From Treponema sp. (GTDB taxonomy: Bacteria; Spirochaetota; Spirochaetia; Treponematales; Treponemataceae), in the NCBI GenBank assembly GCA_024402655.1, contig JAKSTH010000002.1, forward strand, positions 795 to 64,794: 64,000 bases of DNA, in the 5' to 3' direction. Made by a program: the position numbers and the translations under genes. The notes below the pieces were generated by a model. The model had not been told where the DNA came from and did not search any database. It saw only the letters and a list, made by a program, of their open reading frames with translations. Numbering within the stretch: position 1 is the first letter of the stretch; each line of letters begins with the position of its first letter. Below are positions 1-64,000 of this stretch, in pieces.

Positions 1-574
1 AATGGGTCGCAGCGGTAAATTATTTGCTTTTGAATATGCAGATATTATTCCAGATGTAGTACTTATTTCTAAAGCAATTGGCGGTTCTCAACCAATGGCA
101 GTTGTAGTTTATAATAAAGAACTTGATAAATGGACTGCAGGTGCACACGCTGGTACTTTCCGTGGAAATCAGCTTGCAATGAAGGCTGGTACAGTAGTTT
201 TAAATACTGTTTCTAAACCAGAATTCCTTGCTGAAGTAACAAGAAAAGGTGACTTAATCCGTTCCAAATTAATGGAATTAAAAGATAAAGTGTCTATTAT
301 TGGAGACATCCGCGGAAAAGGTCTCATGATTGGTACTGAATTTGTTGATCCAAAAGGTGAAAAAGACTGTATTGGTTCACTTCCAACCAGCGGTGAAATT
401 GCCGGTAAAGTTCAGAAAATGTGTTTTGAAAATGGACTTATTGTAGAAAAAGGCGGTAGAAACGGTTCTGTAATGCGTTGTCTTTGTGCATTAAATATTA
501 CAGATGAAGATTTAAGCAAAGCCTGGTCTATTTTTGAAAAATGTGTTCTTGCAATAGATAAAGAATATAAATAA
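1..574 (+). CDS. dat: Diaminobutyrate--2-oxoglutarate aminotransferase (class III PLP), 5'-truncated by the window edge
   Basis: GRSGKLFAFEYADIIPD, SKAIGGSQPM (PLP Lys), HAGTFRGNQLAM, GGRNGSVMR; directly upstream of a group II decarboxylase. Confidence 0.88.
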   Translation, partial: MGRSGKLFAFEYADIIPDVVLISKAIGGSQPMAVVVYNKELDKWTAGAHAGTFRGNQLAMKAGTVVLNTVSKPEFLAEVTRKGDLIRSKLMELKDKVSIIGDIRGKGLMIGTEFVDPKGEKDCIGSLPTSGEIAGKVQKMCFENGLIVEKGGRNGSVMRCLCALNITDEDLSKAWSIFEKCVLAIDKEYK

Positions 575-597
575 TTATTTATCTATACGGAGTTTTT

Positions 598-2040
598 ATG
601 AATTCAATTTTCCTCACCCATAATCAAGCTGATAAAGATGAATACAAAAAAATCACAGAACAGACTGCAAATGCAATTGCAGATGCTTTTGTTGATGAAA
701 AAGCTTATTCTGGTCCAACACCTGATGAGCTTAAAAAAATTGTTCATCAAGAATCCATTTTGCCTGAAAAAGGTCTTGGGTGGGAAAATGTATTTGAATC
801 CATTAAAGAAAAAATATTACCTAATCTTCTTCGTACACCTTCTACAGATTACATGCCACATCTTCACGGCCCTTCACTTGTAGAAAACATTGCAGCAGAA
901 CTTATTATCTCTTCTTTTAATCAGTCTATGGATAGCTGGGATCAGTCTCCAGTTGCAACAGAAATCGAAGTTGAAGTTATAAATCACCTATGCAAACTAT
1001 ATGGTTATGACTCAAACGCAGATGGTGTTTTTACAAGCGGTGGAAGTCAATCTAATCAAACAGCAATTATTCTTGCAAGAGATTGGTTTTGTAATACTCA
1101 CCTTCACTACGATGTTAAAAAATTTGGTATAAATGAAACTTGCCGTAAATTGCGAATGTATACCAGCGAGATTTCACATTTCTCTATGGAAAAATCTGCC
1201 CATATTCTAGGGCTTGGTTATCAGTCTGTTGTAAAAGTTCCTGTTGATTCAAAAAAGAAAATGGATGTAAATGCCTTAAAAAAACTTATTGAAGAAGATA
1301 AGAAAAACGGGAATATTCCATTTCTTATTGTAGCAACTGTTGGTACAACTGATTTTGGTTCTATTGATCCTTTAGAAGAACTTGCGGCTTTAGCTAAAGA
1401 AAATAATATGTGGCTTCATGCAGATGCTGCTTATGGTTCTGGTGTTATTCTTTCAGATAAATATTGTGACAGAGTAAAAGCACTTAATTTGTGTAATTCT
1501 ATTACAGTCGACTTCCATAAAATGTTCTTAATGACAATCAGCTGCAGTGCCGTTTTAATTAAAAACAAAAATGATTTTGACGCATTAACAATTCATGCAG
1601 ACTATTTAAATAGAACTGAAGATGAAGAAGACGGATATACAAATCTTGTTGATAAATCTTTACAAACAACCCGCCGTTTTGATGCATTAAAAGTATGGAC
1701 ATCTTTTCAGGTTCGTGGACGAGATGGTTGGGCTAAATTAATAAGTAACAGTATGGATAATGCTGCATATTTATATGAACAGCTTGTGAACAATAAAGAT
1801 TTTGAAGTTGCCACAAAACCTGAAATTAGTTCAGTTGTTTTTAGATTTATAAATACAGAAAATCCTGATGAAGTAAATAAAAAAGTCAGAAGAACCTTGT
1901 TACATAAATATGGTATTGTTATTGGCCAAACAGTAAACAATGGTTTTGTTTTCTTGAAATTTACATTATTAAATCCACTTATTACAAAAGAAAAACTAGA
2001 TTCATTAATTAATTTAATTCGGGAATTAAGTTCTAAATAA
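598..2040 (+). CDS. ddc: L-2,4-diaminobutyrate decarboxylase (group II PLP decarboxylase)
   Basis: NQSMDSWDQSP, GVFTSGGSQSN, GTTDFGSID, LHADAAYG, SITVDFHK, KSLQTTRRFDALK; paired with dat. Confidence 0.88.
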   Translation: MNSIFLTHNQADKDEYKKITEQTANAIADAFVDEKAYSGPTPDELKKIVHQESILPEKGLGWENVFESIKEKILPNLLRTPSTDYMPHLHGPSLVENIAAELIISSFNQSMDSWDQSPVATEIEVEVINHLCKLYGYDSNADGVFTSGGSQSNQTAIILARDWFCNTHLHYDVKKFGINETCRKLRMYTSEISHFSMEKSAHILGLGYQSVVKVPVDSKKKMDVNALKKLIEEDKKNGNIPFLIVATVGTTDFGSIDPLEELAALAKENNMWLHADAAYGSGVILSDKYCDRVKALNLCNSITVDFHKMFLMTISCSAVLIKNKNDFDALTIHADYLNRTEDEEDGYTNLVDKSLQTTRRFDALKVWTSFQVRGRDGWAKLISNSMDNAAYLYEQLVNNKDFEVATKPEISSVVFRFINTENPDEVNKKVRRTLLHKYGIVIGQTVNNGFVFLKFTLLNPLITKEKLDSLINLIRELSSK

Positions 2041-2106
2041 AAAAAGACAGGTAATTGCAATAAAAGATGTTTTTTACTAAGTTTTATTGCATTTACCTGT
2101 CTAATT
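2039..2106. terminator. Bidirectional terminator between convergent genes (21-bp arms, 1 mismatch)
   Basis: AGACAGGTAATTGCAATAAAA (2045-2065) / TTTTATTGCATTTACCTGTCT (2082-2102). Confidence 0.8.
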
Positions 2107-2129
2107 ATTTTAACATATTGTTAAAATTT

Positions 2130-4139
2130 CTATTTCTTTTCTACTCCTCTTTTTTTAATTGAAGAAATAGTAAAGTTTATGTTCTTTTCAGTTTCCTTTT
2201 CACTTTCAATTTCCACATCCCAAATAAGTGTAGAAACAGCAGTCATACCAATATTTTCTTTACTGTAATTTGTTGTAGGACGTTTAAAAGTTATAGGATT
2301 ATAATAATATGAACAAATTTCATTTGGCTCATATGCAAAGCTTAATCCATTTTCCAGGTCTGCAATTCTTGCAAAATCAACATTATTAAGCTTATTCTTT
2401 TTATTAAGTTTTTGAGTAGAAACCTCTGGATCCAAAACCATTCGTTCAGATTTATTCAATACTTCTACAATAAAATAGCTAAGTTTTTCTTTATCAAAAT
2501 TTACATTATTAAAGTTTGATTCAACTGCAAATTTTGCACGTAAAGTCTTATTACTTTTATTTTTAAGAATATACTGAACATTCATTCCGTCAGAATTTAT
2601 AATATATTTTTTTGTAAGTTGAACTTCCTGTTTTGTAGGCATAAACATGGCAGAAGCAGAAAGCAGGATTTCTCTTTTCTTTGTGTTAAATTTTACTTCT
2701 GTATAATGTATTTTAGAAAATACACCTTCTTTTGGAACTTCTCCACTTATATATGAATCGAACTGTTCATTAGAAAACAGGAAATCTACAAAAATACCTC
2801 GGCCATAATCATCTTCCTGGCCATCCCATTCTATAATGCGGTTTAAGTTGTCTGCATAGTTTCCACTATTTTTTATTGGCTCTAAATCTAAAATTGAACC
2901 GCCAATTAAACTGATGTATGCAAAGTAATTTTGCATTCTACAAACATATTCAAAAAGTCCGTCGCCATCATAATCAAAAGCAGTAATTGTTTCTTTAAAT
3001 GCACTGCCTTCTCTTAAAATTTTTTCAGCATCCATAAGATTTTTAAATGCTTTCTGACGATATTTTGAATTATTAAAAATGCTTTTATTTGTACACAACA
3101 AACCAAGTCCATTCTGAGCTTCCCAAAGTTTTTCTCTGGCAGCTTTTTTTCGCATCTTGTCCACTTTTGACTGATTAACAAGCATGCTTACATACATAAT
3201 TCTGTTATATAAAGAATGACTTGGATTATATATCTGCATAAAATCATAAGCATTTAAAGCTTTTAATTCTTTTCCTTTTGAACCAAAAATAGAAAGTTCT
3301 GTTCCTTCTGCAATTCTATGGTTCATGCCACAGGAAATATATCCAGGTATTTTTGTTGTATTAATTTTTCTGTAATTGTCTGGTGTAGAAAAAATGATTC
3401 GTGTATCTGTATTTTCTTTTAAATATGAAGCAAGTTTTTCAAACCATTTTACACTGTTCAGTTCTTTCATGGTTGAATGAGAAAGATTAATTGTTACAAC
3501 TCTACTTGGCTGCATCTGAAGATATTTATCTTTCTTCTCAACTTTTTCAACAGCTTTTACAATTTTAGTAATAAAATCTTTTGCAGATTCATCTTTTTCA
3601 GGTGCCAGATTTTCATAAGAAGGGAAAATTTCAACAGATTTTCCAAGATCAGTCATAATAATTGGAAGGAATTTCTGTTTATCACTTCCAATAATTTGTG
3701 AATCCAAAAAAGTATATTCAACACCACAAGTCTGTAAATTATTTACTAAAGAAGCGTCCCAGCAATCTGCAAAAAGAGTAATTCCTCTAGGTCTTTTACC
3801 AAGAGTTTGTCTTAATTCAGCAGAAAGCATATCAATTTGACCATTACGGTCTACAGGGAAAATTAATGGCAATATAGGTCCGTAGTATCCGCCACCTAAA
3901 ACTTCCAGCTGTTTTCTTTCAATCATCTCTTTTAAAATTGTTATTAATTCTTTTTTACGGTTTTTAAAATAAGAAAGCTGCAAACCAGAAAAAGAAAGAG
4001 AAAATTCAAAAGAAGGATTATTATAGAGAAATTTTACTATTGGTTTATAAACTGTCTGATAATCTTCTTCAAGAATTTTTGAAGATTCAAGACTATATGA
4101 TACAGACTTTATGCTAAAGCAAACGTATATTGAATTCAT
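2130..4139 (-). CDS. GH57/DUF1926 4-alpha-glucanotransferase-like protein; catalytic motifs degenerate
   Basis: QLEVLGGGYYGPIL, LGKRPRGI, DYDGDGLFE and a C-terminal beta-sandwich; no HxHQP, WLxE or DGEKFG motifs. Confidence 0.75.
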   Translation of the reverse strand: MNSIYVCFSIKSVSYSLESSKILEEDYQTVYKPIVKFLYNNPSFEFSLSFSGLQLSYFKNRKKELITILKEMIERKQLEVLGGGYYGPILPLIFPVDRNGQIDMLSAELRQTLGKRPRGITLFADCWDASLVNNLQTCGVEYTFLDSQIIGSDKQKFLPIIMTDLGKSVEIFPSYENLAPEKDESAKDFITKIVKAVEKVEKKDKYLQMQPSRVVTINLSHSTMKELNSVKWFEKLASYLKENTDTRIIFSTPDNYRKINTTKIPGYISCGMNHRIAEGTELSIFGSKGKELKALNAYDFMQIYNPSHSLYNRIMYVSMLVNQSKVDKMRKKAAREKLWEAQNGLGLLCTNKSIFNNSKYRQKAFKNLMDAEKILREGSAFKETITAFDYDGDGLFEYVCRMQNYFAYISLIGGSILDLEPIKNSGNYADNLNRIIEWDGQEDDYGRGIFVDFLFSNEQFDSYISGEVPKEGVFSKIHYTEVKFNTKKREILLSASAMFMPTKQEVQLTKKYIINSDGMNVQYILKNKSNKTLRAKFAVESNFNNVNFDKEKLSYFIVEVLNKSERMVLDPEVSTQKLNKKNKLNNVDFARIADLENGLSFAYEPNEICSYYYNPITFKRPTTNYSKENIGMTAVSTLIWDVEIESEKETEKNINFTISSIKKRGVEKK

Positions 4140-4230
4140 GTATTCTTTATACGGCTTTCCCCCAATGCCGAAAATTTCTCCTTTATATTAAGTGTTTGTG
4201 ATATAAGAAATTAGTGTCCAACCCAAATAA

Positions 4231-4839
4231 CTAATTCTTAATAACGCGTTTAAACAGTTTATACCATTGTTTCCAGAATTTAAAGTCATTTTTTTCTTCC
4301 CAAACAACAGCCTGTTCTTTTTGAATATCTGAACAACTTGTAGGTGAATTATCACAGTTAGAACAAGAAATAATCGAAGGTGTATCTTTTGGAATAAGTT
4401 TGATAATTCCTAAAGGACATATATCAACACATTTACCACATCCTACACAAGTACTTGTAATAACAGCAGAATTATTAACAATTTTAATTGCATTCTGAGG
4501 ACAAATCTTTACACAATCCCCTAAACCTATACAAGAAAATTTACAGTCAGTACCAGTACCATTATCAGAATTAATCATAAAACAGGTATGTGCTTTATTA
4601 AAAACAGTACGGCTAATTTTAAAATTTTTCTTGCATGAACACATTACAAAAGCTTTTTTATCAGAAACCTTTATTGGCTGACTTTCACTTTTAATGTAGT
4701 TTAATTCTTCTTCAGCAACAACTTTATTGGTTGTAAGTTCAAATTCATTTTCAGTTGCAAATGGTTTATTTACAAGAATGAGAATTAAAGCCGAAAGAAT
4801 AAGAATAATAAGAACTATTAAAACATATAATAAAACCAC
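4231..4839 (-). CDS. rnfB: RnfB-like membrane-anchored ferredoxin
   Basis: N-terminal TM helix; CKFSCIGLGDCVKICP and CVGCGKCVDICP; last gene in C-D-G-E-A-B order. Confidence 0.75.
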   Translation of the reverse strand: MVLLYVLIVLIILILSALILILVNKPFATENEFELTTNKVVAEEELNYIKSESQPIKVSDKKAFVMCSCKKNFKISRTVFNKAHTCFMINSDNGTGTDCKFSCIGLGDCVKICPQNAIKIVNNSAVITSTCVGCGKCVDICPLGIIKLIPKDTPSIISCSNCDNSPTSCSDIQKEQAVVWEEKNDFKFWKQWYKLFKRVIKN

Positions 4840-5397
4840 TTAGAATACCTCCGGATTAATCCACATAAAGTCCCATGAAGAAATTACAAGAATGATGATT
4901 GCAATAAAAATAAAAAGTCTGCTCATATAAACTTCTGGCTGTTCAATATCTTTTAAATTTCTTTTTCTGAATGAGTAAACTAATGGAACAAAAAGTAACA
5001 TGGCAATAATAGTACTTAAAGAAATCACTATAGTATTAACTAATGCAGTACTTTCAGAAACTGAAAGCAGAACAGTCAAATATGAAAGAACAAACTCTGT
5101 ACTTGATTTTTTTGTGAGATATCTTGTTATCATTTCAAAAAGCATGGAAATAAATACATAAACAAGAAGACTTGTAAATGGATAAAGTTCAGCAAGTTTT
5201 AATGGTACAAGAAGTTTATCTGCTATTAACCATGAAAGAATACTACTTACAAGAATAGTTAAAATCACTTTTCCAAAGTAAATAATATCTTTGTTTTTCA
5301 TAGTATTTACATCAGCAGTTTTATTAAGTCCAATTCCATAAATTAAAATTGAAGAAGCAAAGCAAACATAATAAAAAAATGCATTTAAATAAATCAT
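4840..5397 (-). CDS. RnfA-like integral membrane protein (divergent)
   Basis: 185 aa with 5-6 TM helices, LLVPLKL segment; rnfA position in the operon. Confidence 0.6.
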   Translation of the reverse strand: MIYLNAFFYYVCFASSILIYGIGLNKTADVNTMKNKDIIYFGKVILTILVSSILSWLIADKLLVPLKLAELYPFTSLLVYVFISMLFEMITRYLTKKSSTEFVLSYLTVLLSVSESTALVNTIVISLSTIIAMLLFVPLVYSFRKRNLKDIEQPEVYMSRLFIFIAIIILVISSWDFMWINPEVF

Positions 5398-6011
5398 TCA
5401 CAAGCCTCCACATTTTTAATAATGTTAGATTTATTTCTAACAACAATATGAATAAACAAAACAACAGCAGAGAATAATAATGAGCCTGGTATTGAAGCAA
5501 GTAAAGAGAAAATACTTACTTTTTCTGGATCAAGTAAAACTTTTTCTACAATATTGAACCCTGAACCAAAGTATGTGATTGTTCCGTAACCAAAAACATC
5601 GCGAATCAGAAAATATAAAAGTGCATATACAGAGAAAGTCAGAATATGTGAAAAAGTAAATTTTAATCTTTTACCAAGTGGGTCTTCTACATCTGAAAAT
5701 AAATATCCCAAGAAGAAGAAAGATATTGGCATAAGATAAATTACAAAGCCAAGTGTAAGAACTACTTCAGGATTAATTAAAACCATAATCTGTCTAAAAA
5801 GAATTGTTGTAAAAACAGTACTTCCTAAAAGAATAACCGAAGATTCTTCTTCCAGTTTAAGTGTTTTAGTAAGAGAGTTAATAAGAATTCCTATGAGCAT
5901 TACAAGATTTAACTGTAATACAAGAGCTAATCCATAAACAAAACGTCCTGGAGAAGGCACCAGCATTGCCAGTGCTGTTGAAACAAATACATATATTGAT
6001 CTTCTTTTCAT
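5394..6011 (-). CDS. RnfE-like integral membrane protein (divergent)
   Basis: Multi-TM; LIRDVFGYGTI and ASIPGSLL resemble RnfE IREILGxGT and PPGAF. Confidence 0.65.
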   Translation of the reverse strand: MKRRSIYVFVSTALAMLVPSPGRFVYGLALVLQLNLVMLIGILINSLTKTLKLEEESSVILLGSTVFTTILFRQIMVLINPEVVLTLGFVIYLMPISFFFLGYLFSDVEDPLGKRLKFTFSHILTFSVYALLYFLIRDVFGYGTITYFGSGFNIVEKVLLDPEKVSIFSLLASIPGSLLFSAVVLFIHIVVRNKSNIIKNVEACE

Positions 6012-6019
6012 AATCTTTC

Positions 6020-6475
6020 CTATTTACCAAGAATTGAAGGAACTTTTCTCTGCCAGTATTCTATGCGCTGGTCAAAGCTTTTGTCTCTAAACTGTGTAGC
6101 AATTCTTCCATGAAGTGAAGAAAATCCTGCAAATTCAACATTGTTATTTTCATCACAAGTGAAAACACAAGCTAAAGGTCCGTATAAAGTAGTTACTCTT
6201 AAAATTACTGCTTCACTAACCTCTTTTGTCTGTTTATTAATAATATTATAAGCAGCTGCATTAGTAGTCATAGGACTGGAAATTTCGATTGTATCGCCAA
6301 CCAGCCAAACATCCCCATTTTCATTCAATACTTTTTCAACACTTGCTCTAAGTCCATTAACCCAGGAATTTCTAGAAAGTTTTACTGAATAAATAAGAAT
6401 TAAAAATGCTGCTAAAAGCAAGGCTGCTGCAATAGCATAATTTCTAAAATATTGTTTATAAGAAAAGTTTTTCAT
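6020..6475 (-). CDS. RnfG-position membrane-anchored protein lacking the FMN motif
   Basis: One N-terminal TM; TTLYGPLACV resembles RnfG GYxGxI; lies between rnfD-like and rnfE-like genes; no [ST]GAT. Confidence 0.5.
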   Translation of the reverse strand: MKNFSYKQYFRNYAIAAALLLAAFLILIYSVKLSRNSWVNGLRASVEKVLNENGDVWLVGDTIEISSPMTTNAAAYNIINKQTKEVSEAVILRVTTLYGPLACVFTCDENNNVEFAGFSSLHGRIATQFRDKSFDQRIEYWQRKVPSILGK

Positions 6476-6484
6476 TCATCAACC

Positions 6485-7558
6485 TCATTTAGCCTGAACT
6501 AATTTTGAAACAAGTTTATTAACTTTAATTTCATCCTGTTTTTCTTCTATAACGCGGATAATAAGATTAATTACGTTACAAATAAGAATTGTATAACACA
6601 TACCTACAGATGAAGTTCCACAACCCATAATAAAGAATGCTATAATACCACAGCAAATACCGTATATTATTTTACCAGCATTTGTTACAGGAATTGTTCC
6701 ATACCACTGCAAAAGGAAAACTGCAAAGAAAAGAGTTCCACTTGTACATAAAGCAAGAATTAAATCTCCCTGAGCTAAAGGTCCTCCAGTCATAACTGGT
6801 AAAAGGAAACGAACTAAAAGACCAAAAACAATAAGGAAAATTGAAGGAATTACAGAAGATGAACTGTCATCAGCATAAAGGAAAATTGAACTGATAATTG
6901 TTATAAAAGTAAATCTGAAGGCAGGAATTACAGACTGAGAATCCCACAAAAGTGAAAGAACACCTTCTGGTAAAGTTACCTTAAACCAATAAAGAATAGT
7001 ACTGTTTAAAATGTGACTCAAAGTAATATCAAAATCAAATACAGTAAAATTACCAGATTTAATAAGAAGAACAGATGGATTTTTAATTGAAAGAATATCT
7101 TTTGTTACTTCAAAACCTGGGAAATATGATGTACCAATAAAACTTGCAAGAACAACAGCAACACAAATTACATTAATCCAAGACTGTGTTTTAGTTTCAA
7201 AAATTACCTTTTCAATTGTCAAAACAAAGAAAGATAAAAGGAACACAGTAAATGGAGGGAATGTCTGTGGCATAAGCATACCAATAAAAATTCCCTGAGA
7301 AATAATTGGAATATTTGTAAAAAGCTGTGTTTTTTTACTTGCATAATTAATAATACAAGCACAAAGACTGCCGGCAAGAGCTGCACCTACAACACAAAGA
7401 GCACTATAACTTTTTGTAAAAATGAGCATAGCAATCTGAATTGTCAGCATAATCAAAACACGAATAGAAACTGCTGAATATGAAGGTTTATTAAAGAAAT
7501 AAGGTTTTAATAAAACCGGAGTCTTTTTAATTTTATAATCGAAATCAATATGTTTCAT
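6485..7558 (-). CDS. rnfD: RnfD-like membrane subunit (divergent)
   Basis: GIFIGMLMP, SGTLFFAVF, TIPVTNAGKIIYGICCG, YTILICN. Confidence 0.75.
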   Translation of the reverse strand: MKHIDFDYKIKKTPVLLKPYFFNKPSYSAVSIRVLIMLTIQIAMLIFTKSYSALCVVGAALAGSLCACIINYASKKTQLFTNIPIISQGIFIGMLMPQTFPPFTVFLLSFFVLTIEKVIFETKTQSWINVICVAVVLASFIGTSYFPGFEVTKDILSIKNPSVLLIKSGNFTVFDFDITLSHILNSTILYWFKVTLPEGVLSLLWDSQSVIPAFRFTFITIISSIFLYADDSSSSVIPSIFLIVFGLLVRFLLPVMTGGPLAQGDLILALCTSGTLFFAVFLLQWYGTIPVTNAGKIIYGICCGIIAFFIMGCGTSSVGMCYTILICNVINLIIRVIEEKQDEIKVNKLVSKLVQAK

Positions 7559-7562
7559 AAAA

Positions 7563-8861
7563 TTACTTCCTTTCCAATCGTTCTTTTAATACTGCAATAG
7601 TCTGACACAGTGGTAATCTGGAAGGACACACTGTATTACAAAGTCCACATTCAGTACAAACAAGAGCCGAATTAACATAATTTTCAGAAATAATAGTTTT
7701 ATTTGCCATGTAATTGTACAAAATATCTGGAGAAATCTTTTCAGAACAAGCATAACGACAGTTTCCACAACCTATACATGAATAAACATGATAGTCTGTT
7801 GCCTTAAATTCAGAAACAAATTCCACAGATTTTACATATTTTGTAATTGGAATATCCATATTGTTTACAGTGTAACCACAAACAAGACCGTTTATAACTA
7901 CAAGTGCAGGCTGTTCTTTAAAACCACCAAGCTGTGCAACAATATCTTTAATTCTAAAACCAATTTTTACATCCATAAAACAAGAAGCTTTTAAACAGTT
8001 TCCTGAAAAATGAATTAATTTACTAATAGAAGGAACTCCATTTACAATAGATTTGAATACTTCAAACATTGTTCCTGAATCAACAAAAAGATCATCTTCT
8101 GAAATGCTGATATTATTTGCTTTTTTAAAAGTTTTATTAAAAGCAAATGTAATTTCCCGTTTAAATCCTGCAGGATACTTTCTAGTATTCATTTCAAGAA
8201 TATGACCATTTGGAATGCGTGAAAAATATTCCAGCTGTGCTTTATTGAATTTTTTATCGATTACGAAAACAACTTCATTAGCATCCATTGCTTTTGCAAC
8301 AATTTCAATTCCCTGTAAAATTTCATCAAAAAAGAATTTTGTATAAAGAGAATCAGAAATACGCATAAAATCTTCATCAAAAAATCTGATAATAAGAGAT
8401 TTCTTTTCTCTTTTACTCTGACGAAGAATCTGTTCACCTAAAGAAGAAGGTTCATATGAAAGGAATGTATTAATTACACCGTATTCTGTAAGTTTTGTGA
8501 TAATTGATGATTCAGAAAATTTTTCCCAATCATTAATAACATGAGGTTTTCCTGTATATGAAAAACTTCCGCCAAGTTTAATTCTAACAGCATTTTCAAG
8601 ATTACCATTAGGACATGTCTGGGAAATAATATCAATTACTTCACCAGGAATTGGAGAATGAATAACAGCTTTATAACCGTCTCCTGAAGAAGGACGTGCA
8701 ATTACATCACCTTCATTAACTTTTTCTCCTGGTTCTACAAGACATCTACAGGAACAGTTTTTTTCATGAGATAAAGGCACAATAGCAATTTTTGGAAGAT
8801 AAGCGCTGCCATAAAATGCATAGTCCTTTATTTTTGTTGATGTATCTTGTAAAGTTATCAT
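7563..8861 (-). CDS. rnfC: RnfC-like subunit (barrel-sandwich, SLBB, 2x[4Fe-4S])
   Basis: VEPGEKVNEGDVIA, IHSPIPGEV, KYPAG, CIGCGNCRYAC, CTECGLCNTVCPSRLPL. Confidence 0.8.
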   Translation of the reverse strand: MITLQDTSTKIKDYAFYGSAYLPKIAIVPLSHEKNCSCRCLVEPGEKVNEGDVIARPSSGDGYKAVIHSPIPGEVIDIISQTCPNGNLENAVRIKLGGSFSYTGKPHVINDWEKFSESSIITKLTEYGVINTFLSYEPSSLGEQILRQSKREKKSLIIRFFDEDFMRISDSLYTKFFFDEILQGIEIVAKAMDANEVVFVIDKKFNKAQLEYFSRIPNGHILEMNTRKYPAGFKREITFAFNKTFKKANNISISEDDLFVDSGTMFEVFKSIVNGVPSISKLIHFSGNCLKASCFMDVKIGFRIKDIVAQLGGFKEQPALVVINGLVCGYTVNNMDIPITKYVKSVEFVSEFKATDYHVYSCIGCGNCRYACSEKISPDILYNYMANKTIISENYVNSALVCTECGLCNTVCPSRLPLCQTIAVLKERLERK

Positions 8862-10234
8862 TTTTTACCACCCTTTCTTATAATAGCCGAAAAATCAATA
8901 AAAAGTAACATACAAACGGAAATAATCATCACAATTATTGTAAAAATATTTACACTATAACTGCTGCTGGCAGTATAACCGAAACTTGCATCTGTTCCCT
9001 GACTTTTTAAAACCTGTTCAATGGAATAAAAGTCCAGAGAATCAATGGAATCCATTACCTGATTCTTAAAGTCCTGATCATAAGAATAAGTAATTTCAAT
9101 TTTTTTAATTTTTCCATCTTCTTTTACATATTCAGGAAAAACAATTTTAGAAGATCCATTGTCTTTATTTATTGATTTATATGATAAAGATTTAATATCC
9201 CAAGTCCATTTTGAAAAATCTTCAAGATTAGAAAGATTTTTTGAAGAAAGAGTTGTTTCTCCAGGTAATAATACTTTTGCAAACTGACCATTAAAAGAAT
9301 CTGAACTGTTTAATATAAAATAGGCAAACACACCAGCAACTGCAATTGTAGCCGCAAGAACAACAGGTTTCATTTTTCCGCCGTAAATTGAAACTTGTCT
9401 TGCATTTCTAATATTTATGAAAGTATAAGTCTGTTTTTTTAGAATTTCATCTTCTTTAATTTTTTTCCAGAAAAGATAACCTGCATCGCAGCCAATAACC
9501 ATCAGCGCAAAAACTCCGGAAAGCCATGAATTAGCAAATGCAAGAACCACAGAAAGTATTACAAATACATAAAAATCAAAAGAATGAAGTAATTTAGAAA
9601 CTGCACCATTTCTTCCCCATAGATTAATCAAAAGAAAGAAAGCAATTAAAATGAAAATTGCAGATATGCTGCAGCTGTAAAAAGGATTTGTTACTGCAAA
9701 AAAGACAGGAAATAATTCCAGTAATATAAAAAATATTTTACGCTTTACAAACAACAGTAAAATTAATGCCACTAAAACAGTAAGCAAAGGAAGCACAAAA
9801 GGATAAGAGAAGGAACTGTCTATTCCAGCTGCAATCCCCTGTTTATTTAAAGCTTTAATTAACTGATTAACATTTTCTTTATAATCATTATGAACATAAT
9901 AAAGTTTGTATTGTTTAGCTGAATCGAAAAAATAATTTTCTCTTAAAGAAAGATAGTCTGATTTTTGTTTATTAATATTTAATGTGAACAAAGTTTTTTC
10001 AAGAGAATTTGCTGTAAGCATAATAGGGATTCTCTGCTTTGCAAGGCTCACATATTCTTCTATCTGGAACTGAGTAAAACCGTCCTGCATAACTTCATCA
10101 TCTACAGAAACAGGCACATAAACTACAGTATAAGAATCCCATAATTTTCCACTTGGAACTGTTCGGAAAGTGTATAATGCAAAAACTGTGAATAAAGAGA
10201 ATATAAAAATAAAAACTTTTTTAATCAGATTCAT
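8858..10234 (-). CDS. Hypothetical multi-TM protein with extracytoplasmic domains, coupled to rnfC (4-nt overlap)
   Basis: 458 aa with about 8 hydrophobic segments; stop overlaps the rnfC ATG. Confidence 0.7.
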   Translation of the reverse strand: MNLIKKVFIFIFSLFTVFALYTFRTVPSGKLWDSYTVVYVPVSVDDEVMQDGFTQFQIEEYVSLAKQRIPIMLTANSLEKTLFTLNINKQKSDYLSLRENYFFDSAKQYKLYYVHNDYKENVNQLIKALNKQGIAAGIDSSFSYPFVLPLLTVLVALILLLFVKRKIFFILLELFPVFFAVTNPFYSCSISAIFILIAFFLLINLWGRNGAVSKLLHSFDFYVFVILSVVLAFANSWLSGVFALMVIGCDAGYLFWKKIKEDEILKKQTYTFINIRNARQVSIYGGKMKPVVLAATIAVAGVFAYFILNSSDSFNGQFAKVLLPGETTLSSKNLSNLEDFSKWTWDIKSLSYKSINKDNGSSKIVFPEYVKEDGKIKKIEITYSYDQDFKNQVMDSIDSLDFYSIEQVLKSQGTDASFGYTASSSYSVNIFTIIVMIISVCMLLFIDFSAIIRKGGKK

Positions 10235-10248
10235 GCACTTTCCTTATT

Positions 10249-10734
10249 TTATTTTAATAAAGAAAAAGCAAGGCCAACAATAAATCCTAATAAACAACCA
10301 AAGATAACCTGCATTGGTGTATGACCATTTACTTCTTTAATTGGTGTATATTCTTTTAATGTACCGTTTTCTTTTAATTCATTACCAATTTCGTTAATTT
10401 TTTTAGCCTGAAGTCCACTTGCTCTTCTTACGCCAAATGCATCACGAATTACAACTAAGAGGAAAACAAAACTGATAAAGAAAACATCTGAATTCATTCC
10501 ATTTCTTAAAGCAACAGTTGTACATAAAGAAGTTACTAAAGCAGAGTGACTGGAAGGCATACCACCAGTTCTCCAGATTAAAACTTCAACAAGTTCACCT
10601 GCTGAATGAATTTTTGCTTTTAATAAATTGATTAAAGTTTTAATAAACTGTGCAAGAAACCAGCTTGTAACTCCTGCAAGAAATGTTGAGCTTGTGAGAA
10701 ATAATTTGAACTGCTCGCTAATATTGTTAATCAT
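10249..10734 (-). CDS. Divergent PAP2 family (DUF212) membrane phosphatase-like protein
   Basis: TGGMPSSHSA, RDAFGVRR, GHTPMQV. Confidence 0.9.
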   Translation of the reverse strand: MINNISEQFKLFLTSSTFLAGVTSWFLAQFIKTLINLLKAKIHSAGELVEVLIWRTGGMPSSHSALVTSLCTTVALRNGMNSDVFFISFVFLLVVIRDAFGVRRASGLQAKKINEIGNELKENGTLKEYTPIKEVNGHTPMQVIFGCLLGFIVGLAFSLLK

Positions 10735-10840
10735 AAATACAATTCCGAAATTTACTTTATATACAATTTTACCATTAGAATGTAAATTTTACTAGTACTT
10801 AATATTGCTTATTTTTCTTATTTTATTAAGATATAAAAAG

Positions 10841-11821
10841 ATGGATTTTATTGAATTAAAAGCGGGTCCTGATGATGCAAACCGCCGGGCCGATAAAGTA
10901 ATTAAAAAACTTATTCCAGATCAGCCTCTTTCTGCAATTTATAAAGCAATGCGCAAAGGTTTAATTAAATGTAATTCTTCAAAACTTAAACCAGAACAAA
11001 TTATTAATGAAAATGATGTTCTAAAAATTGCTGCCTTTTTACTGGAAAATGAAGAACAAAATAACAAACAAAATGATAAAACCACTAAAAATCACAATCC
11101 TGAATCAATAAATATTCCAGAAATTATTCTTAAAACTCAAGATCTGCTTTTTTTGAACAAACCTTATGGAACACTTGTGCAAAAAGCTCAGAAAAGTGAT
11201 TTTAGTCTGGATGATTGTGTAAAAAATTATTATAAACAAACATCAGAAAACAAGTCTTTAAGCTTTACTCCCGGCCCTCTTCACCGCTTAGACCGAAACA
11301 CAACTGGACTTATTGCATTTTCATGGAGCCTTAATGGAGCCAGATGGTTTTCACAAAATATTCAAACTCATGTAATCCAAAAACTGTACCTTGGAATTGT
11401 AGAAGGAAATCTTAAAAAAACAGAAATCTGGCAGGATACAATTACAAAAAAATATGATGAAGATAAAAATTTTCAAACAGTCGATTTAACTCTTAAAAAA
11501 GACTCTGAAACTAAAACAAATGCTTATACAACTGCCACACCTGTAAAACACGGAAAATACAATGGCAAAGATATTACATTAGTTCAGTTCCATATAAAAA
11601 CCGGAAAAACACATCAGATTCGTTCCCAGTCTGCAGGACATGGTTTTCCACTTTTAGGCGACACAGCTTACAATGCTGAAAAACAAAAACTTTCCAGAGA
11701 ATATTTTCTTCATGCATATATACTAAAATTTCCACAAAATAATCCACTTTCACTTCCAGAACAAATTACCTGCCCTTTATTACCAGATATGGAAGACTTT
11801 ATTGCTAGAACTTGTTATTAA
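10841..11821 (+). CDS. RluA-family 23S rRNA pseudouridine synthase (S4 domain)
   Basis: RADK S4-like start, NKPYG, HRLDRNTTG, TGKTHQIR, PLLGD; start moved to ATG 10841. Confidence 0.92.
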   Translation: MDFIELKAGPDDANRRADKVIKKLIPDQPLSAIYKAMRKGLIKCNSSKLKPEQIINENDVLKIAAFLLENEEQNNKQNDKTTKNHNPESINIPEIILKTQDLLFLNKPYGTLVQKAQKSDFSLDDCVKNYYKQTSENKSLSFTPGPLHRLDRNTTGLIAFSWSLNGARWFSQNIQTHVIQKLYLGIVEGNLKKTEIWQDTITKKYDEDKNFQTVDLTLKKDSETKTNAYTTATPVKHGKYNGKDITLVQFHIKTGKTHQIRSQSAGHGFPLLGDTAYNAEKQKLSREYFLHAYILKFPQNNPLSLPEQITCPLLPDMEDFIARTCY

Positions 11822-11848
11822 AAAAAATGTGGTTTATAATTAAGAAAT

Positions 11849-12829
11849 ATGAATAATCTTTTTGAAAACCTGCTTAAAAATATTAAACCAATTTATGTAT
11901 ATGCTCTGGTTGGAGAAAGTGGAACTGGCAAAAGCTTTCGTTCTAAACTTCTTGCAGAACAATATGGTATTCATGCCATAATTGATGATGGTTTATTAAT
12001 TATTGATGAAAAAATTATTGCAGGTCATTCGGCAAAAAGAGAAAAAACATACATGGGTGCCGTTAGAGCAGCATTGTTTGATGATAAAGAACAAAGAGAT
12101 GAAGTTGCAAAAGCTTTAAGAAAATCACGAATCAGTAAGATTCTTCTTCTTGGTACTTCTGAAAAAATGGTTTCTAAAATTGCAATGCGTCTTCAGCTTC
12201 AGCAACCACAAAAAATTATTCACATTGAAGAAATTGCTACAAAAGAAGAAATTGAAAAGGCTGTAAAATCCCGTCAGGTAGAAGGAAAACATGTTATTCC
12301 AGTTCCTTCAATCGAAGTACAAAAAACTTATCCTCAGATTTTTTCAAATTCTGTTCATGACTTTTTCAGCAGTAAAAATATCTTTAAAAAGAAAAACAAT
12401 AATGCTGGTAAAATGATTGAAAAATCTATTGTACAGCCAGAATTTTCAAAAAAAGGCAGAATTGAAATTTCAGAAGCTGCACTTACACAAATGGTTATGC
12501 ATTGTGTACAGGAATGTGCTCCAGATGTAAAAATCAAGAAAATTTCTATAAAAACAAATGCCCGTGGATACAGACTTCTTGTAACAATTGATGTTCCATT
12601 TGGTACTCAACTTACAGGAAAGGTTCACAAACTTCAGCAGTACATAATCGACAAAATTGAAACCTTTACAGGAATCCTGATTGAAGAAGTAAGCATCATT
12701 ATTGATAAAATTACAAAAACTGAAGCAGCACCTGTTACTGAAAACGAAAAGCCAAAATCTAAATCAGATTTATTTAAGCTTGAGTTCATGAAAAAATCTC
12801 TGGCAAAAACACACAAAGATAAAAAATAG
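11849..12829 (+). CDS. P-loop NTPase with C-terminal Asp23/Gls24-like domain
   Basis: GESGTGKS, IIDDGLL, HVIPVP, and C-terminal IETFTGILIEEVSI. Confidence 0.75.
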   Translation: MNNLFENLLKNIKPIYVYALVGESGTGKSFRSKLLAEQYGIHAIIDDGLLIIDEKIIAGHSAKREKTYMGAVRAALFDDKEQRDEVAKALRKSRISKILLLGTSEKMVSKIAMRLQLQQPQKIIHIEEIATKEEIEKAVKSRQVEGKHVIPVPSIEVQKTYPQIFSNSVHDFFSSKNIFKKKNNNAGKMIEKSIVQPEFSKKGRIEISEAALTQMVMHCVQECAPDVKIKKISIKTNARGYRLLVTIDVPFGTQLTGKVHKLQQYIIDKIETFTGILIEEVSIIIDKITKTEAAPVTENEKPKSKSDLFKLEFMKKSLAKTHKDKK

Positions 12830-12833
12830 AAAA

Positions 12834-13991
12834 TTATTTTTTTCTACCTTCTCCAGACTTTTTTTCAGATGAATGTTTCTTTTCAGCTGGAGTCTTCTTT
12901 TCACCAGCAGGCTTTTTTGCCGGCATAACTTTAGAAGGAACACCAATATCTTTTAAAACATTTTTAATGGCAAATTCCAGCTCTCTTCTCTGAGGATTCA
13001 TTGGCAGAATAAAATTGCGACATTCAGTCCATGTTCTGGCATATAATTCATTAGCAGATGTTTTAAGCAATATTTCTTTCTTCCAGTCTGTAAGGCTCAA
13101 AATAAAATCATAAATCAAATAATAAAGTTTCATTCCAAGCCTGCAGTCCGATGAAGTTTTAACAAGATTGTCCAGTTTATTTAAGCTTTTAAAATAATCT
13201 ACACCATAATTTTTACTGGAAGCCATAATAGATGCAGCAGATGGCTGTAAATACATAAACAAACCTGTTTCAACAGCAATCTGAAGAATCTGATGGGCAA
13301 AGCCACTGTTGATTATTTTAAGAAGTTCTTCTGTTAATCTTGAAGGTGAAATCTGAGCAAGAAGATATGCAGAATGTTTTATCTTATTTCTGACCATAAA
13401 AGGAAGTTTTGCATTTGTTGTAGCAGAATATTTAATAGCACGAAGCATACGAACAGGGTCTTCTACAAAAATACTTTCCATTGGAATTACAGGACGAATT
13501 ACATGTTTTTTAATATCCTTCATTCCATTTACATAATCTATTACCTGTTCTGTAGTTGGATCATAATACAAAGCATTTATTGAAAAATCGCGTCGCATTA
13601 CATCCTGTTCAATTGTTCCAAATTCATTTCCAACTGAACCTTCAGCATTACTTCTGAAAGTACTAACTTCGAAAATTTTTGGTCCAAAAACAACATGAAC
13701 AAGTCTGAATCTTTTACCAATTATTCTGGAATTTCTAAAAATTCTTTTGATTTTAGAAGGAGTTGCATCTGTAACAATATCAAAATCTTTTGGAGCTTTA
13801 GTTCCAACAATTAAATCTCTTACTGCACCGCCTACAATATAAGCTGTATAACCAGCTTCTTTCAGGCGGTGAATAATCTGAAGAGCATCTCTATCTATAT
13901 TTCCAAGTGGTATTTTATGTTCTTGTTTTGTATAAACAACGGCTTTTTTTATAAGCTTGCCATTGGAGTCAGTACCATATCTATATAACAC
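12834..13991 (-). CDS. pcnB: Poly(A) polymerase I
   Basis: VGGAVRD, KDFDI, PAP signature IIGKRFRLVHV, RRDFSIN, EDPVRMLRA; GTG start. Confidence 0.88.
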   Translation of the reverse strand: MLYRYGTDSNGKLIKKAVVYTKQEHKIPLGNIDRDALQIIHRLKEAGYTAYIVGGAVRDLIVGTKAPKDFDIVTDATPSKIKRIFRNSRIIGKRFRLVHVVFGPKIFEVSTFRSNAEGSVGNEFGTIEQDVMRRDFSINALYYDPTTEQVIDYVNGMKDIKKHVIRPVIPMESIFVEDPVRMLRAIKYSATTNAKLPFMVRNKIKHSAYLLAQISPSRLTEELLKIINSGFAHQILQIAVETGLFMYLQPSAASIMASSKNYGVDYFKSLNKLDNLVKTSSDCRLGMKLYYLIYDFILSLTDWKKEILLKTSANELYARTWTECRNFILPMNPQRRELEFAIKNVLKDIGVPSKVMPAKKPAGEKKTPAEKKHSSEKKSGEGRKK

Positions 13992-14007
13992 AATGTTTTA
14001 ATTATTC

Positions 14008-14964
14008 TTATTTTTCACATTCAGTCAAGGTGGTTGAAATCCAGTTTATAATATCCTTTTCAACATCTTCTTTGTTTATTTCATTTAAACATTCATGACG
14101 TGCTTCTTCATATTTAAGGACAGAAAGCTTATTCATTCCATTTGATTTATAAACATCAATCAGTTTTTCAACTGTTGCACCATAGCTTCCAACAGGATCT
14201 TTTGTACCATAAACAAATAAAACAGGCAAATCTGTTCTGATTTTTTTCATATTTCCTGATTTATGAATCATATTTAAAAGGCTGGTCATATCTTTAAAGA
14301 ATGAAGCTCTAAGAGAAATACCACACCACTGGTCCATTTCATACATCTGAACACTAAGTTCATCTCTTGAAAGCCATGCATATTTTGATTTTTCTGGGAA
14401 ACCATTGTTGTATGTTCCAAATGCAAGAGTATCTAGCAAACCAACAACTTTATCTCCGCCTGCAATTGCATTAATAAGACCAACTGCAATGCTGGAAACT
14501 CCAATCATCAATTTTCTTGGTCCTGCTGTACCACTTAAAATACAGGCTGTAATTGAATCTGAATATTTTTCAATAAAACTTTGTGCAACAAAACTTCCAA
14601 AAGAATGACCAAGAAGAATAACAGGAACACCTGGGAACTCTTCTTTTACAGCTTCTGTAATTTCGTGTAAATCTTCTATAACAATTTTATATCCATTTTT
14701 ATCTGCAAGTTTTCCAAACTTACCTTTTCCAGAATTTTCTGCAAGCTCGGCTGTTTTTCCATGACCTCGCATATCATATGCATTTAAAACATAACCATTT
14801 TCAGCAAGAATACTTCCAAAACGATCATATCTTAAAGAATGTTCGCTTAAACCATGATGCAACTGAATTACACCTTTAATTTCTACATCTGAATCTGGAA
14901 TCCATCTGTTAATCCAGTGTTCAGCACCATCTTTTGTAGTAAATGAAAAACTTTTAAGTTGCAT
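14008..14964 (-). CDS. Alpha/beta hydrolase (lysophospholipase/monoacylglycerol lipase-like)
   Basis: HGLSEHSLRY, DMRGHG, GHSFG, GTKDPV, RHE. Confidence 0.9.
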   Translation of the reverse strand: MQLKSFSFTTKDGAEHWINRWIPDSDVEIKGVIQLHHGLSEHSLRYDRFGSILAENGYVLNAYDMRGHGKTAELAENSGKGKFGKLADKNGYKIVIEDLHEITEAVKEEFPGVPVILLGHSFGSFVAQSFIEKYSDSITACILSGTAGPRKLMIGVSSIAVGLINAIAGGDKVVGLLDTLAFGTYNNGFPEKSKYAWLSRDELSVQMYEMDQWCGISLRASFFKDMTSLLNMIHKSGNMKKIRTDLPVLFVYGTKDPVGSYGATVEKLIDVYKSNGMNKLSVLKYEEARHECLNEINKEDVEKDIINWISTTLTECEK

Positions 14965-15032
14965 TTAAAAACCTCGCAAATAAAAAATTGAGAATGTATC
15001 TTTTTTTCAAATTAAATGTTAGATTACTAGTT

Positions 15033-16256
15033 ATGGAAATCAAAACAGTAACAACAGAAAAGCTTGTATTTGGCGGAAATACTCTGGCAAAAATCGATAA
15101 TAAAACAGTTTTTATTCCTTATACTTTGCCAGGTGAAACTCTATCTATAAATATAGTACAACACAAAAATGATTATGACAACGCAGAAATTCTTAAAATA
15201 ATTTCTCCTTCTGAGCACAGAGTTGAACCTAAGTGCAAATATTATGGTTTATGCGGCGGCTGCAATATGATGCACATTGATTTTGAATATCAACGAGTCC
15301 TTAGAAAACAAATGCTTATGGACACTTTTGCTCAGTTTAATATTGATGTAACAGATAAAATTGAAGTTGTTTACGATCAGGATTTAAATTACCGTTCCCG
15401 TTTTCAGTTTACAGACGGTGGCCTTTCTCAAAAGAGTTCTAATAATATTATTAACATTGAAAACTGTTGTTGTGCAGATAAAACCATAAATGAATATCTT
15501 TCAGCAACAGAAATTTCCAAACGTCCAAAAGGTCGCGTACACATTTTTGGCAGTGAAAAAATTCAAGGTGATAAAAAACTGAAAATTGAAAAACTGGTTG
15601 AAAATTACAGAAATCAGGAAATTAAATTAAAAGGAAAAGGCAAAATAAAAAAATTGAAAGAAAATCATTATTTTGCAGGAACAGTTCTTTCACCAGAAAA
15701 TCAGGTAACTGTAAATCTTCTTGGAAAACCTGTGACTTTTGATGTAAGAGGATTTTTCCAGTCTAATCTTGCCGTTTTTGAAAAAGTATTAAAATTAATT
15801 TGTGACACTCTTCCAACTGGAAAAAATGTATTAGATATGTACAGTGGTTGTGGCAGCATTTCCACTTTTCTGGCAGATAATTTTGATCAGGTTGTCTTAG
15901 TAGAACATAATAGAGATGCCTTAGTTTATGCAGAACAAAATATGGCCGGCAAAAATCATATGAGTTATGGTTTAAGTGGTGCAGCATGGGTAAAAAATTG
16001 TGCCCCTTCTCTTCCTCCTTTTGATGCCTGTGTTGTAGACCCACCACGTTCCGGCATGGAAAAAGAAGTTCTGGATTATTTATGCAAAAGTAAAATTCCA
16101 TTTATCCGCTCTCTTTCTTGCGATCCGGTAACACATGCACGAGATGCACAAAAACTTATTAAAGCCGGTTATAAACTTGAAAAATTATATCTTCTGGATT
16201 TTTATCCAAATACAAGCCATATAGAAAGTCTTGCAATATTTAATCTGGAGATTTAG
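15033..16256 (+). CDS. TRAM-domain m5U RNA methyltransferase (RlmD/TrmA family)
   Basis: C-x5-CGGC, FFQSN, DMYSGCG, DPPRSG, SCDP, DFYPNTSHIE. Confidence 0.9.
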   Translation: MEIKTVTTEKLVFGGNTLAKIDNKTVFIPYTLPGETLSINIVQHKNDYDNAEILKIISPSEHRVEPKCKYYGLCGGCNMMHIDFEYQRVLRKQMLMDTFAQFNIDVTDKIEVVYDQDLNYRSRFQFTDGGLSQKSSNNIINIENCCCADKTINEYLSATEISKRPKGRVHIFGSEKIQGDKKLKIEKLVENYRNQEIKLKGKGKIKKLKENHYFAGTVLSPENQVTVNLLGKPVTFDVRGFFQSNLAVFEKVLKLICDTLPTGKNVLDMYSGCGSISTFLADNFDQVVLVEHNRDALVYAEQNMAGKNHMSYGLSGAAWVKNCAPSLPPFDACVVDPPRSGMEKEVLDYLCKSKIPFIRSLSCDPVTHARDAQKLIKAGYKLEKLYLLDFYPNTSHIESLAIFNLEI

Positions 16257-16265
16257 AATTTAAGT

Positions 16266-18023
16266 ATGTATAAAAAGTTCACACTTATAATATTTCTTGT
16301 AATCTCACTTTTTTCGCCTGCATTTTCACAAGAGGTGCTTACACCTATAAATGCTTCATGGCAGAAGGTTATTCCAGGAGAAGTTATTTGTGAACCTCAG
16401 CATACATCCTACGGTTTTTCTTTAATTACCGATTCCCGTTATCTTACAGCTTATTCAGATACAGGTACACTTTTATGGGACAAACCTTTAAGCCGTGGGT
16501 CAAAACCTTTTTATTCAGTTCTTCCAGGTGATTATTTTGCAGTTGTTTCCAATTCAGGCTGCAAACTTTCTCTTTTAAACCCAAGTGGCAGTGAAATATG
16601 GAGTCAGGTTCAGGAAACTGCTATTACACAAAAACCTTTTGCAGGAAGAGACGGACGTTTTTTTGTTCGTGGAGAAGAATCTCTCTGGTGTTATGGAATA
16701 AACGGAATTCGTAAGTGGTACCTGGAAACTCCAGCACTTTCACCAATACAGCCACAGGAATTACCAGATGGCAGTCTTGTAGTATTTTTAAAGCAGCTGT
16801 CAGATGGAAAATCTAAAGGTTTAAGAATTTCTCCTTTTGGTGAAATTATGGAAGAAATTCTTTTTTCAGGGGAAGTCTATTCTACAGTTTCCTGCAATCA
16901 GGGAATTTTAATAAGTTTTACAAATGGGCTTGCAGGTTTATTTTCCATACAAAATAATAAAGCAAAAAATAAATGGACTCTAACAAATAAATCTGGTTCT
17001 TCAAAATCAACAAATATTTTTGTACTTTCTGAAGATAAACAAAACGTTCTTTTTATTACAAAAAATGGCGGCCAGACAGTTTTCAATTTTCTGGAATTAA
17101 ACAAAGGTGAAGTTACTTCTTCATTTACAGGTCCTTCTATGACAGGAGATTTAGAAGCTATTTATAATTCCCAGGGAATATTTGTTACAGACAAAAAAAC
17201 TGCATATTTTTTTAATAATAAAGGCATAGAAATCTGGAGCGGAAGCTTCCCTGCTAAAACAAAAAAATCAACCTGGAATTATTACACTTATACTCCAGAC
17301 AATTATCTTATAATTTTTAATTCTGACTGGACAATAAATGCATATAGAACAATTCAGTCTCTTGGTGTAACAGAATTAAACATTCAGAAAAAAAATTATA
17401 ATGCTTTTTATGATATAGACACTTCCCTCTTTGACTCAGCTTACATGCCTTATGAAATAAGTTCAGACATTGCAAGCCTGGACCGTCTTACAGATTTACA
17501 GGAAGGCGATTATGGAAAACATGAACAAGACTGGATTTCCAGCCTTTTAAGCGGCTTTTATGCTAAACAGCAAAGTGAAGTTCCAGGCCAAGACAATCTT
17601 GGTGCAAAAAGACCATTATCGGTTTTCGAAAAAGATGCGCACGGTTATGAATTAATGCTTAATCAGATTCCTTTATATGGAACTGACACTTTTGTAAAAA
17701 TAACAGCAAGTTTACTAAAAAATGAAAAAGATAAAACAAATATAAAAGCATTACTGAATGGTATAATTCTTAATGCTTACGATCCAGATGCCGAAATTAT
17801 AAATAGTTTATATTTACTTTCAAGAAGAATTCCGGAAAAAGAAGATGCTTTGTGTATTCAGATTTGTGATGCAGTATATAGTCTTTGTCTTTTTAATGGT
17901 CGTCCGGCTTTTTATGCAAAAGGCAAAGAAATTTTAAGCAATCTGCTTTATCCAAAATACAGTGCAAAAGTACGCAGTTATGCCCGTTCTGTATTTAAAA
18001 ATATTTCTGATTTGAAGATATAA
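16266..18023 (+). CDS. Secreted PQQ-like beta-propeller protein with helical C-terminal domain
   Basis: Signal peptide (AFS-Q); repeated GxxxW blades (GTLLWD, GSEIWS, GIRKWY, GIEIWS). Confidence 0.65.
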   Translation: MYKKFTLIIFLVISLFSPAFSQEVLTPINASWQKVIPGEVICEPQHTSYGFSLITDSRYLTAYSDTGTLLWDKPLSRGSKPFYSVLPGDYFAVVSNSGCKLSLLNPSGSEIWSQVQETAITQKPFAGRDGRFFVRGEESLWCYGINGIRKWYLETPALSPIQPQELPDGSLVVFLKQLSDGKSKGLRISPFGEIMEEILFSGEVYSTVSCNQGILISFTNGLAGLFSIQNNKAKNKWTLTNKSGSSKSTNIFVLSEDKQNVLFITKNGGQTVFNFLELNKGEVTSSFTGPSMTGDLEAIYNSQGIFVTDKKTAYFFNNKGIEIWSGSFPAKTKKSTWNYYTYTPDNYLIIFNSDWTINAYRTIQSLGVTELNIQKKNYNAFYDIDTSLFDSAYMPYEISSDIASLDRLTDLQEGDYGKHEQDWISSLLSGFYAKQQSEVPGQDNLGAKRPLSVFEKDAHGYELMLNQIPLYGTDTFVKITASLLKNEKDKTNIKALLNGIILNAYDPDAEIINSLYLLSRRIPEKEDALCIQICDAVYSLCLFNGRPAFYAKGKEILSNLLYPKYSAKVRSYARSVFKNISDLKI

Positions 18024-18090
18024 ACTTTATTATGGCAAAACATTATTGTGTATGTTATAATTTATTATCCATTTAAACAAAGGTGGGATT

Positions 18091-19722
18091 ATGAAAAAAA
18101 TTACAAGTATGTTGGCTCTTTCAGTTTTTGCATTTTCAAGTCTTTTTGCACTTGAAGTAAATAAAACTGAATTAAATGTTACAGGTTCAGAAACTATTGA
18201 ATTTATTAACTACACTGGCCCTCACAAGGTTATTGATTCTGCTCAGTCTATCGTTGGTATTGGTTCAGACTTAGGCCAGAATATTTCACTTTCAGTTTCT
18301 TCTAAAACTGGAACCTCTGACAAATATTATGTTGTTCACTCTGTAACATCTACTACAAAAGATCAGTTAGATGCTGATATCCTTTTTATTGGTAGCGAAG
18401 CTGGAGTAGATCATGTAGACAACTTAAGAAGAATTATCAGCGGATATCTTCAGTCTGCATATGGCTATTCTGAAAAAGATGCAAATACACTGGCTGTTTT
18501 CATTACAGTTTACAATGCTGTTTATCGTGGAAAACTGGATACATTTAAATCAAAATATACAGAAGATGTTGTAAAAAATCTTTCTTCTGCAAATTGTGGT
18601 CTTTCAACAAACTATAAAGACTGGCCAGGAAAATCACAGATTGTTATTCCTTTGTTTGATGTAAAAAATGGCGGTCTTTCTACAGTAGATACTTCTGTTA
18701 TTGCAGATTCAAAAGTAATTGACTCTATGCAGGAAGATAACGACAGAAATGTAGACAGCCGTAAAGATATGGTTGACTTAAAAGAAAGAGAAGCTGATGT
18801 TGCTGCTGAAAAAGCACAGGAAGCGCAGAAACAGGCTGTTAAAGAACAGAAAGAATTAAACGAAACAAAGAAAGAAGCTGAAGAAGCAAATAAAACTGCT
18901 GAAGAAGCAAGAAAAGAAGCTGAAGAAGCAAAGAAAATAGCTGAAGAAAATCCTAACGACAAAAAAGCTCAGGATGCTGCTAAAGAAGCTGAAAAGAAAG
19001 CAGAAGAAGCAGAAAAAAATGCTGAAGAAAAACAGAATAAAGTTGATGAACAGCAGCAGAAAGCAGATGAAGCTAAAGAACAGGCTAAAGAAGCTCAGGA
19101 AATAGCTGATAAGAAACAGAACGAAGCTCAGACTGAAAGAAAAGAAATTGCAAAAGACCAGCAGGAAATTATTCAGGAACAGATTGCTGAAGCTAAAGCA
19201 AAAACTGAATACGGTATTATTATTGTAGACGAAGAAAATCTTCTTTCAAGACTTGTTAAATTCAACAGTGAAAATGGTGAAATCATTAGAAAATCTCCTG
19301 TTGCAGTAATTCGTAACAGAACTATTTATGAAGTAGAAGGTGAAGAAGATTCACAATTTATTTCTGTAGCTGGAGATAACGGTGGTAATGGAACTATTAA
19401 ACTTGTTTTAATTGATCAGGATAACATGGAAATTACAAGAGAAAGCAATGAAACTCTTGCAGAAGATTCTGTTCTTGTAAAAGATGGTGATGATTATTAC
19501 TGTGTTATTGATGACAACGGAAAATGGGTTGTAGCAAAATATAACGCTGACCTTGCATTGCGTTATAAATCAGATACAACTGTTAGAAGTTCAACACCTA
19601 TTACTGTTACAAAATCCGGAGTTGTTGTAACAGATTCTACAGGTCAGTTAATGCTATTGTCAAAAGATAATCTTTCGGCAATAACAAAAAGAACTGTAAA
19701 ACCAAATTACGGTGATAAATAA
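18091..19722 (+). CDS. P83/100 family periplasmic protein
   Basis: Signal peptide; IEFINYTGP, DADI, VDHVDNLRRII, YNAVYRG, WPGKSQIVIP; long KEA coiled coil. Confidence 0.88.
   Translation: MKKITSMLALSVFAFSSLFALEVNKTELNVTGSETIEFINYTGPHKVIDSAQSIVGIGSDLGQNISLSVSSKTGTSDKYYVVHSVTSTTKDQLDADILFIGSEAGVDHVDNLRRIISGYLQSAYGYSEKDANTLAVFITVYNAVYRGKLDTFKSKYTEDVVKNLSSANCGLSTNYKDWPGKSQIVIPLFDVKNGGLSTVDTSVIADSKVIDSMQEDNDRNVDSRKDMVDLKEREADVAAEKAQEAQKQAVKEQKELNETKKEAEEANKTAEEARKEAEEAKKIAEENPNDKKAQDAAKEAEKKAEEAEKNAEEKQNKVDEQQQKADEAKEQAKEAQEIADKKQNEAQTERKEIAKDQQEIIQEQIAEAKAKTEYGIIIVDEENLLSRLVKFNSENGEIIRKSPVAVIRNRTIYEVEGEEDSQFISVAGDNGGNGTIKLVLIDQDNMEITRESNETLAEDSVLVKDGDDYYCVIDDNGKWVVAKYNADLALRYKSDTTVRSSTPITVTKSGVVVTDSTGQLMLLSKDNLSAITKRTVKPNYGDK
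18810..19200 (+). repeat. Coding low-complexity repeat (KEAEEA-type coiled coil)
   Basis: Repeated aaagaagctgaagaagca units. Confidence 0.7.
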
Positions 19723-19794
19723 AATCTAATTTAAAATTAAACTTTATCGTTTAGTTTTTTTATATTAAAATCGTTGAAATTATTTCAACAAAAT

Positions 19795-19828
19795 AAAGGA
19801 TTGGAGATTTTCTTCAGTCCTTTTTTTT
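19795..19828 (+). terminator. Intrinsic terminator after the P83/100 gene
   Basis: AAAGGATTGGAG-ATTTT-CTTCAGTCC-T8. Confidence 0.8.
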
Positions 19829-19847
19829 AATTACTGGAGGAACCTTT

Positions 19848-22358
19848 ATGGAAATTACATCATTAAACGGAGAATGGAAACTTACAGGGCCAAAAACTAA
19901 CTGCAGCATTACCCTTCCCGGAGATGTACATTCAACATTAATTGCTAATAATCTTATTCCAGATCCATATTATGAAAAAAATGAGTCTGATTTACTTTGG
20001 ATTGGACAAAGTCAATGGACTTTTGAAAGAGATTTTACATTTAAAAAGATTAAAGGAGCTAGAAATATCCTTGAATTTTCACAGGCAGATACATGTTTTT
20101 CAGTTTATATAAACGGATCCCTTGCTGGTAAAGGAGAAAATCAATTTAGAAGATTCCGTTTTGACATTTCTGATTTATTAAAAGACGGAAATAATAAAAT
20201 TAAATTTGTATTTGATTCTCCAGAAAAAATTGGAAAAGAAAAATATGAAAATCTTCCCTACCCGGTTCCTTTTGCAGAATATGATAATTGTTCTCCATAC
20301 CGAAACATGATTCGCAAAACCCAGTGTCATGGTGGTTGGGACTGGGGGCCAAATATTATGCCAATTGGTATCTATGAAGATATTTTCATTACTTCTGTTG
20401 CCGACGGTTTATTTAATAGTGTTAGAGTAGACTATATTCAAAACAAAAATGAATGGACTGCTCATATAAAAATTAATTATCAATCATTTAATACTTGTGT
20501 AAAAACATTTAGCCTGGCATTAAATGGTTCTGAATTTGAACCTAAAAAGATTGATGCTACTTCCAGTTTAACTTGTGGCGACAATCTTATAGAAGCAGAC
20601 ATTAAAATAACAGATCCATATATCTGGAAAACCAGTGGGGAACTAAAGCAAGCTGGACTTAAAGAAAATCAGATGTATATTCTTGAAATTACAGAAAACG
20701 ACAGTATTACAGGTCCAATTTCTATAAACAAACAAATCTGTTTTTCAAGTCTCAAAGTTGTTTCTCAAAAAGATAATTCCATGGGAAAACCAGGTCGTTC
20801 TCTTTATTTTGAAAACAATGGTCATAAGATTTTTACAAAAGGTGAAAACTGGATTCCTGTTGATGTAATTCCTTCACGCTGTACAAAAGAACGCTATGAA
20901 TATTTAATAAAATCTGCCTTTGATGCAAACTTAAACTGTATTCGTGTCTGGGGCGGCGGTATGTATGAAAAAGACTATTTTTACCAGCTTTGTGATAAAT
21001 ATGGAATTATTATCTGGCAAGATTGTATGTTTGCCTGTTCTTTATATCCAACAACCCCAGATTTCTTAAAAGAAGTTGAATTAGAATTACAATATCAAAT
21101 TCCTCGTTTACAGTCCCATCCATGTATTGGTATATGGTGCGGCAACAATGAAAATTACGGTACAATTAACTGGTTCCCAGAAATTAAAGATAACCGCGAC
21201 CGTTATTTAGTAGACTATGACCGCCTTAATTACAGCACAGTTGGTCGTGTTGTAAAAGAACTTGATCCTAAACGCCAATTCTGGCCAAGTTCACCATGTG
21301 CCGGTCCCGATGATTTTGCAGATAACTGGCATTCAGATTCCATGGGAGATATGCACTTCTGGTCGGTTTGGCACGAAAAGAAAAGTTTTGATGCATATCT
21401 TTCAATTAATCCAAGATTTGTTTCTGAATTTGGTTATGAATCTTTCCCTTCTCTTAAAACAATCAGTAGTTTTGCACAAGAAAAAGATTATAACTTTACA
21501 AGTCCAGTAATGGAATATCATCAGCGTTCAGGAAATGGTAATTCTATTATGCTTGAAATGTTCAGTAGATATTTCCGTTTTCCAAATGGCTTTGAAAATA
21601 TGATTTATTTGAGTCAGGTTCAGCAGGCTCTTGCAATTAAAACCGCTGTAGAATACTGGAAGTCTCTTATGCCACACTGTCTTGGTTCTATTATCTGGCA
21701 GTTAAATGATGTTTGGCCTTGCCCTTCATGGTCATCTATTGAATATAATGGAAGATGGAAACTGCTTCATTACGAATTACAAAAATTCTTTGATAATGTT
21801 TCAGTTTCTGCTTTTAATAAAGATGGTAAGTCAAAAATAATTGTCTGCAATGAAACTTTTGGAAAATTAAAGGCTGATTATCAGATTAAGTTTTTAAAAT
21901 TCGACGGTTCTGAATATAAAAAATCAATTCAAAAATCAATAACTTTAAACGCAGAATCTGTTACAGAGCTTTATAGTCAGGATTTTGATTCTAAAAATAA
22001 AGAAAATTCAGAATATTTTATTCAAATCACTTTAGATACAAAGGATGAATTCAATAATTATCATTGTGAAAATACTTTATTCTTAGACTTATACAAAAAA
22101 TGCAATATTGAAACTTCTTTAATAGAAAAATCAATTTCAGAAAAAAATGGAGTTTTCTATATTGAACTTTCTACAAATAAACCTGCATTTTTTGTTTCAA
22201 TTGATACTGGAGAGCTGGAAGGAAGACTTTCCACAAACATGATTACTTTAATTCCAGGAGAACCAAAAATAATAAGTTTTACTCCATCAAAACGCATTTA
22301 TCTTAATGATTTACTAAAAGAATTAAAGATTTATGATTTAAGTAATACTACGAACTAA
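19848..22358 (+). CDS. GH2 beta-mannosidase (cytoplasmic)
   Basis: RKTQCHGGWDWGP, KGENWIP, RVWGGG, WCGNNE (acid/base), RFVSEFG (nucleophile), WQLNDVWP; GGAGG SD. Confidence 0.93.
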   Translation: MEITSLNGEWKLTGPKTNCSITLPGDVHSTLIANNLIPDPYYEKNESDLLWIGQSQWTFERDFTFKKIKGARNILEFSQADTCFSVYINGSLAGKGENQFRRFRFDISDLLKDGNNKIKFVFDSPEKIGKEKYENLPYPVPFAEYDNCSPYRNMIRKTQCHGGWDWGPNIMPIGIYEDIFITSVADGLFNSVRVDYIQNKNEWTAHIKINYQSFNTCVKTFSLALNGSEFEPKKIDATSSLTCGDNLIEADIKITDPYIWKTSGELKQAGLKENQMYILEITENDSITGPISINKQICFSSLKVVSQKDNSMGKPGRSLYFENNGHKIFTKGENWIPVDVIPSRCTKERYEYLIKSAFDANLNCIRVWGGGMYEKDYFYQLCDKYGIIIWQDCMFACSLYPTTPDFLKEVELELQYQIPRLQSHPCIGIWCGNNENYGTINWFPEIKDNRDRYLVDYDRLNYSTVGRVVKELDPKRQFWPSSPCAGPDDFADNWHSDSMGDMHFWSVWHEKKSFDAYLSINPRFVSEFGYESFPSLKTISSFAQEKDYNFTSPVMEYHQRSGNGNSIMLEMFSRYFRFPNGFENMIYLSQVQQALAIKTAVEYWKSLMPHCLGSIIWQLNDVWPCPSWSSIEYNGRWKLLHYELQKFFDNVSVSAFNKDGKSKIIVCNETFGKLKADYQIKFLKFDGSEYKKSIQKSITLNAESVTELYSQDFDSKNKENSEYFIQITLDTKDEFNNYHCENTLFLDLYKKCNIETSLIEKSISEKNGVFYIELSTNKPAFFVSIDTGELEGRLSTNMITLIPGEPKIISFTPSKRIYLNDLLKELKIYDLSNTTN

Positions 22359-23272
22359 AGCCTGGGAAGAATTAAATCACAAAAAATCATGTAAAAAAAT
22401 GAAAGAATAATACCCGCTATACAGGATTGATTAATAACTTTTTCATTCTGTAAACGGGTATTTTTTTCTTCATCTCCCCTTTCTTCACTTTTCTTTATTC
22501 CATTAAAAATTGGGATTGAAATTAAAACCGAAAAAACTGAAATAATCAAAAATATAATTAATAACATTAATTTAATATTTAAATTCATTTCAAAAACAGA
22601 TACTGATTCATTTTCAGTATTTTTTGATTTTACCATGAAAAGAACAGTAGGCAAATTAATTACAAAATGCATAAAAAAGGATGAATAAATACTTTTACTG
22701 TAATACTTTGCCAGTGCTAAAAATATTCCTATAACAAATGCATAACAAAATTGATTTATATTCATATGAATTAAAGCAAACATTAAACTAGAAAGACATG
22801 CTGCTTTAATGAGAGAAGTGATTTTTTTATAACCATTAAAAAAGAATCCTCTAAAACACAATTCTTCAACAAAAGGTCCAAATATTGTCATGGAAATAAA
22901 TAGAATAATAGGATTAGCCTTACTAAAAGCTTCTTGACTTCTTACTACAACATTTGGCACAAAAAATTGAGAAATCAGATTACAGCAGGCAATAATTGGC
23001 CAAATATCAATAACTAAAATAAAACATAAGAAAAGAGTCTTTATTCTAATTTTATTAAAACCAAATCTTTCTTTAAAATTACTTTTGTTTGCAATGATAT
23101 AAGGAATCATAGGAATAAGAATTAATAATTCCATTAGAAAATTACTAAAAGTAACAGGTAATGAAATATTAAAATCTGTGTATAAATTCCTAAAAGTTAT
23201 TGAAAGAAAAACTATTGCAAAAAAAGTATTACCATAGGTTTTAATTTCATTTTTTAATTCAATTGAATCCAT
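22355..23272 (-). CDS. CPBP family intramembrane glutamic endopeptidase
   Basis: EELCFRG, FALIH, HFVIN; multi-TM. Confidence 0.88.
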   Translation of the reverse strand: MDSIELKNEIKTYGNTFFAIVFLSITFRNLYTDFNISLPVTFSNFLMELLILIPMIPYIIANKSNFKERFGFNKIRIKTLFLCFILVIDIWPIIACCNLISQFFVPNVVVRSQEAFSKANPIILFISMTIFGPFVEELCFRGFFFNGYKKITSLIKAACLSSLMFALIHMNINQFCYAFVIGIFLALAKYYSKSIYSSFFMHFVINLPTVLFMVKSKNTENESVSVFEMNLNIKLMLLIIFLIISVFSVLISIPIFNGIKKSEERGDEEKNTRLQNEKVINQSCIAGIILSFFYMIFCDLILPRL

Positions 23273-23290
23273 TATTGTTTTATAGAATGA

Positions 23291-24613
23291 TTATTCATCA
23301 TCGCCTTTATAGTTTTCAAATTTACTGTAAGCTGGAACAAACATAATCTTAATGTCGCCAGTAGGACCGTTTCGCTGTTTAGCAAGAATAATTTTTGCTT
23401 CCTGAACTGGAGTTTCTTCTTTTAGACGATCACGGTGTAAGAACATAACAACATCGGCATCCTGTTCAATAGAACCAGAACCACGAAGCTGAGCAAGATT
23501 AGGCTCCTGACCTTCTGCATCACGGGCAACCTGACACAAAACAACAATTGGGATTTCCAATTCACGGGCTAAAGCTTTAAGAGATTTTGAAATTTCGGAA
23601 ATCTGTTCCCAGGTTTCTTTTTTACTGTTATCAGTTGTAATTAAACCAATATAGTCAATGAAAATGATTTTTACATCAAAGTTTGCAACCATACGGCGTG
23701 CCATAGCTCTTAAATCAAGAAGACGCATATTTGGAGTATCTACAGTATACAAAGGAGCTCCATACCATCTTCCAGCAGCATCCTGAATCTTTTTAACATC
23801 ATCAAGTTTAAGCATACCAGAACGCATACGAGACATATTAACACGAGCTTCCTGAGATAAAATACGCATACCAATAGATTCATAAGGCATTTCCAATGAG
23901 AAAAATCCACAAGGAATCTTTTTTTCCATGGCAATATGATGCATCATGGAAAGTGCAAGGGCTGTTTTACCAATAGAAGGACGGGCACCAATAATAATCA
24001 ATTCAGATTTCTGAAAGCCAGAAGTCATAGTATCAAGATATGCAAATCCAGATGGAACACCAGTAAACTGATTTTTATTTCTGTAACGGCTGTCTATGAT
24101 TTCAATTTCTTTAATCATAACATCTTTTGCTGCATGAATTTCGATAGTATCATTTTTATCTGTAAGTGCAAAAATCTTCTGTTCAGCATTATCAAGCAAT
24201 TCACCTGTATCACGGTTTAATTCAAAAGCAGATGCCTTTAATTCTGAAGAGATTTTAATTAATTCACGACGAGCAGCACGGTCTAAAACCATCTGGGAAT
24301 AATATTCAATGTTAGCAGCAGAAGGAACAGTATCTGTTAAAGAAGCTACATAAGCAGTTCCGCCTGCCTGTTCAAGTTTACCAGAAACATTAAGCTCGTT
24401 TATTAAAGAAAGAGTATCCCCTTTTACATGTTTATTATAAAGAGTAATAAGAGCATCATAAATTGTCTGGTTCTGTAAAGAGTAAAAATGTTCGGCACGA
24501 ACTTTTGAAACAACATCAGACATGGCATCCCAGTTTAATAAAAGAGCACCAAGTACGGCCTGTTCCGATTCTATATTGTGTGGTGGAACTTTATCTATTA
24601 ATGTTGAATCCAT
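23291..24613 (-). CDS. dnaB: Replicative DNA helicase
   Basis: PPHNIESEQAVLG, GARPSIGKT, FSLEM, IDYIGL, LRGSGSIEQDAD, KQRNGPTG. Confidence 0.97.
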   Translation of the reverse strand: MDSTLIDKVPPHNIESEQAVLGALLLNWDAMSDVVSKVRAEHFYSLQNQTIYDALITLYNKHVKGDTLSLINELNVSGKLEQAGGTAYVASLTDTVPSAANIEYYSQMVLDRAARRELIKISSELKASAFELNRDTGELLDNAEQKIFALTDKNDTIEIHAAKDVMIKEIEIIDSRYRNKNQFTGVPSGFAYLDTMTSGFQKSELIIIGARPSIGKTALALSMMHHIAMEKKIPCGFFSLEMPYESIGMRILSQEARVNMSRMRSGMLKLDDVKKIQDAAGRWYGAPLYTVDTPNMRLLDLRAMARRMVANFDVKIIFIDYIGLITTDNSKKETWEQISEISKSLKALARELEIPIVVLCQVARDAEGQEPNLAQLRGSGSIEQDADVVMFLHRDRLKEETPVQEAKIILAKQRNGPTGDIKIMFVPAYSKFENYKGDDE

Positions 24614-24640
24614 TTTTTACTCCTAAAATTAATATATTGG

Positions 24641-24676
24641 AAAAAAAAGCCGGTACTTAAAAAAAGGACCGGCTTT
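24641..24676 (-). terminator. Intrinsic terminator after rplI, upstream of dnaB
   Basis: AAAGCCGGT...ACCGGCTTT with a U8 tract on the minus strand. Confidence 0.8.
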
Positions 24677-24697
24677 ATAAAGAAGTAGTAAACTTAA

Positions 24698-25213
24698 TTA
24701 GTTAGCAGCTTCTTTTGTTTCTGCTTTTTCAGCAGCTTTATCTTTAGCAGCTTTTTCTTCAGCTGTTTCCTGAGCTTTTACAACTACATGGATTTCAGCT
24801 GACTGAGCTTCATAAAGTTTAACTGTAGCTTTGTATGTACCAACAGTTTTGATAGTAATACCAGCAAGTTCGATTCTTTTTCTTTCGATATCGAAACCAA
24901 GTTTTGCAAGAGCGTCAGCAATTACGTGTGTTGTAACAGCACCGTAAAGTTTACCGTTTGCTCCAGCTGGCATTTCAACTTCGATTGAAGCAGCTTCAAG
25001 TTTTTCTTTAAGGCTAGCAGAATCTTTTCTTTTCTGTTCTTTTTTAGCTTCGATTTCAGCTTTTCTAGCTTCAAACATCATTACTGTAGCTTCATTGTAA
25101 GGTACAGCAAGGTTACGTGGAAGAAGGAAGTTACGAGCATAACCATTAGCTACGTTTTTTACATCGCCTTCTTCACCAAGTGATTTAACGTCTACGTTAA
25201 GAATTACTTTCAT
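24698..25213 (-). CDS. rplI: 50S ribosomal protein L9
   Basis: MKVIL, GYARNFLLP, GKLYGAVT. Confidence 0.97.
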   Translation of the reverse strand: MKVILNVDVKSLGEEGDVKNVANGYARNFLLPRNLAVPYNEATVMMFEARKAEIEAKKEQKRKDSASLKEKLEAASIEVEMPAGANGKLYGAVTTHVIADALAKLGFDIERKRIELAGITIKTVGTYKATVKLYEAQSAEIHVVVKAQETAEEKAAKDKAAEKAETKEAAN

Positions 25214-25288
25214 TTTTCAAGCTCCTCTTTATTTTTTATACGGTGCGTCACCAGGAGTTGGATCGTACCGTATTTGTTTATAATTTAA

Positions 25289-25624
25289 TTAGTCTGCTAC
25301 GTATGGAAGAAGACAAATTGCTCTTGCGCGTTTGATTGCTTTTGCAACTTCACGCTGGTGTTTTGCACATGTACCTGTAATACGACGTGGGAGGATTTTA
25401 CCTCTTTCTGTCATATAACGGCGCAAAGAATCAGCTTCTTTGTAGTCAATTTTTGCTTTGTTTGCACAGAAGCGACATACCTTCTTGCGGAAGTATGTTT
25501 TAGCCTTTGAACGGCCATCACGATCGTCTTCACGACCTTCGTTTTCTGCAGTAACTTCGTTCATTGAAGCTTCCTGAGACATCATATCCTGTTTTTCTTC
25601 CATTTCTTTCATTTCTTCAGACAT
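25289..25624 (-). CDS. rpsR: 30S ribosomal protein S18 (Zn-type, acidic N-terminal extension)
   Basis: [35 protein letters not shown]. Confidence 0.97.
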
Positions 25625-25639
25625 TTTTATCTCCTAATA

Positions 25640-26119
25640 TTAGAATGGGATATCTTCAGGGAAATCGCTACCAGTATCTCCATAAGAATCCTGGTAATTA
25701 TTTGAATACATATTCTGAGCAGGAGCACTGTTAATCTGCTGGAATCTTGGAGCACCCCCAGAAGGTTGACTTCCTTCAGCTTTTCCACCAAGTAACTGTA
25801 CATTATTAGCAACAATTGTTACTTTGCTCATTTTCTGACCGTCTTTTTCCCAACGATCCTGTTTCAAATAACCTTCTACACAAATCTGCTTACCTTTTAA
25901 TAAATAAGGTTTTAAATTTTCAGCAGTTTTTCCCCAAATTGTTATATCAAAATAGTTAACTTCATCAACCCACTGTTCACCATTTTTACGGCTTCTATTA
26001 ACAGCAATACTCACGTTTGCTCTAGCCTGTCCATTTGCAACATAACCAAAGCTTCTTTCATCTTCGCCAAGGTCTCTTGTAAGTCTACCAATAAGAACAA
26101 CATGATTTAAGTCTGTCAT
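25640..26119 (-). CDS. ssb: Single-stranded DNA-binding protein
   Basis: NHVVLIGRLTRD; C-terminal EDIPF. Confidence 0.97.
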   Translation of the reverse strand: MTDLNHVVLIGRLTRDLGEDERSFGYVANGQARANVSIAVNRSRKNGEQWVDEVNYFDITIWGKTAENLKPYLLKGKQICVEGYLKQDRWEKDGQKMSKVTIVANNVQLLGGKAEGSQPSGGAPRFQQINSAPAQNMYSNNYQDSYGDTGSDFPEDIPF

Positions 26120-26158
26120 TTAGCACTCCTAATGATTATATTTGGGTTTCAGTTAATC

Positions 26159-26446
26159 TTAGTTTTTTTCATCCAGTTTAACAAACTGATATTTTAAGAT
26201 GTTCTGGTTGATTTTGAATTCTTTTTCAACTTCAACAAGTTTTGCTGGGTTGATTTTCAAAGTTGTAAGAACGAAGTGTCCTTTTCTGTTTTTCTTGATT
26301 TCGTAAGTAAGATCGCGGTCACCGAATACTTTTTCAGCTTCGATTTCTGCACCGAATTTTGCAAGTGTGCTTTTTACTTCTTCAGCACCTTTCTTTGACT
26401 TTTCATCTTCGAGTGGATAAATTGTCATAAGTTCATACTTTTTCAT
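26159..26446 (-). CDS. rpsF: 30S ribosomal protein S6
   Basis: KKYELMTI, GDRDLTYEIKK, GHF; first gene of rpsF-ssb-rpsR-rplI. Confidence 0.95.
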   Translation of the reverse strand: MKKYELMTIYPLEDEKSKKGAEEVKSTLAKFGAEIEAEKVFGDRDLTYEIKKNRKGHFVLTTLKINPAKLVEVEKEFKINQNILKYQFVKLDEKN

Positions 26447-26560
26447 AAGTATCTCCTAATTTTTTGTTCCGGAAATATTTCCAGAATTAATCGGAGGACA
26501 GTAATACAATCTCATAATCAACGATTCTCGATTGTAAAATAAAAACCAGCGGCTTTTATT

Positions 26561-26608
26561 CCTCCTTATGGTCTACGGAAATTCCTGTTACAGAATCCCA
26601 AGGGGTGT
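26561..26608 (-). ncRNA. S6:S18 ribosomal protein leader (cis-regulatory RNA)
   Basis: CCCCUUG-[GGAUUCUG UAA CAGGAAUUU]-CCG-UAGACC-AU-AAGGAGG: P1 CCUU/AAGG and the conserved unpaired CCG, directly after the rpsF promoter. Confidence 0.75.
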
Positions 26609-26614
26609 CTTTAC

Positions 26615-26643
26615 AATATATCTGAAAATACAGTTAGGGTCAA
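26615..26643 (-). promoter_or_regulatory. Sigma70 promoter of the rpsF operon
   Basis: TTGACC-17-TATATT. Confidence 0.8.
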
Positions 26644-26695
26644 TATTCACCTTCAATATTGCCCGATTCTTTTTTATCATATATAATGATTTTAT

Positions 26696-28135
26696 ATGAA
26701 AATACGGCTTTTCAACAGAACTCTTACACTTATAATTTCCCTTTTTATTTTTTTGTATGCAACTCCTGTTTTTGCCAAAGAAACCTTAAAACTTCCACAG
26801 GATATTCAGGACAAAATTTCTGCCACTCCTGCTACAAAAGCAAGCTGGTACATCAGAAAAGCCAGCAGTTCGAAAGCGGGAAAAGTTGTTTATGGACCTT
26901 TTGAAACAAAAGAACAGGCTATTATTGTCTGGCAGTATTTTAATATTCCAGAAAGTAAAGCTCATTGTATTGCAAAAAATGACAGTTTTATTACAAGAAC
27001 TCCATCTGTTTTTTACAGAAAAGAAATGGATTTATTAAAAGTTCAGGTTGCCGAATATGGAATGCTTGCTGTTTTAGATAATCTTTTCCTTGGAATCTCT
27101 TATGAAGATTCTGCTACAGAAGTACCTTCAGTTAAAGAAACCCCAGTTGTTGAAAACAAAACCACAAAACCAGAGGTTGTTGAAAAAACACCAGAAATTG
27201 TTGAAAAAGCACCAGAAATTGTTGAAAAATCAGTTGAAATTGAAAAAAATCCTGAAGTTGTAGAAAAAAAATCAGAACCAATAATCAAAACAGCTGAAGA
27301 AGTTGAAAAAAATTCCGCTTCTGAAAACAAATCTTTGGTTAAAAATGAACAGTCAATCATTGCTAAAGAAGAAGTGAAAGAAGCTATAATTCCAGAAACT
27401 GTAATACAGGAAAACGAACCAATTGTAAGATACAAAAAAGAGTATTTACAGGATTATGCTCCAATAAAAACAGCACCACTTCCTTCTGACGAAGAAGAAA
27501 TTGTTGAATATAAAGTTGAAAATCCTGATGCTGCAGATGTTTCAGGCAGAACCCTTTTAATGAAAGCATGCGAAACGGGAAATGACTGGGAAATCACAAA
27601 TCTTATTAAATCTGGTGCCAATGTAAATCTAAAAGATAAAGACGGCTGGACTGCTCTTATGTATGCAGTAAGATACCAGCAGAATATTGCAGTTGTAAAA
27701 AGTCTTATAAATGCAGGCGCACAAATTAAAGCTAAAAACAATTATGGACTAACAGCCTTACTTTTAGCAGCAACCTATAATGACAATCCTGAAATTTTAA
27801 AACAGATTGTAAGCAAATATTCTATTTCAGAAAAAGAACTTTTACAGTCATTTATTCAGGTTTTAAGCAGTAATACAGGCAGTGAATATTCAACAGCTGC
27901 AAAAGTTCAGGTTTATATTGATCTGGGACTTCCTTTGAATGTTTTCTATCAGGGAAAAACACCTTTAATGTATGCTGCTAGTTTTACAAAATCTACTAAG
28001 ATAATTAAACTTCTTTTACAAAACGGTGCTCAAACAGCAATTCGTTCAACAGAAGGAAAAACAGCATTTGATTATGCTGCTGAAAATAAAGCTCTGCCAC
28101 ATGATGAATATTATTGGGCATTAAATCAAAAGTAA
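26696..28135 (+). CDS. Secreted ankyrin-repeat protein with SPOR-like N-terminal segment and repeat linker
   Basis: Signal peptide (VFA-K); YGPFETKEQA; GRTLLMKA, GWTALMYA, GLTALLLA, GKTPLMYA, GKTAFDYA. Confidence 0.85.
   Translation: MKIRLFNRTLTLIISLFIFLYATPVFAKETLKLPQDIQDKISATPATKASWYIRKASSSKAGKVVYGPFETKEQAIIVWQYFNIPESKAHCIAKNDSFITRTPSVFYRKEMDLLKVQVAEYGMLAVLDNLFLGISYEDSATEVPSVKETPVVENKTTKPEVVEKTPEIVEKAPEIVEKSVEIEKNPEVVEKKSEPIIKTAEEVEKNSASENKSLVKNEQSIIAKEEVKEAIIPETVIQENEPIVRYKKEYLQDYAPIKTAPLPSDEEEIVEYKVENPDAADVSGRTLLMKACETGNDWEITNLIKSGANVNLKDKDGWTALMYAVRYQQNIAVVKSLINAGAQIKAKNNYGLTALLLAATYNDNPEILKQIVSKYSISEKELLQSFIQVLSSNTGSEYSTAAKVQVYIDLGLPLNVFYQGKTPLMYAASFTKSTKIIKLLLQNGAQTAIRSTEGKTAFDYAAENKALPHDEYYWALNQK
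27170..27271 (+). repeat. 21-bp coding tandem repeat (PE[VI]VEKx), 3 near-perfect and 2 degenerate copies
   Basis: ccagaggttgttgaaaaaaca / ccagaaattgttgaaaaagca / ccagaaattgttgaaaaatca / gttgaaattgaaaaaaat / cctgaagttgtagaaaaaaaa. Confidence 0.85.
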
Positions 28136-28146
28136 CGGATAACAAA

Positions 28147-28695
28147 ATGAGAATTACAGGTGGAAAACTTAAAGGTAGAATTATAAAATGTCCTGATGGT
28201 GTAATTAGACCAGCAATGGACCGAATGCGGGAATCTGTTTTTTCAATTTTAGGAGATTTATCTGGAAAATCCTGGTTAGATTTATTTTCTGGTTCTGGAA
28301 CAATTGCAATTGAAGCAGTTTCTCGCGGTGCTTCCCATGTTGAACTTTGTGAAAAAGATAGAATTAAAGTAAATACAGTTTTAGATAATGTAAAAGTGGC
28401 TGAAGAAGAATGTAATGTAAAAATTCAGTGTCACTTTATGCCTGTAGAATATTTTATAAAAAGATGCAAAAACAGTTTTGATTTTATATTTTTTGATCCA
28501 CCTTTCCCTTATCGTTTTCATGAACAGCTGGTAAAACAAGCCGATGAAAAAGGCATTTTAAATAAGACAGGCACAATTCTTGTTCACAGACCTGAAGAAC
28601 ATTTTATGCCAGATACAATTGGAAACCTTACAAGAACAGATCAGAGAGTTTATGGCCGTTCAATTGTTGATTTTTATACATATAAACAAGATTAA
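28147..28695 (+). CDS. rsmD: 16S rRNA m2G966 methyltransferase
   Basis: MRITGGKLKGR, RPAMDRMRESVF, LDLFSGSG, EAVSRGA, DPPF. Confidence 0.93.
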   Translation: MRITGGKLKGRIIKCPDGVIRPAMDRMRESVFSILGDLSGKSWLDLFSGSGTIAIEAVSRGASHVELCEKDRIKVNTVLDNVKVAEEECNVKIQCHFMPVEYFIKRCKNSFDFIFFDPPFPYRFHEQLVKQADEKGILNKTGTILVHRPEEHFMPDTIGNLTRTDQRVYGRSIVDFYTYKQD

Positions 28696-28754
28696 ACGGG
28701 TCATGTTGACATTGTATTAAATTTTGTTAAAATGTTATATTATATAGTAAAACA

Positions 28755-29114
28755 ATGAAAAAAAGAGATGAACTAGAAAAAGAATTTAAAAAAACCGTCG
28801 AAGAAAATCGCACCCCAGATGGTTTTATTAAAGTCACAGACAATCCAGTCTCAGGATTAACTTCCGAACAGAAAGTAATCTTAAACCGAAAAGCAAATGT
28901 CATGTTCAATTCTGGCAACATTGAAGATGCCCGCCGTATTTTTATTACAACCGGCTACTCCGATGGTCTCACTCGAGTTGGCAATTACTATATGAATAAA
29001 AATCAGGATTTAAAAGCATTAAAAGCTTATTGTCTTGCACATAATAAAAGAGAAGCCGAACCAATTTACGAAAATATTGCAAAGGTCATTTCTTCACTGA
29101 TTAAGGAGAACTAG
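28755..29114 (+). CDS. Hypothetical helical (TPR-like) protein
   Basis: LNRKANVMFNSGNIEDARRIF; TTGACA-16-TAAAAT promoter at 28706-28733. Confidence 0.75.
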   Translation: MKKRDELEKEFKKTVEENRTPDGFIKVTDNPVSGLTSEQKVILNRKANVMFNSGNIEDARRIFITTGYSDGLTRVGNYYMNKNQDLKALKAYCLAHNKREAEPIYENIAKVISSLIKEN

Positions 29115-29121
29115 TTTAATT

Positions 29122-30273
29122 ATGGAAAACGAAGAATTGCAGAGTCAGGATTATTTACAGGAAACAGATATTCCAATGATGGCAGAAAATCTTGGAAATG
29201 AAAATGACAAGATTACCGAGCTTTCAAAAAAAGGTTATCAGTTATTAAAAGAAAATGACATTGAAGGTGCAAGAAGTTTATTCCTTTCAATTCTTGACTT
29301 AGAAGAAAACAATAACTATGCACTTGTTGGTTTAGGTGATACAGCAAGAAAACAGAATGATTTTAATTCAGCTATCACTTTTTATAATAAATGTCTGTCA
29401 TTCTTCCCTTCAAACAATTATGCACTTTTTGGACTTGCAGATTGTTATAAAGCACTTAATCAGTTTCCAAAAGCAATTGATATCTGGCAGGAATACCTTA
29501 AACATGATGATAAAAACATTACAGTAATTACTCGTGTCGCAGATGCTTATAGAAAAATCAGAGACTTTAGAAAATCAAAGGAACTTTACTTAAAAGTTCT
29601 TGAAGTTGAAAAAGATAATCCATATGCACTTATTGGTTTAGGTCATCTTAGTTATGATTTTAAAGAATATAGAGATGCATTATATTACTGGACACGCATT
29701 TATGAATTAAATCAGGATAATTCAGATATTCGTGTTTTAACTGCAATTGGTAACTGTCACAGAAAACTTAAGACTTTTGACAAAGGTGTTACATACTTTG
29801 AAAAAGCACTTGATAAAGATCCAAAAAATTTCTATGCCCTTTTTGGTATGGCAGACTGTTACCGTGGATTAAATCAGCAGCCAAAATCAATTGAATACTG
29901 GAATAAAATTCTTGAAATCGATCCAAACAATAAAGTTATTCTTACTCGTGCTGGCGACGCATACAGAACAACAGAAAATTATGATGAAGCTGTAAGATAT
30001 TACAATAAAGCACTTGATATTGATTTTGATATTTATGCTGCAATTGGTCTTGCACTTATCTGTAAAGCACAGAAAAATTATGGCGAAGCAGTTAGTCGTT
30101 TTGAAACTTTGATTAAAAATGATCCAAGAAATGCCAGACTTTATATTGATTTAGCAGAATGTTATGTTTGCGACAATCAGAAAAATGCTGCTATTAAACT
30201 TCTTGAAAACTACCTTAGTAATGATGGTAAAAATATTCAGATTAAGACATATCTTGAAAAATTAAAGAAATAA
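29122..30273 (+). CDS. Tetratricopeptide-repeat protein
   Basis: About 10 TPRs (NNYALVGLGD, NPYALIGLG, NFYALFGMAD). Confidence 0.9.
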   Translation: MENEELQSQDYLQETDIPMMAENLGNENDKITELSKKGYQLLKENDIEGARSLFLSILDLEENNNYALVGLGDTARKQNDFNSAITFYNKCLSFFPSNNYALFGLADCYKALNQFPKAIDIWQEYLKHDDKNITVITRVADAYRKIRDFRKSKELYLKVLEVEKDNPYALIGLGHLSYDFKEYRDALYYWTRIYELNQDNSDIRVLTAIGNCHRKLKTFDKGVTYFEKALDKDPKNFYALFGMADCYRGLNQQPKSIEYWNKILEIDPNNKVILTRAGDAYRTTENYDEAVRYYNKALDIDFDIYAAIGLALICKAQKNYGEAVSRFETLIKNDPRNARLYIDLAECYVCDNQKNAAIKLLENYLSNDGKNIQIKTYLEKLKK

Positions 30274-30286
30274 ATACTTGTAGATT

Positions 30287-31312
30287 ATGAATAAAATAAT
30301 TCTTACAAATCTTATCCCCTCTGAAATGATTGAACAATTGGAATTGTCTCAAAAGTTTAGAGGGGATCAGATTTTTAAATGGGTTGGTATGGGCGTTAAA
30401 GATTTTGATGCCATGACAAACCTTAGTTTAGATTTAAGAAACAGCCTCAAAGAAAAAGCAGTACTGCGATGTACATCTTTGGAAAACACACTAAAAGATC
30501 CTGATGGTACAATAAAATTACAGATAAAACTGGAAGACGGAAATATTGTTGAAACAGTTTTATTAACAGACAAAGAAGGTCGTAAAACAGCATGTGTTTC
30601 TTGTCAGGCCGGATGCGGAATGAAATGTGCATTTTGTATGACCGGTACACTTGGTCTTTCAAGAAATCTTTTACCAGCAGAAATTGTTGAACAGTTCTTA
30701 TATCTGGAAGAAATTGCCGGAAAATTAGATAACATTGTTTTTATGGGTATGGGAGAACCTATGCAAAATCTTTCAGGCATTAGAAAAGCAATAGAAATTC
30801 TATGTCATAAAAACGGCAGAAACCTTTCTTCTAAACGCATTACTTTATCTACCTGTGGAATTGTAAAAGGAATTTATGATCTGGCTGATAATGGACCAAA
30901 TATTCGTCTTGCAGTTTCTTTAACAACAGCTAATGAAGATTTAAGAAAACAGATAATGCCAGTAGCACTTGCTAATGAAAACAGCCTTTCGGAATTAAGA
31001 AAAGCAATTAAATACTATGCAGAAAAATCTGGTAAACGGGTTACTTTAGAAGCAGCTCTTTTGGCAGGTAAAAACACAGATAAGGAAAGCGCTTTGAATA
31101 TGATTAATTTTGCAAAAAATATGGATGTAAATGTTAATCTTATTCCATGGAATCCGGTTGCTACCCTACCTTTTGAAGAACCTTCTAATAATGAAGTTCA
31201 CAATTTTGTAAAACAACTGGAAGATGCCGGCATAAATGTTACTTTAAGAACTCGCCGTGGTAGAAAAATCGGTGGAGCTTGTGGTCAACTTGGAAAAACA
31301 ACAAAACAATAA
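30287..31312 (+). CDS. rlmN: Dual-specificity RNA methyltransferase (radical SAM)
   Basis: CVSCQAGCGMKCAFC, MGMGEP, NLIPWN, GACGQL. Confidence 0.95.
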   Translation: MNKIILTNLIPSEMIEQLELSQKFRGDQIFKWVGMGVKDFDAMTNLSLDLRNSLKEKAVLRCTSLENTLKDPDGTIKLQIKLEDGNIVETVLLTDKEGRKTACVSCQAGCGMKCAFCMTGTLGLSRNLLPAEIVEQFLYLEEIAGKLDNIVFMGMGEPMQNLSGIRKAIEILCHKNGRNLSSKRITLSTCGIVKGIYDLADNGPNIRLAVSLTTANEDLRKQIMPVALANENSLSELRKAIKYYAEKSGKRVTLEAALLAGKNTDKESALNMINFAKNMDVNVNLIPWNPVATLPFEEPSNNEVHNFVKQLEDAGINVTLRTRRGRKIGGACGQLGKTTKQ

Positions 31313-31411
31313 ATAGAGAAATATACAATATTAGGGGATTTGTTTTATTGTACTAAAGATTATTTATTTGTATAATGATTATATATTAAAAAGTATTATT
31401 TGGAGCTTATT

Positions 31412-31615
31412 ATGCAGAAAAAAATCTATGTTGTTGGTATGTTTGATGATGGAACCGCTGCAAAAGTACAGGATGCTGTAAAAGCAGTTACATCTGTAAC
31501 TAATGTTGTTGCAAACTGTGATAAATCTCAGGTTCTTGTTGATTATGATGATGCTTCGGCAGAAGCAAATATTGATGCTGCAATCACTTCTTGCGGTGTT
31601 GATGTAATTGGTTAA
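31412..31615 (+). CDS. HMA/CopZ-fold small protein lacking CxxC
   Basis: VVGMFDDGTAAKVQDAV...VLVDYD...IDAAITSCG; GGAG SD before ATG 31412. Confidence 0.7.
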   Translation: MQKKIYVVGMFDDGTAAKVQDAVKAVTSVTNVVANCDKSQVLVDYDDASAEANIDAAITSCGVDVIG

Positions 31616-31619
31616 TCTT

Positions 31620-32567
31620 ATGAAAATTACAATTCTCGATGGACATGCTCTGAATCCAGGAGATGTATCTTATGATATTTTCTCTCAATTTGGAGAATTA
31701 AATATATATGATAGAACTCCTGCAGAATTAGTTATTCCTCGCATTGGAGATTCTGAAGTCATTTTCTTAAACAAAGTAAATATTACAGAAGAAGTTTTTT
31801 CTGCCTGTCCAAAATTAAAATATATTGGTGTAATGGCTACAGGTTATAATGTAATAGATATTGAAGCTGCTAAAAGACACAATGTTGTTGTTACAAATAT
31901 CCCTTCTTACAGTACAGATGCAGTAGCACAGCATGTATTTGCTTTAATTTTAAATTTCACAAATCAAGTTTCTTTACATAACGATTCAGTTCAGGCAAAT
32001 GAATGGGTTAAATGTCCAGACTTCTGTTACTGGAAATCACCATTAATTGAACTAAATGGTAAAACTCTTGGTATTTTTGGTTATGGCAGCATTGGTTCAA
32101 AAGTTGCAGAAATTGCAAAAGCTTTTGGATTAAAAGTTATTTGTTGTACCAGAACACAAAAACCTGGTATGCCAGAATCAGTTACTTTTGAAGATTTATT
32201 GAAAAAATCTGATTTTGTAAGTTTACATGCACCTTTAACAGACAAAACAAAAGATATTATTAATAAAGACAGTCTTAAATTAATGAAAAAATCTGCTTAC
32301 CTTATAAATACTGCTCGTGGCGGTTTTGTTGTTGAAAAAGATTTAGCAGATGCCTTAAATAATAATACAATTGCTGGTTATGCCGCAGATGTTGTTCTTT
32401 CCGAACCAATGGCAGCAGATTCTCCACTTTTAGGTGCAAAGAACTGTATTATAACTCCACACATTGCATGGGCGCCATTAGAAACAAGACAGCGTTTATT
32501 AGGAATTGCTGTGGATAACATTAAAGCCTGGCTTTCTGGAAATCCTATTAATGTAGTAAGTAAATAA
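31620..32567 (+). CDS. D-2-hydroxyacid dehydrogenase (glycerate dehydrogenase/HprA-like)
   Basis: LNPGD, ATGYN, GIFGYGSIG, INTARG, TPHIAWA. Confidence 0.92.
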   Translation: MKITILDGHALNPGDVSYDIFSQFGELNIYDRTPAELVIPRIGDSEVIFLNKVNITEEVFSACPKLKYIGVMATGYNVIDIEAAKRHNVVVTNIPSYSTDAVAQHVFALILNFTNQVSLHNDSVQANEWVKCPDFCYWKSPLIELNGKTLGIFGYGSIGSKVAEIAKAFGLKVICCTRTQKPGMPESVTFEDLLKKSDFVSLHAPLTDKTKDIINKDSLKLMKKSAYLINTARGGFVVEKDLADALNNNTIAGYAADVVLSEPMAADSPLLGAKNCIITPHIAWAPLETRQRLLGIAVDNIKAWLSGNPINVVSK

Positions 32568-32613
32568 AATTCTTGATTAAGTTCAGAATAATCTTATTAA
32601 TACCATTAAGCTA

Positions 32614-32651
32614 TAAAAAAAGATTCCGAATTAAATTCGGAATCTTTTTTC
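32614..32651. terminator. Bidirectional terminator
   Basis: AAAAAAAGATTCCGAAT-TAA-ATTCGGAATCTTTTTT. Confidence 0.88.
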
Positions 32652-32656
32652 TTTAA

Positions 32657-34645
32657 CTATTTCTTATGAAATACAGGGATACATTCAATTGGAGCTTCAA
32701 CTTCAATTGTTCTTCCACCCTCAACTACTTCTTTTGTATTGATATTTTCCCATTTTCCAGCAGGTAAATAAACATTTCGTTTTCTTTCACCAGCATGTAA
32801 AATTGGAGCTACAAGATATTCAGGACCGAACATATACTGATCTTGTAAATTCCAGCATTTTTCATCTTCTGGGAACTCGTAGAACATAGCACGCATTGCA
32901 GGACTACCATTTGAACTAGCTTCTTTCATAACTTTAGAAATATATGGAATTAAACTTTCACGAAGTTTAATCTGTGCTTCCATAATTTTCTGAGCTTCTG
33001 GACCATAAGACCAGATTTCGTTATCGTGGCCAGTGTAAAGATAACCGCCACCATATCCTCTTTGTGGATCTTTATCTAATGGAGGAATATCATGTGGATC
33101 GCGGTCTCCATGAAGTCTTAAAATTGGTGTAAATACTGCAAATTCAAACCAGCGTTCAAGCAGTTCAACAAAAGCTGGATCTTTAGGATTACCATACATA
33201 AATCCACCAGCATCTGTAGTCCACCATGGAATACCTGCAATACCAATATTAATTCCTTCTACAACAGAATCTTCAAGACATTCAAATGTCGACTGAACAT
33301 CACCATTCCATAATACCTGACTATATTTTTGTGAACCAACCCAGGCACAGCGTTCAAGATTTACAAAGTTTTTTCTTCCATCAGCTTTCATTCCATCATA
33401 AAAAGCTTTACTGTAAAGCAATGGATAAATATTTGAACAAGATAAAGCTGTTCCCATATAATATCTGTAGTTACCGTAATCATAAATATTATAGTCTGGT
33501 TCAGCATTATCAAGCCAGAACATATCAATACCATAATCACCGTAATTCTTTTTACAAATCTGCCACAAATATTCACGAGCTTCTGGATTTGTTGCATCGA
33601 ATGTAAGACAGTCACCCATAAAATCGTAAGTCTGATTTGTACCTCTTTCTGTTCTTACAAGATAACCTTTATCCAGCATTTCATAATAATGAGAACATTT
33701 CTTATCTACAGAAGGCCATACAGAAACCATTACTTTTGTTCCCATAGCATGCAATTCATCACACATTGCTTTTGGATCTGGCCAATATTCTTTATCAAAA
33801 CACCAGTCGCCTTGTCTTGGCCAATGGAAAAAGTCTATAACAATTACATCAAGATGAATTCCCATCTCTTTATATTTTCTTGCAACTGTAAGTACTTCTT
33901 CCTGTGTTCTATAACGAAGTTTACACTGCCAGAATCCCATATAATCTTTAGGTAAAACTGGAGCACGACCAACTGCAGCAGTATAGTTTTCAACAATTTT
34001 AGCAGGAGTGTCGCCAGCAGTAATCCAGTAATCCATTTCTTTTGTAGATTCTGCAACCCATTCAGTAATATTTTTTGCAAAATTTACATGACCAACAGCA
34101 GGATTATTCCATAAGAAACCATATCCTAAAGAAGAAAGATAGAATGGAATAGAAATCTGACTGTTTCTCTGAGCAAGTTCCAGTGAACATCCCTTTAAGT
34201 CCAAATATGGAGCCTGATACTGACCCATACCAAAAATCTTTTCACCATTGTTAGGCTCAAATCTTACAGTAAGTTTGTAGTCCCCACCAATTATACCTTC
34301 ATATTGACGGGCAACTACTTTTGTACAGCAGGAATGCTTTGTACTATTTGGATCATAAGCACGGAAGAATTCATGCAAAATAACATTTCCATTTTTAAGG
34401 AATGTAAGAATACCATTATTACTGACTCTTGCTTCAATTTGTCCATTAACAATACTTGCATATTCATTTGTAACAGTTATTTTAGCTTTATCACCTTTTA
34501 CTTTTTCAGTAAGAGCCCAATCTCTGTCTAATAATGCTGGTTCAACAGTAGAACGAACTCTTAAAGAATTTTCGCCCCACCCTTGAATTAATAATGTTTC
34601 ATTACCTTTTTTAAATACAATGGAATTTTTCCCTTCTAAAAACAT
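32657..34645 (-). CDS. GH31 glycosidase (alpha-xylosidase-like)
   Basis: GFWQCKLRY, IVIDFFHW, FWLDNAEPD (nucleophile), WNGD (acid/base), WTTDAGGF, RLHG. Confidence 0.9.
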   Translation of the reverse strand: MFLEGKNSIVFKKGNETLLIQGWGENSLRVRSTVEPALLDRDWALTEKVKGDKAKITVTNEYASIVNGQIEARVSNNGILTFLKNGNVILHEFFRAYDPNSTKHSCCTKVVARQYEGIIGGDYKLTVRFEPNNGEKIFGMGQYQAPYLDLKGCSLELAQRNSQISIPFYLSSLGYGFLWNNPAVGHVNFAKNITEWVAESTKEMDYWITAGDTPAKIVENYTAAVGRAPVLPKDYMGFWQCKLRYRTQEEVLTVARKYKEMGIHLDVIVIDFFHWPRQGDWCFDKEYWPDPKAMCDELHAMGTKVMVSVWPSVDKKCSHYYEMLDKGYLVRTERGTNQTYDFMGDCLTFDATNPEAREYLWQICKKNYGDYGIDMFWLDNAEPDYNIYDYGNYRYYMGTALSCSNIYPLLYSKAFYDGMKADGRKNFVNLERCAWVGSQKYSQVLWNGDVQSTFECLEDSVVEGINIGIAGIPWWTTDAGGFMYGNPKDPAFVELLERWFEFAVFTPILRLHGDRDPHDIPPLDKDPQRGYGGGYLYTGHDNEIWSYGPEAQKIMEAQIKLRESLIPYISKVMKEASSNGSPAMRAMFYEFPEDEKCWNLQDQYMFGPEYLVAPILHAGERKRNVYLPAGKWENINTKEVVEGGRTIEVEAPIECIPVFHKK

Positions 34646-34786
34646 AATTCATCCTTTGTAGTAATTATTTATTATTTAATGATAACATAATTTTAAAATA
34701 ATTAAACTGAAAAAACTACACATTATTTTTTTTAAATGTTATACTTATATGTAGAAACATAATTAATTATCAGGAGTTCGAAAATT

Positions 34787-35326
34787 ATGAAAACTTTCGG
34801 AGGACCAGTATTATTCTTAGACCGTTCAGATATTAACACAGATGAAATTATTCCTGCAAAATATCTTGAAGAAACAGATAAAAAAGCAATTAAACCTTAT
34901 TTGCTTGAAGATTTGAAAATTAACGGTTTTAATCCACAGACAGATGTAGCTGGAAAAAGAGTTATTATTACAAGAGATAACTTTGGCTGCGGTAATGAAA
35001 AACCACAGGCAGCTGTTGCATTAACTGCAAACAGTCTTCACTCTGTAATTTCTGCTGGAATTGCAAAGAATTTTAGATCGGCAATGTATGCTAATGACAT
35101 TTTATCTATTGAAATGGATAAAAAATCTCTTGCAGATATGTTCCATACATTTGCAGACAAAGATACAGAATGTAAAGTTGTTATTAATGATGACGGTTCT
35201 GCTAAAGTAAAACTTTATGCAGGTTCACTTTCAAAAAGTTATCCATTCCAGATTGGTGAAACAGACAAAGTTATTCTTGATAAAGAAGACTGGTTAGGAT
35301 ACACAGAAACAAACTTAAAATACTAA
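34787..35326 (+). CDS. Orphan LeuD-like (aconitase swivel domain) protein with degenerate active-site motif
   Basis: DINTDEIIPAKYL; NFGCGNEKPQA in place of NFGCGSSREHA; no leuC adjacent. Confidence 0.8.
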   Translation: MKTFGGPVLFLDRSDINTDEIIPAKYLEETDKKAIKPYLLEDLKINGFNPQTDVAGKRVIITRDNFGCGNEKPQAAVALTANSLHSVISAGIAKNFRSAMYANDILSIEMDKKSLADMFHTFADKDTECKVVINDDGSAKVKLYAGSLSKSYPFQIGETDKVILDKEDWLGYTETNLKY

Positions 35327-35347
35327 ATACTTCTGTTGTTAAAATGC

Positions 35348-35378
35348 AAAGGCTGTCTTAAAAAGACAGCCTTTTTTT
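35348..35378. terminator. Terminator between the leuD-like gene and cmk
   Basis: AAAGGCTGTCTT-AAA-AAGACAGCCTTTTTTT. Confidence 0.88.
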
Positions 35379-35414
35379 ATGACTTTTACCTATTTTTTAT
35401 AAGAAAATTTCAAT

Positions 35415-35963
35415 TTATTTTTCAATCAAACCTTTTTCAGCCAGTTTATCCAAAATCACATTTACAATTTCATCTGGAGTTTTATCATTTACATCTACAA
35501 TAATGTCTACAAAATTGTAATCATTATTGTCGATATTATAAAAAGCTTTATAACGACCTGTATCTTCACGGTCACGCATAGCAGTAAAATCTTTTATCTG
35601 CTGTAAATCTCCACCTTCACGATTAAATACACGTCCGGCACGAGTTTCATCACTGGCATAAAGATAAACTTTCAAATCAGCTTCTTTAAGCATCCAGATT
35701 GCAAGACGACTTCCTAAAACACAAGATTCTTTCATTGCAAGTTCAACCTGATGTTTATCTACATATTTGTCATAAGAGTCATCATTTTTTGCTGCTTCAA
35801 TAACTTCTTTAAGAGTCATACCTTTTTCTGCTGCAAGCTGTCTAAAAGTATAATTAATTAATGTAATATTTAATTTTTCTGAAAGCAAAGTTGAAACAGT
35901 TGTATTTCCACAACCACTTTTTCCGCTGATTGCAATTCTTAAAGGCTCTTTTTTTATTGTCAT
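35415..35963 (-). CDS. cmk: Cytidylate kinase-like (type 2) protein
   Basis: IAISGKSGCGNTT, TFRQLA, VLGSRLA, RDREDTGRY. Confidence 0.78.
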   Translation of the reverse strand: MTIKKEPLRIAISGKSGCGNTTVSTLLSEKLNITLINYTFRQLAAEKGMTLKEVIEAAKNDDSYDKYVDKHQVELAMKESCVLGSRLAIWMLKEADLKVYLYASDETRAGRVFNREGGDLQQIKDFTAMRDREDTGRYKAFYNIDNNDYNFVDIIVDVNDKTPDEIVNVILDKLAEKGLIEK

Positions 35964-35981
35964 TTTCACACTCCTTTTTAT

Positions 35982-36851
35982 TTAAGCAACATTCTTTGCC
36001 TGTTCACGAATATTTTCCAATGAATCTTTGGCACAAATAACCATTGCACCAACTTCACTAAACTGATTTTTACTGCCAATTGTATTTATTTCTCTGTTCA
36101 TTTCCTGACAAATAAAATCCAGTTTTTTACCAGGTGTAGGATTATTTTTTAATTCCTCTTTCATAGCTTCTATATGACTATGCAGTCTTACAATTTCTTC
36201 ATTGATTGTATATTTTACAACCATTGCAGCTGTTTCTGTCATAATTCGGTTTTCATCAACCTTATCCTGTAATAATTCATTAAACTTAGCAGTAATCTGT
36301 TCTTTAAATGCATTTTCCATTTTTGGCTGCCATTCTTTAAAAAAGGCTGCACATTCTGAAAGTTTAGAAAGTTTTTCTTCTAAATCTTTTTTCATATTTT
36401 CGCCTTCTCTTAAAGCATCTGCCATGTATTTTTCTAAAGCAGAATTAAAAACAGGTTCAATCATAGTTTTATATTTTTCTGCATCATTTGTTTTATTAGA
36501 AACAAGAACACCAGGCTGATTAAGAATAAAATCTAAAGGAGCTCCATTTGTATTTAATCCAGTTGCATCAATTACTTTTTTAACCGCATTTCCATAAGCT
36601 TTAGCTAAATTTTCATCAACAAAAATTTCTACATTAGACTGAAGTTCTTTTAATCTGATATTTACATCAATTTTTCCACGAACTATTTTTTCCGAAATTT
36701 TTGTTCGAAAATAACTTTCTACAGGATTTAAAAAAGAAGGCATATTAATTGATAAATCAAGAAATCGTGAATTAACAGATTTAATTTCTACACTAATAAC
36801 AGCGGCTTCCGAAGTCACTTCCTGATACGCATAACCTGTCATTGAAATCAT
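35982..36851 (-). CDS. yicC: YicC/YloC family endoribonuclease
   Basis: SMTGY, KSVNSRFLD, RGKI, EEIVRL, GKKLDFICQEMNREINTIGSK; start moved to 36851. Confidence 0.93.
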   Translation of the reverse strand: MISMTGYAYQEVTSEAAVISVEIKSVNSRFLDLSINMPSFLNPVESYFRTKISEKIVRGKIDVNIRLKELQSNVEIFVDENLAKAYGNAVKKVIDATGLNTNGAPLDFILNQPGVLVSNKTNDAEKYKTMIEPVFNSALEKYMADALREGENMKKDLEEKLSKLSECAAFFKEWQPKMENAFKEQITAKFNELLQDKVDENRIMTETAAMVVKYTINEEIVRLHSHIEAMKEELKNNPTPGKKLDFICQEMNREINTIGSKNQFSEVGAMVICAKDSLENIREQAKNVA

Positions 36852-36861
36852 AATATTTTCC

Positions 36862-38367
36862 TTAGTAATTAGATAAAATTGCTTTTCCAAGTTTCCAGTT
36901 ATCACCGGCACCCATTGTTACAAGTAAAATTCCATCTGGATATTCTTTTGATAATGGTTTTTCAATTTCTGATTTTACGAAATCTACTGCATCCATTGCA
37001 TCTTCATAATAAACCACTGTGTTTTTATTTCCACAATGTTTTACAGTTTCATCGAATAAAGTTTTACCAGTAATATTAAAATCTGCAGCATTTTCTCTTG
37101 CAGAAGAATAGATTTTATTCAAAATAATTACATCGGCACTTTCAGTAGAAGCCGCAAATTCTTTTAAAAGTGCCTGAGTTCTACTGTATGTATGGCTCAT
37201 AAAATCTACAATAATTTTTCTTCCTTTGTAAAATTCTTTAAATCCTTCCAAAGTTGTTTTTACTGCAGTAGGATGATGTCCGTAATCATCAATTACAAGA
37301 ACATTATTTCCAGATTTAGAAGTGAATCTACCAACAATTTCACTTCTTCTTTTACCGCCAGAAAATTTTTCTAAACCAGCAGCAATCTGTTTTTCATAAT
37401 CCTTTGGATTTTTACCGAACTGTTCCAATAATTTACAAACCAGAGCAACAGCAGCAACTGCATCCATAACTTCGTGTTTACCAGGAACACAAAGTGCTAA
37501 ATCTGAGTCAAATAAAGAAATTTTAAACTTGTTTTTTTCATTTTCAACTTTTCCAAAAGTAAGTTTAAATTCTCCTTCAGCATTTTCACCGTAAGGAATA
37601 AGTTTTAGATCGGCTCTTTTTGATTTTGCTATTCCTGCAGTTTCCACAGCCCCTTTATCATCGCAACAATAAATAAGTTCTCCATTTTGTGGAAGTTTAC
37701 AAATATAATCAACAAATGCATCTCTAATAGATTCATAAGTTGGATAATAATCTTCGTGATCTGGTTCTACAGAAGTAAGTATGATTTTTTGTGGGCAAAA
37801 ACTCATAAAATGTCTCTGATATTCACAAGTTTCTGCTACAAAGATTTTTTCATCATTTTTTGCAGTTTCAATAAGTTTTGAAGTATAAGTACATGTTCCA
37901 CCAAAACTATTTATAATACTTCCTGCAAGAACCTGAGAAGGTAAATCAATTTCTTTTAAGATTGTTCCTGTAAGTCCTGTTGTAGAAGTTTTTCCATGAA
38001 CACCACAAATACCACAAGAATATGATCTGCTTGAATAAGAACCAAGAGCCTGTGTATAAAGAAGGCAAGGAATATTTTTTGAAACAGCAGCAATTAATTC
38101 AGGATTTTTATCTAATTTATAAGCAGATGAATAAACTACATAATCAACATCATCTGTAATATTTTTTGCATCAAATAATGTAGGTTTAATATTTAATTTT
38201 TCAAGAATTTCGTCAGTGTAAAATCTTTCTTCAACATCTGAACCTGTAATAATAGCGCCATTGTGAAAAAGAATTTCAACCAGGGCTGCCATACCAGTAC
38301 CTTTAATACCAACAAAGTGAATATGAACTCCAGAAATATTTTCTGGTAACTGTAAATTTTCTATCAT
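36862..38367 (-). CDS. murC: UDP-N-acetylmuramate--L-alanine ligase
   Basis: HFVGIKGTGM, GVHGKTSTT, DDYGHHP, HTYSRT, MGAGD. Confidence 0.96.
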   Translation of the reverse strand: MIENLQLPENISGVHIHFVGIKGTGMAALVEILFHNGAIITGSDVEERFYTDEILEKLNIKPTLFDAKNITDDVDYVVYSSAYKLDKNPELIAAVSKNIPCLLYTQALGSYSSRSYSCGICGVHGKTSTTGLTGTILKEIDLPSQVLAGSIINSFGGTCTYTSKLIETAKNDEKIFVAETCEYQRHFMSFCPQKIILTSVEPDHEDYYPTYESIRDAFVDYICKLPQNGELIYCCDDKGAVETAGIAKSKRADLKLIPYGENAEGEFKLTFGKVENEKNKFKISLFDSDLALCVPGKHEVMDAVAAVALVCKLLEQFGKNPKDYEKQIAAGLEKFSGGKRRSEIVGRFTSKSGNNVLVIDDYGHHPTAVKTTLEGFKEFYKGRKIIVDFMSHTYSRTQALLKEFAASTESADVIILNKIYSSARENAADFNITGKTLFDETVKHCGNKNTVVYYEDAMDAVDFVKSEIEKPLSKEYPDGILLVTMGAGDNWKLGKAILSNY

Positions 38368-38407
38368 ATCTATATTATAAACATTCTACAGATTAAAAAC
38401 AACTTAT

Positions 38408-38442
38408 AAAAAAAGACCGCAATGCAACGCATCACGGCCTTT
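38408..38442 (-). terminator. Terminator of the flgF-flgG-flgJ unit
   Basis: AAAGGCCGTGATGC-GTT-GCATTGCGGTC-U7. Confidence 0.85.
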
Positions 38443-38515
38443 AGATAGATGTAAACTAATCTTTGAACAGACTCAAAGCTTTTAACGAACTTCGTTCGTT
38501 CTCCTTATTGGAGGT
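38408..38515 (-). ncRNA. Candidate structured sRNA or 3' UTR element downstream of flgJ
   Basis: Three short hairpins plus a terminator; TATAAT at 38526-38521; complementary to the flgF 5' UTR. Confidence 0.5.
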
Positions 38516-38544
38516 AGGATATTATATTTCAACACTATGGTTGC

Positions 38545-39066
38545 TTATACCAAACTTAAATAGATTTGATCGGCTAAACCAAATCCGGCTGTTTTTGTCA
38601 TATTTTCGGCATACTGATCATAAAGCATGTCTTCATACATTTTTTTGCCGAAATCATCTTCTTTAGTTTTCATAACAGTGTTTCTCATAGAAGAAAGCAT
38701 CTGTTTTACAAAGAAACCTTCAAGTTCAAGTGCTTTTTCATATAAAGTACTTGTTTTATCAATAGTTTTTGTCTGAACGTGAGGATTAGCCTGATTTACA
38801 GCGGCACCCTGAGCTTTTGCAGTTTTATCATTTTCTGAAGTAAAATAACCTGCATAACCTTGTGTGTATTCACCATTCAATCTTCCGTCAACATTAAGCT
38901 GACTGGAAGCAACAGTTCCTTTTCCATCATCCTGGCTCTTAAGTAATTTTACCATTTCATCGAATTTTGAAGTCTGTGCATTTTCTTTTGCAATAGAAAA
39001 AGCTGCATCTCCAGTTGTAATTCCGCTGTATGTATTTGTATATAATCCTACGTTCATTTTATTCAC
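38545..39066 (-). CDS. flgJ: FlgJ-like rod-binding protein (no muramidase domain)
   Basis: LYEKALELEGFFVKQMLSSMRNTV, YEDMLYDQYA, GFGLADQIY. Confidence 0.82.
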   Translation of the reverse strand: MNKMNVGLYTNTYSGITTGDAAFSIAKENAQTSKFDEMVKLLKSQDDGKGTVASSQLNVDGRLNGEYTQGYAGYFTSENDKTAKAQGAAVNQANPHVQTKTIDKTSTLYEKALELEGFFVKQMLSSMRNTVMKTKEDDFGKKMYEDMLYDQYAENMTKTAGFGLADQIYLSLV

Positions 39067-39086
39067 CTGCTATTAACAGTTATATT

Positions 39087-39881
39087 TTATCTCTTTAACT
39101 GTACTGCTGTAGAAAGCATATTATCAGAAGTTTGAATTGCTTTAGAGTTGAATTCATAAGCTCTCTGAGCAACAATCATCTGTACCATTTCGTTTACAAC
39201 AGAAACGTTACTCATTTCAAGGAATTTGTGACGTGTATCACCAAATCCGTCAAAACCTGGACGTCCGGCAATTGCTTCACCAGATGCATTTGTTACCTTG
39301 AATAAGTTATCTCCTTCTGCCTGTAAACCAACAGGGTTTGGAAATCTATAAAGTTCAATCTGACCAACATCAACAGGATCGTTTGAACCATTAACTTTTA
39401 CACTTACTTTACCAGTCTGTGTTACATTAAGAGTTGTAACATCATATCCTTCAGGAAGAATAATTTCTGGCATAAATCTTAAACCGTTACTGTTTACAAG
39501 CTGACCATTAGAGTCAATCTTAAAAGAACCGTCACGAGTATAAGCATATGAACCATCATACTGCATTACGCGGAAGAAACCTTCACCAACGATTGCAATA
39601 TCAGTGTCTACACCAGTATTTTGTAAACTACCCTGATTCATAATTCTCTGAGTAGCAGCAACTTTAACACCAGTACCCTGCTGAATACCAACAGGAGTTA
39701 CTGTATCTTCAGTTGCAGGAGTACCAGCCAATTTTAAGTTCTGGTACATTAAATCTTCAAATTCAACTCTCTGCTGTTTATAACCAGTTGTATTTACATT
39801 TGAAAGGTTATTCGAAATTGCATCTATATTTGACTGCTGACCGTTCATACCAGTTGCTGCAGTCCAAAGTGATCTTACCAT
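39087..39881 (-). CDS. flgG: Flagellar distal rod protein
   Basis: SLWTAATGM, NNLSNVNTTGYK, FEDLMYQ, YTRDGSF, LEMSNV, QRAYEFNSK. Confidence 0.95.
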   Translation of the reverse strand: MVRSLWTAATGMNGQQSNIDAISNNLSNVNTTGYKQQRVEFEDLMYQNLKLAGTPATEDTVTPVGIQQGTGVKVAATQRIMNQGSLQNTGVDTDIAIVGEGFFRVMQYDGSYAYTRDGSFKIDSNGQLVNSNGLRFMPEIILPEGYDVTTLNVTQTGKVSVKVNGSNDPVDVGQIELYRFPNPVGLQAEGDNLFKVTNASGEAIAGRPGFDGFGDTRHKFLEMSNVSVVNEMVQMIVAQRAYEFNSKAIQTSDNMLSTAVQLKR

Positions 39882-39898
39882 TTACTTACCTCTCTTCC

Positions 39899-40690
39899 TT
39901 ATTTAGAAACAACTTTTGTCCAAAGTGTACTTACCATAGAATCTTCAGACTGAATTGATTTTTGATTTGCTTCATAAGCACGGTTTACTTCAATCATCTG
40001 AACCATTTCATTAACAACATTTACATTTGAAGTTTCTGTATATCCCTGAACAAATCTTGGGCGTTCATCACCTTCTGCAATATGCGCAGGACCAGAAATT
40101 TCATTTGCTTTATAAAAGCTGTTTCCCATTTTTTCAAGGTATCTTTCATTATCAAAACGAACTACCTGAAAACGGTCTACTTCAACACCATCTTCTGTAA
40201 GAATAATTCCATCCTGATTAACATGAAAGCGATCATTTTCAAGATAGATTGGACCATTTTCGCCTAAAACAGGATATCCATCTTTTGTTTCAAGAATGCC
40301 TTCTTTTCCAATAAAGAAGTTACCGTTTCTTGTATAACGTTCACCATAAGGTGTATCTACTACATAAAAACCTTCATTACCTAAAGCAATGTCAGTTTTT
40401 GTATTTGTCAATTTAAATGAACCCTGAGAAAAATCGGTATAATTTTCATTAATTTCAATACCAAGTCCCAGTGTACCAATAATAGGCTGCACATCAGCTG
40501 AACCGTCAGGAACAGGATATACGCCATCGAAGTTTGTACGTCTGATTAATAATTCTGAAAAAGATTTACTTACTGTAATATCCTTTTTATAACCAGCTGT
40601 ATCAACGTTTGCCAAGTTGTTAGATATTGCATCTAATCTGTACTGTTGTGCATTCATACCAGAAGCACCAGTATACCAGCCACGAATCAT
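39899..40690 (-). CDS. flgF: Flagellar rod protein FlgF (FlgG paralogue)
   Basis: NNLANVDTAGYK, YTRNGNF, ETSNVN, RAYEANQK; directly upstream of flgG. Confidence 0.85.
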   Translation of the reverse strand: MIRGWYTGASGMNAQQYRLDAISNNLANVDTAGYKKDITVSKSFSELLIRRTNFDGVYPVPDGSADVQPIIGTLGLGIEINENYTDFSQGSFKLTNTKTDIALGNEGFYVVDTPYGERYTRNGNFFIGKEGILETKDGYPVLGENGPIYLENDRFHVNQDGIILTEDGVEVDRFQVVRFDNERYLEKMGNSFYKANEISGPAHIAEGDERPRFVQGYTETSNVNVVNEMVQMIEVNRAYEANQKSIQSEDSMVSTLWTKVVSK

Positions 40691-40727
40691 AGCTCCTCCA
40701 AAATATTTTTATTTACATCTATCTTCT

Positions 40728-40754
40728 TTATCGGAGGTATATAAATTTTGTTTA
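40728..40754 (-). promoter_or_regulatory. Sigma28 (FliA) promoter of flgF-flgG-flgJ
   Basis: TAAA-N15-TCCGATAA versus consensus TAAA-N15-GCCGATAA. Confidence 0.82.
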
Positions 40755-40861
40755 TATTTTTTTTATTTGTTTGCAAAACAGTAATTTCGGACTTATAATT
40801 TAAGTATTAGTAAAAGTCTTAATTATTTTTTTGATAACAAATATTTTAAGGGGTACTTAAT

Positions 40862-42151
40862 ATGTCTGATGAACCAAGAGTTTTGTCAATTATTTTAGGT
40901 GGTGGTAAAGGAACTCGCCTTTATCCTTTAACAAAAGAAAGATCTAAACCTGCAGTATCTTTCGGAGGAAAATACAGAATTGTAGATATTCCAATTTCTA
41001 ACTGTATTAACTCAGGATATAAGAAGATTTATCTTCTTACTCAGTTTAACTCTGCTTCACTTCACCTTCACATTTCTAATTCTTATAACTTCGACCGTTT
41101 CTCTGGTGGATTTGTAGAAATTCTTGCTGCAGAACAGACACTTGAACATTCAGGCTGGTACGAAGGTACAGCAGATGCTGTAAGAAAAAATTTCATTCAC
41201 TTTAAAACACAGAAACCAACACATTACATCATCTTGTCTGGTGACCAGTTATATAAAATGGATTTAAGAGCATTTATGGATGCCCACATTAAATCTGGTG
41301 CAGATGTTACAATTGCAACAACAGCTGTAAACCGCCATGACGCTTCTGGTTTTGGTATTATGAAAATTGACCAGGAAAATCGTGTAAAAGAATTCATGGA
41401 AAAACCAAAGCCAGATCAGAATATTGATGCATGGAAAATTCCTCCTGAAGCTCGCGGTGCCCTTCCTGCTGAAAAAGAATATCTTGCTTCAATGGGTATT
41501 TATATTTTCAATGCAAACACAATGGAAGAAGTTCTTGGCGGTGAAAATGAAAAATACACAGACTTTGGTAAAGAAATTCTTCCTTTAGCAATTGGAAAGA
41601 AAAAAATCAATTCTTATGTATTTGACGGTTACTGGGAAGACATTGGAACAATCAAGAGTTTCTATGATGCAAACATTGCATTAACAGAACCTTACCCAAC
41701 ATTTGACTTCTTTGGTGAAACACAGCCAATTTATACTCACATGAGAAACCTTCCACCTTCAAAAATTAATAAGGCAGAAATTAATGCTTCTCTTACTTCT
41801 GAAGGATGTATTATCACAGAAGCTAAACTTAACAAATCTGTTATTGGTGTACGCTCAATCATTAGTGAAGGCACTGAATTAGACGGTGTTATTATGATGG
41901 GTGCAGACTATTACGATGCTGAATCTGAAAAACAGGAAAATATGAAAGCTGGTAAACCAATTACAGGTATTGGTAAAAACTGTAAAATCGCTCATACAAT
42001 TATCGATAAAAATGCAAGAATTGGCGATAACTGTAAAATTGGTGTTACAGGTAAAAAATATGAAGACGGTGACCACGGTTCATTCTATAGTGCTGATGGT
42101 ATTATCGTTATTCGTAAAGGTGCAACTATCCCGGCTGGAACTGAAATCTAA
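40862..42151 (+). CDS. glgC: Glucose-1-phosphate adenylyltransferase
   Basis: GGGKGTRLYPLTKERSKPAV, GTADAV, LSGDQLY, ASMGIY, DFGKE, YWEDIGT. Confidence 0.96.
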   Translation: MSDEPRVLSIILGGGKGTRLYPLTKERSKPAVSFGGKYRIVDIPISNCINSGYKKIYLLTQFNSASLHLHISNSYNFDRFSGGFVEILAAEQTLEHSGWYEGTADAVRKNFIHFKTQKPTHYIILSGDQLYKMDLRAFMDAHIKSGADVTIATTAVNRHDASGFGIMKIDQENRVKEFMEKPKPDQNIDAWKIPPEARGALPAEKEYLASMGIYIFNANTMEEVLGGENEKYTDFGKEILPLAIGKKKINSYVFDGYWEDIGTIKSFYDANIALTEPYPTFDFFGETQPIYTHMRNLPPSKINKAEINASLTSEGCIITEAKLNKSVIGVRSIISEGTELDGVIMMGADYYDAESEKQENMKAGKPITGIGKNCKIAHTIIDKNARIGDNCKIGVTGKKYEDGDHGSFYSADGIIVIRKGATIPAGTEI

Positions 42152-42159
42152 AATTAGAT

Positions 42160-42705
42160 ATGTCTGACATGTACGAAAAGTTAGGTAATTTACTCAACAA
42201 CGTGCTTGAAACAGGCGAAATTCCACAGGATGACATAATAAAGGACCAGGACCCCGTTAATTACAAGGATAATGGGGAAAATTCTGGTCCTTTTTCTTTT
42301 AACACAAGTCAAAATTCTTCAGAAAACACAAAAAAATCAGAAAAAATAGAAAATTTTCAAAAAAAGGAACAAAAAATTAAGGATTTTGAAGATAGATTCC
42401 GAGAAAAATACACAACAAACAGTGAAAAACCTGTTGGTTCTGTAATAAAAGAGGAAGATACTCAAAATATCAAAATGCATAAATATACAAGTTTTATGCA
42501 TATTCCTTGTATAGTGTCAAAAAGTTTAGACACACTACATATAGTGTCTATAGAAAATTTAACATTGGAAGATTTACGCAAAAAATATCATCAAATACTT
42601 AAAGAAAATCATCCTGACACAGCAAATAAAAAAGGCATTTTATCCACTCCAGAAGAGCTTAAAAATGCCTTTGAAATTGTTAAAAACTACATTTTTAACC
42701 AGTAA
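42160..42705 (+). CDS. Protein with truncated C-terminal J-domain
   Basis: LRKKYHQILKENHPD...LKNAFE. Confidence 0.65.
   Translation: MSDMYEKLGNLLNNVLETGEIPQDDIIKDQDPVNYKDNGENSGPFSFNTSQNSSENTKKSEKIENFQKKEQKIKDFEDRFREKYTTNSEKPVGSVIKEEDTQNIKMHKYTSFMHIPCIVSKSLDTLHIVSIENLTLEDLRKKYHQILKENHPDTANKKGILSTPEELKNAFEIVKNYIFNQ
42241..42300 (+). terminator. glgC terminator, located inside the J-domain ORF
   Basis: AAGGACCAGGA/TTCTGGTCCTT plus CCCCGTTA/TAATGGGG, followed by TTTTTCTTTT. Confidence 0.75.
42532..42547. promoter_or_regulatory. NrdR-box-like palindrome
   Basis: ACACTACATATAGTGT versus consensus acaCwAtATaTwGtgt. Confidence 0.45.
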
Positions 42706-42738
42706 TATGTATGTATAAATAATTATACACTTTAATAA

Positions 42739-44106
42739 TTATTCTTCACTACCCTCTGTTTCCATTCCATAATCAATCAGTTTTCTATGCAAGGTTTTTC
42801 GACCTATACCAAGAATTTCTGCTGTTTTTGTTTTATTTCCGTTATTCAAAGCAAGATTTTCACTAATAATTATTCTTTCGGCTTCGTCTAATGTAATTCC
42901 AGCTGGAATAATTATATTTGAAATATCAGTACTTGCTCGTACAGAAGCAGGTAAATCGGCAAAAGTAATTTCTTCACCATTACACATTACAACAGCACTT
43001 TCAACACAGTTTCTTAATTCACGAATATTACCAGGCCAGTTGTATTTCATAATGGCACTTTTTGCCCTGTTATCAAATCCAGTTATATTTTTATGATTTT
43101 CAATATTAAATTCTTTTAAAAATCCATGAAGTAACAAAGGTATATCATCTTTTCTTTCTTTTAGTGAAGGCATTTCTATTCTTACAACATTAAGACGATA
43201 ATAAAGATCTTCTCTAAAGTTACCATTTTTTACTTCATTTTCTAAATTCTTGTTTGTTGCAGCTACAATTCGAATATCAACCTTAATAGATTTTTCTCCG
43301 CCTACCCGTTCAAACTCTTTTTCCTGTAAAACTCTAAGTAACTTAATTTGTGTACTTAAATTTATTTCTCCAATTTCATCAAGAAAAATTGTTCCGCCAT
43401 CTGCCAGTTCAAACTTACCATGTGTTAATCCGTCGGCTCCAGTAAATGCTCCTTTTTCATGACCAAATAATTCGCTTTCTAAAAGAGTTTCAGAAAGTGC
43501 TGCACAATGAACAACAATAAAAGCTTTATCTTTTCTGGAAGACTGATTATGAATTGCTCTTGCAACCAGCTCCTTACCAACTCCACTTTCACCAGTAATA
43601 AGAACACTGGCCTTTGTTGGAGCCGCTTTGGAAATCATGGTTCTAACTCTATTAAGTTCTGCTGACTTACCAATCATATCATCAGATGTTTGACTATTTT
43701 TTAACTTTTCCTGAAGTTCTTTAATCTTGATTTGCTGAGCTCTTTCTTTTAATGCGTTTTGAACAATTTTATTTAAGTGGTCAAGATTTAAAGGTTTTGT
43801 AAGAAAATAATATGCCCCAGATTTTATAGCTTTATTGGCTTCTTCAATACTTCCATGACCTGTAAGAACAATAATTGGAATGCCAGGATTTTCTGTTGTA
43901 ACATGACGTACAACTTCTTCACCACTCATTCCATCCATTCGTAAGTCTGTAATAACAAGATCTACTCCGCCCTTTGCTATAAGTGCCAGACCATCTTTAC
44001 CGTTACTGGCCTGAAGTACATTGTAGCCTTCAAGTTCAAAGTTATCTGCCAGACCATTTCTAATATTTTCTTCATCATCAATAGTTAAAATTGTTAATTG
44101 AGACAT
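42739..44106 (-). CDS. Sigma54-dependent NtrC-family response regulator (Rrp2-like)
   Basis: REC domain (IDDE, TDLRM), GESGVGKE, GAFTGA, FLDEI, WPGNIREL, Fis HTH. Confidence 0.95.
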   Translation of the reverse strand: MSQLTILTIDDEENIRNGLADNFELEGYNVLQASNGKDGLALIAKGGVDLVITDLRMDGMSGEEVVRHVTTENPGIPIIVLTGHGSIEEANKAIKSGAYYFLTKPLNLDHLNKIVQNALKERAQQIKIKELQEKLKNSQTSDDMIGKSAELNRVRTMISKAAPTKASVLITGESGVGKELVARAIHNQSSRKDKAFIVVHCAALSETLLESELFGHEKGAFTGADGLTHGKFELADGGTIFLDEIGEINLSTQIKLLRVLQEKEFERVGGEKSIKVDIRIVAATNKNLENEVKNGNFREDLYYRLNVVRIEMPSLKERKDDIPLLLHGFLKEFNIENHKNITGFDNRAKSAIMKYNWPGNIRELRNCVESAVVMCNGEEITFADLPASVRASTDISNIIIPAGITLDEAERIIISENLALNNGNKTKTAEILGIGRKTLHRKLIDYGMETEGSEE

Positions 44107-44108
44107 AA

Positions 44109-45332
44109 TTATTTTCCTTCCTCAGTTAATAACTTTTTATTTTTCTGAGGGATTGGGAATACCATTGTAAAATTAGTTCCTTCATTTTCTATAGAATCTA
44201 CAGTTATTTCACCAGAAAACTCTTTTACAATTTTATAAACCATAGTCATTCCAAGTCCTGTTCCATTGGCTTTAGTTGTAAAATAAGGTTCAAATATTTT
44301 TGAAACACTATTTTCCGACATTCCACACCCATTATCCTGAACTTGAATAATATATCTGCTTTCAGTTTTAAAACATTTTATGCCAAAACAAGGCTCATAA
44401 GATTCATCTGTATTTGACTCCATTCGAGTTTTTATTGCAGCCAAAGCATTTTGTGAAAGATTTAAGATAATATCTCTTAAAAGTTTTTCATCCAGCATAA
44501 TTTTTTGTTCATTATCATTTACTTCGAAAACTACTTTTATGCCTTCGTTTTTAAACTCTGCTGCAAAAAAATCAACTGTATTTTGAATCAGCTTTCCTGG
44601 ATTTTTTAGAGCTAAAGTTGCATTTACAGGTCGCACAGCAAGTAAAAAATCCATAATTAATTTATTTAAATGCTCAACTTCTTCATTTACTACATCAATA
44701 TGGTCTTCTACAAATTTTTTAGCAGGAAGAATATCTTGGTTTTCTCTTGCTTTAAGCAAAGCCTTTTGTACCAGCTGAATATGAATACTAATTGCTCCTA
44801 ATGGATTTTTAATTTCATGTGCCATGCCAGCTGCAAGATTTGTAAGATTTGCCATATTTTCCATTCGGTGAAGCATAACTTCCTGATTTTTATTTTCAGT
44901 TATATCCCGAATAAGAATGATTCTGCCATTTAAAATTCCTTTGTGAATTAATGGAGTGATGGCAATTGTAATAAACCTGACATTTCCACCAGGTGTCATA
45001 ATTGAAAAATCTTCTGAACTATTTGTAATTGCTTTATCAGAACAATTTTTTAAATAAGAGCAAATATCTTCATCATCTATTATTTCCCAAACTGGCTGAA
45101 TATTTGCTTTTGGATCATCAGGATGAATTGAAAATGGAAGCCGGCTTTCTACAATTGAGTTAGACTGTTGAAGACAAAAATCATTATCAACTATTAATAA
45201 ACCAGTTGAAATTGACTCGAAAATTGAATATAAGCTTTCATTTTCTTCTAAAACATCTTCAAGAACCGAAAGTACCTGTTCTTTTGAAAGTTTTGCTGCT
45301 TTTTGACTTACTCTTTTTACATATCCTCGCAT
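44109..45332 (-). CDS. Cytoplasmic PAS histidine kinase (Hk2-like)
   Basis: AHEIKNPL, NLSQNA, DNGCGM, FEPYFTTK, GTGLG. Confidence 0.93.
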   Translation of the reverse strand: MRGYVKRVSQKAAKLSKEQVLSVLEDVLEENESLYSIFESISTGLLIVDNDFCLQQSNSIVESRLPFSIHPDDPKANIQPVWEIIDDEDICSYLKNCSDKAITNSSEDFSIMTPGGNVRFITIAITPLIHKGILNGRIILIRDITENKNQEVMLHRMENMANLTNLAAGMAHEIKNPLGAISIHIQLVQKALLKARENQDILPAKKFVEDHIDVVNEEVEHLNKLIMDFLLAVRPVNATLALKNPGKLIQNTVDFFAAEFKNEGIKVVFEVNDNEQKIMLDEKLLRDIILNLSQNALAAIKTRMESNTDESYEPCFGIKCFKTESRYIIQVQDNGCGMSENSVSKIFEPYFTTKANGTGLGMTMVYKIVKEFSGEITVDSIENEGTNFTMVFPIPQKNKKLLTEEGK

Positions 45333-46543
45333 AAAATTCTTCCATAGGTAACATTTATTTTACTTATATCTCTTACAAGAATTTCTAAAGCAGAATTTAC
45401 AGACTGATTGTACATTGTTACATTTTCCCAGGTAATCTTTAATTTTTGTAAAGTTTCCATTGCAGCTTCACATCCAGCCTGAGTTTTAAATAAGTTTTTT
45501 TGCAAAGTAGAAATATGATTTAAAAATATTTTTAAACTGATTCTTGGTTCAAATTTTCCACATTCCTTTACAACTTCAGCTGTTTGTGGAATTTTACCAT
45601 GAGTTATATCCTTATAGAATTTTTGTGCTGTCTCTTTAATTTTTACTGCAGGAACAGGAAGGAAAGTTTCTAAATATTCACTTATTGGTCCTTTATAATA
45701 TTCATTTCTGAAAATTGCTTTAATAACATTTTGTTGTTCTTCCAGATTTCTTGAAGCAAAATTATAATTTCTAACTCTGGAAAGAATGGTAGGCATTACA
45801 GCATTTCGTTTTGCAGTTAAAAGAATGAACTGACAGTCTGCAGGTGGTTCTTCCAAAATCTTAAGTAAAGCATTTCTTACACCAGGTAACATTCTTTCGG
45901 CATTTTCAATAATTATAGTTTTCTTACCTTCTTCAGACTTTGTATAAGCCCACTCTTCCATATTTCTAATTTGATTAATTGGAATTGAATCATATAAAAA
46001 ATCTCTTTCAAGTTCTACGGCTTTTTCAGTAAGGCTTTCACATAATTTTACAGCTTCATCAAATTGAATTAATGGTCTAGGAAAATCCAGAAGTTCCAGA
46101 TCGTCATTTATATTTTGAATTAAAATTCCTATTTTTGTTAAATCTTTGTCGCCCTGTAATAAAATACCATTAAATCTTAAAGTGAGTTTTCTTATACTTC
46201 TAATGAATAAGTAACGTGTAGCAGTGAGATAAGGAGTGTTATCTCTATAAGCTTTTACAAAGGAATCTTTTGCAGCAGAAATTTCTAAAGCACAATCCCT
46301 GGGACCTAATAAAAGCATATTTGTACAAGTTAATGCTTTATGTCTAAGACAGGATGGACAATTACAATTCCATTCTGCTTTATTTTCACCTGTACATGAT
46401 AAAACTCGGGCCAGTTCAAGTGCCGCAGTTAATTTTCCAGAAGTTTCATTTCCAGAAAAAAGAACTGCTGGTGGTAAAATACCATTATTAATATCTTTTA
46501 TTATGAGTTTTCGTGCTTTCTGAGCTAAAAGATTTTCAAACAT
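45317..46543 (-). CDS. holB: DNA polymerase III clamp-loader delta'-like subunit
   Basis: LFSGNETSGKLT, CNCPSC, NALLKILEEPP, TILSR. Confidence 0.85.
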   Translation of the reverse strand: MFENLLAQKARKLIIKDINNGILPPAVLFSGNETSGKLTAALELARVLSCTGENKAEWNCNCPSCLRHKALTCTNMLLLGPRDCALEISAAKDSFVKAYRDNTPYLTATRYLFIRSIRKLTLRFNGILLQGDKDLTKIGILIQNINDDLELLDFPRPLIQFDEAVKLCESLTEKAVELERDFLYDSIPINQIRNMEEWAYTKSEEGKKTIIIENAERMLPGVRNALLKILEEPPADCQFILLTAKRNAVMPTILSRVRNYNFASRNLEEQQNVIKAIFRNEYYKGPISEYLETFLPVPAVKIKETAQKFYKDITHGKIPQTAEVVKECGKFEPRISLKIFLNHISTLQKNLFKTQAGCEAAMETLQKLKITWENVTMYNQSVNSALEILVRDISKINVTYGRILCEDM

Positions 46544-47022
46544 TAAGCATATTCCTTAGGAATTAAATTAGTAGTTGATGGAATTAAAGGCTGAATTAAT
46601 TTATAGAAAAAACTGTTTGCAAAAATGCCTTCTACAGGAATAAGAGTCTGTCCATTTGAAATAATGATAATCAACATTACAACTGCAAAACCTTCAACAA
46701 TTCCTAAAAAGAATCCCAAAGATTTATCTAGACCTTTCATTATATCTCCTTCAAAGGCCTGACCGATTATTGTTTTAATAATCTGAATAACAAGGAATAC
46801 AACAATAAAAATAAGAAGAAAAGCTGCAAGTAATGCTAAAAATTCATTTTTTACAGTTCCAACTAAAAATGGCTGCAATTTTTTTGCAAAAAGACAACCA
46901 ATAATTATTCCTGCAATCCATGAAATTTTATTGAAAATCTCTTTAACAAAACCTTTTGCAGCAGCTGTAATTGCAAAAATTAAAATTATAATAATAAAAA
47001 CTATATCAATTACATTAAACAT
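46543..47022 (-). CDS. cvpA: CvpA family membrane protein
   Basis: IDIV, KGFVKE, LDKSLGFFLG. Confidence 0.88.
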   Translation of the reverse strand: MFNVIDIVFIIIILIFAITAAAKGFVKEIFNKISWIAGIIIGCLFAKKLQPFLVGTVKNEFLALLAAFLLIFIVVFLVIQIIKTIIGQAFEGDIMKGLDKSLGFFLGIVEGFAVVMLIIIISNGQTLIPVEGIFANSFFYKLIQPLIPSTTNLIPKEYA

Positions 47023-47038
47023 ATATACCTTCTACGAA

Positions 47039-48193
47039 CTAAAGCTGATTATAAATATATTGAGCAATTACGGATACACTCTTTTTTTCACCTACCATCG
47101 CTTTAATTTTTTCCTGCATTTCTTTTCTAAAATCTTCATCTAACATTTTTGAAAGTTCATTTTTAAGATTTTCAGAATTTGCCTTGTCACCTAAAAGTAC
47201 AAGGGCCGAGCCATTTTCTTCAAAGAATTTAGCATTATCAACCTGGTCACCACGAGTACCACTTCCACATAAAGGAACGAGTACACTTGGTTTAGAAAGT
47301 ACGGCTGCTTCCCAAATAGAGTTAGCACCGGCACGAGAAAGAATAACATCACAACTTGCAACTACATCTGGCATTTCGTTGTAGATAAAAGCAAATGGTT
47401 TATAATTTTCACCATACTTTTCTTTTAGTGTTTTTTCCTGATTTTCATTGTTGTTCACAAGGCCGGTTTGATGTACCACAATAAAGTTCTGACATAACCA
47501 GTCTAAATTGTCCCAAACTAACTCATTAATCTGTTTAGCACCACTACTTCCCCCAAGGACTAGAAGTACTGGTTTTTCTGGATTATTAATTCCTAAAAAT
47601 TCCAATCCTTTTTTTCCATTTGCCTGATAAAAAACTGGTCTAACTGGATTTCCAGTAACTACAACTCTATTCTGATCTGCTTGTCCCAATCTTTTTTTAG
47701 TTTCTTCATAAGAAACGAACATAGTTTTAGCAGATTTAAAATTTAATCTGTTTGCAAGGCCAAGAGTAAAATCACATTCATGTGTGAAAACTGGAATACC
47801 AAGATGTTTTGCAGCTAAACAAGGAGGAACACTTACAAATCCACCTTTAGAAAAAAGCACTGCAGGTTTTGTTTTGCGTAAAACTTTTCTTGCAGAAAAA
47901 TATCCGCCTACAATTCTGAATAAATCAGTAAAGTTCTGCCATGAAAGATATCTTCGTAATTTACCAGAAGGAATACCATAGAAATTATCTGCAATAGCTT
48001 TTCCATCGCTTCCCATGCCTTTTTCAACAATATTTTTATCCATTCCCTTTGAACAGCCAATCCAAATTATGGATAATTCTTTATTATTTTCTTTTGCAAT
48101 ATTTTTTAATTCATCAGCAACAGCTAATCCTGGATAAATATGACCACCAGTTCCACCACCGGTAAAAGCAACAACATTTTCGTTTAATTTCAT
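47039..48193 (-). CDS. murG: Lipid II GlcNAc transferase
   Basis: TGGGTGGHIYP, SKGGFVS, TGNPVR, GGSSGA, SRAGA, DQVDNA. Confidence 0.96.
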   Translation of the reverse strand: MKLNENVVAFTGGGTGGHIYPGLAVADELKNIAKENNKELSIIWIGCSKGMDKNIVEKGMGSDGKAIADNFYGIPSGKLRRYLSWQNFTDLFRIVGGYFSARKVLRKTKPAVLFSKGGFVSVPPCLAAKHLGIPVFTHECDFTLGLANRLNFKSAKTMFVSYEETKKRLGQADQNRVVVTGNPVRPVFYQANGKKGLEFLGINNPEKPVLLVLGGSSGAKQINELVWDNLDWLCQNFIVVHQTGLVNNNENQEKTLKEKYGENYKPFAFIYNEMPDVVASCDVILSRAGANSIWEAAVLSKPSVLVPLCGSGTRGDQVDNAKFFEENGSALVLLGDKANSENLKNELSKMLDEDFRKEMQEKIKAMVGEKKSVSVIAQYIYNQL

Positions 48194-48239
48194 AGTAATA
48201 ATATTTTACTATCATTGGGCTATTTTGTCACTAAGGTGA

Positions 48240-48256
48240 TGTATCATTATGACACA
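48240..48256. promoter_or_regulatory. Imperfect palindrome just upstream of the murG promoter (GTGACA-17-TAAAAT); possible TF site
   Basis: TGTATCAT-T-ATGACACA. Confidence 0.45.
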
Positions 48257-48310
48257 ATATAAAAACGTTAGATTTTGTACGGATTTTTTTTTAGAAAATT
48301 TAAAAAGGCA

Positions 48311-48345
48311 AAAAAAAACTTCAAACCGAAGTTTGAAGTTTTTTT
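48311..48345. terminator. Terminator directly after tRNA-Phe
   Basis: AAAAAAACTTCAAAC-CGAA-GTTTGAAGTTTTTTT. Confidence 0.85.
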
Positions 48346-48417
48346 GCCACAGGTTGGAATCGAACCAACGACATACGGATTTTCAGTCCGGCGCTCTACC
48401 AACTGAGCTACTGCGGC
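48345..48417 (-). tRNA. tRNA-Phe (GAA), CCA not encoded
   Basis: GCCGCAG-TAGCTCAGTTGGTAGAGC-GCCGGACT-GAA-AATCCGT-ATGTC-GTTGGTTCGATTCCAAC-CTGTGGCA. Confidence 0.97.
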
Positions 48418-48430
48418 GTTGATGTATATT

Positions 48431-48459
48431 AATATATAGAAATACGTAAAATGTGTCAA
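48431..48459 (-). promoter_or_regulatory. Sigma70 promoter of tRNA-Phe
   Basis: TTGACA-17-TATATT. Confidence 0.85.
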
Positions 48460-48563
48460 TAACAAAACAAACAAATTTTCAATTTTTTTTATATTTTTTT
48501 TAACTATTTTTAAAGTTCTGAAATTAAACTTGATTTTTAGGGGAAACACCTTATAATTTAGAT

Positions 48564-49478
48564 ATGACTTTTCTATTACTTTCACAAAACGACATTTTCT
48601 CTAAAGTTATAAATGCTTCAATTCATGAAATTGAAAAAAATGCAAAAATATATTCTTCAGACTTTTCAAAAAAAAGTATAAAAAAACAAATAAAATACTT
48701 TGAAAAATTATCTTTAATTTTAATTTTTAAAGAAGAAAATTACCAGCTTTCAAATGAAGATATTACAAATCTTTCCGCATTAACAGGTTATGCTCTTGCA
48801 AAAGATGTTCTTATTCTTACAAATATATTTGAACTGGAAGAATTAAATTATTTTCAGAAGGAAAATCTTGTTTTATTAAAATCTAAAAATGATTTTATTG
48901 AATATATAAAACAGAAATACGAATCTATTTCCAGCACAGACACAAAACGTCTTTCAAAAAAGAAATTACTTGAAAAAGGTATTCCATTTACTCCAGACTG
49001 TTTTGGAACTTATATTGCAAAAGATAAAACAGAAATCTGTAATCTTTTTATTTCTGGCGGCATGGATATAAATTCTCGTGATGAAAATGGAACTCCATTA
49101 ATCAACATTGCAGTTAGAAATGATAACGAAGAACTTGTTAAAAAATTCATAAAGCTTGGTGCAGATATAAATCTTGTTTCAGAAGACAGAGGATATACAC
49201 CTGTTATGGATGCAGTTTGGCGCGGAAATCTTGAACTTACAAAGCTTTTTATTAAAGAAGGTGCAGAACTAAATACAATAAATAAAGAAGGACAATCAAA
49301 TCTTGTACTTGCTGTTGGTGCAGACAGAGTAAAAATTGTAGAAGTTTTAGCAAAAGCTGGTGCAGATCCTGATATTAAAGATCAGATGGGAATGAGTGCA
49401 TATGGTTATGCTTCTTTGTTCAAAAAAGTAGAAATCCTTAAAATCCTTGAACCTTATCATAAACCACTTTTATGTTAG
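48564..49478 (+). CDS. Cytoplasmic ankyrin-repeat protein
   Basis: GTPLINIA, GYTPVMDA, GQSNLVLA, GMSAYGYA; TTGATT-16-TATAAT 6 nt before ATG. Confidence 0.88.
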   Translation: MTFLLLSQNDIFSKVINASIHEIEKNAKIYSSDFSKKSIKKQIKYFEKLSLILIFKEENYQLSNEDITNLSALTGYALAKDVLILTNIFELEELNYFQKENLVLLKSKNDFIEYIKQKYESISSTDTKRLSKKKLLEKGIPFTPDCFGTYIAKDKTEICNLFISGGMDINSRDENGTPLINIAVRNDNEELVKKFIKLGADINLVSEDRGYTPVMDAVWRGNLELTKLFIKEGAELNTINKEGQSNLVLAVGADRVKIVEVLAKAGADPDIKDQMGMSAYGYASLFKKVEILKILEPYHKPLLC

Positions 49479-49512
49479 TTTAATATTTTTCTAATTTTTA
49501 TATTTTTAATAT

Positions 49513-49556
49513 AAAAAAAGCCCGAATAACTTTGATGGGGTAAGTTATTCGGGCTT
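49513..49556 (-). terminator. Terminator after flgE
   Basis: AAGCCCGAATAACTT...AAGTTATTCGGGCTT with U7 on the minus strand. Confidence 0.88.
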
Positions 49557-49583
49557 AAATATTTGTATTAAATATTAACTATT

Positions 49584-50975
49584 TTAGCGTTTCAAACTCA
49601 AAGCTGTTTCAAGCATTGTGTCTGAAGTCTGAATTGTTTTAGCGTTAGACTGGAAACCACGCTGTGTAACAATCATATCTACCATCTGTTCTGACAAATC
49701 AACGTTTGACATTTCCAAAGCACCAGCCATCAAAGTACCTTTTCCTGCAATTCCTGATTCACCAATTTTTGCCATACCAGAGTTATTTGATTCAACAAAT
49801 GTATTATCACCGGCTTTTTCCAAACCACGATCGTTGGCAAATGTAGCTAAAGCAATTTTACCAATTACACGGCTTGAACCGTTTGTATATACACCAGTAA
49901 TTGTACCAGATGAATCAATCTTAAAGTTATCAAGATAACCTAATGTATATCCATCCTGATAGAAAGCCTTTGTAGAACTCTGTGAAGCTGACTGTGTAAT
50001 TGTATTTTCAAAGCTTCCAATTGTACCAAGATCAATATTTAATGTCTGACGATATGGATTTCCATTTGCATCTGGATTTGAATCTGGAACAGTAAATGAT
50101 GTCTGAAGAACTACTTTTCCAGAAGGATTTGTTACGTTTCCAGCGCTGTCAGTTACAGATTCAAGTGCACCTAAATTACTGAAGTTTACAAGGAATGTAT
50201 TTCCCATTCCATTTGTATCACCAAGACCAACACGAGTCTGTGTAAAATCTGCATTATTTGCATCTACATTTACAGTAGCTTCCCACTGGTTTGGATTTCC
50301 AACTACTCTTCTGAATGAAACAGAAAGAATATGTTCATTACCAAAGCTATCATAAATTTTCTGTTCTGTAGACCAAGTTCCGTTTATAATATCTTCTTCA
50401 CTTGCTCCCTGTAAAATTTCAGGTGTATTTTTATTTAAGTTACAAGCGAACATTACATTAGTTGTTTCTTTGGCAGGATCTTTTGAACCTACTGGAATAA
50501 TAAGGTCTGTTGGTGTAGCAGCTGTTGTAATAATCTGCTGACCATTAACATCCTGTGCCATCCACCCCTGTACTCTCATACCATTTGCAGGATTTACCAA
50601 AGTACCATTGCTGTCTAAGCTGAATGCACCGTTTCTTGTATAGAAAGTTTCTTCACCACTTTTCAAAACAAAGAAACCATTTCCCTGAATTGCCAAGTCT
50701 GTTGAAACACCAGTAGACTGCAAATTACCCTGATTAAAAATATTATCGATTGCAGCTACAGTCATACCAAGACCAATTTCTTTAGGGTTTACACCACCAA
50801 GTTCTTCGCTTGGTTTAGCAGCACCCTGCATCTGCTGGCTAATCATATCCTGGAAGTTTACACGTCCACGTTTAAAACCAACTGTATTTACGTTGGAAAT
50901 GTTATTACCAATTACATCCATTCTAATCTGATGATTCTGCAAACCAGAAACACCTGAATAAAGTGATCTCATCAT
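49584..50975 (-). CDS. flgE: Flagellar hook protein
   Basis: [45 protein letters not shown]. Confidence 0.96.
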
Positions 50976-51002
50976 AAAGCGTTTTCTCCTTCTCTCCACC
51001 CG

Positions 51003-51461
51003 TTAGTTGGCATAAATAGCCGCAATTTTGTTTATATCATAACGCATACCGTTAACGATAACTTCAGGTTTTTCCCCTCGAACAGTTCCCTGAACTACGC
51101 CTCTAACAGTTGCGTCTCCCACATTCAATTCCACAGTTTTTCCTAATGTAGAAGTAGCTGTTGTTTCTGTAATATAATTAGCCATCTTCTCAAAGGAAGT
51201 ACTCATGTTTGTCATCTGTTCCAACGAACTGAACTGTGCCATCTGAGCAATAAACTCAGTATTTTCCATTGGTTCTGTTGGATCCTGATTTTGCATTTGT
51301 GTAATAAGGAGCTTTAAAAAGTCATCCTTTCCCAACTCATTGGAAGTTTTTCTTCCGTTTACCTCATTCTGCTTGTTGTAGAAATCTACAGCCTGATCAA
51401 CTGCAAGTTTTTCCGAAGCAGACATTTGTGTGTTTAGTGTTCCCATCATTACCTCACTCAC
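51003..51461 (-). CDS. flgD: Flagellar hook-capping protein
   Basis: LGKDDFLKLLITQMQNQDP, QMAQFSSLEQM. Confidence 0.95.
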   Translation of the reverse strand: MSEVMMGTLNTQMSASEKLAVDQAVDFYNKQNEVNGRKTSNELGKDDFLKLLITQMQNQDPTEPMENTEFIAQMAQFSSLEQMTNMSTSFEKMANYITETTATSTLGKTVELNVGDATVRGVVQGTVRGEKPEVIVNGMRYDINKIAAIYAN

Positions 51462-51475
51462 AATATATCGTCACC

Positions 51476-52822
51476 TTATGCAACGATGTTTATCGAATAA
51501 TTATCATTTTTTGAAGAAATTAATTCATTTATCTGTGAATCAATTACATCAGAAGCTGAATCATTATTTCCGTATATTTTTTTAGCCATAAAACTTCCTT
51601 CATCAAACTGATTTGTAAAGTTCTGGCTGTTATTACTTGAATTATTGTTGTATGAAACATTAAAATCTGCTGCATCAAAACCATTTTTTATGAAAGCTTC
51701 ACGCAATGTCTGAGCATTATCTTTAAATACTTCCATTGCTTCTTTTGTTGCAACAACTATATGACCATTTACTGTTTTTCCATCAAGAGAAAGATGAATT
51801 TTTACATTTCCTAAATCATCTGGATGTAAAACAAGATTAATAGTTCCCTGATCATTATTTTTAAGAATAATGCTTCCTGTTTTTACAAATTCCGGAACAT
51901 TCTGCTGAACCTGATTATTCAACATTGCCTGGAAATTTGAATTATCTGCAGCAGCTGTCTGATTATTCAAAGAAAGAATATTGTCTTCGCTAACCTGGTT
52001 TGCATAATCCATAGTAATAGTTGCAGTATTTTCATTGTTAATTTTTACATCAATATTCATTTTTACAGCTTTTTTGTCTGAATTATCTTTTTCTACAGGT
52101 TCAGTTCTTAAATCTTTAACTGTAATTTTTCCGTCTTTATCTAATTTTGTAATTTTTTCTGATTTATCTGATTTTTTAACCGAATTTTCTTTAGAAAAAC
52201 TTACATTTTTTTCATTTTCATTCTTTTTTATAGAGGCAACATCAATCTTTTCTTCAGTTTTTTCACCAGAAGATTTTTTATTTTTAATTGATTTTAATTC
52301 TTCATTATTTTCAATCTGATTTAATAATTCATTTGCTATCAACTGTTCAGATTCAACTGAAATTTCATCCTGAACTTTTACTTCAACATTTTCTTTTTTA
52401 ATAGAAAGTTCAAGTTTTTCATTAATTTCAGGTTCATTTTCTTCAGACTGTACAATAATAGCATTATTAATCTGCATTTCTACAGGAACTTTTTTATCTG
52501 AATCTTCTTCTACAACTTCTTCAGTTTTAAGAGTTTCTTCCTGTTTTTCAGATTTTTTTACTTTTTCGTCAGCAGTTTTTGTTTCAGTTTTTTCTTCTTT
52601 TACAGTTTCAACTTTATTTTCTTCTTTAATTGGAGTGTTATTCTGAGAAATGTTTTTTTCAGCATCAAAGTCAATTTTATTTTCAATATTTGCTTTGTTA
52701 ATTAAAGCTTCAAACGAAACCTTAGTTTCATTATTTTCTTTCTGTGATGTCTGATTAGATTTTGAATTTTCTAATTCTTGTAATTGTGAATTATAAGAAA
52801 TGTCAGTAACTAAAGCCTGCAT
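51476..52822 (-). CDS. fliK: Flagellar hook-length control protein
   Basis: Disordered E/K-rich N-terminus; LVLHPDDLGNV; SINIVA end; GGAGG SD before ATG 52822. Confidence 0.88.
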   Translation of the reverse strand: MQALVTDISYNSQLQELENSKSNQTSQKENNETKVSFEALINKANIENKIDFDAEKNISQNNTPIKEENKVETVKEEKTETKTADEKVKKSEKQEETLKTEEVVEEDSDKKVPVEMQINNAIIVQSEENEPEINEKLELSIKKENVEVKVQDEISVESEQLIANELLNQIENNEELKSIKNKKSSGEKTEEKIDVASIKKNENEKNVSFSKENSVKKSDKSEKITKLDKDGKITVKDLRTEPVEKDNSDKKAVKMNIDVKINNENTATITMDYANQVSEDNILSLNNQTAAADNSNFQAMLNNQVQQNVPEFVKTGSIILKNNDQGTINLVLHPDDLGNVKIHLSLDGKTVNGHIVVATKEAMEVFKDNAQTLREAFIKNGFDAADFNVSYNNNSSNNSQNFTNQFDEGSFMAKKIYGNNDSASDVIDSQINELISSKNDNYSINIVA

Positions 52823-52870
52823 TGGCAATACCTCCAACGTATAACATTAAAGGATTGCCTGTCTTTGGTA

Positions 52871-53500
52871 CTAATCCAAGGAGTCTGGTTTGTTTATAAG
52901 TTTCCTGTTTATCTGTGCAGCTCTTTCTGCAGGCATTAAGGAAGTCCAGTAAGCTACCATGGAAGCTTTTCCTTCAGCAGCAGCCATTTCTTCTACCTTT
53001 CTCAAAATGTCTATAACATCCTGATCATTCATGGCAACAAGAATGTCTACAGCCGCTTCAGGTCTCATACCATTAAGGGTATTAGCAATCTGTTCAATGT
53101 TTACATTTTTAGTATCGTATTTTTCTACAATAAGTTTAAAGTTTTCTTCTCTTTCTTCTTGATTTTTTTGTCTTTCAGCTAATTCTTCAGCAATTTGTGC
53201 ATTCAACTGTTCTGCTGAAACTATATCAGCTTCTCTTTTTTCAAGTTCTTCTAACTGAATTGTAAGAGCTTCTTTTTGTTTGTTGAGTCTGTCTTCGTCA
53301 AGATTTTTTACAAGAGGTTTTGTCTGAGTTGATGTGGAAGATGTTTGAGGTTCTTTGCCTGCTGCTTTATAAACTGGGGAAAATATTGATTTTACATGAA
53401 CTACACCTAAATAGTCGAACCACAAAAGTCCGCCTAAAACAAGAATAATTATGATTAAAAGAAGAATAAATGATTTTCCTAAGTTTTTCTTTACAGACAT
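52871..53500 (-). CDS. flbB: Periplasmic flagellar collar protein FlbB
   Basis: GGLLWFDYLG TM segment, coiled coil, MRPEAAVDIL, LMPAERAA. Confidence 0.88.
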   Translation of the reverse strand: MSVKKNLGKSFILLLIIIILVLGGLLWFDYLGVVHVKSIFSPVYKAAGKEPQTSSTSTQTKPLVKNLDEDRLNKQKEALTIQLEELEKREADIVSAEQLNAQIAEELAERQKNQEEREENFKLIVEKYDTKNVNIEQIANTLNGMRPEAAVDILVAMNDQDVIDILRKVEEMAAAEGKASMVAYWTSLMPAERAAQINRKLINKPDSLD

Positions 53501-53519
53501 TTTCCCCTCACTTTACTAA

Positions 53520-53560
53520 ATTATACCATAAAATGGGATTTTTTGTATATAAAATCCCAT
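53520..53560 (-). promoter_or_regulatory. Extended -10 promoter for flbB-fliK-flgD-flgE, overlapping the hexokinase terminator-like hairpin
   Basis: TGGTATAAT at 53528-53520; ATGGGATTTT/AAAATCCCAT inverted repeat at 53533-53560. Confidence 0.65.
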
Positions 53561-53577
53561 CTATGCAGGTATAAATC

Positions 53578-54867
53578 TTAGTCTATTAAGCCTGCAATAG
53601 CAGCACCTAAAGTAATATCGTTATCACAAGAAGTAATTCTCCAGAAAATACCAAGTTCTTTTGTAAGAATTTCATCCAGATAACCGTGAACTCTTTCTTT
53701 AATCATAAAAGTCTTAAAGAATGTTGTTCCATCACAAAGCATACAAATTGGTTTTGAAGCAATTTTTCCTGCATTTGTCTGAATAGCACATGCAATTAAA
53801 ATAGCGGCAGCATAACGTGCAGAACGTTCTACAATTGCATCAAGAATCTGGAACATTTTGTCAGAATCTTCATCTGTTCCCAATTCTACAGCAATTTTTC
53901 CAAGTACATTGTCTGTATTATAAGGACCGTGAAGATACTGGTCCATCTGAATAAGAGTAAGAACTGGAAGTTTTAAGATTGCTTCATTAACTTTTTCAGT
54001 AAAAAGCCCGTCTTTTGCAGCAGCCTGCAAAGCATACCATGAAACAGGACCAAGATAAGCACCTGAACAAAGTTTTTCCAAAAGGAAAGTTCCAGGTTTT
54101 GTTGTAGTTTTATCAAATTCAATATCAAAATCAGAACGATTTACACTTAAGAATTTTCCGCTTTCACAAACAATAATCTGCTGGTCAATTTTACATTCAT
54201 CACAAGAAGGCTGAATATAAGCAGCATTCATACCTGTTCCAAGAATGTATCCAATATATGAGGAATAACGATCAGCATCTGTAGCACAAGCAGCTCCAGC
54301 AAGTAAAGCTGCAACTGTATCATTACACAAAGAAATACGTTTAATAGAATTCCATCCGTTTGCTGTAAGTTCTTCTACAAGACATTTACCAATTTCGCAA
54401 CCAACAACTTCTGGTGCTTTTACTTCTTTAGAAAATCCTAAAAGAACACCATCTCCGTTTTCTTTAATTGTCATAGGATATGAAAAACAGAAACCAATTC
54501 TGTCAGCTTTGTTTTTAAGATGTTCAAGATTTTTAGCAAACTGAGCAAAAAATTCCTTTTTAGAAAGTTCCTTTTCAACACCAGGCATTTTTGTTTTTTC
54601 CATATCAGAAATTTGTGGAACACCGTTAGCATCGAAAGTTACAAGACATGAACGGAAGTTTGTACCACCGGCATCAATAACAATAACAGATTTTCCTTTA
54701 GCAGAAGATGCAGGAGGATTACAGAAAGTTCTAATCATATCCTGATTTGCTGGTTCTTTTTTAAGACCTTTAATCATATCTTCTCTAATTGCCTGAGCAA
54801 CAGATAAAATATCTACATGATTTACAAAATTGTGACGTGCAAGAAATGCTGAAACTGAATTATTCAT
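53578..54867 (-). CDS. Hexokinase (eukaryote-type family)
   Basis: IDAGGTNFR, GFCFSYP, NDTVAAL, ILGTGMNAAY, EKLCSGAYLG. Confidence 0.92.
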   Translation of the reverse strand: MNNSVSAFLARHNFVNHVDILSVAQAIREDMIKGLKKEPANQDMIRTFCNPPASSAKGKSVIVIDAGGTNFRSCLVTFDANGVPQISDMEKTKMPGVEKELSKKEFFAQFAKNLEHLKNKADRIGFCFSYPMTIKENGDGVLLGFSKEVKAPEVVGCEIGKCLVEELTANGWNSIKRISLCNDTVAALLAGAACATDADRYSSYIGYILGTGMNAAYIQPSCDECKIDQQIIVCESGKFLSVNRSDFDIEFDKTTTKPGTFLLEKLCSGAYLGPVSWYALQAAAKDGLFTEKVNEAILKLPVLTLIQMDQYLHGPYNTDNVLGKIAVELGTDEDSDKMFQILDAIVERSARYAAAILIACAIQTNAGKIASKPICMLCDGTTFFKTFMIKERVHGYLDEILTKELGIFWRITSCDNDITLGAAIAGLID

Positions 54868-54993
54868 TTTTAAAAATTCCTAAAATTTTATAATGTTTAT
54901 ATTCTATTATTATAATATTTATTGAAGTAAATAGCAAATAGTGGAAAAACATATTCTCAACTCACCTATTTTTTGTTATATTTTTATTACCTT

Positions 54994-56997
54994 ATGATAG
55001 ATCTTGAAACTCTTAAAGATGAATTAAATCCACAACAGTACAGAGCTGTTACAACAACAGATGGTGCAATTTTAATTATTGCCGGTGCTGGAAGTGGTAA
55101 AACTCGTGTTATTACATTCCGAATAGCTCATATGCTTGATAAAGGTATTCCTCAAAGTCAGATTCTTGCATTAACTTTTACAAATAAAGCTGCAAAAGAA
55201 ATGGAAACCAGAATTAAGGAATTAACACAGCGAAAATTGCAGAATCTTACAGTTTCAACATTCCACGCTTTTGGAGTAAAAGTTCTTCGTGCTGATATAG
55301 ATAAACTTGGCTATAGAGAAAATTTTAGTATTTATGATGAAACCGACCGTGTTGCACTTATTAAAGAATGTGGTCGCGAATTAAAATATTCTCCAGACGC
55401 TATGGATATTTATATGATTGGTAATCTCATTTCAAATATCAAAACAGGACGCAAAAATTGGGAAACTTCTAATGACATGTACCGTCCTTTGTACGAAAGC
55501 TATCAGGAAGGCCTAAAACTTTATAATGCTGTTGATTTTGACGACCTTATTGTTCTTCCTATAAAGCTTTTTAAAGAATGCCCGGAAGTGCTTGCAAAAT
55601 ATAGAGATCGTTTTAAATACATTATGGTAGACGAATTTCAAGACACAAGTCACCAGCAGTATGAATTAATGCATTTACTTGCAGATAAAAATGTTGCTGT
55701 AGTTGGTGATGATGATCAGTCTATTTACAGCTGGCGTGGTGCTGACTATCAGAATATTATTAACTTTGAAAAAGATTTTGATGTAACAGAAATCCGCCTT
55801 GAACAAAATTATCGCTCTACAGAAACTATTCTTGAAGCTGCAAACGGTGTAATTGCCCATAATACAAACAGAAAAGATAAAAAATTATGGAGCGGTAACG
55901 GTGGCGGAAAACCAATTGAAATTTTTATGCCAGAAAATGAAAGTGATGAAGCAGATTTTATAGCAGAAAGCATCTTGGGAATTGCAGCCGAAGAACGCCG
56001 TAAATATGACGAATTTGGTGTTTTAATGCGGGCAAATACTCAGAGCCGATGGATAGAAGAAGCATTCCTTCAGTCAAATATTCCATATGTTATGAGTGGT
56101 GGTACTTCATTTTTCGAGCGCAAAGAAATTAAAGATATTATCAGTTATCTTCGTGTTATTGCAAATCATGACGATGATATTAACCTTTTACGCATTATTA
56201 ATACCCCTCGCCGTGAAATTGGCCGTGTTACCATTCAGCTTTTAAATGATGTGGCTGAAAAAAATGGATGTACTTTATGGAATGCTATAGATTATTGTCT
56301 CCATGCACAGGATTCAGCAGCAACAGAAAGTGTTAAAGAAAATTTACAAATTTTTGTAGATATAATTGAAAATCATAGACAAAAACTTTTAAGTGGTCGT
56401 GGTCTTTCTCAAAAAGTTCGTCAAATGGTAGAAGATATTAATTACAAAGATTATCTAATAACTGAATATTCAAAAAGTGAAAAAGCTGTTCGTTTTAAAC
56501 TTTTGAATATTGAAAGTCTTATAAATTCCATGGAAGTTTGGGAAAACGATCCAGATAATACTAATCCAAATCTTTTTAATTATTTAAATAGAATTACACT
56601 TATTTCCCGCGATAATGGTGATGATGAAAATGACAAAGGAAAAGTAAATCTTATGACAATTCATGCGTCAAAAGGTTTGGAATTTCCAGTTGTATTTATT
56701 GCAGGTGCAGAAGAAGGTCTTATTCCACATGCCCGCTCTGTAGAAGAAAATAACGGGGATGTGGAAGAAGAAAGACGACTTTTTTATGTTGCAATTACAA
56801 GAGCAAGAGATAAACTTTTTATTTCAAGCTGCAGAAAAAGACGCCACATGCAGATGGTTCGTGAATGTGAACCAAGCCGTTTTTTAGATGAAATTCCATC
56901 TAATCTGGTTGAATACCATGAACCAAAGCAAATTACAGAAGAAGAAACACATGCCATGCTTTCAGATTTCCTTGCAGATCTGAAAGCACGATCATAA
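54994..56997 (+). CDS. UvrD/Rep/PcrA family DNA helicase
   Basis: AGAGSGKT, TFTNKAA, VDEFQDT, VGDDDQSIY, LEQNYRS, TIHASKGLEF, YVAITRA. Confidence 0.96.
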   Translation: MIDLETLKDELNPQQYRAVTTTDGAILIIAGAGSGKTRVITFRIAHMLDKGIPQSQILALTFTNKAAKEMETRIKELTQRKLQNLTVSTFHAFGVKVLRADIDKLGYRENFSIYDETDRVALIKECGRELKYSPDAMDIYMIGNLISNIKTGRKNWETSNDMYRPLYESYQEGLKLYNAVDFDDLIVLPIKLFKECPEVLAKYRDRFKYIMVDEFQDTSHQQYELMHLLADKNVAVVGDDDQSIYSWRGADYQNIINFEKDFDVTEIRLEQNYRSTETILEAANGVIAHNTNRKDKKLWSGNGGGKPIEIFMPENESDEADFIAESILGIAAEERRKYDEFGVLMRANTQSRWIEEAFLQSNIPYVMSGGTSFFERKEIKDIISYLRVIANHDDDINLLRIINTPRREIGRVTIQLLNDVAEKNGCTLWNAIDYCLHAQDSAATESVKENLQIFVDIIENHRQKLLSGRGLSQKVRQMVEDINYKDYLITEYSKSEKAVRFKLLNIESLINSMEVWENDPDNTNPNLFNYLNRITLISRDNGDDENDKGKVNLMTIHASKGLEFPVVFIAGAEEGLIPHARSVEENNGDVEEERRLFYVAITRARDKLFISSCRKRRHMQMVRECEPSRFLDEIPSNLVEYHEPKQITEEETHAMLSDFLADLKARS

Positions 56998-57001
56998 TTC
57001 T

Positions 57002-58357
57002 TTAGAAAGCAATACCTATCATTAAATCAAAGCGTGAACCATTATAGAATGAATACTTGTAAGTTGCAGACAAGTCAAAATGATCCAAAATAAGATTGAT
57101 TCCAACTTCTGGTACAGCTGCAAGAATTGGTTCGGTTTCACAAATATAACCTGATTGTACAAAAACATCAGAAGAATCCACAATTTCTGCAAAATAATGC
57201 TGGTCTACTATATCAAGACCACAACCAAGCATAAGCCATGTATGTGGAACTGTCTTTATTGTAAGACCACCAGAAATATTAATTATACTGTCGTATGCAA
57301 AAACAGGATCTTTTGCATAATATTTTTCAAAATAATATGAATCATTAAGATTTACTCTGTTAGAAGAATCTGTTCCAGCAAAATATCCAATATCGCTATC
57401 TAACCAGTTTGGCTGCTGGTAAGAAAATCCACCATAAGCACCAACTGTTTTTCCAGAATAAATATAGTAACCGCCCCATCTTGTATAATCAGGTACACCA
57501 CAAGAAAGCATAATACTATGTCTTCCATAAGTTCTGTCTTTTAATGGGTTTGCAACATTATCTCTGTCGCTTCTAGAAAAATAAAAGTCAATAAATTCAT
57601 TTTTTGAAACTGTAAAACGAACTCTATAATCTGGTCCAGAACCAGCTGGAACTGAAAATGAACCTCTATATGAACTGCCTGTTACAACAGTTGATGTAAG
57701 GCTTGAAGGTGTAGTTGAATTATAATTTCTGTTTGTACTGCTAGAAGAAGATGAATTACCACCATCTACAATAACCCAATTGAATACAGGAGCTGGAGTT
57801 ATAACAGTTGTTCTTCTAGATGGTGCAACAGAAGGTACTCTAGATGAAGAAGAAGGTGTTCTTGAAACTCTGCTGGAAGAAGAACTTGAAGATTTTGATG
57901 AAGAAGATGTTGTTGCGTTACAAATTTCAGCAAGTGTTAAAGCACACAGACAAGTTGCTCCAGCTATTAAACATGCTTCTGCAGTAGTTATAGCATCAGT
58001 TGGAATTGATGAAGAAACAGAAGTTGTTGTTGTATTTGAATAAGCTGAAGCAGTATTTTCAATCCATGTATCTGTATCAAAATTACCATAGTAAGTTTTA
58101 ATACAATCCTGACGCATTAAATAATCTGGATCTGTAATATTATCAAGACTAAAATTATATTTTAAAACATCATCTTTAAGTTCAGCGCCAATTGTAATTG
58201 CCATTCCATTATCTGCGATTACTGTCTGCTGAAGATTTCCGCTTGCATCTGTTGATATCTGATTATAAGAAACTTTAACTGGGGAAACCGATACTTTAGC
58301 TGCAAAAACTAAATTACCAACGGCCAGACCGGCTAAAATCATCATAAGTTTCTTCAT
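57002..58357 (-). CDS. Secreted protein with Ser-rich linker and putative C-terminal outer-membrane beta-barrel
   Basis: Signal peptide (VFA-A); amphipathic aromatic/Gly strands; terminal RFDLMIGIAF. Confidence 0.6.
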   Translation of the reverse strand: MKKLMMILAGLAVGNLVFAAKVSVSPVKVSYNQISTDASGNLQQTVIADNGMAITIGAELKDDVLKYNFSLDNITDPDYLMRQDCIKTYYGNFDTDTWIENTASAYSNTTTTSVSSSIPTDAITTAEACLIAGATCLCALTLAEICNATTSSSSKSSSSSSSRVSRTPSSSSRVPSVAPSRRTTVITPAPVFNWVIVDGGNSSSSSSTNRNYNSTTPSSLTSTVVTGSSYRGSFSVPAGSGPDYRVRFTVSKNEFIDFYFSRSDRDNVANPLKDRTYGRHSIMLSCGVPDYTRWGGYYIYSGKTVGAYGGFSYQQPNWLDSDIGYFAGTDSSNRVNLNDSYYFEKYYAKDPVFAYDSIINISGGLTIKTVPHTWLMLGCGLDIVDQHYFAEIVDSSDVFVQSGYICETEPILAAVPEVGINLILDHFDLSATYKYSFYNGSRFDLMIGIAF

Positions 58358-58468
58358 AATTATTCTCCCTTAATTTTGTTTAATAAACAAATTATAAATC
58401 ATTAAAAAAATTATTTCATAAGAAAATAATAAGAAAACACTAAGAAACCAAGCCGGTCCGGTTAATTA

Positions 58469-60121
58469 TTAAACACGATATTTAATCTTTTTACCTGTTC
58501 CCTCATAAAGCTTTTTACGCTGTTCTGCAATCTGAGGATCAGAAATATAATCATCAAAGCTCATCATACGGTCAATTACACCATTTGGAGTAATTTCAAC
58601 AATACGGTTTGCAATAGACTGAATAAATTCATGGTCATGAGAACTGAACAAAAGAACGCCTGGGAAAGCAATTAAACCTTCGTTCAAAGACTGAATTGCT
58701 TCAAGATCAAGATGGTTTGTTGGGTCATCCATTGTGATACAGTTGGCACCAGAAAGCATTAATTTTGAAAGCATACAGCGAACTTTTTCACCACCGGAAA
58801 GAACCTTTACTTTTTTCAGCGATTCATCACCACTAAAGAGCATACGACCAAGGAATCCACGAACATATGCATCATCCTGTTCTTTTGAATACTGTTTAAG
58901 CCATTCAGTAATATTGTAATCATTTGCAAAACTGTCAGCATTATCGCGTGGTAAATAAGTTTGTGAAGTTGTCTGTCCCCAAGCAAATTCACCAGAATCT
59001 GCTTTTTTAACTCCATTTACAATATCAAATAAAGCTGTAACTGAATTGTGCTCAATACCAACAAAAGCAATTTTGTCTGTACGGTTTACTGTAAGACTAA
59101 AATTATCCAAAAGTTTATTTCCATCTGAATCTGTATAATTTAAGCCTTTAATTTCAAGAACATTATTTCCAATTTCACGATCTGCTTTAAAGTTTACATA
59201 TGGGAACTTACGGGTAGAAACTGGAATTTCTTCAAGACTGTCTGCAAGTTTATCGTAAATCTTTTTGCGAGAAGTAGCCTGTTTAGCTTTAGAAGCGTTA
59301 GAACTGAATCGTAAAATGAATTCACGAAGATCTTTCATTTTTTCTTCAGTCTTTTTCTGCTGGTCGTGAGCCTGGCGCTGCATTACCTGAGTCATCTGAT
59401 ACCAGAAATCATAGTTACCAGAGAACTGAGTAATTTTTCCAAAGTCAATATCACAAATATATGTACAAACTGTATTCAAAAAGTGACGGTCATGGGAAAC
59501 TACAATAACTGTATTTTCAAAATCCAAAAGGAAGTTTTCAAGCCATGTGATTGATTCAATGTCCAAACCGTTTGTAGGTTCATCAAGTACCAGAGCATCT
59601 GGATTACCATAAATAGCCTGTGCAAGTAAAACACGAACTTTCTGGCTTTCATCCAAATCACTCATCATTTTATCGTGATATTCTTCTTCAAGTCCAAGAC
59701 CAGAAAGCATCTGTTCAATCTGATTTTCAGCCTCGTATCCACCTAATTCACCAAATTCCCCTTCAAGTTCAGCAGAACGAATACCGTCTTCTTCTGTAAA
59801 ATCTTCTTTGGCATAAATGGCATCTCTTTCTTTAGAAACTTCATAAAGTTTTGGGAAGCCCATCATAACTGTATCTTTTACAGAATATTCATCAAAAGCA
59901 AAGTGGTCCTGTTTTAATACAGCCATTCGTTCTCCTGGTGTCATAAAAATTTCACCAGAATCTTTTTCCAATTCACCAGACAAAAGCTTTAAGAAAGTTG
60001 ATTTACCAGCACCATTTGCACCAGTAATACCATAACAGTTGCCTTTATTAAATTTAAGATTTACATCTTTAAACAAAGGTTTCTCGCTAAAAGAAACACT
60101 AACATCACTTACTGTAATCAT
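58469..60121 (-). CDS. ABC-F family ATPase (YbiT-like)
   Basis: GANGAGKST, LDEPTN, VSHDRHFL, LSGGEKVR, DDPTNHLD; no TM segment. Confidence 0.93.
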   Translation of the reverse strand: MITVSDVSVSFSEKPLFKDVNLKFNKGNCYGITGANGAGKSTFLKLLSGELEKDSGEIFMTPGERMAVLKQDHFAFDEYSVKDTVMMGFPKLYEVSKERDAIYAKEDFTEEDGIRSAELEGEFGELGGYEAENQIEQMLSGLGLEEEYHDKMMSDLDESQKVRVLLAQAIYGNPDALVLDEPTNGLDIESITWLENFLLDFENTVIVVSHDRHFLNTVCTYICDIDFGKITQFSGNYDFWYQMTQVMQRQAHDQQKKTEEKMKDLREFILRFSSNASKAKQATSRKKIYDKLADSLEEIPVSTRKFPYVNFKADREIGNNVLEIKGLNYTDSDGNKLLDNFSLTVNRTDKIAFVGIEHNSVTALFDIVNGVKKADSGEFAWGQTTSQTYLPRDNADSFANDYNITEWLKQYSKEQDDAYVRGFLGRMLFSGDESLKKVKVLSGGEKVRCMLSKLMLSGANCITMDDPTNHLDLEAIQSLNEGLIAFPGVLLFSSHDHEFIQSIANRIVEITPNGVIDRMMSFDDYISDPQIAEQRKKLYEGTGKKIKYRV

Positions 60122-60160
60122 TGTTCGTACCTCATAAAATTAAGAATTAAAAATTAAGAA

Positions 60161-61813
60161 TTATTTTTTTCCAAACAATGACTTAATTTTCTGCCATAAT
60201 GACTTCTTCTGTGGAGCAGCAGGCTTTTTATTTTCTTTATAGTTCTTACCATTTTTGTTGTAATTTTTATTACCATTTTTGTTATAAGAACCTTTTCCAT
60301 TTTTATAATTACCGTTTCTATTATCTTTACGGTAATCATTTTTCATCTTTCCTTTTTCATTATTCATTTGAGCAGCATAAGCATCTTTATAAAGCTTCAT
60401 GCGTTCTTCATAAGAAAGACCTTCGAGTTTTGCAGGATCAATATATGGTCTCTTGTTTTTATTGTAACTACCCTTTCCTTTTCCACCTTTTTTGTAATCA
60501 CCAGATTTGTAATCTTTTTTATAACCATCTTTGTGATAATTATCTTTTTTATGGTAGTTTCCATGATTGTTTTTATTATGATAGTCACCATTGCGGCCTT
60601 TTTTATATCCACCACGGTTATCGTATTCATCATCTCCACGCCAGTCTTCTGTCTTAATATAAACACCAGCAGATTTATCTTCTTCCATCTGATCTGGATA
60701 TGCTACTTCAGCTGGAATCTGCATTTCTACATAGCGTTCAATTGCTGGAAGATTGTAAACATCCTGTTCAGAACAGAAAGTATAAGCTTTACCAGATTTT
60801 CCTGCACGAGCTGTACGACCAATACGATGAACATAATTTTCTGCTTCTACAGGAAGGTCATAGTTAATAACCATTTCAAGATCATTTACATCAAGACCAC
60901 GGGCAGCAACATCAGTAGCAACTAAAACTGGAATTTCTCCGGCTTTAAATGAATTGATTACTTTAAGACGTTTAGACTGAGGCAAATCACCAATAATAAA
61001 ATCAGCTTTAATATCATTTAACTGAAGACGTTTTGCAACAACTTCGCAGGAACGTTTTGTATTACAGAAAATGATTGCTGTTTTTGGATTTTCATGTTTA
61101 AGAATACCAATCAAAAGCTTCATTTTTTCATCGCTGGAAACGTGAAGCAGCTGCTGGTCAATTTCACTTACAGTAATATTTTCTGCTTCAATAGTGATTT
61201 CTACAGGATCTCTTGTATATTCCCAGGCAAGATTTTTTACATAAGAGTTTAATGTAGCAGAGAACAACATTGTCTGTCTCTGTTCTGCTTCTGGCAAATT
61301 CTTAAGAATCTGGCGCAAGTCAGGATAGAATCCCATATCAAACATGCGGTCTGCTTCATCAATTACAACAAAGTATGATGATGACAAGTCAAGATTTTTT
61401 CCTTCGATTAAGTCAATAACACGACCAGGAGTTCCAACAAGAATATCAACACCTTTTTTAAGAGCGGCAATCTGTTTTTCATAACCTACACCGCCATAAA
61501 CACTGAATGCTTTAAGACCTGAATCTCCAACAAGAGTTTTAGCTTCTTCTTCAACCTGAACAGCAAGTTCACGAGTTGGAACCAGAACAAGAACTTTTTT
61601 TCCTGCATTTTCTTCTTTTGCAAGACGTTCCTGAATAATAGAAATTAAATAAGCAGCTGTTTTACCAGTTCCAGTCTGAGACTGAACATACAAGTCACTA
61701 CCATTGCCTGAAGCTTTGAGCACTTCTTCCTGAACCGGAGTACAGCTAACATAACCGGCAGCTTCAATTCCGTGCAACAGTTTTTCATTAAGATTGAATT
61801 CTGTAAAATTCAT
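60161..61813 (-). CDS. DEAD-box RNA helicase with low-complexity C-terminal tail
   Basis: QTGTGKT, PTRELA, DEAD, SAT, ARGLD, HRIGRTAR; start moved to ATG 61813. Confidence 0.95.
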   Translation of the reverse strand: MNFTEFNLNEKLLHGIEAAGYVSCTPVQEEVLKASGNGSDLYVQSQTGTGKTAAYLISIIQERLAKEENAGKKVLVLVPTRELAVQVEEEAKTLVGDSGLKAFSVYGGVGYEKQIAALKKGVDILVGTPGRVIDLIEGKNLDLSSSYFVVIDEADRMFDMGFYPDLRQILKNLPEAEQRQTMLFSATLNSYVKNLAWEYTRDPVEITIEAENITVSEIDQQLLHVSSDEKMKLLIGILKHENPKTAIIFCNTKRSCEVVAKRLQLNDIKADFIIGDLPQSKRLKVINSFKAGEIPVLVATDVAARGLDVNDLEMVINYDLPVEAENYVHRIGRTARAGKSGKAYTFCSEQDVYNLPAIERYVEMQIPAEVAYPDQMEEDKSAGVYIKTEDWRGDDEYDNRGGYKKGRNGDYHNKNNHGNYHKKDNYHKDGYKKDYKSGDYKKGGKGKGSYNKNKRPYIDPAKLEGLSYEERMKLYKDAYAAQMNNEKGKMKNDYRKDNRNGNYKNGKGSYNKNGNKNYNKNGKNYKENKKPAAPQKKSLWQKIKSLFGKK

Positions 61814-61958
61814 ATATATTTCCTTTCTGCCCATTGGGCAATCTATTTTTTCCGAATGACACACAGGTCATTGGTTTTATTGCGAATCATTAATAGTAGA
61901 AATATACCATTTTTCGAGTCTTATGTGAAGTTATGGGAAATTTTAGAAAAAAATAACA

Positions 61959-62165
61959 TTAATAATGTGGAGGTTTTCTGTTTGGAATATCACCTTCAGC
62001 AGCACTAATCAATTCTTTTATTTTTTCAGCCATAAGTCTATTTTCGGCTTTTAGTCTTTCAATATCTTTTGTCTGCTGAACCGCAACTTCCTGAATCTGA
62101 TTCACAAAATCTTCCATGTAGGCAAGTTTTATTTCCAGGTTATCTAATCTTTCATCAATATTCAT
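61959..62165 (-). CDS. slyX: SlyX family protein
   Basis: LEIKLAYME...KPPHY. Confidence 0.9.
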   Translation of the reverse strand: MNIDERLDNLEIKLAYMEDFVNQIQEVAVQQTKDIERLKAENRLMAEKIKELISAAEGDIPNRKPPHY

Positions 62166-62210
62166 GTGCACATTATAAACTTTTTTTTCTTTATATGATA
62201 CACTGTAATC

Positions 62211-63344
62211 ATGGAAAATAAATTAGCTTATCAATCAGAATTGTTTGGAAACAGACTTAGAAAAAAATACAAAGAACTTAGAAAATGGGCCCGAAAAAAT
62301 AGAATTACCTGCTATCGTCTTTATGATAGAGATATTCCAGAAATTCCAGTAAGTTTAGATTTATATGAATTTTTACCTTCTGATATTTCCACTCCACTTG
62401 AATGCGCAAGATTTCTTTCCGATCAGAATAACAGACTTTCTGCCAACGACCCTTCAGTTGATGCTGAAATAAAAGAACGAACATATGCAGTTTTATATTT
62501 ATATGAAAGACCTTACGAAAAATCTGATGAAGAAGAACAGGAATGGATGAATGCCATTGCAGATTCTGCGTGCCAGGTTTTAGGAATTAATAAAAATCAC
62601 ATAATTCAGAAAATGCGCAAACATCAGAAAGGCAAAGCCCAGTATGAAAAAGAAGAGATTTCTGAAAATACTAGTTTAGATTCAGAATTAATTCAGGAAC
62701 AGGGACAACTTTTTAAAATTAATCTTACATCTTATCTTGATACAGGTCTGTTTTTTGACCATCGGCCTTTACGTTCAGTTGTTCGTGATGAATGCAGCAA
62801 TAAATCAGTTTTAAATCTTTTCTGTTATACAGGAAGTTTTAGTGTATATGCAGCACAGGGAAATGCACGACGAGTTGAATCTGTAGATTTATCTAACACT
62901 TATTTAGACTGGGCAAAAGAAAACTTAAAGAATAATGGTTTTAAAGATAATTCAAAATACATTTTTACCAGAGCCGATTGTATTGAATATCTTAAACAAA
63001 AAGCTTTAGCTGCCAAATCTGGTGAACTTAAAAAAACAGATTACTATGATTTGATTATTCTTGATCCACCAACCTTTTCTAACAGTAAAAATACTTTCAA
63101 TGTTTTAGACATTAATAAAGACTGGCCACAGCTTGTAAAAGACTGTACAAATATTTTAACTCCAGGTGGAACTCTTTATTTTTCCACTAACAGTGAACGC
63201 TTAAAATTTGACCCCTCACAACTTCCTCAAGTTACAATTGGCGGACAAAAAATCCAAACAACAGACATTACTGCGCAAACAATTCCAAATGATTATGTAG
63301 GTACAAAATGTCATCGCTGCTGGAAAATTACAGTTGCCAATTAA
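62211..63344 (+). CDS. Stand-alone RlmK/RlmI-like SAM-dependent rRNA methyltransferase
   Basis: CYRLYDRDIPE, YLDTGLFFDHR, LNLFCYTGSFS, VDLSNTYL, LDPPTFSNSK (C-terminal half of RlmKL). Confidence 0.88.
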   Translation: MENKLAYQSELFGNRLRKKYKELRKWARKNRITCYRLYDRDIPEIPVSLDLYEFLPSDISTPLECARFLSDQNNRLSANDPSVDAEIKERTYAVLYLYERPYEKSDEEEQEWMNAIADSACQVLGINKNHIIQKMRKHQKGKAQYEKEEISENTSLDSELIQEQGQLFKINLTSYLDTGLFFDHRPLRSVVRDECSNKSVLNLFCYTGSFSVYAAQGNARRVESVDLSNTYLDWAKENLKNNGFKDNSKYIFTRADCIEYLKQKALAAKSGELKKTDYYDLIILDPPTFSNSKNTFNVLDINKDWPQLVKDCTNILTPGGTLYFSTNSERLKFDPSQLPQVTIGGQKIQTTDITAQTIPNDYVGTKCHRCWKITVAN

Positions 63345-63367
63345 TCTGGTAAATAAATATTTAAAAT

Positions 63368-63417
63368 AAAAAAGGCAGCTTAAAAGTCAATTAAAAAACT
63401 TTTTAGGCTGCCTGTTT
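63368..63417. terminator. Bidirectional terminator between the methyltransferase gene and rpmE
   Basis: AAAAAGGCAGCTTAAAA...TTTTAGGCTGCCTGTTT. Confidence 0.8.
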
Positions 63418-63445
63418 AGTAATTACAAATTAAGCAACTACAAAC

Positions 63446-63658
63446 TTATTTGTTTTCTGCTTTAATACCATAACGTTTGTTGAAGCGGTCAATACGTCCT
63501 GCTGTATCAACAAGTTTCTGTTTACCTGTATAGAATGGGTGACAAGCTGAACAAATTTCAACGTGAATGTTTTCTACTGTTGAACGTGTTTCAATAACAT
63601 TACCACAAATACATGTGATTTTTGTAATTTTGTAGTCTGGGTGAATTCCCTTTTTCAT
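63446..63658 (-). CDS. rpmE: 50S ribosomal protein L31 (Zn-binding type A)
   Basis: [29 protein letters not shown]. Confidence 0.97.
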
Positions 63659-63858
63659 TTGTATAACTCCTATAATCTTGCCCGATATTACGCCCGGCTG
63701 CCCCTAGCTTGTCCCAAAATAGAACTACTATCATTTCGCCACCGTCAACTTATTATTATAAATAATATCACAAGACGAATACTTAATTATAAAAGAAAAA
63801 TGAATACTTAATCAATACCTATTAATTTTTCATTTTTCATCAATAATTTTTAATTTTA

Positions 63859-64000
63859 TTATTCTCCAGTACCAACGTTCATGCTGGCAAGGAAAGCTTC
63901 ATTTGTTTTACTTTTCTTCATGCGGTCAAGAATAAGTTCTGTAATATCAATATCTTCCATTGGTCCAAATACTTTTCTAAGTACCCAGATTTTCTGAAGT
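63859..64000 (-). CDS. rho: Transcription termination factor Rho, C-terminal end (partial; not in the ORF track)
   Basis: Hand translation [46 protein letters not shown]; typical rho-rpmE order. Confidence 0.9.

Follow-up and report, generated by a model that had tools for sequence, protein, structure and literature searches.

The eight-gene cluster at positions 4231-10734 of the window, the whole 64,000-nucleotide stretch of a Treponema contig, is a selectively maintained paralogue of the Rnf complex that occurs in this rumen Treponema beside a normal Rnf pump. The loss of cofactor motifs, the presence of a canonical Rnf in the same genome, the family-wide presence of the cluster and the selection acting on it make it very unlikely, as judged from sequence, that this stripped cluster operates as a ferredoxin:NAD+ Na+ pump. 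Instead, it would be an Rnf paralogue without the transmembrane relay and the cluster-coupled Na+ site, not a ferredoxin/flavodoxin:NAD+ pump, and would probably serve as a redox-responsive conduit or an FeS-gated scaffold, a reading to which about an even chance is given.

The genes are tightly coupled on the minus strand, and an ORF check returned exactly the positions given in the initial annotation, so that the complete C-D-G-E-A-B order with two leading genes described there is confirmed. The first gene encodes a DUF212 (divergent PAP2) membrane protein of 161 aa (10249..10734), followed by a multi-pass membrane protein of 458 aa, here M458 (8858..10234), which overlaps by 4 nt the gene of the RnfC-like C' (432 aa, 7563..8861). 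The RnfD-like D' (357 aa, 6485..7558), the 151-aa G' (6020..6475), the RnfE-like E' (205 aa, 5394..6011), the RnfA-like A' (185 aa, 4840..5397) and the RnfB-like polyferredoxin B' (202 aa, 4231..4839) complete the series; E' and A' share 4 nt, A' and B' abut, and the remaining gaps measure 4-14 nt. A scan of the cluster for promoters and terminators gave counts at or below shuffle expectation, the AT-rich DNA making such a scan uninformative. Short contigs with 90-100% identity to parts of the cluster and patchy coverage occur in one RNA-library run and in two runs of unrecorded type, and one read-derived contig covers the M458/C' junction, although contigs of this kind cannot prove transcription and the gaps between them carry no information.

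Homologues of all six Rnf subunits are present in this single operon, recognised by Pfam and NCBIfam for C', D' and B', by family profiles for A' and E', and by fold only for G', and the homology to RnfC/D/G/E/A/B is true but very distant. Every subunit of the window misses the NCBIfam cut-offs for rnfC/D/G/E/A/B, G', E' and A' giving no match at all. C' reaches 168 bits on TIGR01945 against a cut-off of 246 and D' 38 bits against 207 on TIGR01946 (106 bits on PF03116), while B' has Fer4 dicluster matches only, with 70 bits against 252 on NF005503 and 21 against 69 on TIGR01944. Plain BLASTP against canonical subunits was nearly empty for A' (E 0.015), E' (E 0.014) and G' (E 2.8), and profiles were therefore needed. 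The A' family profile matches the RnfA of the same genome at 1e-10 and, in the PDB, RnfA 8ahx_A at 2.3e-10, as well as 9eri_A, 7zc6_A and NqrE 7xk3_E; the E' family profile matches the canonical RnfE of the same genome at 2e-9 and the RnfE chains 8ahx_E, 7zc6_E and 9eri_E at 2e-3 to 1.5e-2.

From the letters of the window alone, the initial annotation had noted that the FMN/NAD motifs of RnfC, the flavinylation Thr motif and GETS of RnfD, the [ST]GAT motif of a short RnfG-position protein, the cluster-binding cysteines of RnfA and RnfE and the N-terminal cluster of RnfB were missing, leaving only the cytoplasmic ferredoxin clusters. All of these losses held up on alignment. Moreover, the same pattern of motif loss recurs across 27 orthologous loci, which rules out chance, whereas five canonical spirochaete loci retain the motifs.

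In C', GVINTF and RFFDED stand in place of the GMGGASFP and NAAECEP of the same genome's canonical RnfC, with which it shares 17% identity, and G[VI]xNTF and FDxDP occupy the canonical GxGGxxFP and ECEP positions in the window as in each of the 26 further orthologues. New motifs (NTF, FDxDP and YPxG) are conserved where the old ones stood, and C' is predicted to keep a conserved but remodelled pocket. Both C-terminal [4Fe-4S] Cys motifs are also kept, with C362, C365, C368, C372, C402, C405, C408 and C412 invariant. B' is devoid of the ~50-aa GANCGGCGxAGC domain of canonical RnfB and has seven invariant and four nearly invariant Cys residues; six of the 20 family loci have no B', the T. pallidum-like locus among them, as is the case for the T. 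denticola group, and the protein is dispensable in some lineages. Among the cofactor motifs, only those for the 4Fe-4S clusters in C' and B' stay invariant.

According to the alignment and the motif table, D' has neither the canonical DAISSST site nor GETS, and a search of D' for D..[ST][GSA][AS]T found none. The riboflavin of RnfD is non-covalently bound even in canonical Rnf. G' contains no [ST][GSA][AS]T motif, and no FMN_bind domain was matched in it by Pfam. Its AF2 model (pLDDT 90.8) consists of an N-terminal TM helix and a small alpha/beta domain with an RnfG-like fold: its five highest-ranking VIA matches are without exception RnfG chains (Z 5.6-6.7 over 142-146 aligned residues, at an rmsd near 6 Å), and Foldseek by itself yielded no significant match. 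The sequence of G' is poorly conserved among orthologues.

In the A'/E' pair, the positions that align with the [2Fe-2S] cysteines of the PDB chains carry K or fall in a deletion in A' and carry A or S in E', and no Cys is conserved, the first one alone being kept in a few orthologous E' proteins. The TM4a/b loop segment of RnfA is deleted in A', and residues T110-A119 of A. woodii RnfA, which comprise the Na+ ligands T110/T111 and Cys113, have no counterpart in the A' profile. RnfE R67 and E115, required for function by mutagenesis (PMC11889175), map onto non-conserved positions of E', where equivalents are absent. No conserved charged intramembrane network supporting transport was identified, and E101 of A' is the sole nearly invariant acidic residue. 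All cofactor sites except the cytoplasmic 4Fe-4S motifs are gone in all orthologues, in support of the earlier proposal that a canonical ferredoxin:NAD+ relay is unlikely; from these losses we infer that ferredoxin:NAD+ activity has probably been lost. Nevertheless, the conservation of the FeS clusters in C' and B' points to some remaining electron transfer, and the sequence leaves room for non-covalent flavins in the complex.

The DUF212 protein, with 142 bits against a Pfam cut-off of 26.5 (PF02681, E 1.3e-41), is the product of the most conserved gene of the cluster and leads 25 of the 27 stripped loci; its invariant positions comprise PSSH, RD..GVRR and GH, with H63, R97, R103 and H138. 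No DUF212 match was found near canonical Rnf in four loci (L061-L064), and a literature search on DUF212 function returned nothing relevant. A complex prediction of DUF212 with D', E' and A' scored 0.00, was run without controls and carries no weight either way. M458 is present in 19 of the 20 family loci and absent from the T. pallidum-like locus (L055). It had no match in Pfam or NCBIfam, and its AF2 model (pLDDT 85.7) presents two predicted periplasmic alpha/beta domains, the sequence being poorly conserved among orthologues. Nearly all top fold matches of this model are RND-type and weak (Foldseek E 8e-3 or worse, TM-score at most 0.31), its VIA Z of at most 8.6 against RND proteins lies below the level trusted for helical proteins, and the ESM Atlas returned only Spirochaetota hypothetical-protein clusters. 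A GH57-family protein of 669 aa (2130..4139, minus strand; PF03065, E 2.4e-20) starts 91 nt past B'; it follows the cluster in 19 of the 20 family loci and, in two other families of spirochaetes, lies behind canonical Rnf as well. Synteny is the sole basis for roles of DUF212, M458 and GH57 with the cluster.

A search for a second, canonical operon, proposed in the initial annotation, located rnfCDGEAB on another contig (C180) of the same genome, where rnfC/D/A/B pass their NCBIfam cut-offs outright, RnfE passes via NF009070 and RnfG stays below at 79 versus 102. The stripped cluster is found in every high-quality genome searched in the host's family, D' being present in each of the 82 family genomes of 90% completeness or more and E' in 50 of 50 at E <= 1e-35, and more distant versions exist in two further families. 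Most relatives carry canonical Rnf or Nqr alongside it, which argues for a different job of the stripped cluster. Five family genomes, 94-99% complete and including a reduced one of 1.14 Mb, hold the stripped set only. In a quick tree, a single branch (SH-aLRT 99) separates the C' sequences from canonical RnfC.

In the mechanism favoured here, the membrane core would be cofactor-less, with D' derived from RnfD, a family related to Amt/urea transporters (PMC12174285), and A'/E' from the rocker-switch pair. C' would cap this core on the cytoplasmic side with two 4Fe-4S clusters and the remodelled pocket, B' being an optional polyferredoxin. With the FeS clusters as its gate, the complex could then act as a redox-responsive conduit for ions or solutes or as a scaffold in the envelope; the DUF212 phosphatase-like protein may be co-expressed with it, as may M458 in most lineages. 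The initial annotation had likewise put forward a redox sensor or transporter that might work with M458 and DUF212. More broadly, a whole respiratory ion pump may have been converted early in the Treponema lineage to a different job, as an FeS-capped transporter, a sensor or a periplasm-directed electron conduit; the scales stand about level for this conversion, and a transporter or sensor role in particular is speculative.

The same evidence bears on other readings. The cluster might be a truncated electron conduit that does not pump, in which electrons would enter through the 4Fe-4S clusters of C' (and of B' in loci that have it) and pass to a non-covalent flavin in D' and on to a periplasmic acceptor, e.g., a separately flavinylated lipoprotein such as T. 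pallidum TP0171, with NAD+ and the A/E cluster uninvolved. The FeS motifs are indeed invariant and the only cofactor sites kept, canonical Rnf wires RnfC to the RnfD riboflavin through these very clusters (PMC12174285), T. pallidum combines a flavin transferase in the periplasm and a lipoprotein that is flavinylated with Rnf-like subunits that have no flavinylation motif (PMC4436053), and NQR offers a precedent for an electron exit moved onto a D/B-type subunit. However, a flavin-binding motif survives in neither D' nor G', the donor site on C' was not found, B' is dispensable and the cluster is without an acceptor gene, so that this route is regarded as unlikely. The model of the T. pallidum literature, in which the complex would still be a ferredoxin/flavodoxin:NAD+ oxidoreductase pumping Na+ or H+ via cryptic or non-covalent cofactor sites, appears more improbable still. 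It draws on the full homologous subunit set in Rnf order, on its retention in the 1.14-Mb genome, where no other Rnf/Nqr was found, and on the reported co-transcription of tp0147-tp0153 together with the working-pump role proposed by the authors (PMC4436053, PMC7512555). Nevertheless, it has to contend with RnfC NADH/FMN motifs that are replaced in all orthologues, with the loss of the four [2Fe-2S] Cys ligands, of the RnfA Na+-site loop and of the R67/E115 equivalents, with the absence of the electron-input subunit B' from loci that include the T. pallidum-like one, and with the canonical Rnf or Nqr kept in most relatives.

Finally, hardly any credence is given to the view that a duplicated rnf operon is decaying here as a remnant without function. 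Fast evolution (end branches of 0.5-1.2 for C' versus 0.01-0.5 for canonical RnfC), motifs lost throughout and the poor conservation of G' and M458 would fit such a remnant. However, reading frames are intact and translationally coupled in all 27 loci read, and dN/dS lies at 0.05-0.37 in every computable gene pair, ratios that are only rough because they come from two pairs with saturated dS (one D' pair yielded no dS). The invariant Cys residues and newly conserved motifs likewise speak against decay, as do the presence in 82 of 82 high-quality family genomes and the survival of the cluster in the reduced one.

If the pump was indeed converted, its new job matters enough for every member of the family to keep the cluster and for the cluster to outlast genome reduction. 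The sole 'Rnf' of T. pallidum could then not generate the chemiosmotic gradient ascribed to it, which would leave the flavin-centred energy model of this organism without a pump. For a decade, the T. pallidum literature has depicted tp0147-tp0153 as a Na+ pump of the flavodoxin:NAD+ type that drives ATP synthase and the flagellar motor (PMC4436053, PMC7512555, PMC11717252). Comparison across genomes points elsewhere, to a distinct paralogue family that stands beside true Rnf or Nqr in most treponemes. T. pallidum, the syphilis spirochaete, appears to have only the stripped version and, thus, the idea that this cluster powers it needs re-examination, while its energy model becomes directly testable in cultivable relatives. 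As a natural example of a redox pump put to another use, the cluster would be of an interest comparable to the cofactor loss of NqrA.

The window cluster adds an orthologue to a locus that has a published name, and the initial annotation had rightly pointed to a similar cluster in T. pallidum: the 'noncanonical Rnf' tp0147-tp0153 is a published operon of seven genes, in which TP0152 is RnfC, TP0151 RnfD and TP0149 RnfE-like, and in which no flavinylation motif occurs in the TM proteins TP0148-0150 (Deka et al. 2015, mBio, PMC4436053). The same order, DUF212-C'-D'-G'-E'-A'-GH57 without flavinylation motif, runs across the 20 family loci and is found at about 170 kb in the 1.14-Mb genome (a single contig of 1,139,633 bp), whose proteins all join the family profiles of the window and whose size and gene order suggest T. 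pallidum. A search of named genomes with the L055 D' protein gave no match, and a relative of the L053 D' protein bears the name Treponema putidum. Gene content and order of the T. pallidum operon, as given in its published description, match the window cluster; however, the latter adds M458 and B', neither of which the 1.14-Mb genome has, and sits beside a canonical Rnf. In that literature the complex figures as a functional pump based on flavins (PMC7512555, PMC11717252); it does not report that the NADH/FMN site, the [2Fe-2S] ligands and the Na+ site are lost, nor is the cluster described in it as a family-wide paralogue.

With canonical Rnf (7ZC6, 8AHX, 9ERI; PMC12174285) the window cluster shares homologous subunits in the same gene order, both 4Fe-4S motifs of C', a G' model resembling RnfG, and A' and E' proteins that match RnfA and RnfE best, respectively. 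In contrast, it lacks the RnfC FMN/NADH motifs, the covalent-FMN motifs of RnfD and RnfG, the intramembrane [2Fe-2S] motifs, the first RnfB cluster domain and the RnfA TM4a/b loop, and has DUF212 and M458 as extra genes. A precedent for cofactor loss within a retained complex is provided by NqrA, an RnfC homologue without redox cofactors that is still part of a working complex (PMC12174285). However, NqrA lost its FeS clusters too, and NQR acquired NqrF in addition to an intact membrane relay, whereas the window cluster combines FeS clusters retained in C' with a lost membrane relay and contains no NqrF-like gene.

The second, canonical operon that the initial annotation had proposed to look for is present in the same assembly, where rnfC-D-G-E-A-B was found on contig C180 with every cofactor motif recovered by regular expression but the first-Cys GxCP of RnfA. 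C, D, A, and B of this operon pass their NCBIfam cut-offs outright, while RnfE is recognized via NF009070 and RnfG scores slightly under. Therefore, the cluster of the window (4231-10734 (-)), which lacks most of these motifs and is termed stripped here, is a paralogue and not the sole Rnf of the organism. The C180 locus (L005) also carries a 434-aa ORF after the operon (6521-7825 (+)), which belongs to no NCBIfam family, and an HTH repressor-like gene upstream on the opposite strand (430-1047).

The stripped cluster is headed by DUF212 (divergent PAP2 protein, PF02681; 10734-10249 (-)) and a 458-aa membrane protein, M458 (10234-8858 (-)), followed by the distant homologues of the Rnf subunits, namely C' (8861-7563 (-)), D' (7558-6485 (-)), G' (6475-6020 (-)), E' (6011-5394 (-)), A' (5397-4840 (-)), and B' (4839-4231 (-)); a GH57-family gene (4139-2130 (-)) lies 91 nt downstream of B'. 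The junctions are very tight, with 4-nt overlaps at M458/C' and E'/A', A' and B' abutting, and remaining gaps of 4-14 nt. In one RNA-library run, short contigs of 90-100% identity cover parts of B', A'/E', D', and M458, and another crosses the M458/C' junction, which lends weak support to expression of the cluster. In the short divergent intergenic region 5' of DUF212 (10735-10804), TTTACA-17 nt-TATATA was seen by eye, although it is absent from the promoter-scan output, and constitutes a plausible candidate promoter for the entire cluster.

Family models recognize these proteins only partially: C' matches TIGR01945 at 168 bits (cut-off 246), D' matches PF03116 at 106 bits and TIGR01946 at 38 bits (cut-off 207), B' shows a ferredoxin dicluster match alone, and G', E', and A' have no match in Pfam or NCBIfam, while pairwise BLASTP against canonical subunits was almost empty. 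The homology of A' and E' was settled by profile searches built on 20 orthologous loci of the family Treponemataceae. These profiles match the same-genome RnfA (1e-10) and RnfE (2e-9) and, in the PDB, A' retrieves RnfA from three Rnf structures together with NqrE (best 2.3e-10), and E' retrieves three RnfE chains (2e-3 to 1.5e-2) aligned over almost the full length. For G', the predicted structure is confident (pLDDT 90.8) and its top five structural matches are five RnfG chains (Z 5.6-6.7, 142-146 of 151 residues, rmsd ~6 A), a modest likeness that is nevertheless consistent with the position of the gene.

Cofactor sites were compared in alignments of the window proteins with the same-genome canonical operon and 26 orthologues. 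In C', G[VI]xNTF occupies the position of RnfC GMGGASFP and FDxDP that of NAAECEP, while none of the eight Cys in the two 4Fe-4S motifs varies. D' has neither the DAISSST flavinylation site nor GETS, and G' contains no FMN_bind domain and no S/T-G-A-T motif, with a single nearly invariant residue across orthologues. The intramembrane [2Fe-2S] cluster of Rnf is held by four Cys, one per inner half-helix (PMC12174285, a 2025 review); no Cys is conserved among the orthologues of A' or E', and in the PDB alignments the ligand positions correspond to K and a deletion in A' and to A and S in E'. Moreover, the A' profile has no counterpart of A. woodii RnfA T110-A119, a segment with the Na+ ligands T110/T111 and Cys113 that aligns as an insertion, and the equivalents of RnfE R67 and E115, whose mutation abolishes or cripples function (PMC11889175), fall at non-conserved positions of E'. 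The ~50-aa GANCGGCGxAGC domain found in canonical RnfB is missing from B', although B' retains seven invariant Cys and four further ones that are nearly so. A table of regular-expression motifs separates 27 stripped from five canonical spirochaete loci at most sites, although the expressions fail on part of the canonical set (GxGGxxFP and GETS in L061-L063; GxCP in RnfA of L005 and L064). Five E' proteins (L051, L052, L053, L057, and L065) retain the first-Cys xxC[PS] motif (ALCP, LLCP, GLCP, LICS) with the remaining three ligands gone; this Cys is an ancestral vestige, confirming that E' derives from an RnfE with the cluster.

The stripped cluster is widespread in the family. Long and strong matches to D' (E 1e-16 to 1e-139) occur in ~112 of 121 genomes, including all 82 of at least 90% completeness, and most positive genomes show an additional weak, partial match that marks canonical RnfD/NqrB. 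With the E' profile, 50 of 50 family genomes score E <= 1e-35, compared with a best match of 1e-22 outside the family. In a few C' or D' matches (G221, G232, G311, G328, G342, G367) one in-frame TAA was observed, which may reflect match overhangs; for G221, the locus itself (L039) shows an intact ORF. Among named homologues, those from Treponema bryantii are the nearest to the window's C'. The order DUF212-M458-C'-D'-G'-E'-A'-[B']-GH57 is common to the 20 family loci, and more distant stripped clusters, with DUF212 first and mostly M458 too, exist in two additional families of the class Spirochaetia. B' is absent from the interval between A' and GH57 in six of the 20 loci (L038, L049, L050, L053, L054, L055), among them a T. 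pallidum-sized genome and a T. putidum/denticola-group locus (a close relative of the L053 D' is Treponema putidum), and thus the electron-input subunit is dispensable for whatever the complex does. M458 is absent only from L055, where DUF212 lies directly upstream of C'. This C' (L055:7902-9446 (-)), from a 1.14-Mb genome, reaches 514 aa by longest ORF, being extended at the N terminus and carrying ~45 inserted aa directly after the GVVAT position (NTF equivalent). Five genomes, 94-99% complete, possess the stripped set only, with PF03116 matching just that locus and PF02508 matching nothing or E' alone.

No gene of the cluster is more conserved than DUF212, an accessory gene whose PAP2-like His and Arg positions are invariant; it is the first gene in 25 of 27 stripped clusters, and the canonical clusters examined showed no DUF212 upstream. 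M458 is specific to Spirochaetota and its good model (pLDDT 85.7) predicts several membrane passes and two periplasmic domains, with a weak structural resemblance to RND-type proteins. GH57 comes after the stripped genes in 19 of the 20 family loci, and in two other spirochaete families canonical rnfCDGEAB is likewise followed by a GH57 gene (L061:9993-11729; L063:4606-6564), so the linkage looks ancestral and may predate the stripped/canonical split; it may be functional or mere synteny.

A quick maximum-likelihood tree, built from 44 RnfC-type proteins, midpoint-rooted and read without a direction of change, places the 27 stripped proteins on one side of a single branch (SH-aLRT 99), which makes a single old origin likely. 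Their branches are much longer than the canonical ones, while the canonical Treponema RnfC clusters with those of other spirochaetes. Such divergence could be taken for decay, a reading that is nearly excluded: the cluster is not decaying, since dN/dS is 0.05-0.37 for every gene in two species pairs (dS saturated, and not computable for D' in the second pair), the 27 loci read all have intact reading frames, and new motifs are conserved at the former motif positions of C'.

Canonical electron transfer proceeds from B through [2Fe-2S] in A/E, FMN in G, FMN and then riboflavin in D, and 4Fe-4S and FMN in C to NAD+ (PMC12174285). The stripped cluster retains recognizable binding motifs at just one of the later steps. 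With high confidence, the complex is not a ferredoxin:NAD+ pump of known mechanism, because the relay motifs are mostly absent, the Na+ site beside the A/E cluster is gone, and B' is optional; the pump model of the literature is accordingly given a slim chance. The main rival, a shortened electron path to the periplasm, appears unlikely, though less so. Instead, the invariant clusters and conserved remodelled pocket of C' would cap a membrane core whose modules have transporter-like ancestry, suggesting an FeS-responsive conduit or scaffold, a preferred reading to which roughly even chances are assigned.

The 2025 RNF/NQR review (PMC12174285) does not mention spirochaetes, and the literature search found no publication on a paralogue alongside canonical Rnf. 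The T. pallidum operon has been called 'noncanonical Rnf' since 2015 (PMC4436053), is stated by its authors to be co-transcribed over tp0147-tp0153 (data not shown), and was still depicted as a pump in 2025. One of the stripped-only genomes, assembled as one contig of 1,139,633 bp, carries DUF212-C'-D'-G'-E'-A'-GH57 at about 170 kb, a locus that agrees in position and gene order with T. pallidum tp0147-tp0153 (Deka et al. 2015, PMC4436053).

Follow-up and report, generated by a model that had tools for sequence, protein, structure and literature searches.

The window, the 64,000-nt stretch of Treponema sp. DNA analysed here, carries on its minus strand a presumed regulated operon, rpsF-ssb-rpsR-rplI, read from its open reading frames and their translations, with dnaB coming after rplI. 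The leader that we describe is the 5′ UTR of this operon, which opens with rpsF and contains rpsR. A TTGACC-17-TATATT promoter had been proposed ahead of the leader, and we find it there on the minus strand with 10/12 matches, as the top promoter-like site of the region. The predicted transcription start lies at ~26610-26607, 2-5 nt ahead of a predicted S6:S18-binding motif. The AAGGAGG that ends this motif, 115 nt upstream of the rpsF ATG, was described in the original prediction as having no start codon nearby, and its coordinates were verified: it continues into AATAAAAGCCGCTGG, and no ATG, GTG or TTG occurs within the next 15 nt. The hairpins, the UACAAUC/GAUUGUA pair, the UCCUCC and the AGGAGA that had been named between the motif and the start codon are likewise all in place on the minus strand. 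The 181-nt leader as a whole has a more stable predicted fold than its shuffles (z = −3.1, 0/200). Its features are as follows.

26615-26643, minus strand: predicted sigma-70-type promoter; TTGACC 26643-26638, 17-nt spacer, TATATT 26620-26615.
26561-26605, minus strand: predicted S6:S18 complex-binding motif, which aligns with the canonical leaders of 24 + 42 sister species.
26599-26605, minus strand: 5′ strand of the basal helix P1, CCCCUUG.
26577-26598, minus strand: hairpin H2.
26569-26576, minus strand: 3′ bulge, with the conserved CCA at 26571-26569.
26561-26568, minus strand: 3′ strand of P1, UAAGGAGG, the putative relic SD ("SD1", anti-anti-SD).
26538-26560, minus strand: H1, hairpin AAUAAAAGCC-GCU-GGUUUUUAUU, variable and AU-rich, starting directly after GGAGG.
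26505-26536, minus strand: P3, a clade-specific conserved hairpin; outer stem UACAAUC (26536-26530)/GAUUGUA (26511-26505).
26516-26526, minus strand: apical part of P3, AAUC-GUU-GAUU, in which C-GUY-G is invariant.
26493-26498, minus strand: candidate anti-SD UCCUCC, able to pair with GGAGGA of SD1 (6 bp) or, via CUCC, with GGAG of SD2.
26453-26496, minus strand: P4, the predicted SD2-sequestering hairpin; CUCC 26496-26493 with GGAG 26456-26453.
26458-26492, minus strand: flanks of P4, GAUU 26492-26489 with AAUU 26461-26458; A26457 is bulged.
26467-26486, minus strand: H3, the apical hairpin of P4, UUCUGGAA/UUCCGGAA, variable.
26444-26457, minus strand: the working SD (SD2), AGGAGA 26457-26452, spacer UACUU and rpsF ATG 26446-26444.
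24698-26446, minus strand: operon; rpsF 26446-26159, ssb 26119-25640, rpsR 25624-25289, rplI 25213-24698.

Canonical and extended rpsF leaders in Treponema

A protein-anchored search yielded 62 Treponema rpsF loci. At 24 of these (T. ruminis, T. zioleckii and others) the leader has the textbook form, ACCCCUUG-hairpin-AAAUGUCCAUAAGGAGA located 8-11 nt before the ATG; at the other 38, as in the window, the same motif is present and is followed by an insert. A genus-wide search then found S6 in 305/338 genomes, from which 60 further upstream regions were fetched. Fifty-three of them were new, with 42 canonical and 11 extended leaders. In total, 116 species were inspected, 66 with a canonical leader and 50 with an extended one (window included). 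The canonical form has a working AAGGAG SD 5-11 nt from the ATG in its 66 species, and in the extended form an insert of about 51-164 nt separates the AAGGAGG of the motif from a second SD.

The promoter is shared by the two forms. Using a strict pattern, we observed a −35/−10 pair whose −10 box ends 6-10 nt before the 5′ strand of P1 in 48/63 related leaders. Because the −10 box lies at this fixed distance, the S6:S18 motif is the extreme 5′ end of the mRNA in canonical and extended forms alike.

The motif itself was compared across 63 sequences, comprising the window and the 62 loci. The CC of the bulge is invariant (63/63) and is followed by A or G, and CUUG and the A, G and G of the SD are invariant as well. 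In the window the CCA at 26571-26569 is followed by UA and then AGGAGG, and the CCR thus stands 2-3 nt ahead of AAGGAG, as in the published definition of the family, where the bulge motif is a CCR 2-3 nt before the SD (PMC3854524). In S6:S18 leaders the double C has been called "strikingly conserved" and H2 variable (PMC3895269). We found 43 distinct H2 hairpin sequences among the 63, with several pair types per level; levels 2-8 have 2-6 standard pair types each, as counted in sequences folded singly, a procedure that favours pairs. H2 therefore varies by correlated substitutions while seated, as in the family, on a basal helix P1 with an asymmetric 3′ bulge. P1 is nearly invariant, and covariation neither supports nor contradicts it. 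When the 63 motifs were aligned with MAFFT and folded with RNAalifold, the invariant P1 alone was recovered, because H2 was misaligned; per-sequence folding took the place of this procedure.

One point of the original prediction about this motif had to be revised, the unpaired CCG. Of the CCG at 26578-26576, two bases end the 3′ strand of H2 and one belongs to the bulge, and at that site the triplet is limited to the window and one other leader (L030), with CCU or CUC in other species; the conserved triplet is the CCA at 26571-26569. A search with a covariance model of S6:S18 leaders had been suggested as a check. Even when E values as high as 10 were allowed, Rfam RF02893 (RpsF_leader) gave no match in the window. 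This model gives the E. coli leader 110 bits, but it also misses the short canonical Treponema leaders, and only 1/14 control genomes passed its cut-off. Its silence says little because the model is narrow, and family membership was therefore judged feature by feature.

The window departs from the family in one respect: the RBS does not lie inside the motif, nor does the motif lie immediately upstream of the rpsF start. By its homology to the canonical leaders of sister species, the CC conserved in 63/63, the covariation of H2 and the fixed distance to the promoter, the 5′ element is a homologue of the S6:S18-binding rpsF leader, and the family assignment made in the original prediction stands. 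The motif is evidently still under selection in the extended clade, because it is conserved even though it lies about 51-164 nt from the ATG.

In a tree of S6+SSB+S18, one branch, with an SH-aLRT support of 98%, has 39/39 extended leaders on the same side. L035, which has a 51-nt insert, and L025 are basal among the extended leaders; three short leaders in which P3 and/or H3 has been lost, L009 (T. bryantii XBD1002), L063 and L029, branch from within the full-length forms. As this tree places them, the extended leaders are one clade of rumen Treponema. The layout is not due to chance, because it recurs in 50 species of that clade. The extended state arose once, and species counts are therefore not independent of one another.

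The sequence next to the start codon gives an indication of how the extended form arose. The AGGAGATACTTATG of the extended clade, in which AGGAGAUACUUAUG, the region from SD2 to the ATG, is nearly invariant, is similar to what lies between the SD and the ATG of canonical leaders, for example TAAGGAGATACTAATG. This resemblance suggests that the ancestral SD was duplicated and that an insertion came to lie between the copies, which is the simplest history. An origin of the insert as a repeat or mobile element was rejected, as the leader matches itself alone in the genome.

Hairpins of the insert

The first hairpin of the insert, H1, changes from species to species but is consistently present as a structure. 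We found 37 distinct sequences in 38 leaders, 37 of which are more stable than their shuffles (median z = −5.2). The stems have a median stability of −9.5 kcal/mol, with just 1-4 G-C pairs in 35/38. In the window, the 3′ strand of H1 is U-rich and the hairpin is followed by UUUUAC, and the original prediction had named termination at this hairpin as an alternative mechanism. S6:S18 would then favour transcription termination at H1 (26560-26538), in the manner of the L10 and L20 leaders in Bacillus. The hairpin does not have the conserved G+C-rich stem and following U-tract of an intrinsic terminator: the stems are AU-rich, of the 8 nt that follow the stem, at least 6 are U in 0/38 leaders and at least 5 in two, and no U run follows H1 in L005, L025, L026, L030 or L036. 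Additionally, a terminator scan does not call H1, and no antiterminator partner is evident.

RNA libraries bear on the same question. Contigs of at least 90% identity cover rpsF and not the leader of this species; the leader is bridged by relatives' contigs alone, which are unable to show starts, ends or levels. One of these extends from the motif across the whole insert and reaches into rpsF, which speaks against termination as a weak hint, because contigs cannot prove a transcript and DNA carry-over is possible. Altogether, we consider attenuation very unlikely. No rRNA is assembled in this genome.

The AAGGAGG could alternatively be the SD of a short leader peptide or upstream ORF that controls rpsF. 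The window does have a 19-codon ORF (ATG 26515) ending at a UAG that overlaps SD2, and L209 has a 36-codon ORF with the same kind of end. However, the window has no start codon 4-15 nt after AAGGAGG, and where an AUG does follow AAGGAGG the spacing is 1-2 nt. The ORFs also lack conservation, and the region changes in the manner of covarying hairpins, not of codons. A leader peptide is hardly credible on these grounds, and this candidate was rejected, with neither start codon nor frame conserved in any form.

The second hairpin, P3, is conserved in sequence as well as in pairing. In P3, 88.6% of cells are paired, compared with at most 44% when the partner is slid, and compensatory changes occur in 7/11 pairs. 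Its covariation score was reached by 0/500 shuffles, and CGU-G is invariant in 36/36. A P3-like hairpin context was seen around none of the 20 other ATCGTYGAT sites of this genome. When metagenomes were scanned with a degenerate pattern for P3, the matches were chance ones only, and they added no variants of SD1 or of the anti-SD. P3 is absent from L009, L063 and L035, all of which retain the motif and the three SD-related segments described below.

The third hairpin, P4, encloses SD2. In a start-anchored alignment its flanks are 87% paired, compared with at most 56% when slid, with a covariation score of 0.176 versus 0.087 in shuffles (0/500). The pair that adjoins the core is GC in 15, UA in 7 and GU in 2 leaders, and P4 segments are more stable than shuffles in 30/31. 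A cross-species permutation of flank duplex energies was not significant (935/10000), because the flanks are low-complexity A/U. A further helix, GACA/UGUC, closes the window MFE; it was dropped as not conserved, for example in the L011-L016 group.

The two conserved hairpins can be read without any role for the S6:S18 motif, which would then be an inherited relic with no regulatory output, while P4 damps translation or answers to a factor that binds P3. This would fit with P3 being the most sequence-conserved new element and having no role in the relay proposed below, and SD hairpins are common. We nevertheless regard a relic as improbable, because the motif is conserved while other parts of the leader are not: the 50 species have retained the CC, both strands of P1 and the pairing of H2, while in the same leaders H1 and H3 turn over completely. 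The motif is kept at S6 identities to the window's of just 66-89% in the first 38 species, and the leaders that have no P3 (L009, L063 and L035) have nonetheless kept both the motif and the three segments.

A triad of SD-related segments and its proposed function

The extended leaders share a triad: the CCR is followed by GGAGG, CCUCC occurs once and once only, and a GGAG lies 6-9 nt ahead of the start codon. The triad is present in 39/39 leaders of the first set and in 10/10 of the new ones checked by regex, 49 of the 50 in all; the remaining leader, L209, was read by eye and is the same. The switch envisaged in the original prediction depended on conservation of the UCCUCC, and a single CCUCC does lie between SD1 and SD2 in 49/49. 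The ability of this segment to pair with either the leader GGAGGA or the true SD, also part of that prediction, is likewise supported by the invariant triad in the 49 leaders. The hairpins between the three elements vary or are lost. In the minimal L035, SD1 and the anti-SD are joined directly in the hairpin GGAGGA-UUA-UCCUCC, after which come a small hairpin and SD2, and L009 and L063 have H1, CCUCC and a direct SD2 hairpin.

Several bases of the triad are suited to pairing of CCUCC with SD1. In SD2 the base that follows GGAG is A, U or C and never G, which leaves the invariant first C of CCUCC without a partner there; in SD1 this C pairs with the fifth G. In most leaders the U next to CCUCC also pairs with SD1 only. 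As read by eye from the haplotype table, 38/39 leaders can form at least 6 contiguous pairs with AAGGAGGAA (UCCUCC or CCUCCU). SD1 is GGAGG in 50/50 extended leaders; the fifth base of the canonical SD is G in 1/39 and A in 35/39 of those tallied, and A or T in the first 24.

Covariation analysis of Treponema rpsF 5′ UTRs had been suggested as a check. It supports H2, P3 and the flanks of P4, and through these flanks the CCUCC:SD2 helix; the GGAGG:CCUCC core is invariant, and the arguments for SD1:CCUCC are indirect. This helix is without covariation support because GGAGG and CCUCC never vary. The core cannot covary, because the sequence of SD2 is fixed by the ribosome and that of CCUCC by SD2, of which SD1 is a copy.

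Folding models were used to compare the alternative pairings. In full-length leaders, CCUCC pairs with SD2 at a mean of 0.59 and with SD1 at a mean of 0.35. P1 has a median probability of 0.71 when the motif alone is transcribed and of 0.55 just before CCUCC. Once CCUCC is out, the SD1:CCUCC state beats the P1 state in 39/39 leaders, by a median of 5.6 kcal/mol, and in transcripts ending before SD2 the probability of SD1:CCUCC is 0.92 and that of P1 is 0.01. P1 was also forced, as a stand-in for bound protein. Forcing P1 has a median cost of 2.4 kcal/mol and reduces SD2 openness by a median of ~150-fold, with a >10-fold reduction in 38/39.

The models also describe the two end states. The unconstrained MFE of the window is P1 + P4, already the "off" fold, and full SD2 openness is low in every modelled state, even when unconstrained (modelled median 0.002). 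In the modelled "on" state the freed 5′ strand of P1, CCCCUU, which is SD-complementary, pairs weakly with SD2, and the median per-base unpaired probability of SD2 is 0.37. In silico, the pairings open to the three segments are similar in stability and exclude each other, with SD1 inside the 3′ strand of P1, and in terms of these models the leader is a molecule with two near-equal folding states.

We propose that the leader is probably a protein-sensing anti-anti-SD/anti-SD/SD relay, a new layout of a known feedback device. S6:S18 represses translation in E. coli (PMC4647458), and it protects bases of the basal helix, there named H1, including the SD (PMC3895269). From these studies we infer the binding of protein, the direction of the effect and the kinetics in the Treponema leader (PMC3895269, PMC4647458). 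In the ancestor of the clade, the SD in the 3′ strand of P1 would have been duplicated, and about 51-164 nt would have come to separate the copies by insertion. SD1 (AAGGAGG), the one upstream, would stay in P1 and no longer start translation, and SD2 (AGGAGA), the one downstream, would drive rpsF. When S6:S18 is scarce, nascent CCUCC would invade the weak, interrupted P1 and pair with SD1, and SD2 would emerge mostly unpaired and be translated. When free S6:S18 is in excess, it would bind the nascent motif and lock P1, keeping SD1 occupied. CCUCC would then stay free until SD2 is made, whereupon P4 would form and occlude the RBS, blocking rpsF translation; the rest of the operon would probably follow by coupling.

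The original prediction had already sketched such a switch, with S6:S18 locking P1 and freeing UCCUCC to occlude the RBS. What sustains it is the conservation of the motif, the triad, the CCUCC:SD2 covariation and the forced-P1 models; what it loses is the CCG, which was the wrong triplet, and any covariation for GGAGG:CCUCC.

A functional motif could also reach SD2 by another route, with P4 as a static SD hairpin and the SD1:CCUCC complementarity incidental. The means could be three-dimensional proximity (e.g. coaxial stacks P1/H1 and P3/P4), protection or exposure of the 5′ end to RNases, or Rho acting on the untranslated leader. We think such a route unlikely. It would fit with the conservation of the motif at the extreme 5′ end of the mRNA and with the drop in native transcript level that also occurs in E. 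coli under S6:S18 excess (PMC4647458). P4 is, in addition, the better-supported helix, SD1:CCUCC being the one without covariation, and the window MFE is P1 + P4 from the outset. However, the SD1:CCUCC helix is contiguous, 6 bp long and G/C-rich, and it is hard to avoid physically, because it is predicted to beat P1 in 39/39 leaders once CCUCC is made. P4 has no use for the first C of CCUCC or for the fifth G of SD1, yet both bases are conserved. Nor is any fixed three-dimensional scaffold conserved, because minimal leaders retain the triad without H1, P3 or H3.

The relay may have a second input. P3, with its invariant C-GUY-G triloop and covarying stems, would then bind a further factor, perhaps another operon product such as L9 or SSB, that biases the competition among the relic SD, CCUCC and the true SD. 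We give this extension little credence; if it were true, the leader would be a two-input, protein-sensing analogue of tandem riboswitches, built by SD duplication.

Three side observations may be added on the leader. The conservation of P3 is left unaccounted for by the relay and by rivals such as attenuation and a leader peptide. The complementarity of SD1 and CCUCC comes automatically, as both partners are SD-related. At the promoter, most of the leaders that fail the strict pattern have TATAGT.

Relation to known regulatory leaders

The Treponema leader has much in common with the S6:S18 rpsF leaders described previously (PMC3854524, PMC3895269, PMC4647458, RF02893). These share with it an operon that has rpsF first and includes rpsR, the motif at the 5′ end of the mRNA, a basal helix with an AAGGAG(G) 3′ strand, a covarying hairpin and the bulge CC(R). 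Unlike them, the Treponema motif excludes the RBS, with its SD-like strand 115 nt from the ATG (about 51-164 across the clade), and the extended form adds a second SD, a dedicated CCUCC and up to three hairpins. The "H3" alternative pairing of Firmicute leaders acts on the 5′ strand of H1, whereas the Treponema form uses a downstream anti-SD.

The proposed layout is closest to that of translational riboswitches. The E. coli thiM TPP riboswitch has a translational platform with anti-anti-SD, anti-SD and SD. As in such platforms, three segments of the Treponema leader are mutually complementary, a ligand-stabilised helix would hold the anti-anti-SD and thereby free the anti-SD, the two predicted folds are near-isoenergetic, and the decision could be made during transcription. 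The proposed ligand differs, being a ribosomal protein heterodimer and not a metabolite, and the anti-anti-SD would here be a duplicated, retired SD.

Ribosomal protein leaders offer another parallel. In E. coli rplJ, the protein-binding site is remote from the start. The L10(L12)4 site is used translationally in E. coli and for attenuation in B. subtilis (PMC4538822). As with the L10(L12)4/rplJ leaders, one protein-binding RNA would be coupled differently across lineages, and the site can be >100 nt from the start. In contrast to those leaders, the change of platform in Treponema lies within one genus and involves no terminator, and the communicating element is readable from sequence.

Ribosomal protein leaders are classic examples of protein-RNA feedback, and the rewiring of a conserved site to a new output is rarely visible. 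Here, one genus shows the S6:S18 site in two forms. In the textbook form the site occludes the SD that it contains; in the other, which appears to be derived, the SD would have been duplicated, leaving the old copy as a decoy open to capture by a new CCUCC and translation to start from the new copy. Confirmation would make the leader a naturally occurring aptamer and expression platform whose ligand is a protein. Other platforms were anticipated in the E. coli study, which had documented none (PMC4647458), and our literature search found no description of an rpsF leader uncoupled from its start codon with a relayed SD. Full and minimal leaders together show which parts are dispensable. Two named isolates of T. 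bryantii carry one form each: NK4A124 (L007) has the full platform, and XBD1002 (L009) has a natural minimal platform.

A conserved hairpin within the insert

The extended rpsF leaders place an insert between the S6:S18 motif, which carries the relic Shine-Dalgarno word SD1, and the working rpsF Shine-Dalgarno sequence, SD2. Within this insert, conservation is highest in the clade-specific hairpin P3.

26505-26536, minus strand: P3 hairpin, with equivalents in leaders L003-L038

Across the window and these equivalents the P3 stems covary, and the C-GUY-G triloop is invariant. P3 plays no part in the proposed relay, in which CCUCC pairs with either SD1 or SD2. Of 36 leaders, about 14 carry GAGGA, a third SD-like word, as the 3′ strand of P3; in the window GAGA takes its place. 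The GAGGA word could also pair with UCCUC ~10 nt downstream.

Length variation and short ORFs

The variable AU-rich hairpin directly after SD1, H1, is a long hairpin of ~76 nt (-30 to -32 kcal/mol) in L012, L019, and L022, and its position therefore tolerates large insertions. In L028 and L034, the -10 box is separated from the S6:S18 motif by an additional small hairpin (~20 nt, e.g. ACUGUUACAAACAGU), so that in these two species the extreme 5′ end is not occupied by the motif.

The window also contains a short ORF that is not conserved.

26457-26515, minus strand: 19-codon ORF with its ATG at 26515 and a UAG stop overlapping SD2

The UAG stop of a 36-codon ORF in another Treponema leader (L209, G148:C102:1-264) likewise overlaps the rpsF SD. 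This ORF arises from an extra GC-rich insertion 3′ of a first SD2-like CAGGAGAC-AUG.

Genes flanking the leader

25289-25624, minus strand: rpsR, encoding S18 (111 aa)
26696-28135, plus strand: 479-aa gene, divergent from rpsF
26659-26736, plus strand: promoter-like sites overlapping the rpsF promoter region

S18 carries a ~40-aa N-terminal extension with many Glu, Asp, and Met residues ahead of its conserved KKVCRFC core. The assembly of the whole source genome (86% complete, 239 contigs) contains none of the 16S rRNA signature sequences (515F site, 3′ end). The start of the divergent gene lies 53 nt upstream of the -35 box of rpsF. It encodes a protein whose N-terminus resembles a signal peptide and which contains a repeat region rich in PE/KE as well as ankyrin-like repeats.

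Follow-up and report, generated by a model that had tools for sequence, protein, structure and literature searches.

In a Treponema sp., the 3' end of the flagellar rod operon flgFGJ encodes a candidate small RNA (sRNA) with a seed that is complementary to the predicted first nucleotides of two mRNAs, that of its own operon and that of the other rod operon, flgB-flgC-fliE-fliF. Sequence comparisons establish that the element is conserved, that it is complementary to and covaries with both leaders, and that the element and its target sites have been lost together. It is very likely that this RNA-RNA pairing is functional, and we consider it probable, on the same comparative grounds, that the RNA is a repressor sRNA processed from the 3' UTR and acting on both rod operons. 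The original prediction, made from the sequence alone, had proposed a two-site feedback sRNA with a seed and an anti-Shine-Dalgarno (anti-SD) segment directed at flgF; this reading holds up, in that the complementarity is conserved, covaries and exceeds that of shuffled sequences, with repression as the predicted consequence. The second target, flgB, was missed there and is new in the present analysis. Positions given without a locus handle refer to the window, that is, the whole stretch of 64,000 nucleotides that was analysed.

The flgFGJ operon and its 3' element

All features described here lie on the minus strand. The operon consists of flgF (rod protein, 39899..40690; TIGR02490 over cut-off), flgG (distal rod protein, 39087..39881; NF009456 and TIGR02488 over cut-off) and a flgJ-like gene for a rod-cap protein (38545..39066), which has the Rod-binding domain only (PF10135 over cut-off) and matches the FlgJ models weakly. 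These genes are followed by murC (36862..38367; TIGR01082), which a terminator separates from the operon, and glgC is divergent. If the next gene (35982-36911) is given its longest start, it shares 50 nt (36862-36911) with the murC frame; the true start of that gene probably lies further downstream.

The promoter of flgFGJ (40728..40754) is assigned to the sigma28 type from its sequence (TAAA at 40754-40751 and TCCGATAA at 40735-40728) and from its conservation, the consensus being kept across the genus. For comparison, the mapped -10 element of T. denticola flaB2 is CCGATAA (PMC9481697). The genome has a gene for FliA, which scores over cut-off, so that the parent transcript belongs to the sigma28 type at the sequence level; CsrA and RNase Y are present as well. 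Both rod operons appear, from their sequences, to be driven by sigma28 rather than to belong to an early class.

The flgB genes of the genus offer a calibration of the transcription start. In 43 of 88 of them, the ATG stands exactly 9 nt past the CCGA.. hexamer, a spacing that reads as that of leaderless starts. Since this spacing calibrates the promoter, +1 is predicted at about A40720 for flgF and at the A of AGAUG for flgB. Leaderless-looking flgB genes under a sigma28-type promoter are seen in about half of the genus (L261-L289, L383-L411).

Downstream of flgJ, the 3' UTR contains the candidate sRNA (38408..38544), which scores 58 bits with a covariance model (46-row alignment) and is the sole strong copy in the genome. 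Its anti-SD sequence, CCUCCAA, lies within hairpin 1 (38501..38514), about 45 nt upstream of the usual position in the clade; hairpins 2 and 3 (38461..38500) intervene, and these are looped out of the predicted duplex. The seed, AGUUUACAUCU (38447..38457), is predicted to form 10 bp with +1..+10 of flgF and 11 bp with +1..+11 of flgB. It is followed by the intrinsic terminator (38408..38442), the C(GUU)G loop of which (38429-38425) is rare: of the 227 terminator-like hairpins of this genome, 1 has it.

A sequence check found every motif that the original prediction had named, each in its place, and the 13-mer on which it was built occurs only twice in the 2.57-Mb genome, at 38455-38443 and, as the complement, at 40724-40712. 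Several of these motifs carry less weight than was assumed. The three 5' hairpins were treated as the core of the RNA, yet they are not conserved in the clade. The seed, described as unpaired, is mostly open across the clade (mean unpaired probability 0.83) but only partly so in this strain (0.43 when the whole 3' UTR is folded). The TATAAT (38526-38521) is present without a -35 element and is not conserved in relatives.

Two candidate interpretations were rejected at this point. A sigma70 promoter of the RNA's own was set aside because the TATAAT lacks a -35 element and is unconserved, and because the RNA of relatives can start right at the flgJ stop; processing of the 3' UTR, which had been offered as an option, is the better fit. 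The form of hairpins 2 and 3 is not conserved, and a genomic repeat was rejected as their origin because each of them is unique in the genome.

Searches against Rfam 15 returned no family at gathering score, and the two sub-threshold chance matches both fall within coding sequence. No strong paralogous copy was found in this genome or in five other genomes examined. Two RNA runs contained 14-19% of the sampled words, in contigs that are mostly of other strains and carry no end or strand information.

Conservation and distribution

A search of 151 genomes of the genus detected FlgF in 141, and loci were collected from those genomes (80) and from named contigs (80), the two sets partly overlapping. 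Among named species, Treponema bryantii is the nearest. The RNA is conserved 3' of flgJ in 48 non-identical loci of the T. bryantii clade, which is a group of rumen spiral bacteria, and is found in the cultured T. bryantii strains NK4A124 and XBD1002.

In this clade, the element consists of a C/U-rich anti-SD segment, about 10 U/A-rich bases, the GUUUACAUC seed and the terminator. UUUACAU is invariant in the 46 alignment rows, for which the mean column identity is 52%. In the terminator, 92% of the aligned cells are paired, 11 of 12 pairs show compensatory changes, and the C-G pair that closes the loop is invariant. The conserved part comprises only about 80 nt and may abut the flgJ stop.

The covariance model finds one strong copy per genome, and it also finds five elements outside the training set, all of them directly after flgJ. 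In a family-wide search, strong matches were confined to the genus, and the weak ones elsewhere were other terminators that do not follow flgJ; thus, among the genomes searched outside the genus, no element was found after flgJ. A nested subclade without the RNA is also without both the flgF and the flgB seeds, and a search of these genomes (80-99% complete) with the model gave no copy at another site. On a tree of FlgF and FlgG, the distribution requires two changes, i.e., one clade with one nested loss, or about one gain and one loss.

The RNA keeps its place before the terminator even where other genes have been inserted past flgJ. In one subclade, flgJ and the RNA are separated by a lipoprotein-like gene of about 180 aa (L034, about 2600-3100; also L031, L042, L044 and L047). 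In two species (L045, 2601-2671; L136, 6258-6328), the element is immediately preceded by a tRNA-Gly(CCC) gene, which in another (L053, 2698-2769) comes just past the terminator of the element.

These arrangements bear on readings in which the RNA is never released. Pairing in cis only, between the two ends of one flgFGJ mRNA, had been offered as an alternative in the original prediction; it is disfavoured because the covarying flgB target is on a separate transcript and because, in some species, tRNA-Gly stands between flgJ and the element. In a wider version, there is no free sRNA, and the intact flgFGJ mRNA is circularised by pairing of its two ends, its 3' end also pairing with the flgB mRNA. 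Such an arrangement would agree with the lack of a conserved promoter or cleavage motif among those sought and with a conserved part short enough to abut the flgJ stop, but maturation of the tRNA would sever the element in L045 and L136, and pairing with flgB is intermolecular in any case; we regard it as improbable. Together, the covariation with flgB and the tRNA and gene insertions before the RNA point to a trans-acting sRNA derived from the 3' UTR, and the tRNA insertion would fit, indirectly, with the accumulation of a discrete processed RNA.

Predicted pairing with the two rod-operon leaders

In the flgF leader, the seed target (AGAUGUAAAU, 40711..40720) occupies what is predicted to be the extreme 5' end. 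The complementary sequence is present in all 48 scorable loci that bear the element and in none of 48 element-free loci, although these are not independent cases, since the tree holds only about one gain and one loss. The original prediction had placed a 13-nt match at the start of the transcript. Its complement does lie at the predicted +1, but with +1 at about A40720 only 9 Watson-Crick pairs and one G-U pair, about 10 nt in all, fall within the mRNA, and four bases of the 13-mer are probably untranscribed. Provided that the calibrated +1 of 40720 holds, the RNA would meet the very first nucleotides of the flgF mRNA.

The second pairing site is the SD region of flgF (40695..40701). It is paired in the co-fold of this strain and in those of 39 of 46 relatives, and the SD of flgB in 24 of 25, counts that are without a control; minimum free energy (MFE) co-folds pair SD-like sequence easily. 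A comparison with controls is available for the RNA side: an anti-SD-like 4-mer occurs 6-26 nt upstream of the seed in 35 of 39 relatives, as against 29 of 220 control terminators. The anti-SD is often predicted to be partly sequestered in a hairpin.

The other target gene, flgB, heads flgB-flgC-fliE-fliF, the second sigma28 rod operon, on another contig, and its leader opens with the same seed. It was identified from translations; Pfam gave no match for it. When 85 sigma28-like promoters of the genome are ranked by seed pairing, flgF is first and flgB second; over 2143 start regions flgF is again first, as the original prediction would have it, and flgB fifth. A scan of unfolded energies with the whole 81-nt RNA was uninformative (flgF rank 17, flgB rank 359). 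Across 87 genomes, 29 have both the RNA and the flgB seed, 55 have neither and 3 have the seed only; in one of these three the RNA is cut by a contig end, and in the other two the match is an SD-type motif outside the clade. In G018, which carries one of the out-of-sample elements, the RNA pairs over the flgB start codon, and the seed itself lies over the SD or start region of flgB in G018, G073, G025 and G112.

Pairing energies were calculated with the duplex and co-fold programs of ViennaRNA. Predicted two-site co-folds from +1 amount to -15.5 kcal/mol for flgF and -20.3 kcal/mol for flgB, net of monomer folding. Cognate duplexes are clearly stronger than non-cognate ones for flgF (z -5.3) and flgB (z -6.5), whereas control RBSs from the same genomes show no cognate preference (flgG z -1.7, flgJ -1.3, flgC +0.4). 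With disjoint swaps between nearest pairs, the cognate partner wins 6:2 and 7:2, and the controls are about even.

The possibility that such matches arise by chance in A/T-rich sequence was examined with dinucleotide shuffles. A complement to the 9-mer alone appears in 3.7% of shuffles, and the relatives are not independent of one another, both of which would speak for chance. However, the 13-nt complement claimed at the outset is reached in only 2 of 3000 shuffles, and both targets are matched together in 2 of 3000; an invariant 7-mer in so divergent an alignment and control RBSs without cognate preference also argue against chance, which is already largely refuted and which we consider hardly credible.

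Covariation is seen at the flanks of the seed. The flank columns s-2/l+2 are paired in 39 of 44 cases for flgF (27.9 in shuffles) and in 23 of 25 for flgB (14.8 in shuffles). Where a C stands directly 3' of the seed, at least one leader has the matching G in 11 of 13 cases; where a U stands there, this is so in 0 of 10. A-to-G changes in the leaders retain G-U pairs, and other changes in the core fit bulged registers. The covariation anticipated for relatives is thus present for both leaders, but phylogenetically independent contrasts number only 2-3 on supported branches and, although almost never opposite in direction, do not reach significance in a sign test.

These details also bear on a reading without RNA-RNA pairing. 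In this case, GATGTAAA would be a protein site, either a DNA operator or an RNA site like the GGAUGU of CsrA, found at the two promoters and in inverted form ahead of the terminator. In favour of this are a core that hardly varies among the three sites, a CsrA gene in the genome and the occurrence of GGATGTCA as SD context outside the clade. A protein site would leave unexplained the G-U-tolerant changes, the bulged registers, the species-specific extensions of 15-17 bp and the anti-SD segment, and we take this reading to be very unlikely.

In loci outside the clade, GGAUGUCA frequently forms the SD context (flgF of L066, L070 and L076; flgB of G133, G099, G141 and G024). This context resembles the CsrA consensus, and the seed site may have evolved from it. 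Inserts of up to about 100 nt, of which many are palindromic, are found between seed and SD in several flgF leaders (L031, L032, L042, L048, L058, L123, L127 and L158) and flgB leaders (G027, G123, G011 and G055), with neither seed nor SD displaced; some are alike across species, and they may be mobile.

Proposed mode of action and related elements

In the mechanism that we propose, a base-pairing sRNA would arise from the sigma28-driven flgFGJ transcript, at its 3' end and most likely by processing, for which RNase Y is a candidate. The U-rich seed would nucleate on +1 to +10 of the flgFGJ and flgB-flgC-fliE-fliF mRNAs, and the C/U-rich segment, which a hairpin often half conceals, would next cover the SD/start region and block translation of the first gene. 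We infer repression because nucleation at the 5' end is predicted to be followed by occlusion of the SD; the transcription start, the processing and the pairing in vivo are likewise predicted from sequence. Through such negative feedback, the proximal and the distal rod would be synthesised in step with each other. Hfq was not found in this genome (86% complete) or in five relatives (95-99% complete).

The same pairing might instead activate, by protecting the two rod mRNAs, at their 5' ends, against 5'-end-dependent decay. Precedents are RoxS-yflS and FasX-ska, which pair at the mRNA's extreme 5' end and stabilise the target, RoxS by blocking RNase J1 (PMC5419742). The seed target at the predicted +1 has the same geometry, and in some species 70-100 nt of hairpins part the seed from the SD. 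However, RoxS acts via RNase J1, and RNase J gave no match over cut-off in 9 genomes; in addition, unlike RoxS and FasX, the Treponema RNA is predicted to cover the SD as well, through a conserved second site, and in the four genomes mentioned above the seed itself lies over the flgB SD or start. Activation therefore seems unlikely.

As a repressor, the RNA is predicted, by analogy, to work like CarZ, which, together with OppZ, is a 3'-UTR-derived autoregulatory sRNA of Vibrio cholerae (PMC7398697). Like sRNAs of this type, the element shares the 3' UTR and intrinsic terminator of its operon and has conserved complementarity to the leader and RBS of that operon. The two differ in that CarZ needs Hfq and RNase E, whereas Hfq was not found in the Treponema genomes searched, and in that the Treponema RNA is predicted to seed at +1 and to have another, co-evolving operon as a second target. 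No sequence relationship to CarZ was found (Rfam).

Flagellar sRNAs of other bacteria offer partial parallels. Campylobacter jejuni is not known to have Hfq. Its flagellar sRNAs include CJnc230 (FlmE), which represses flgM and for which repression of its own operon is not reported, and CJnc170 (FlmR), which is not described as 3'-UTR-derived (PMC11187230). In E. coli, FliX and FlgO are sigma28-dependent sRNAs processed from flagellar 3' UTRs, and FliX lowers flagellar synthesis (PMC10578931). The Treponema RNA resembles them in stemming from the 3' UTR of a sigma28-type flagellar transcript, by processing that is predicted here. FliX and FlgO, which bind Hfq, originate from fliC and flgL, and flgF and flgG are unmentioned in that work (PMC10578931); the source of the Treponema RNA is the rod operon and its predicted targets are two rod leaders.

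Searches of the open-access literature found neither a base-pairing flagellar sRNA in any spirochete nor a Treponema sRNA with defined targets, in line with the statement in the original prediction that no such element was known in spirochetes. If the repressor reading is true, an RNA layer would be added to the spirochete flagellar hierarchy, and CarZ-type autoregulation would come to include a circuit for the stoichiometry of two operons, in a lineage that yielded no Hfq in the searches. The shared terminator loop would then provide a handle on sRNA function without Hfq. The circuit is directly testable in cultured T. bryantii (NK4A124 and XBD1002).

A second candidate sRNA lies 3' of a DUF2259 gene in a sister clade (L336-L340, from G041, G081, G114, G017 and G060). 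It has a single-stranded tract with a match of 13-17 bp to the flgF SD and start codon of that clade, a partial match to the flgB leader of the same clade and a CGUUG-loop terminator, and the parent gene has a sigma28-type promoter. Past DUF2259, no such element was found in the genome under study or in 8 others. This RNA appears to be separate from the one linked to flgJ, which suggests that the rod feedback circuit arose twice or moved.

A broader interpretation is that treponemes have an Hfq-independent class of 3'-end regulators of their own, with the C(GUU)G loop read by a chaperone, and that rod-operon feedback was gained twice in the genus, after flgJ and, in the sister clade, after the DUF2259 gene; such an RNA may work without being processed, as the end of an mRNA, and gauge rod transcripts against each other via their first ten nucleotides. 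We put this forward tentatively and hold it to be rather doubtful.

CGUUG-loop terminators recur in the Treponemataceae, often behind C/U-rich, anti-SD-like tracts, and the loci concerned are possibly further sRNA families. For example, CAUCCUCCUC precedes such a terminator in each of three distant genomes (L349 in G138, L351 in G008 and L353 in G128), and further CGUUG-loop loci are L346-L348, L343-L345, L352, L432, L434 and L435.
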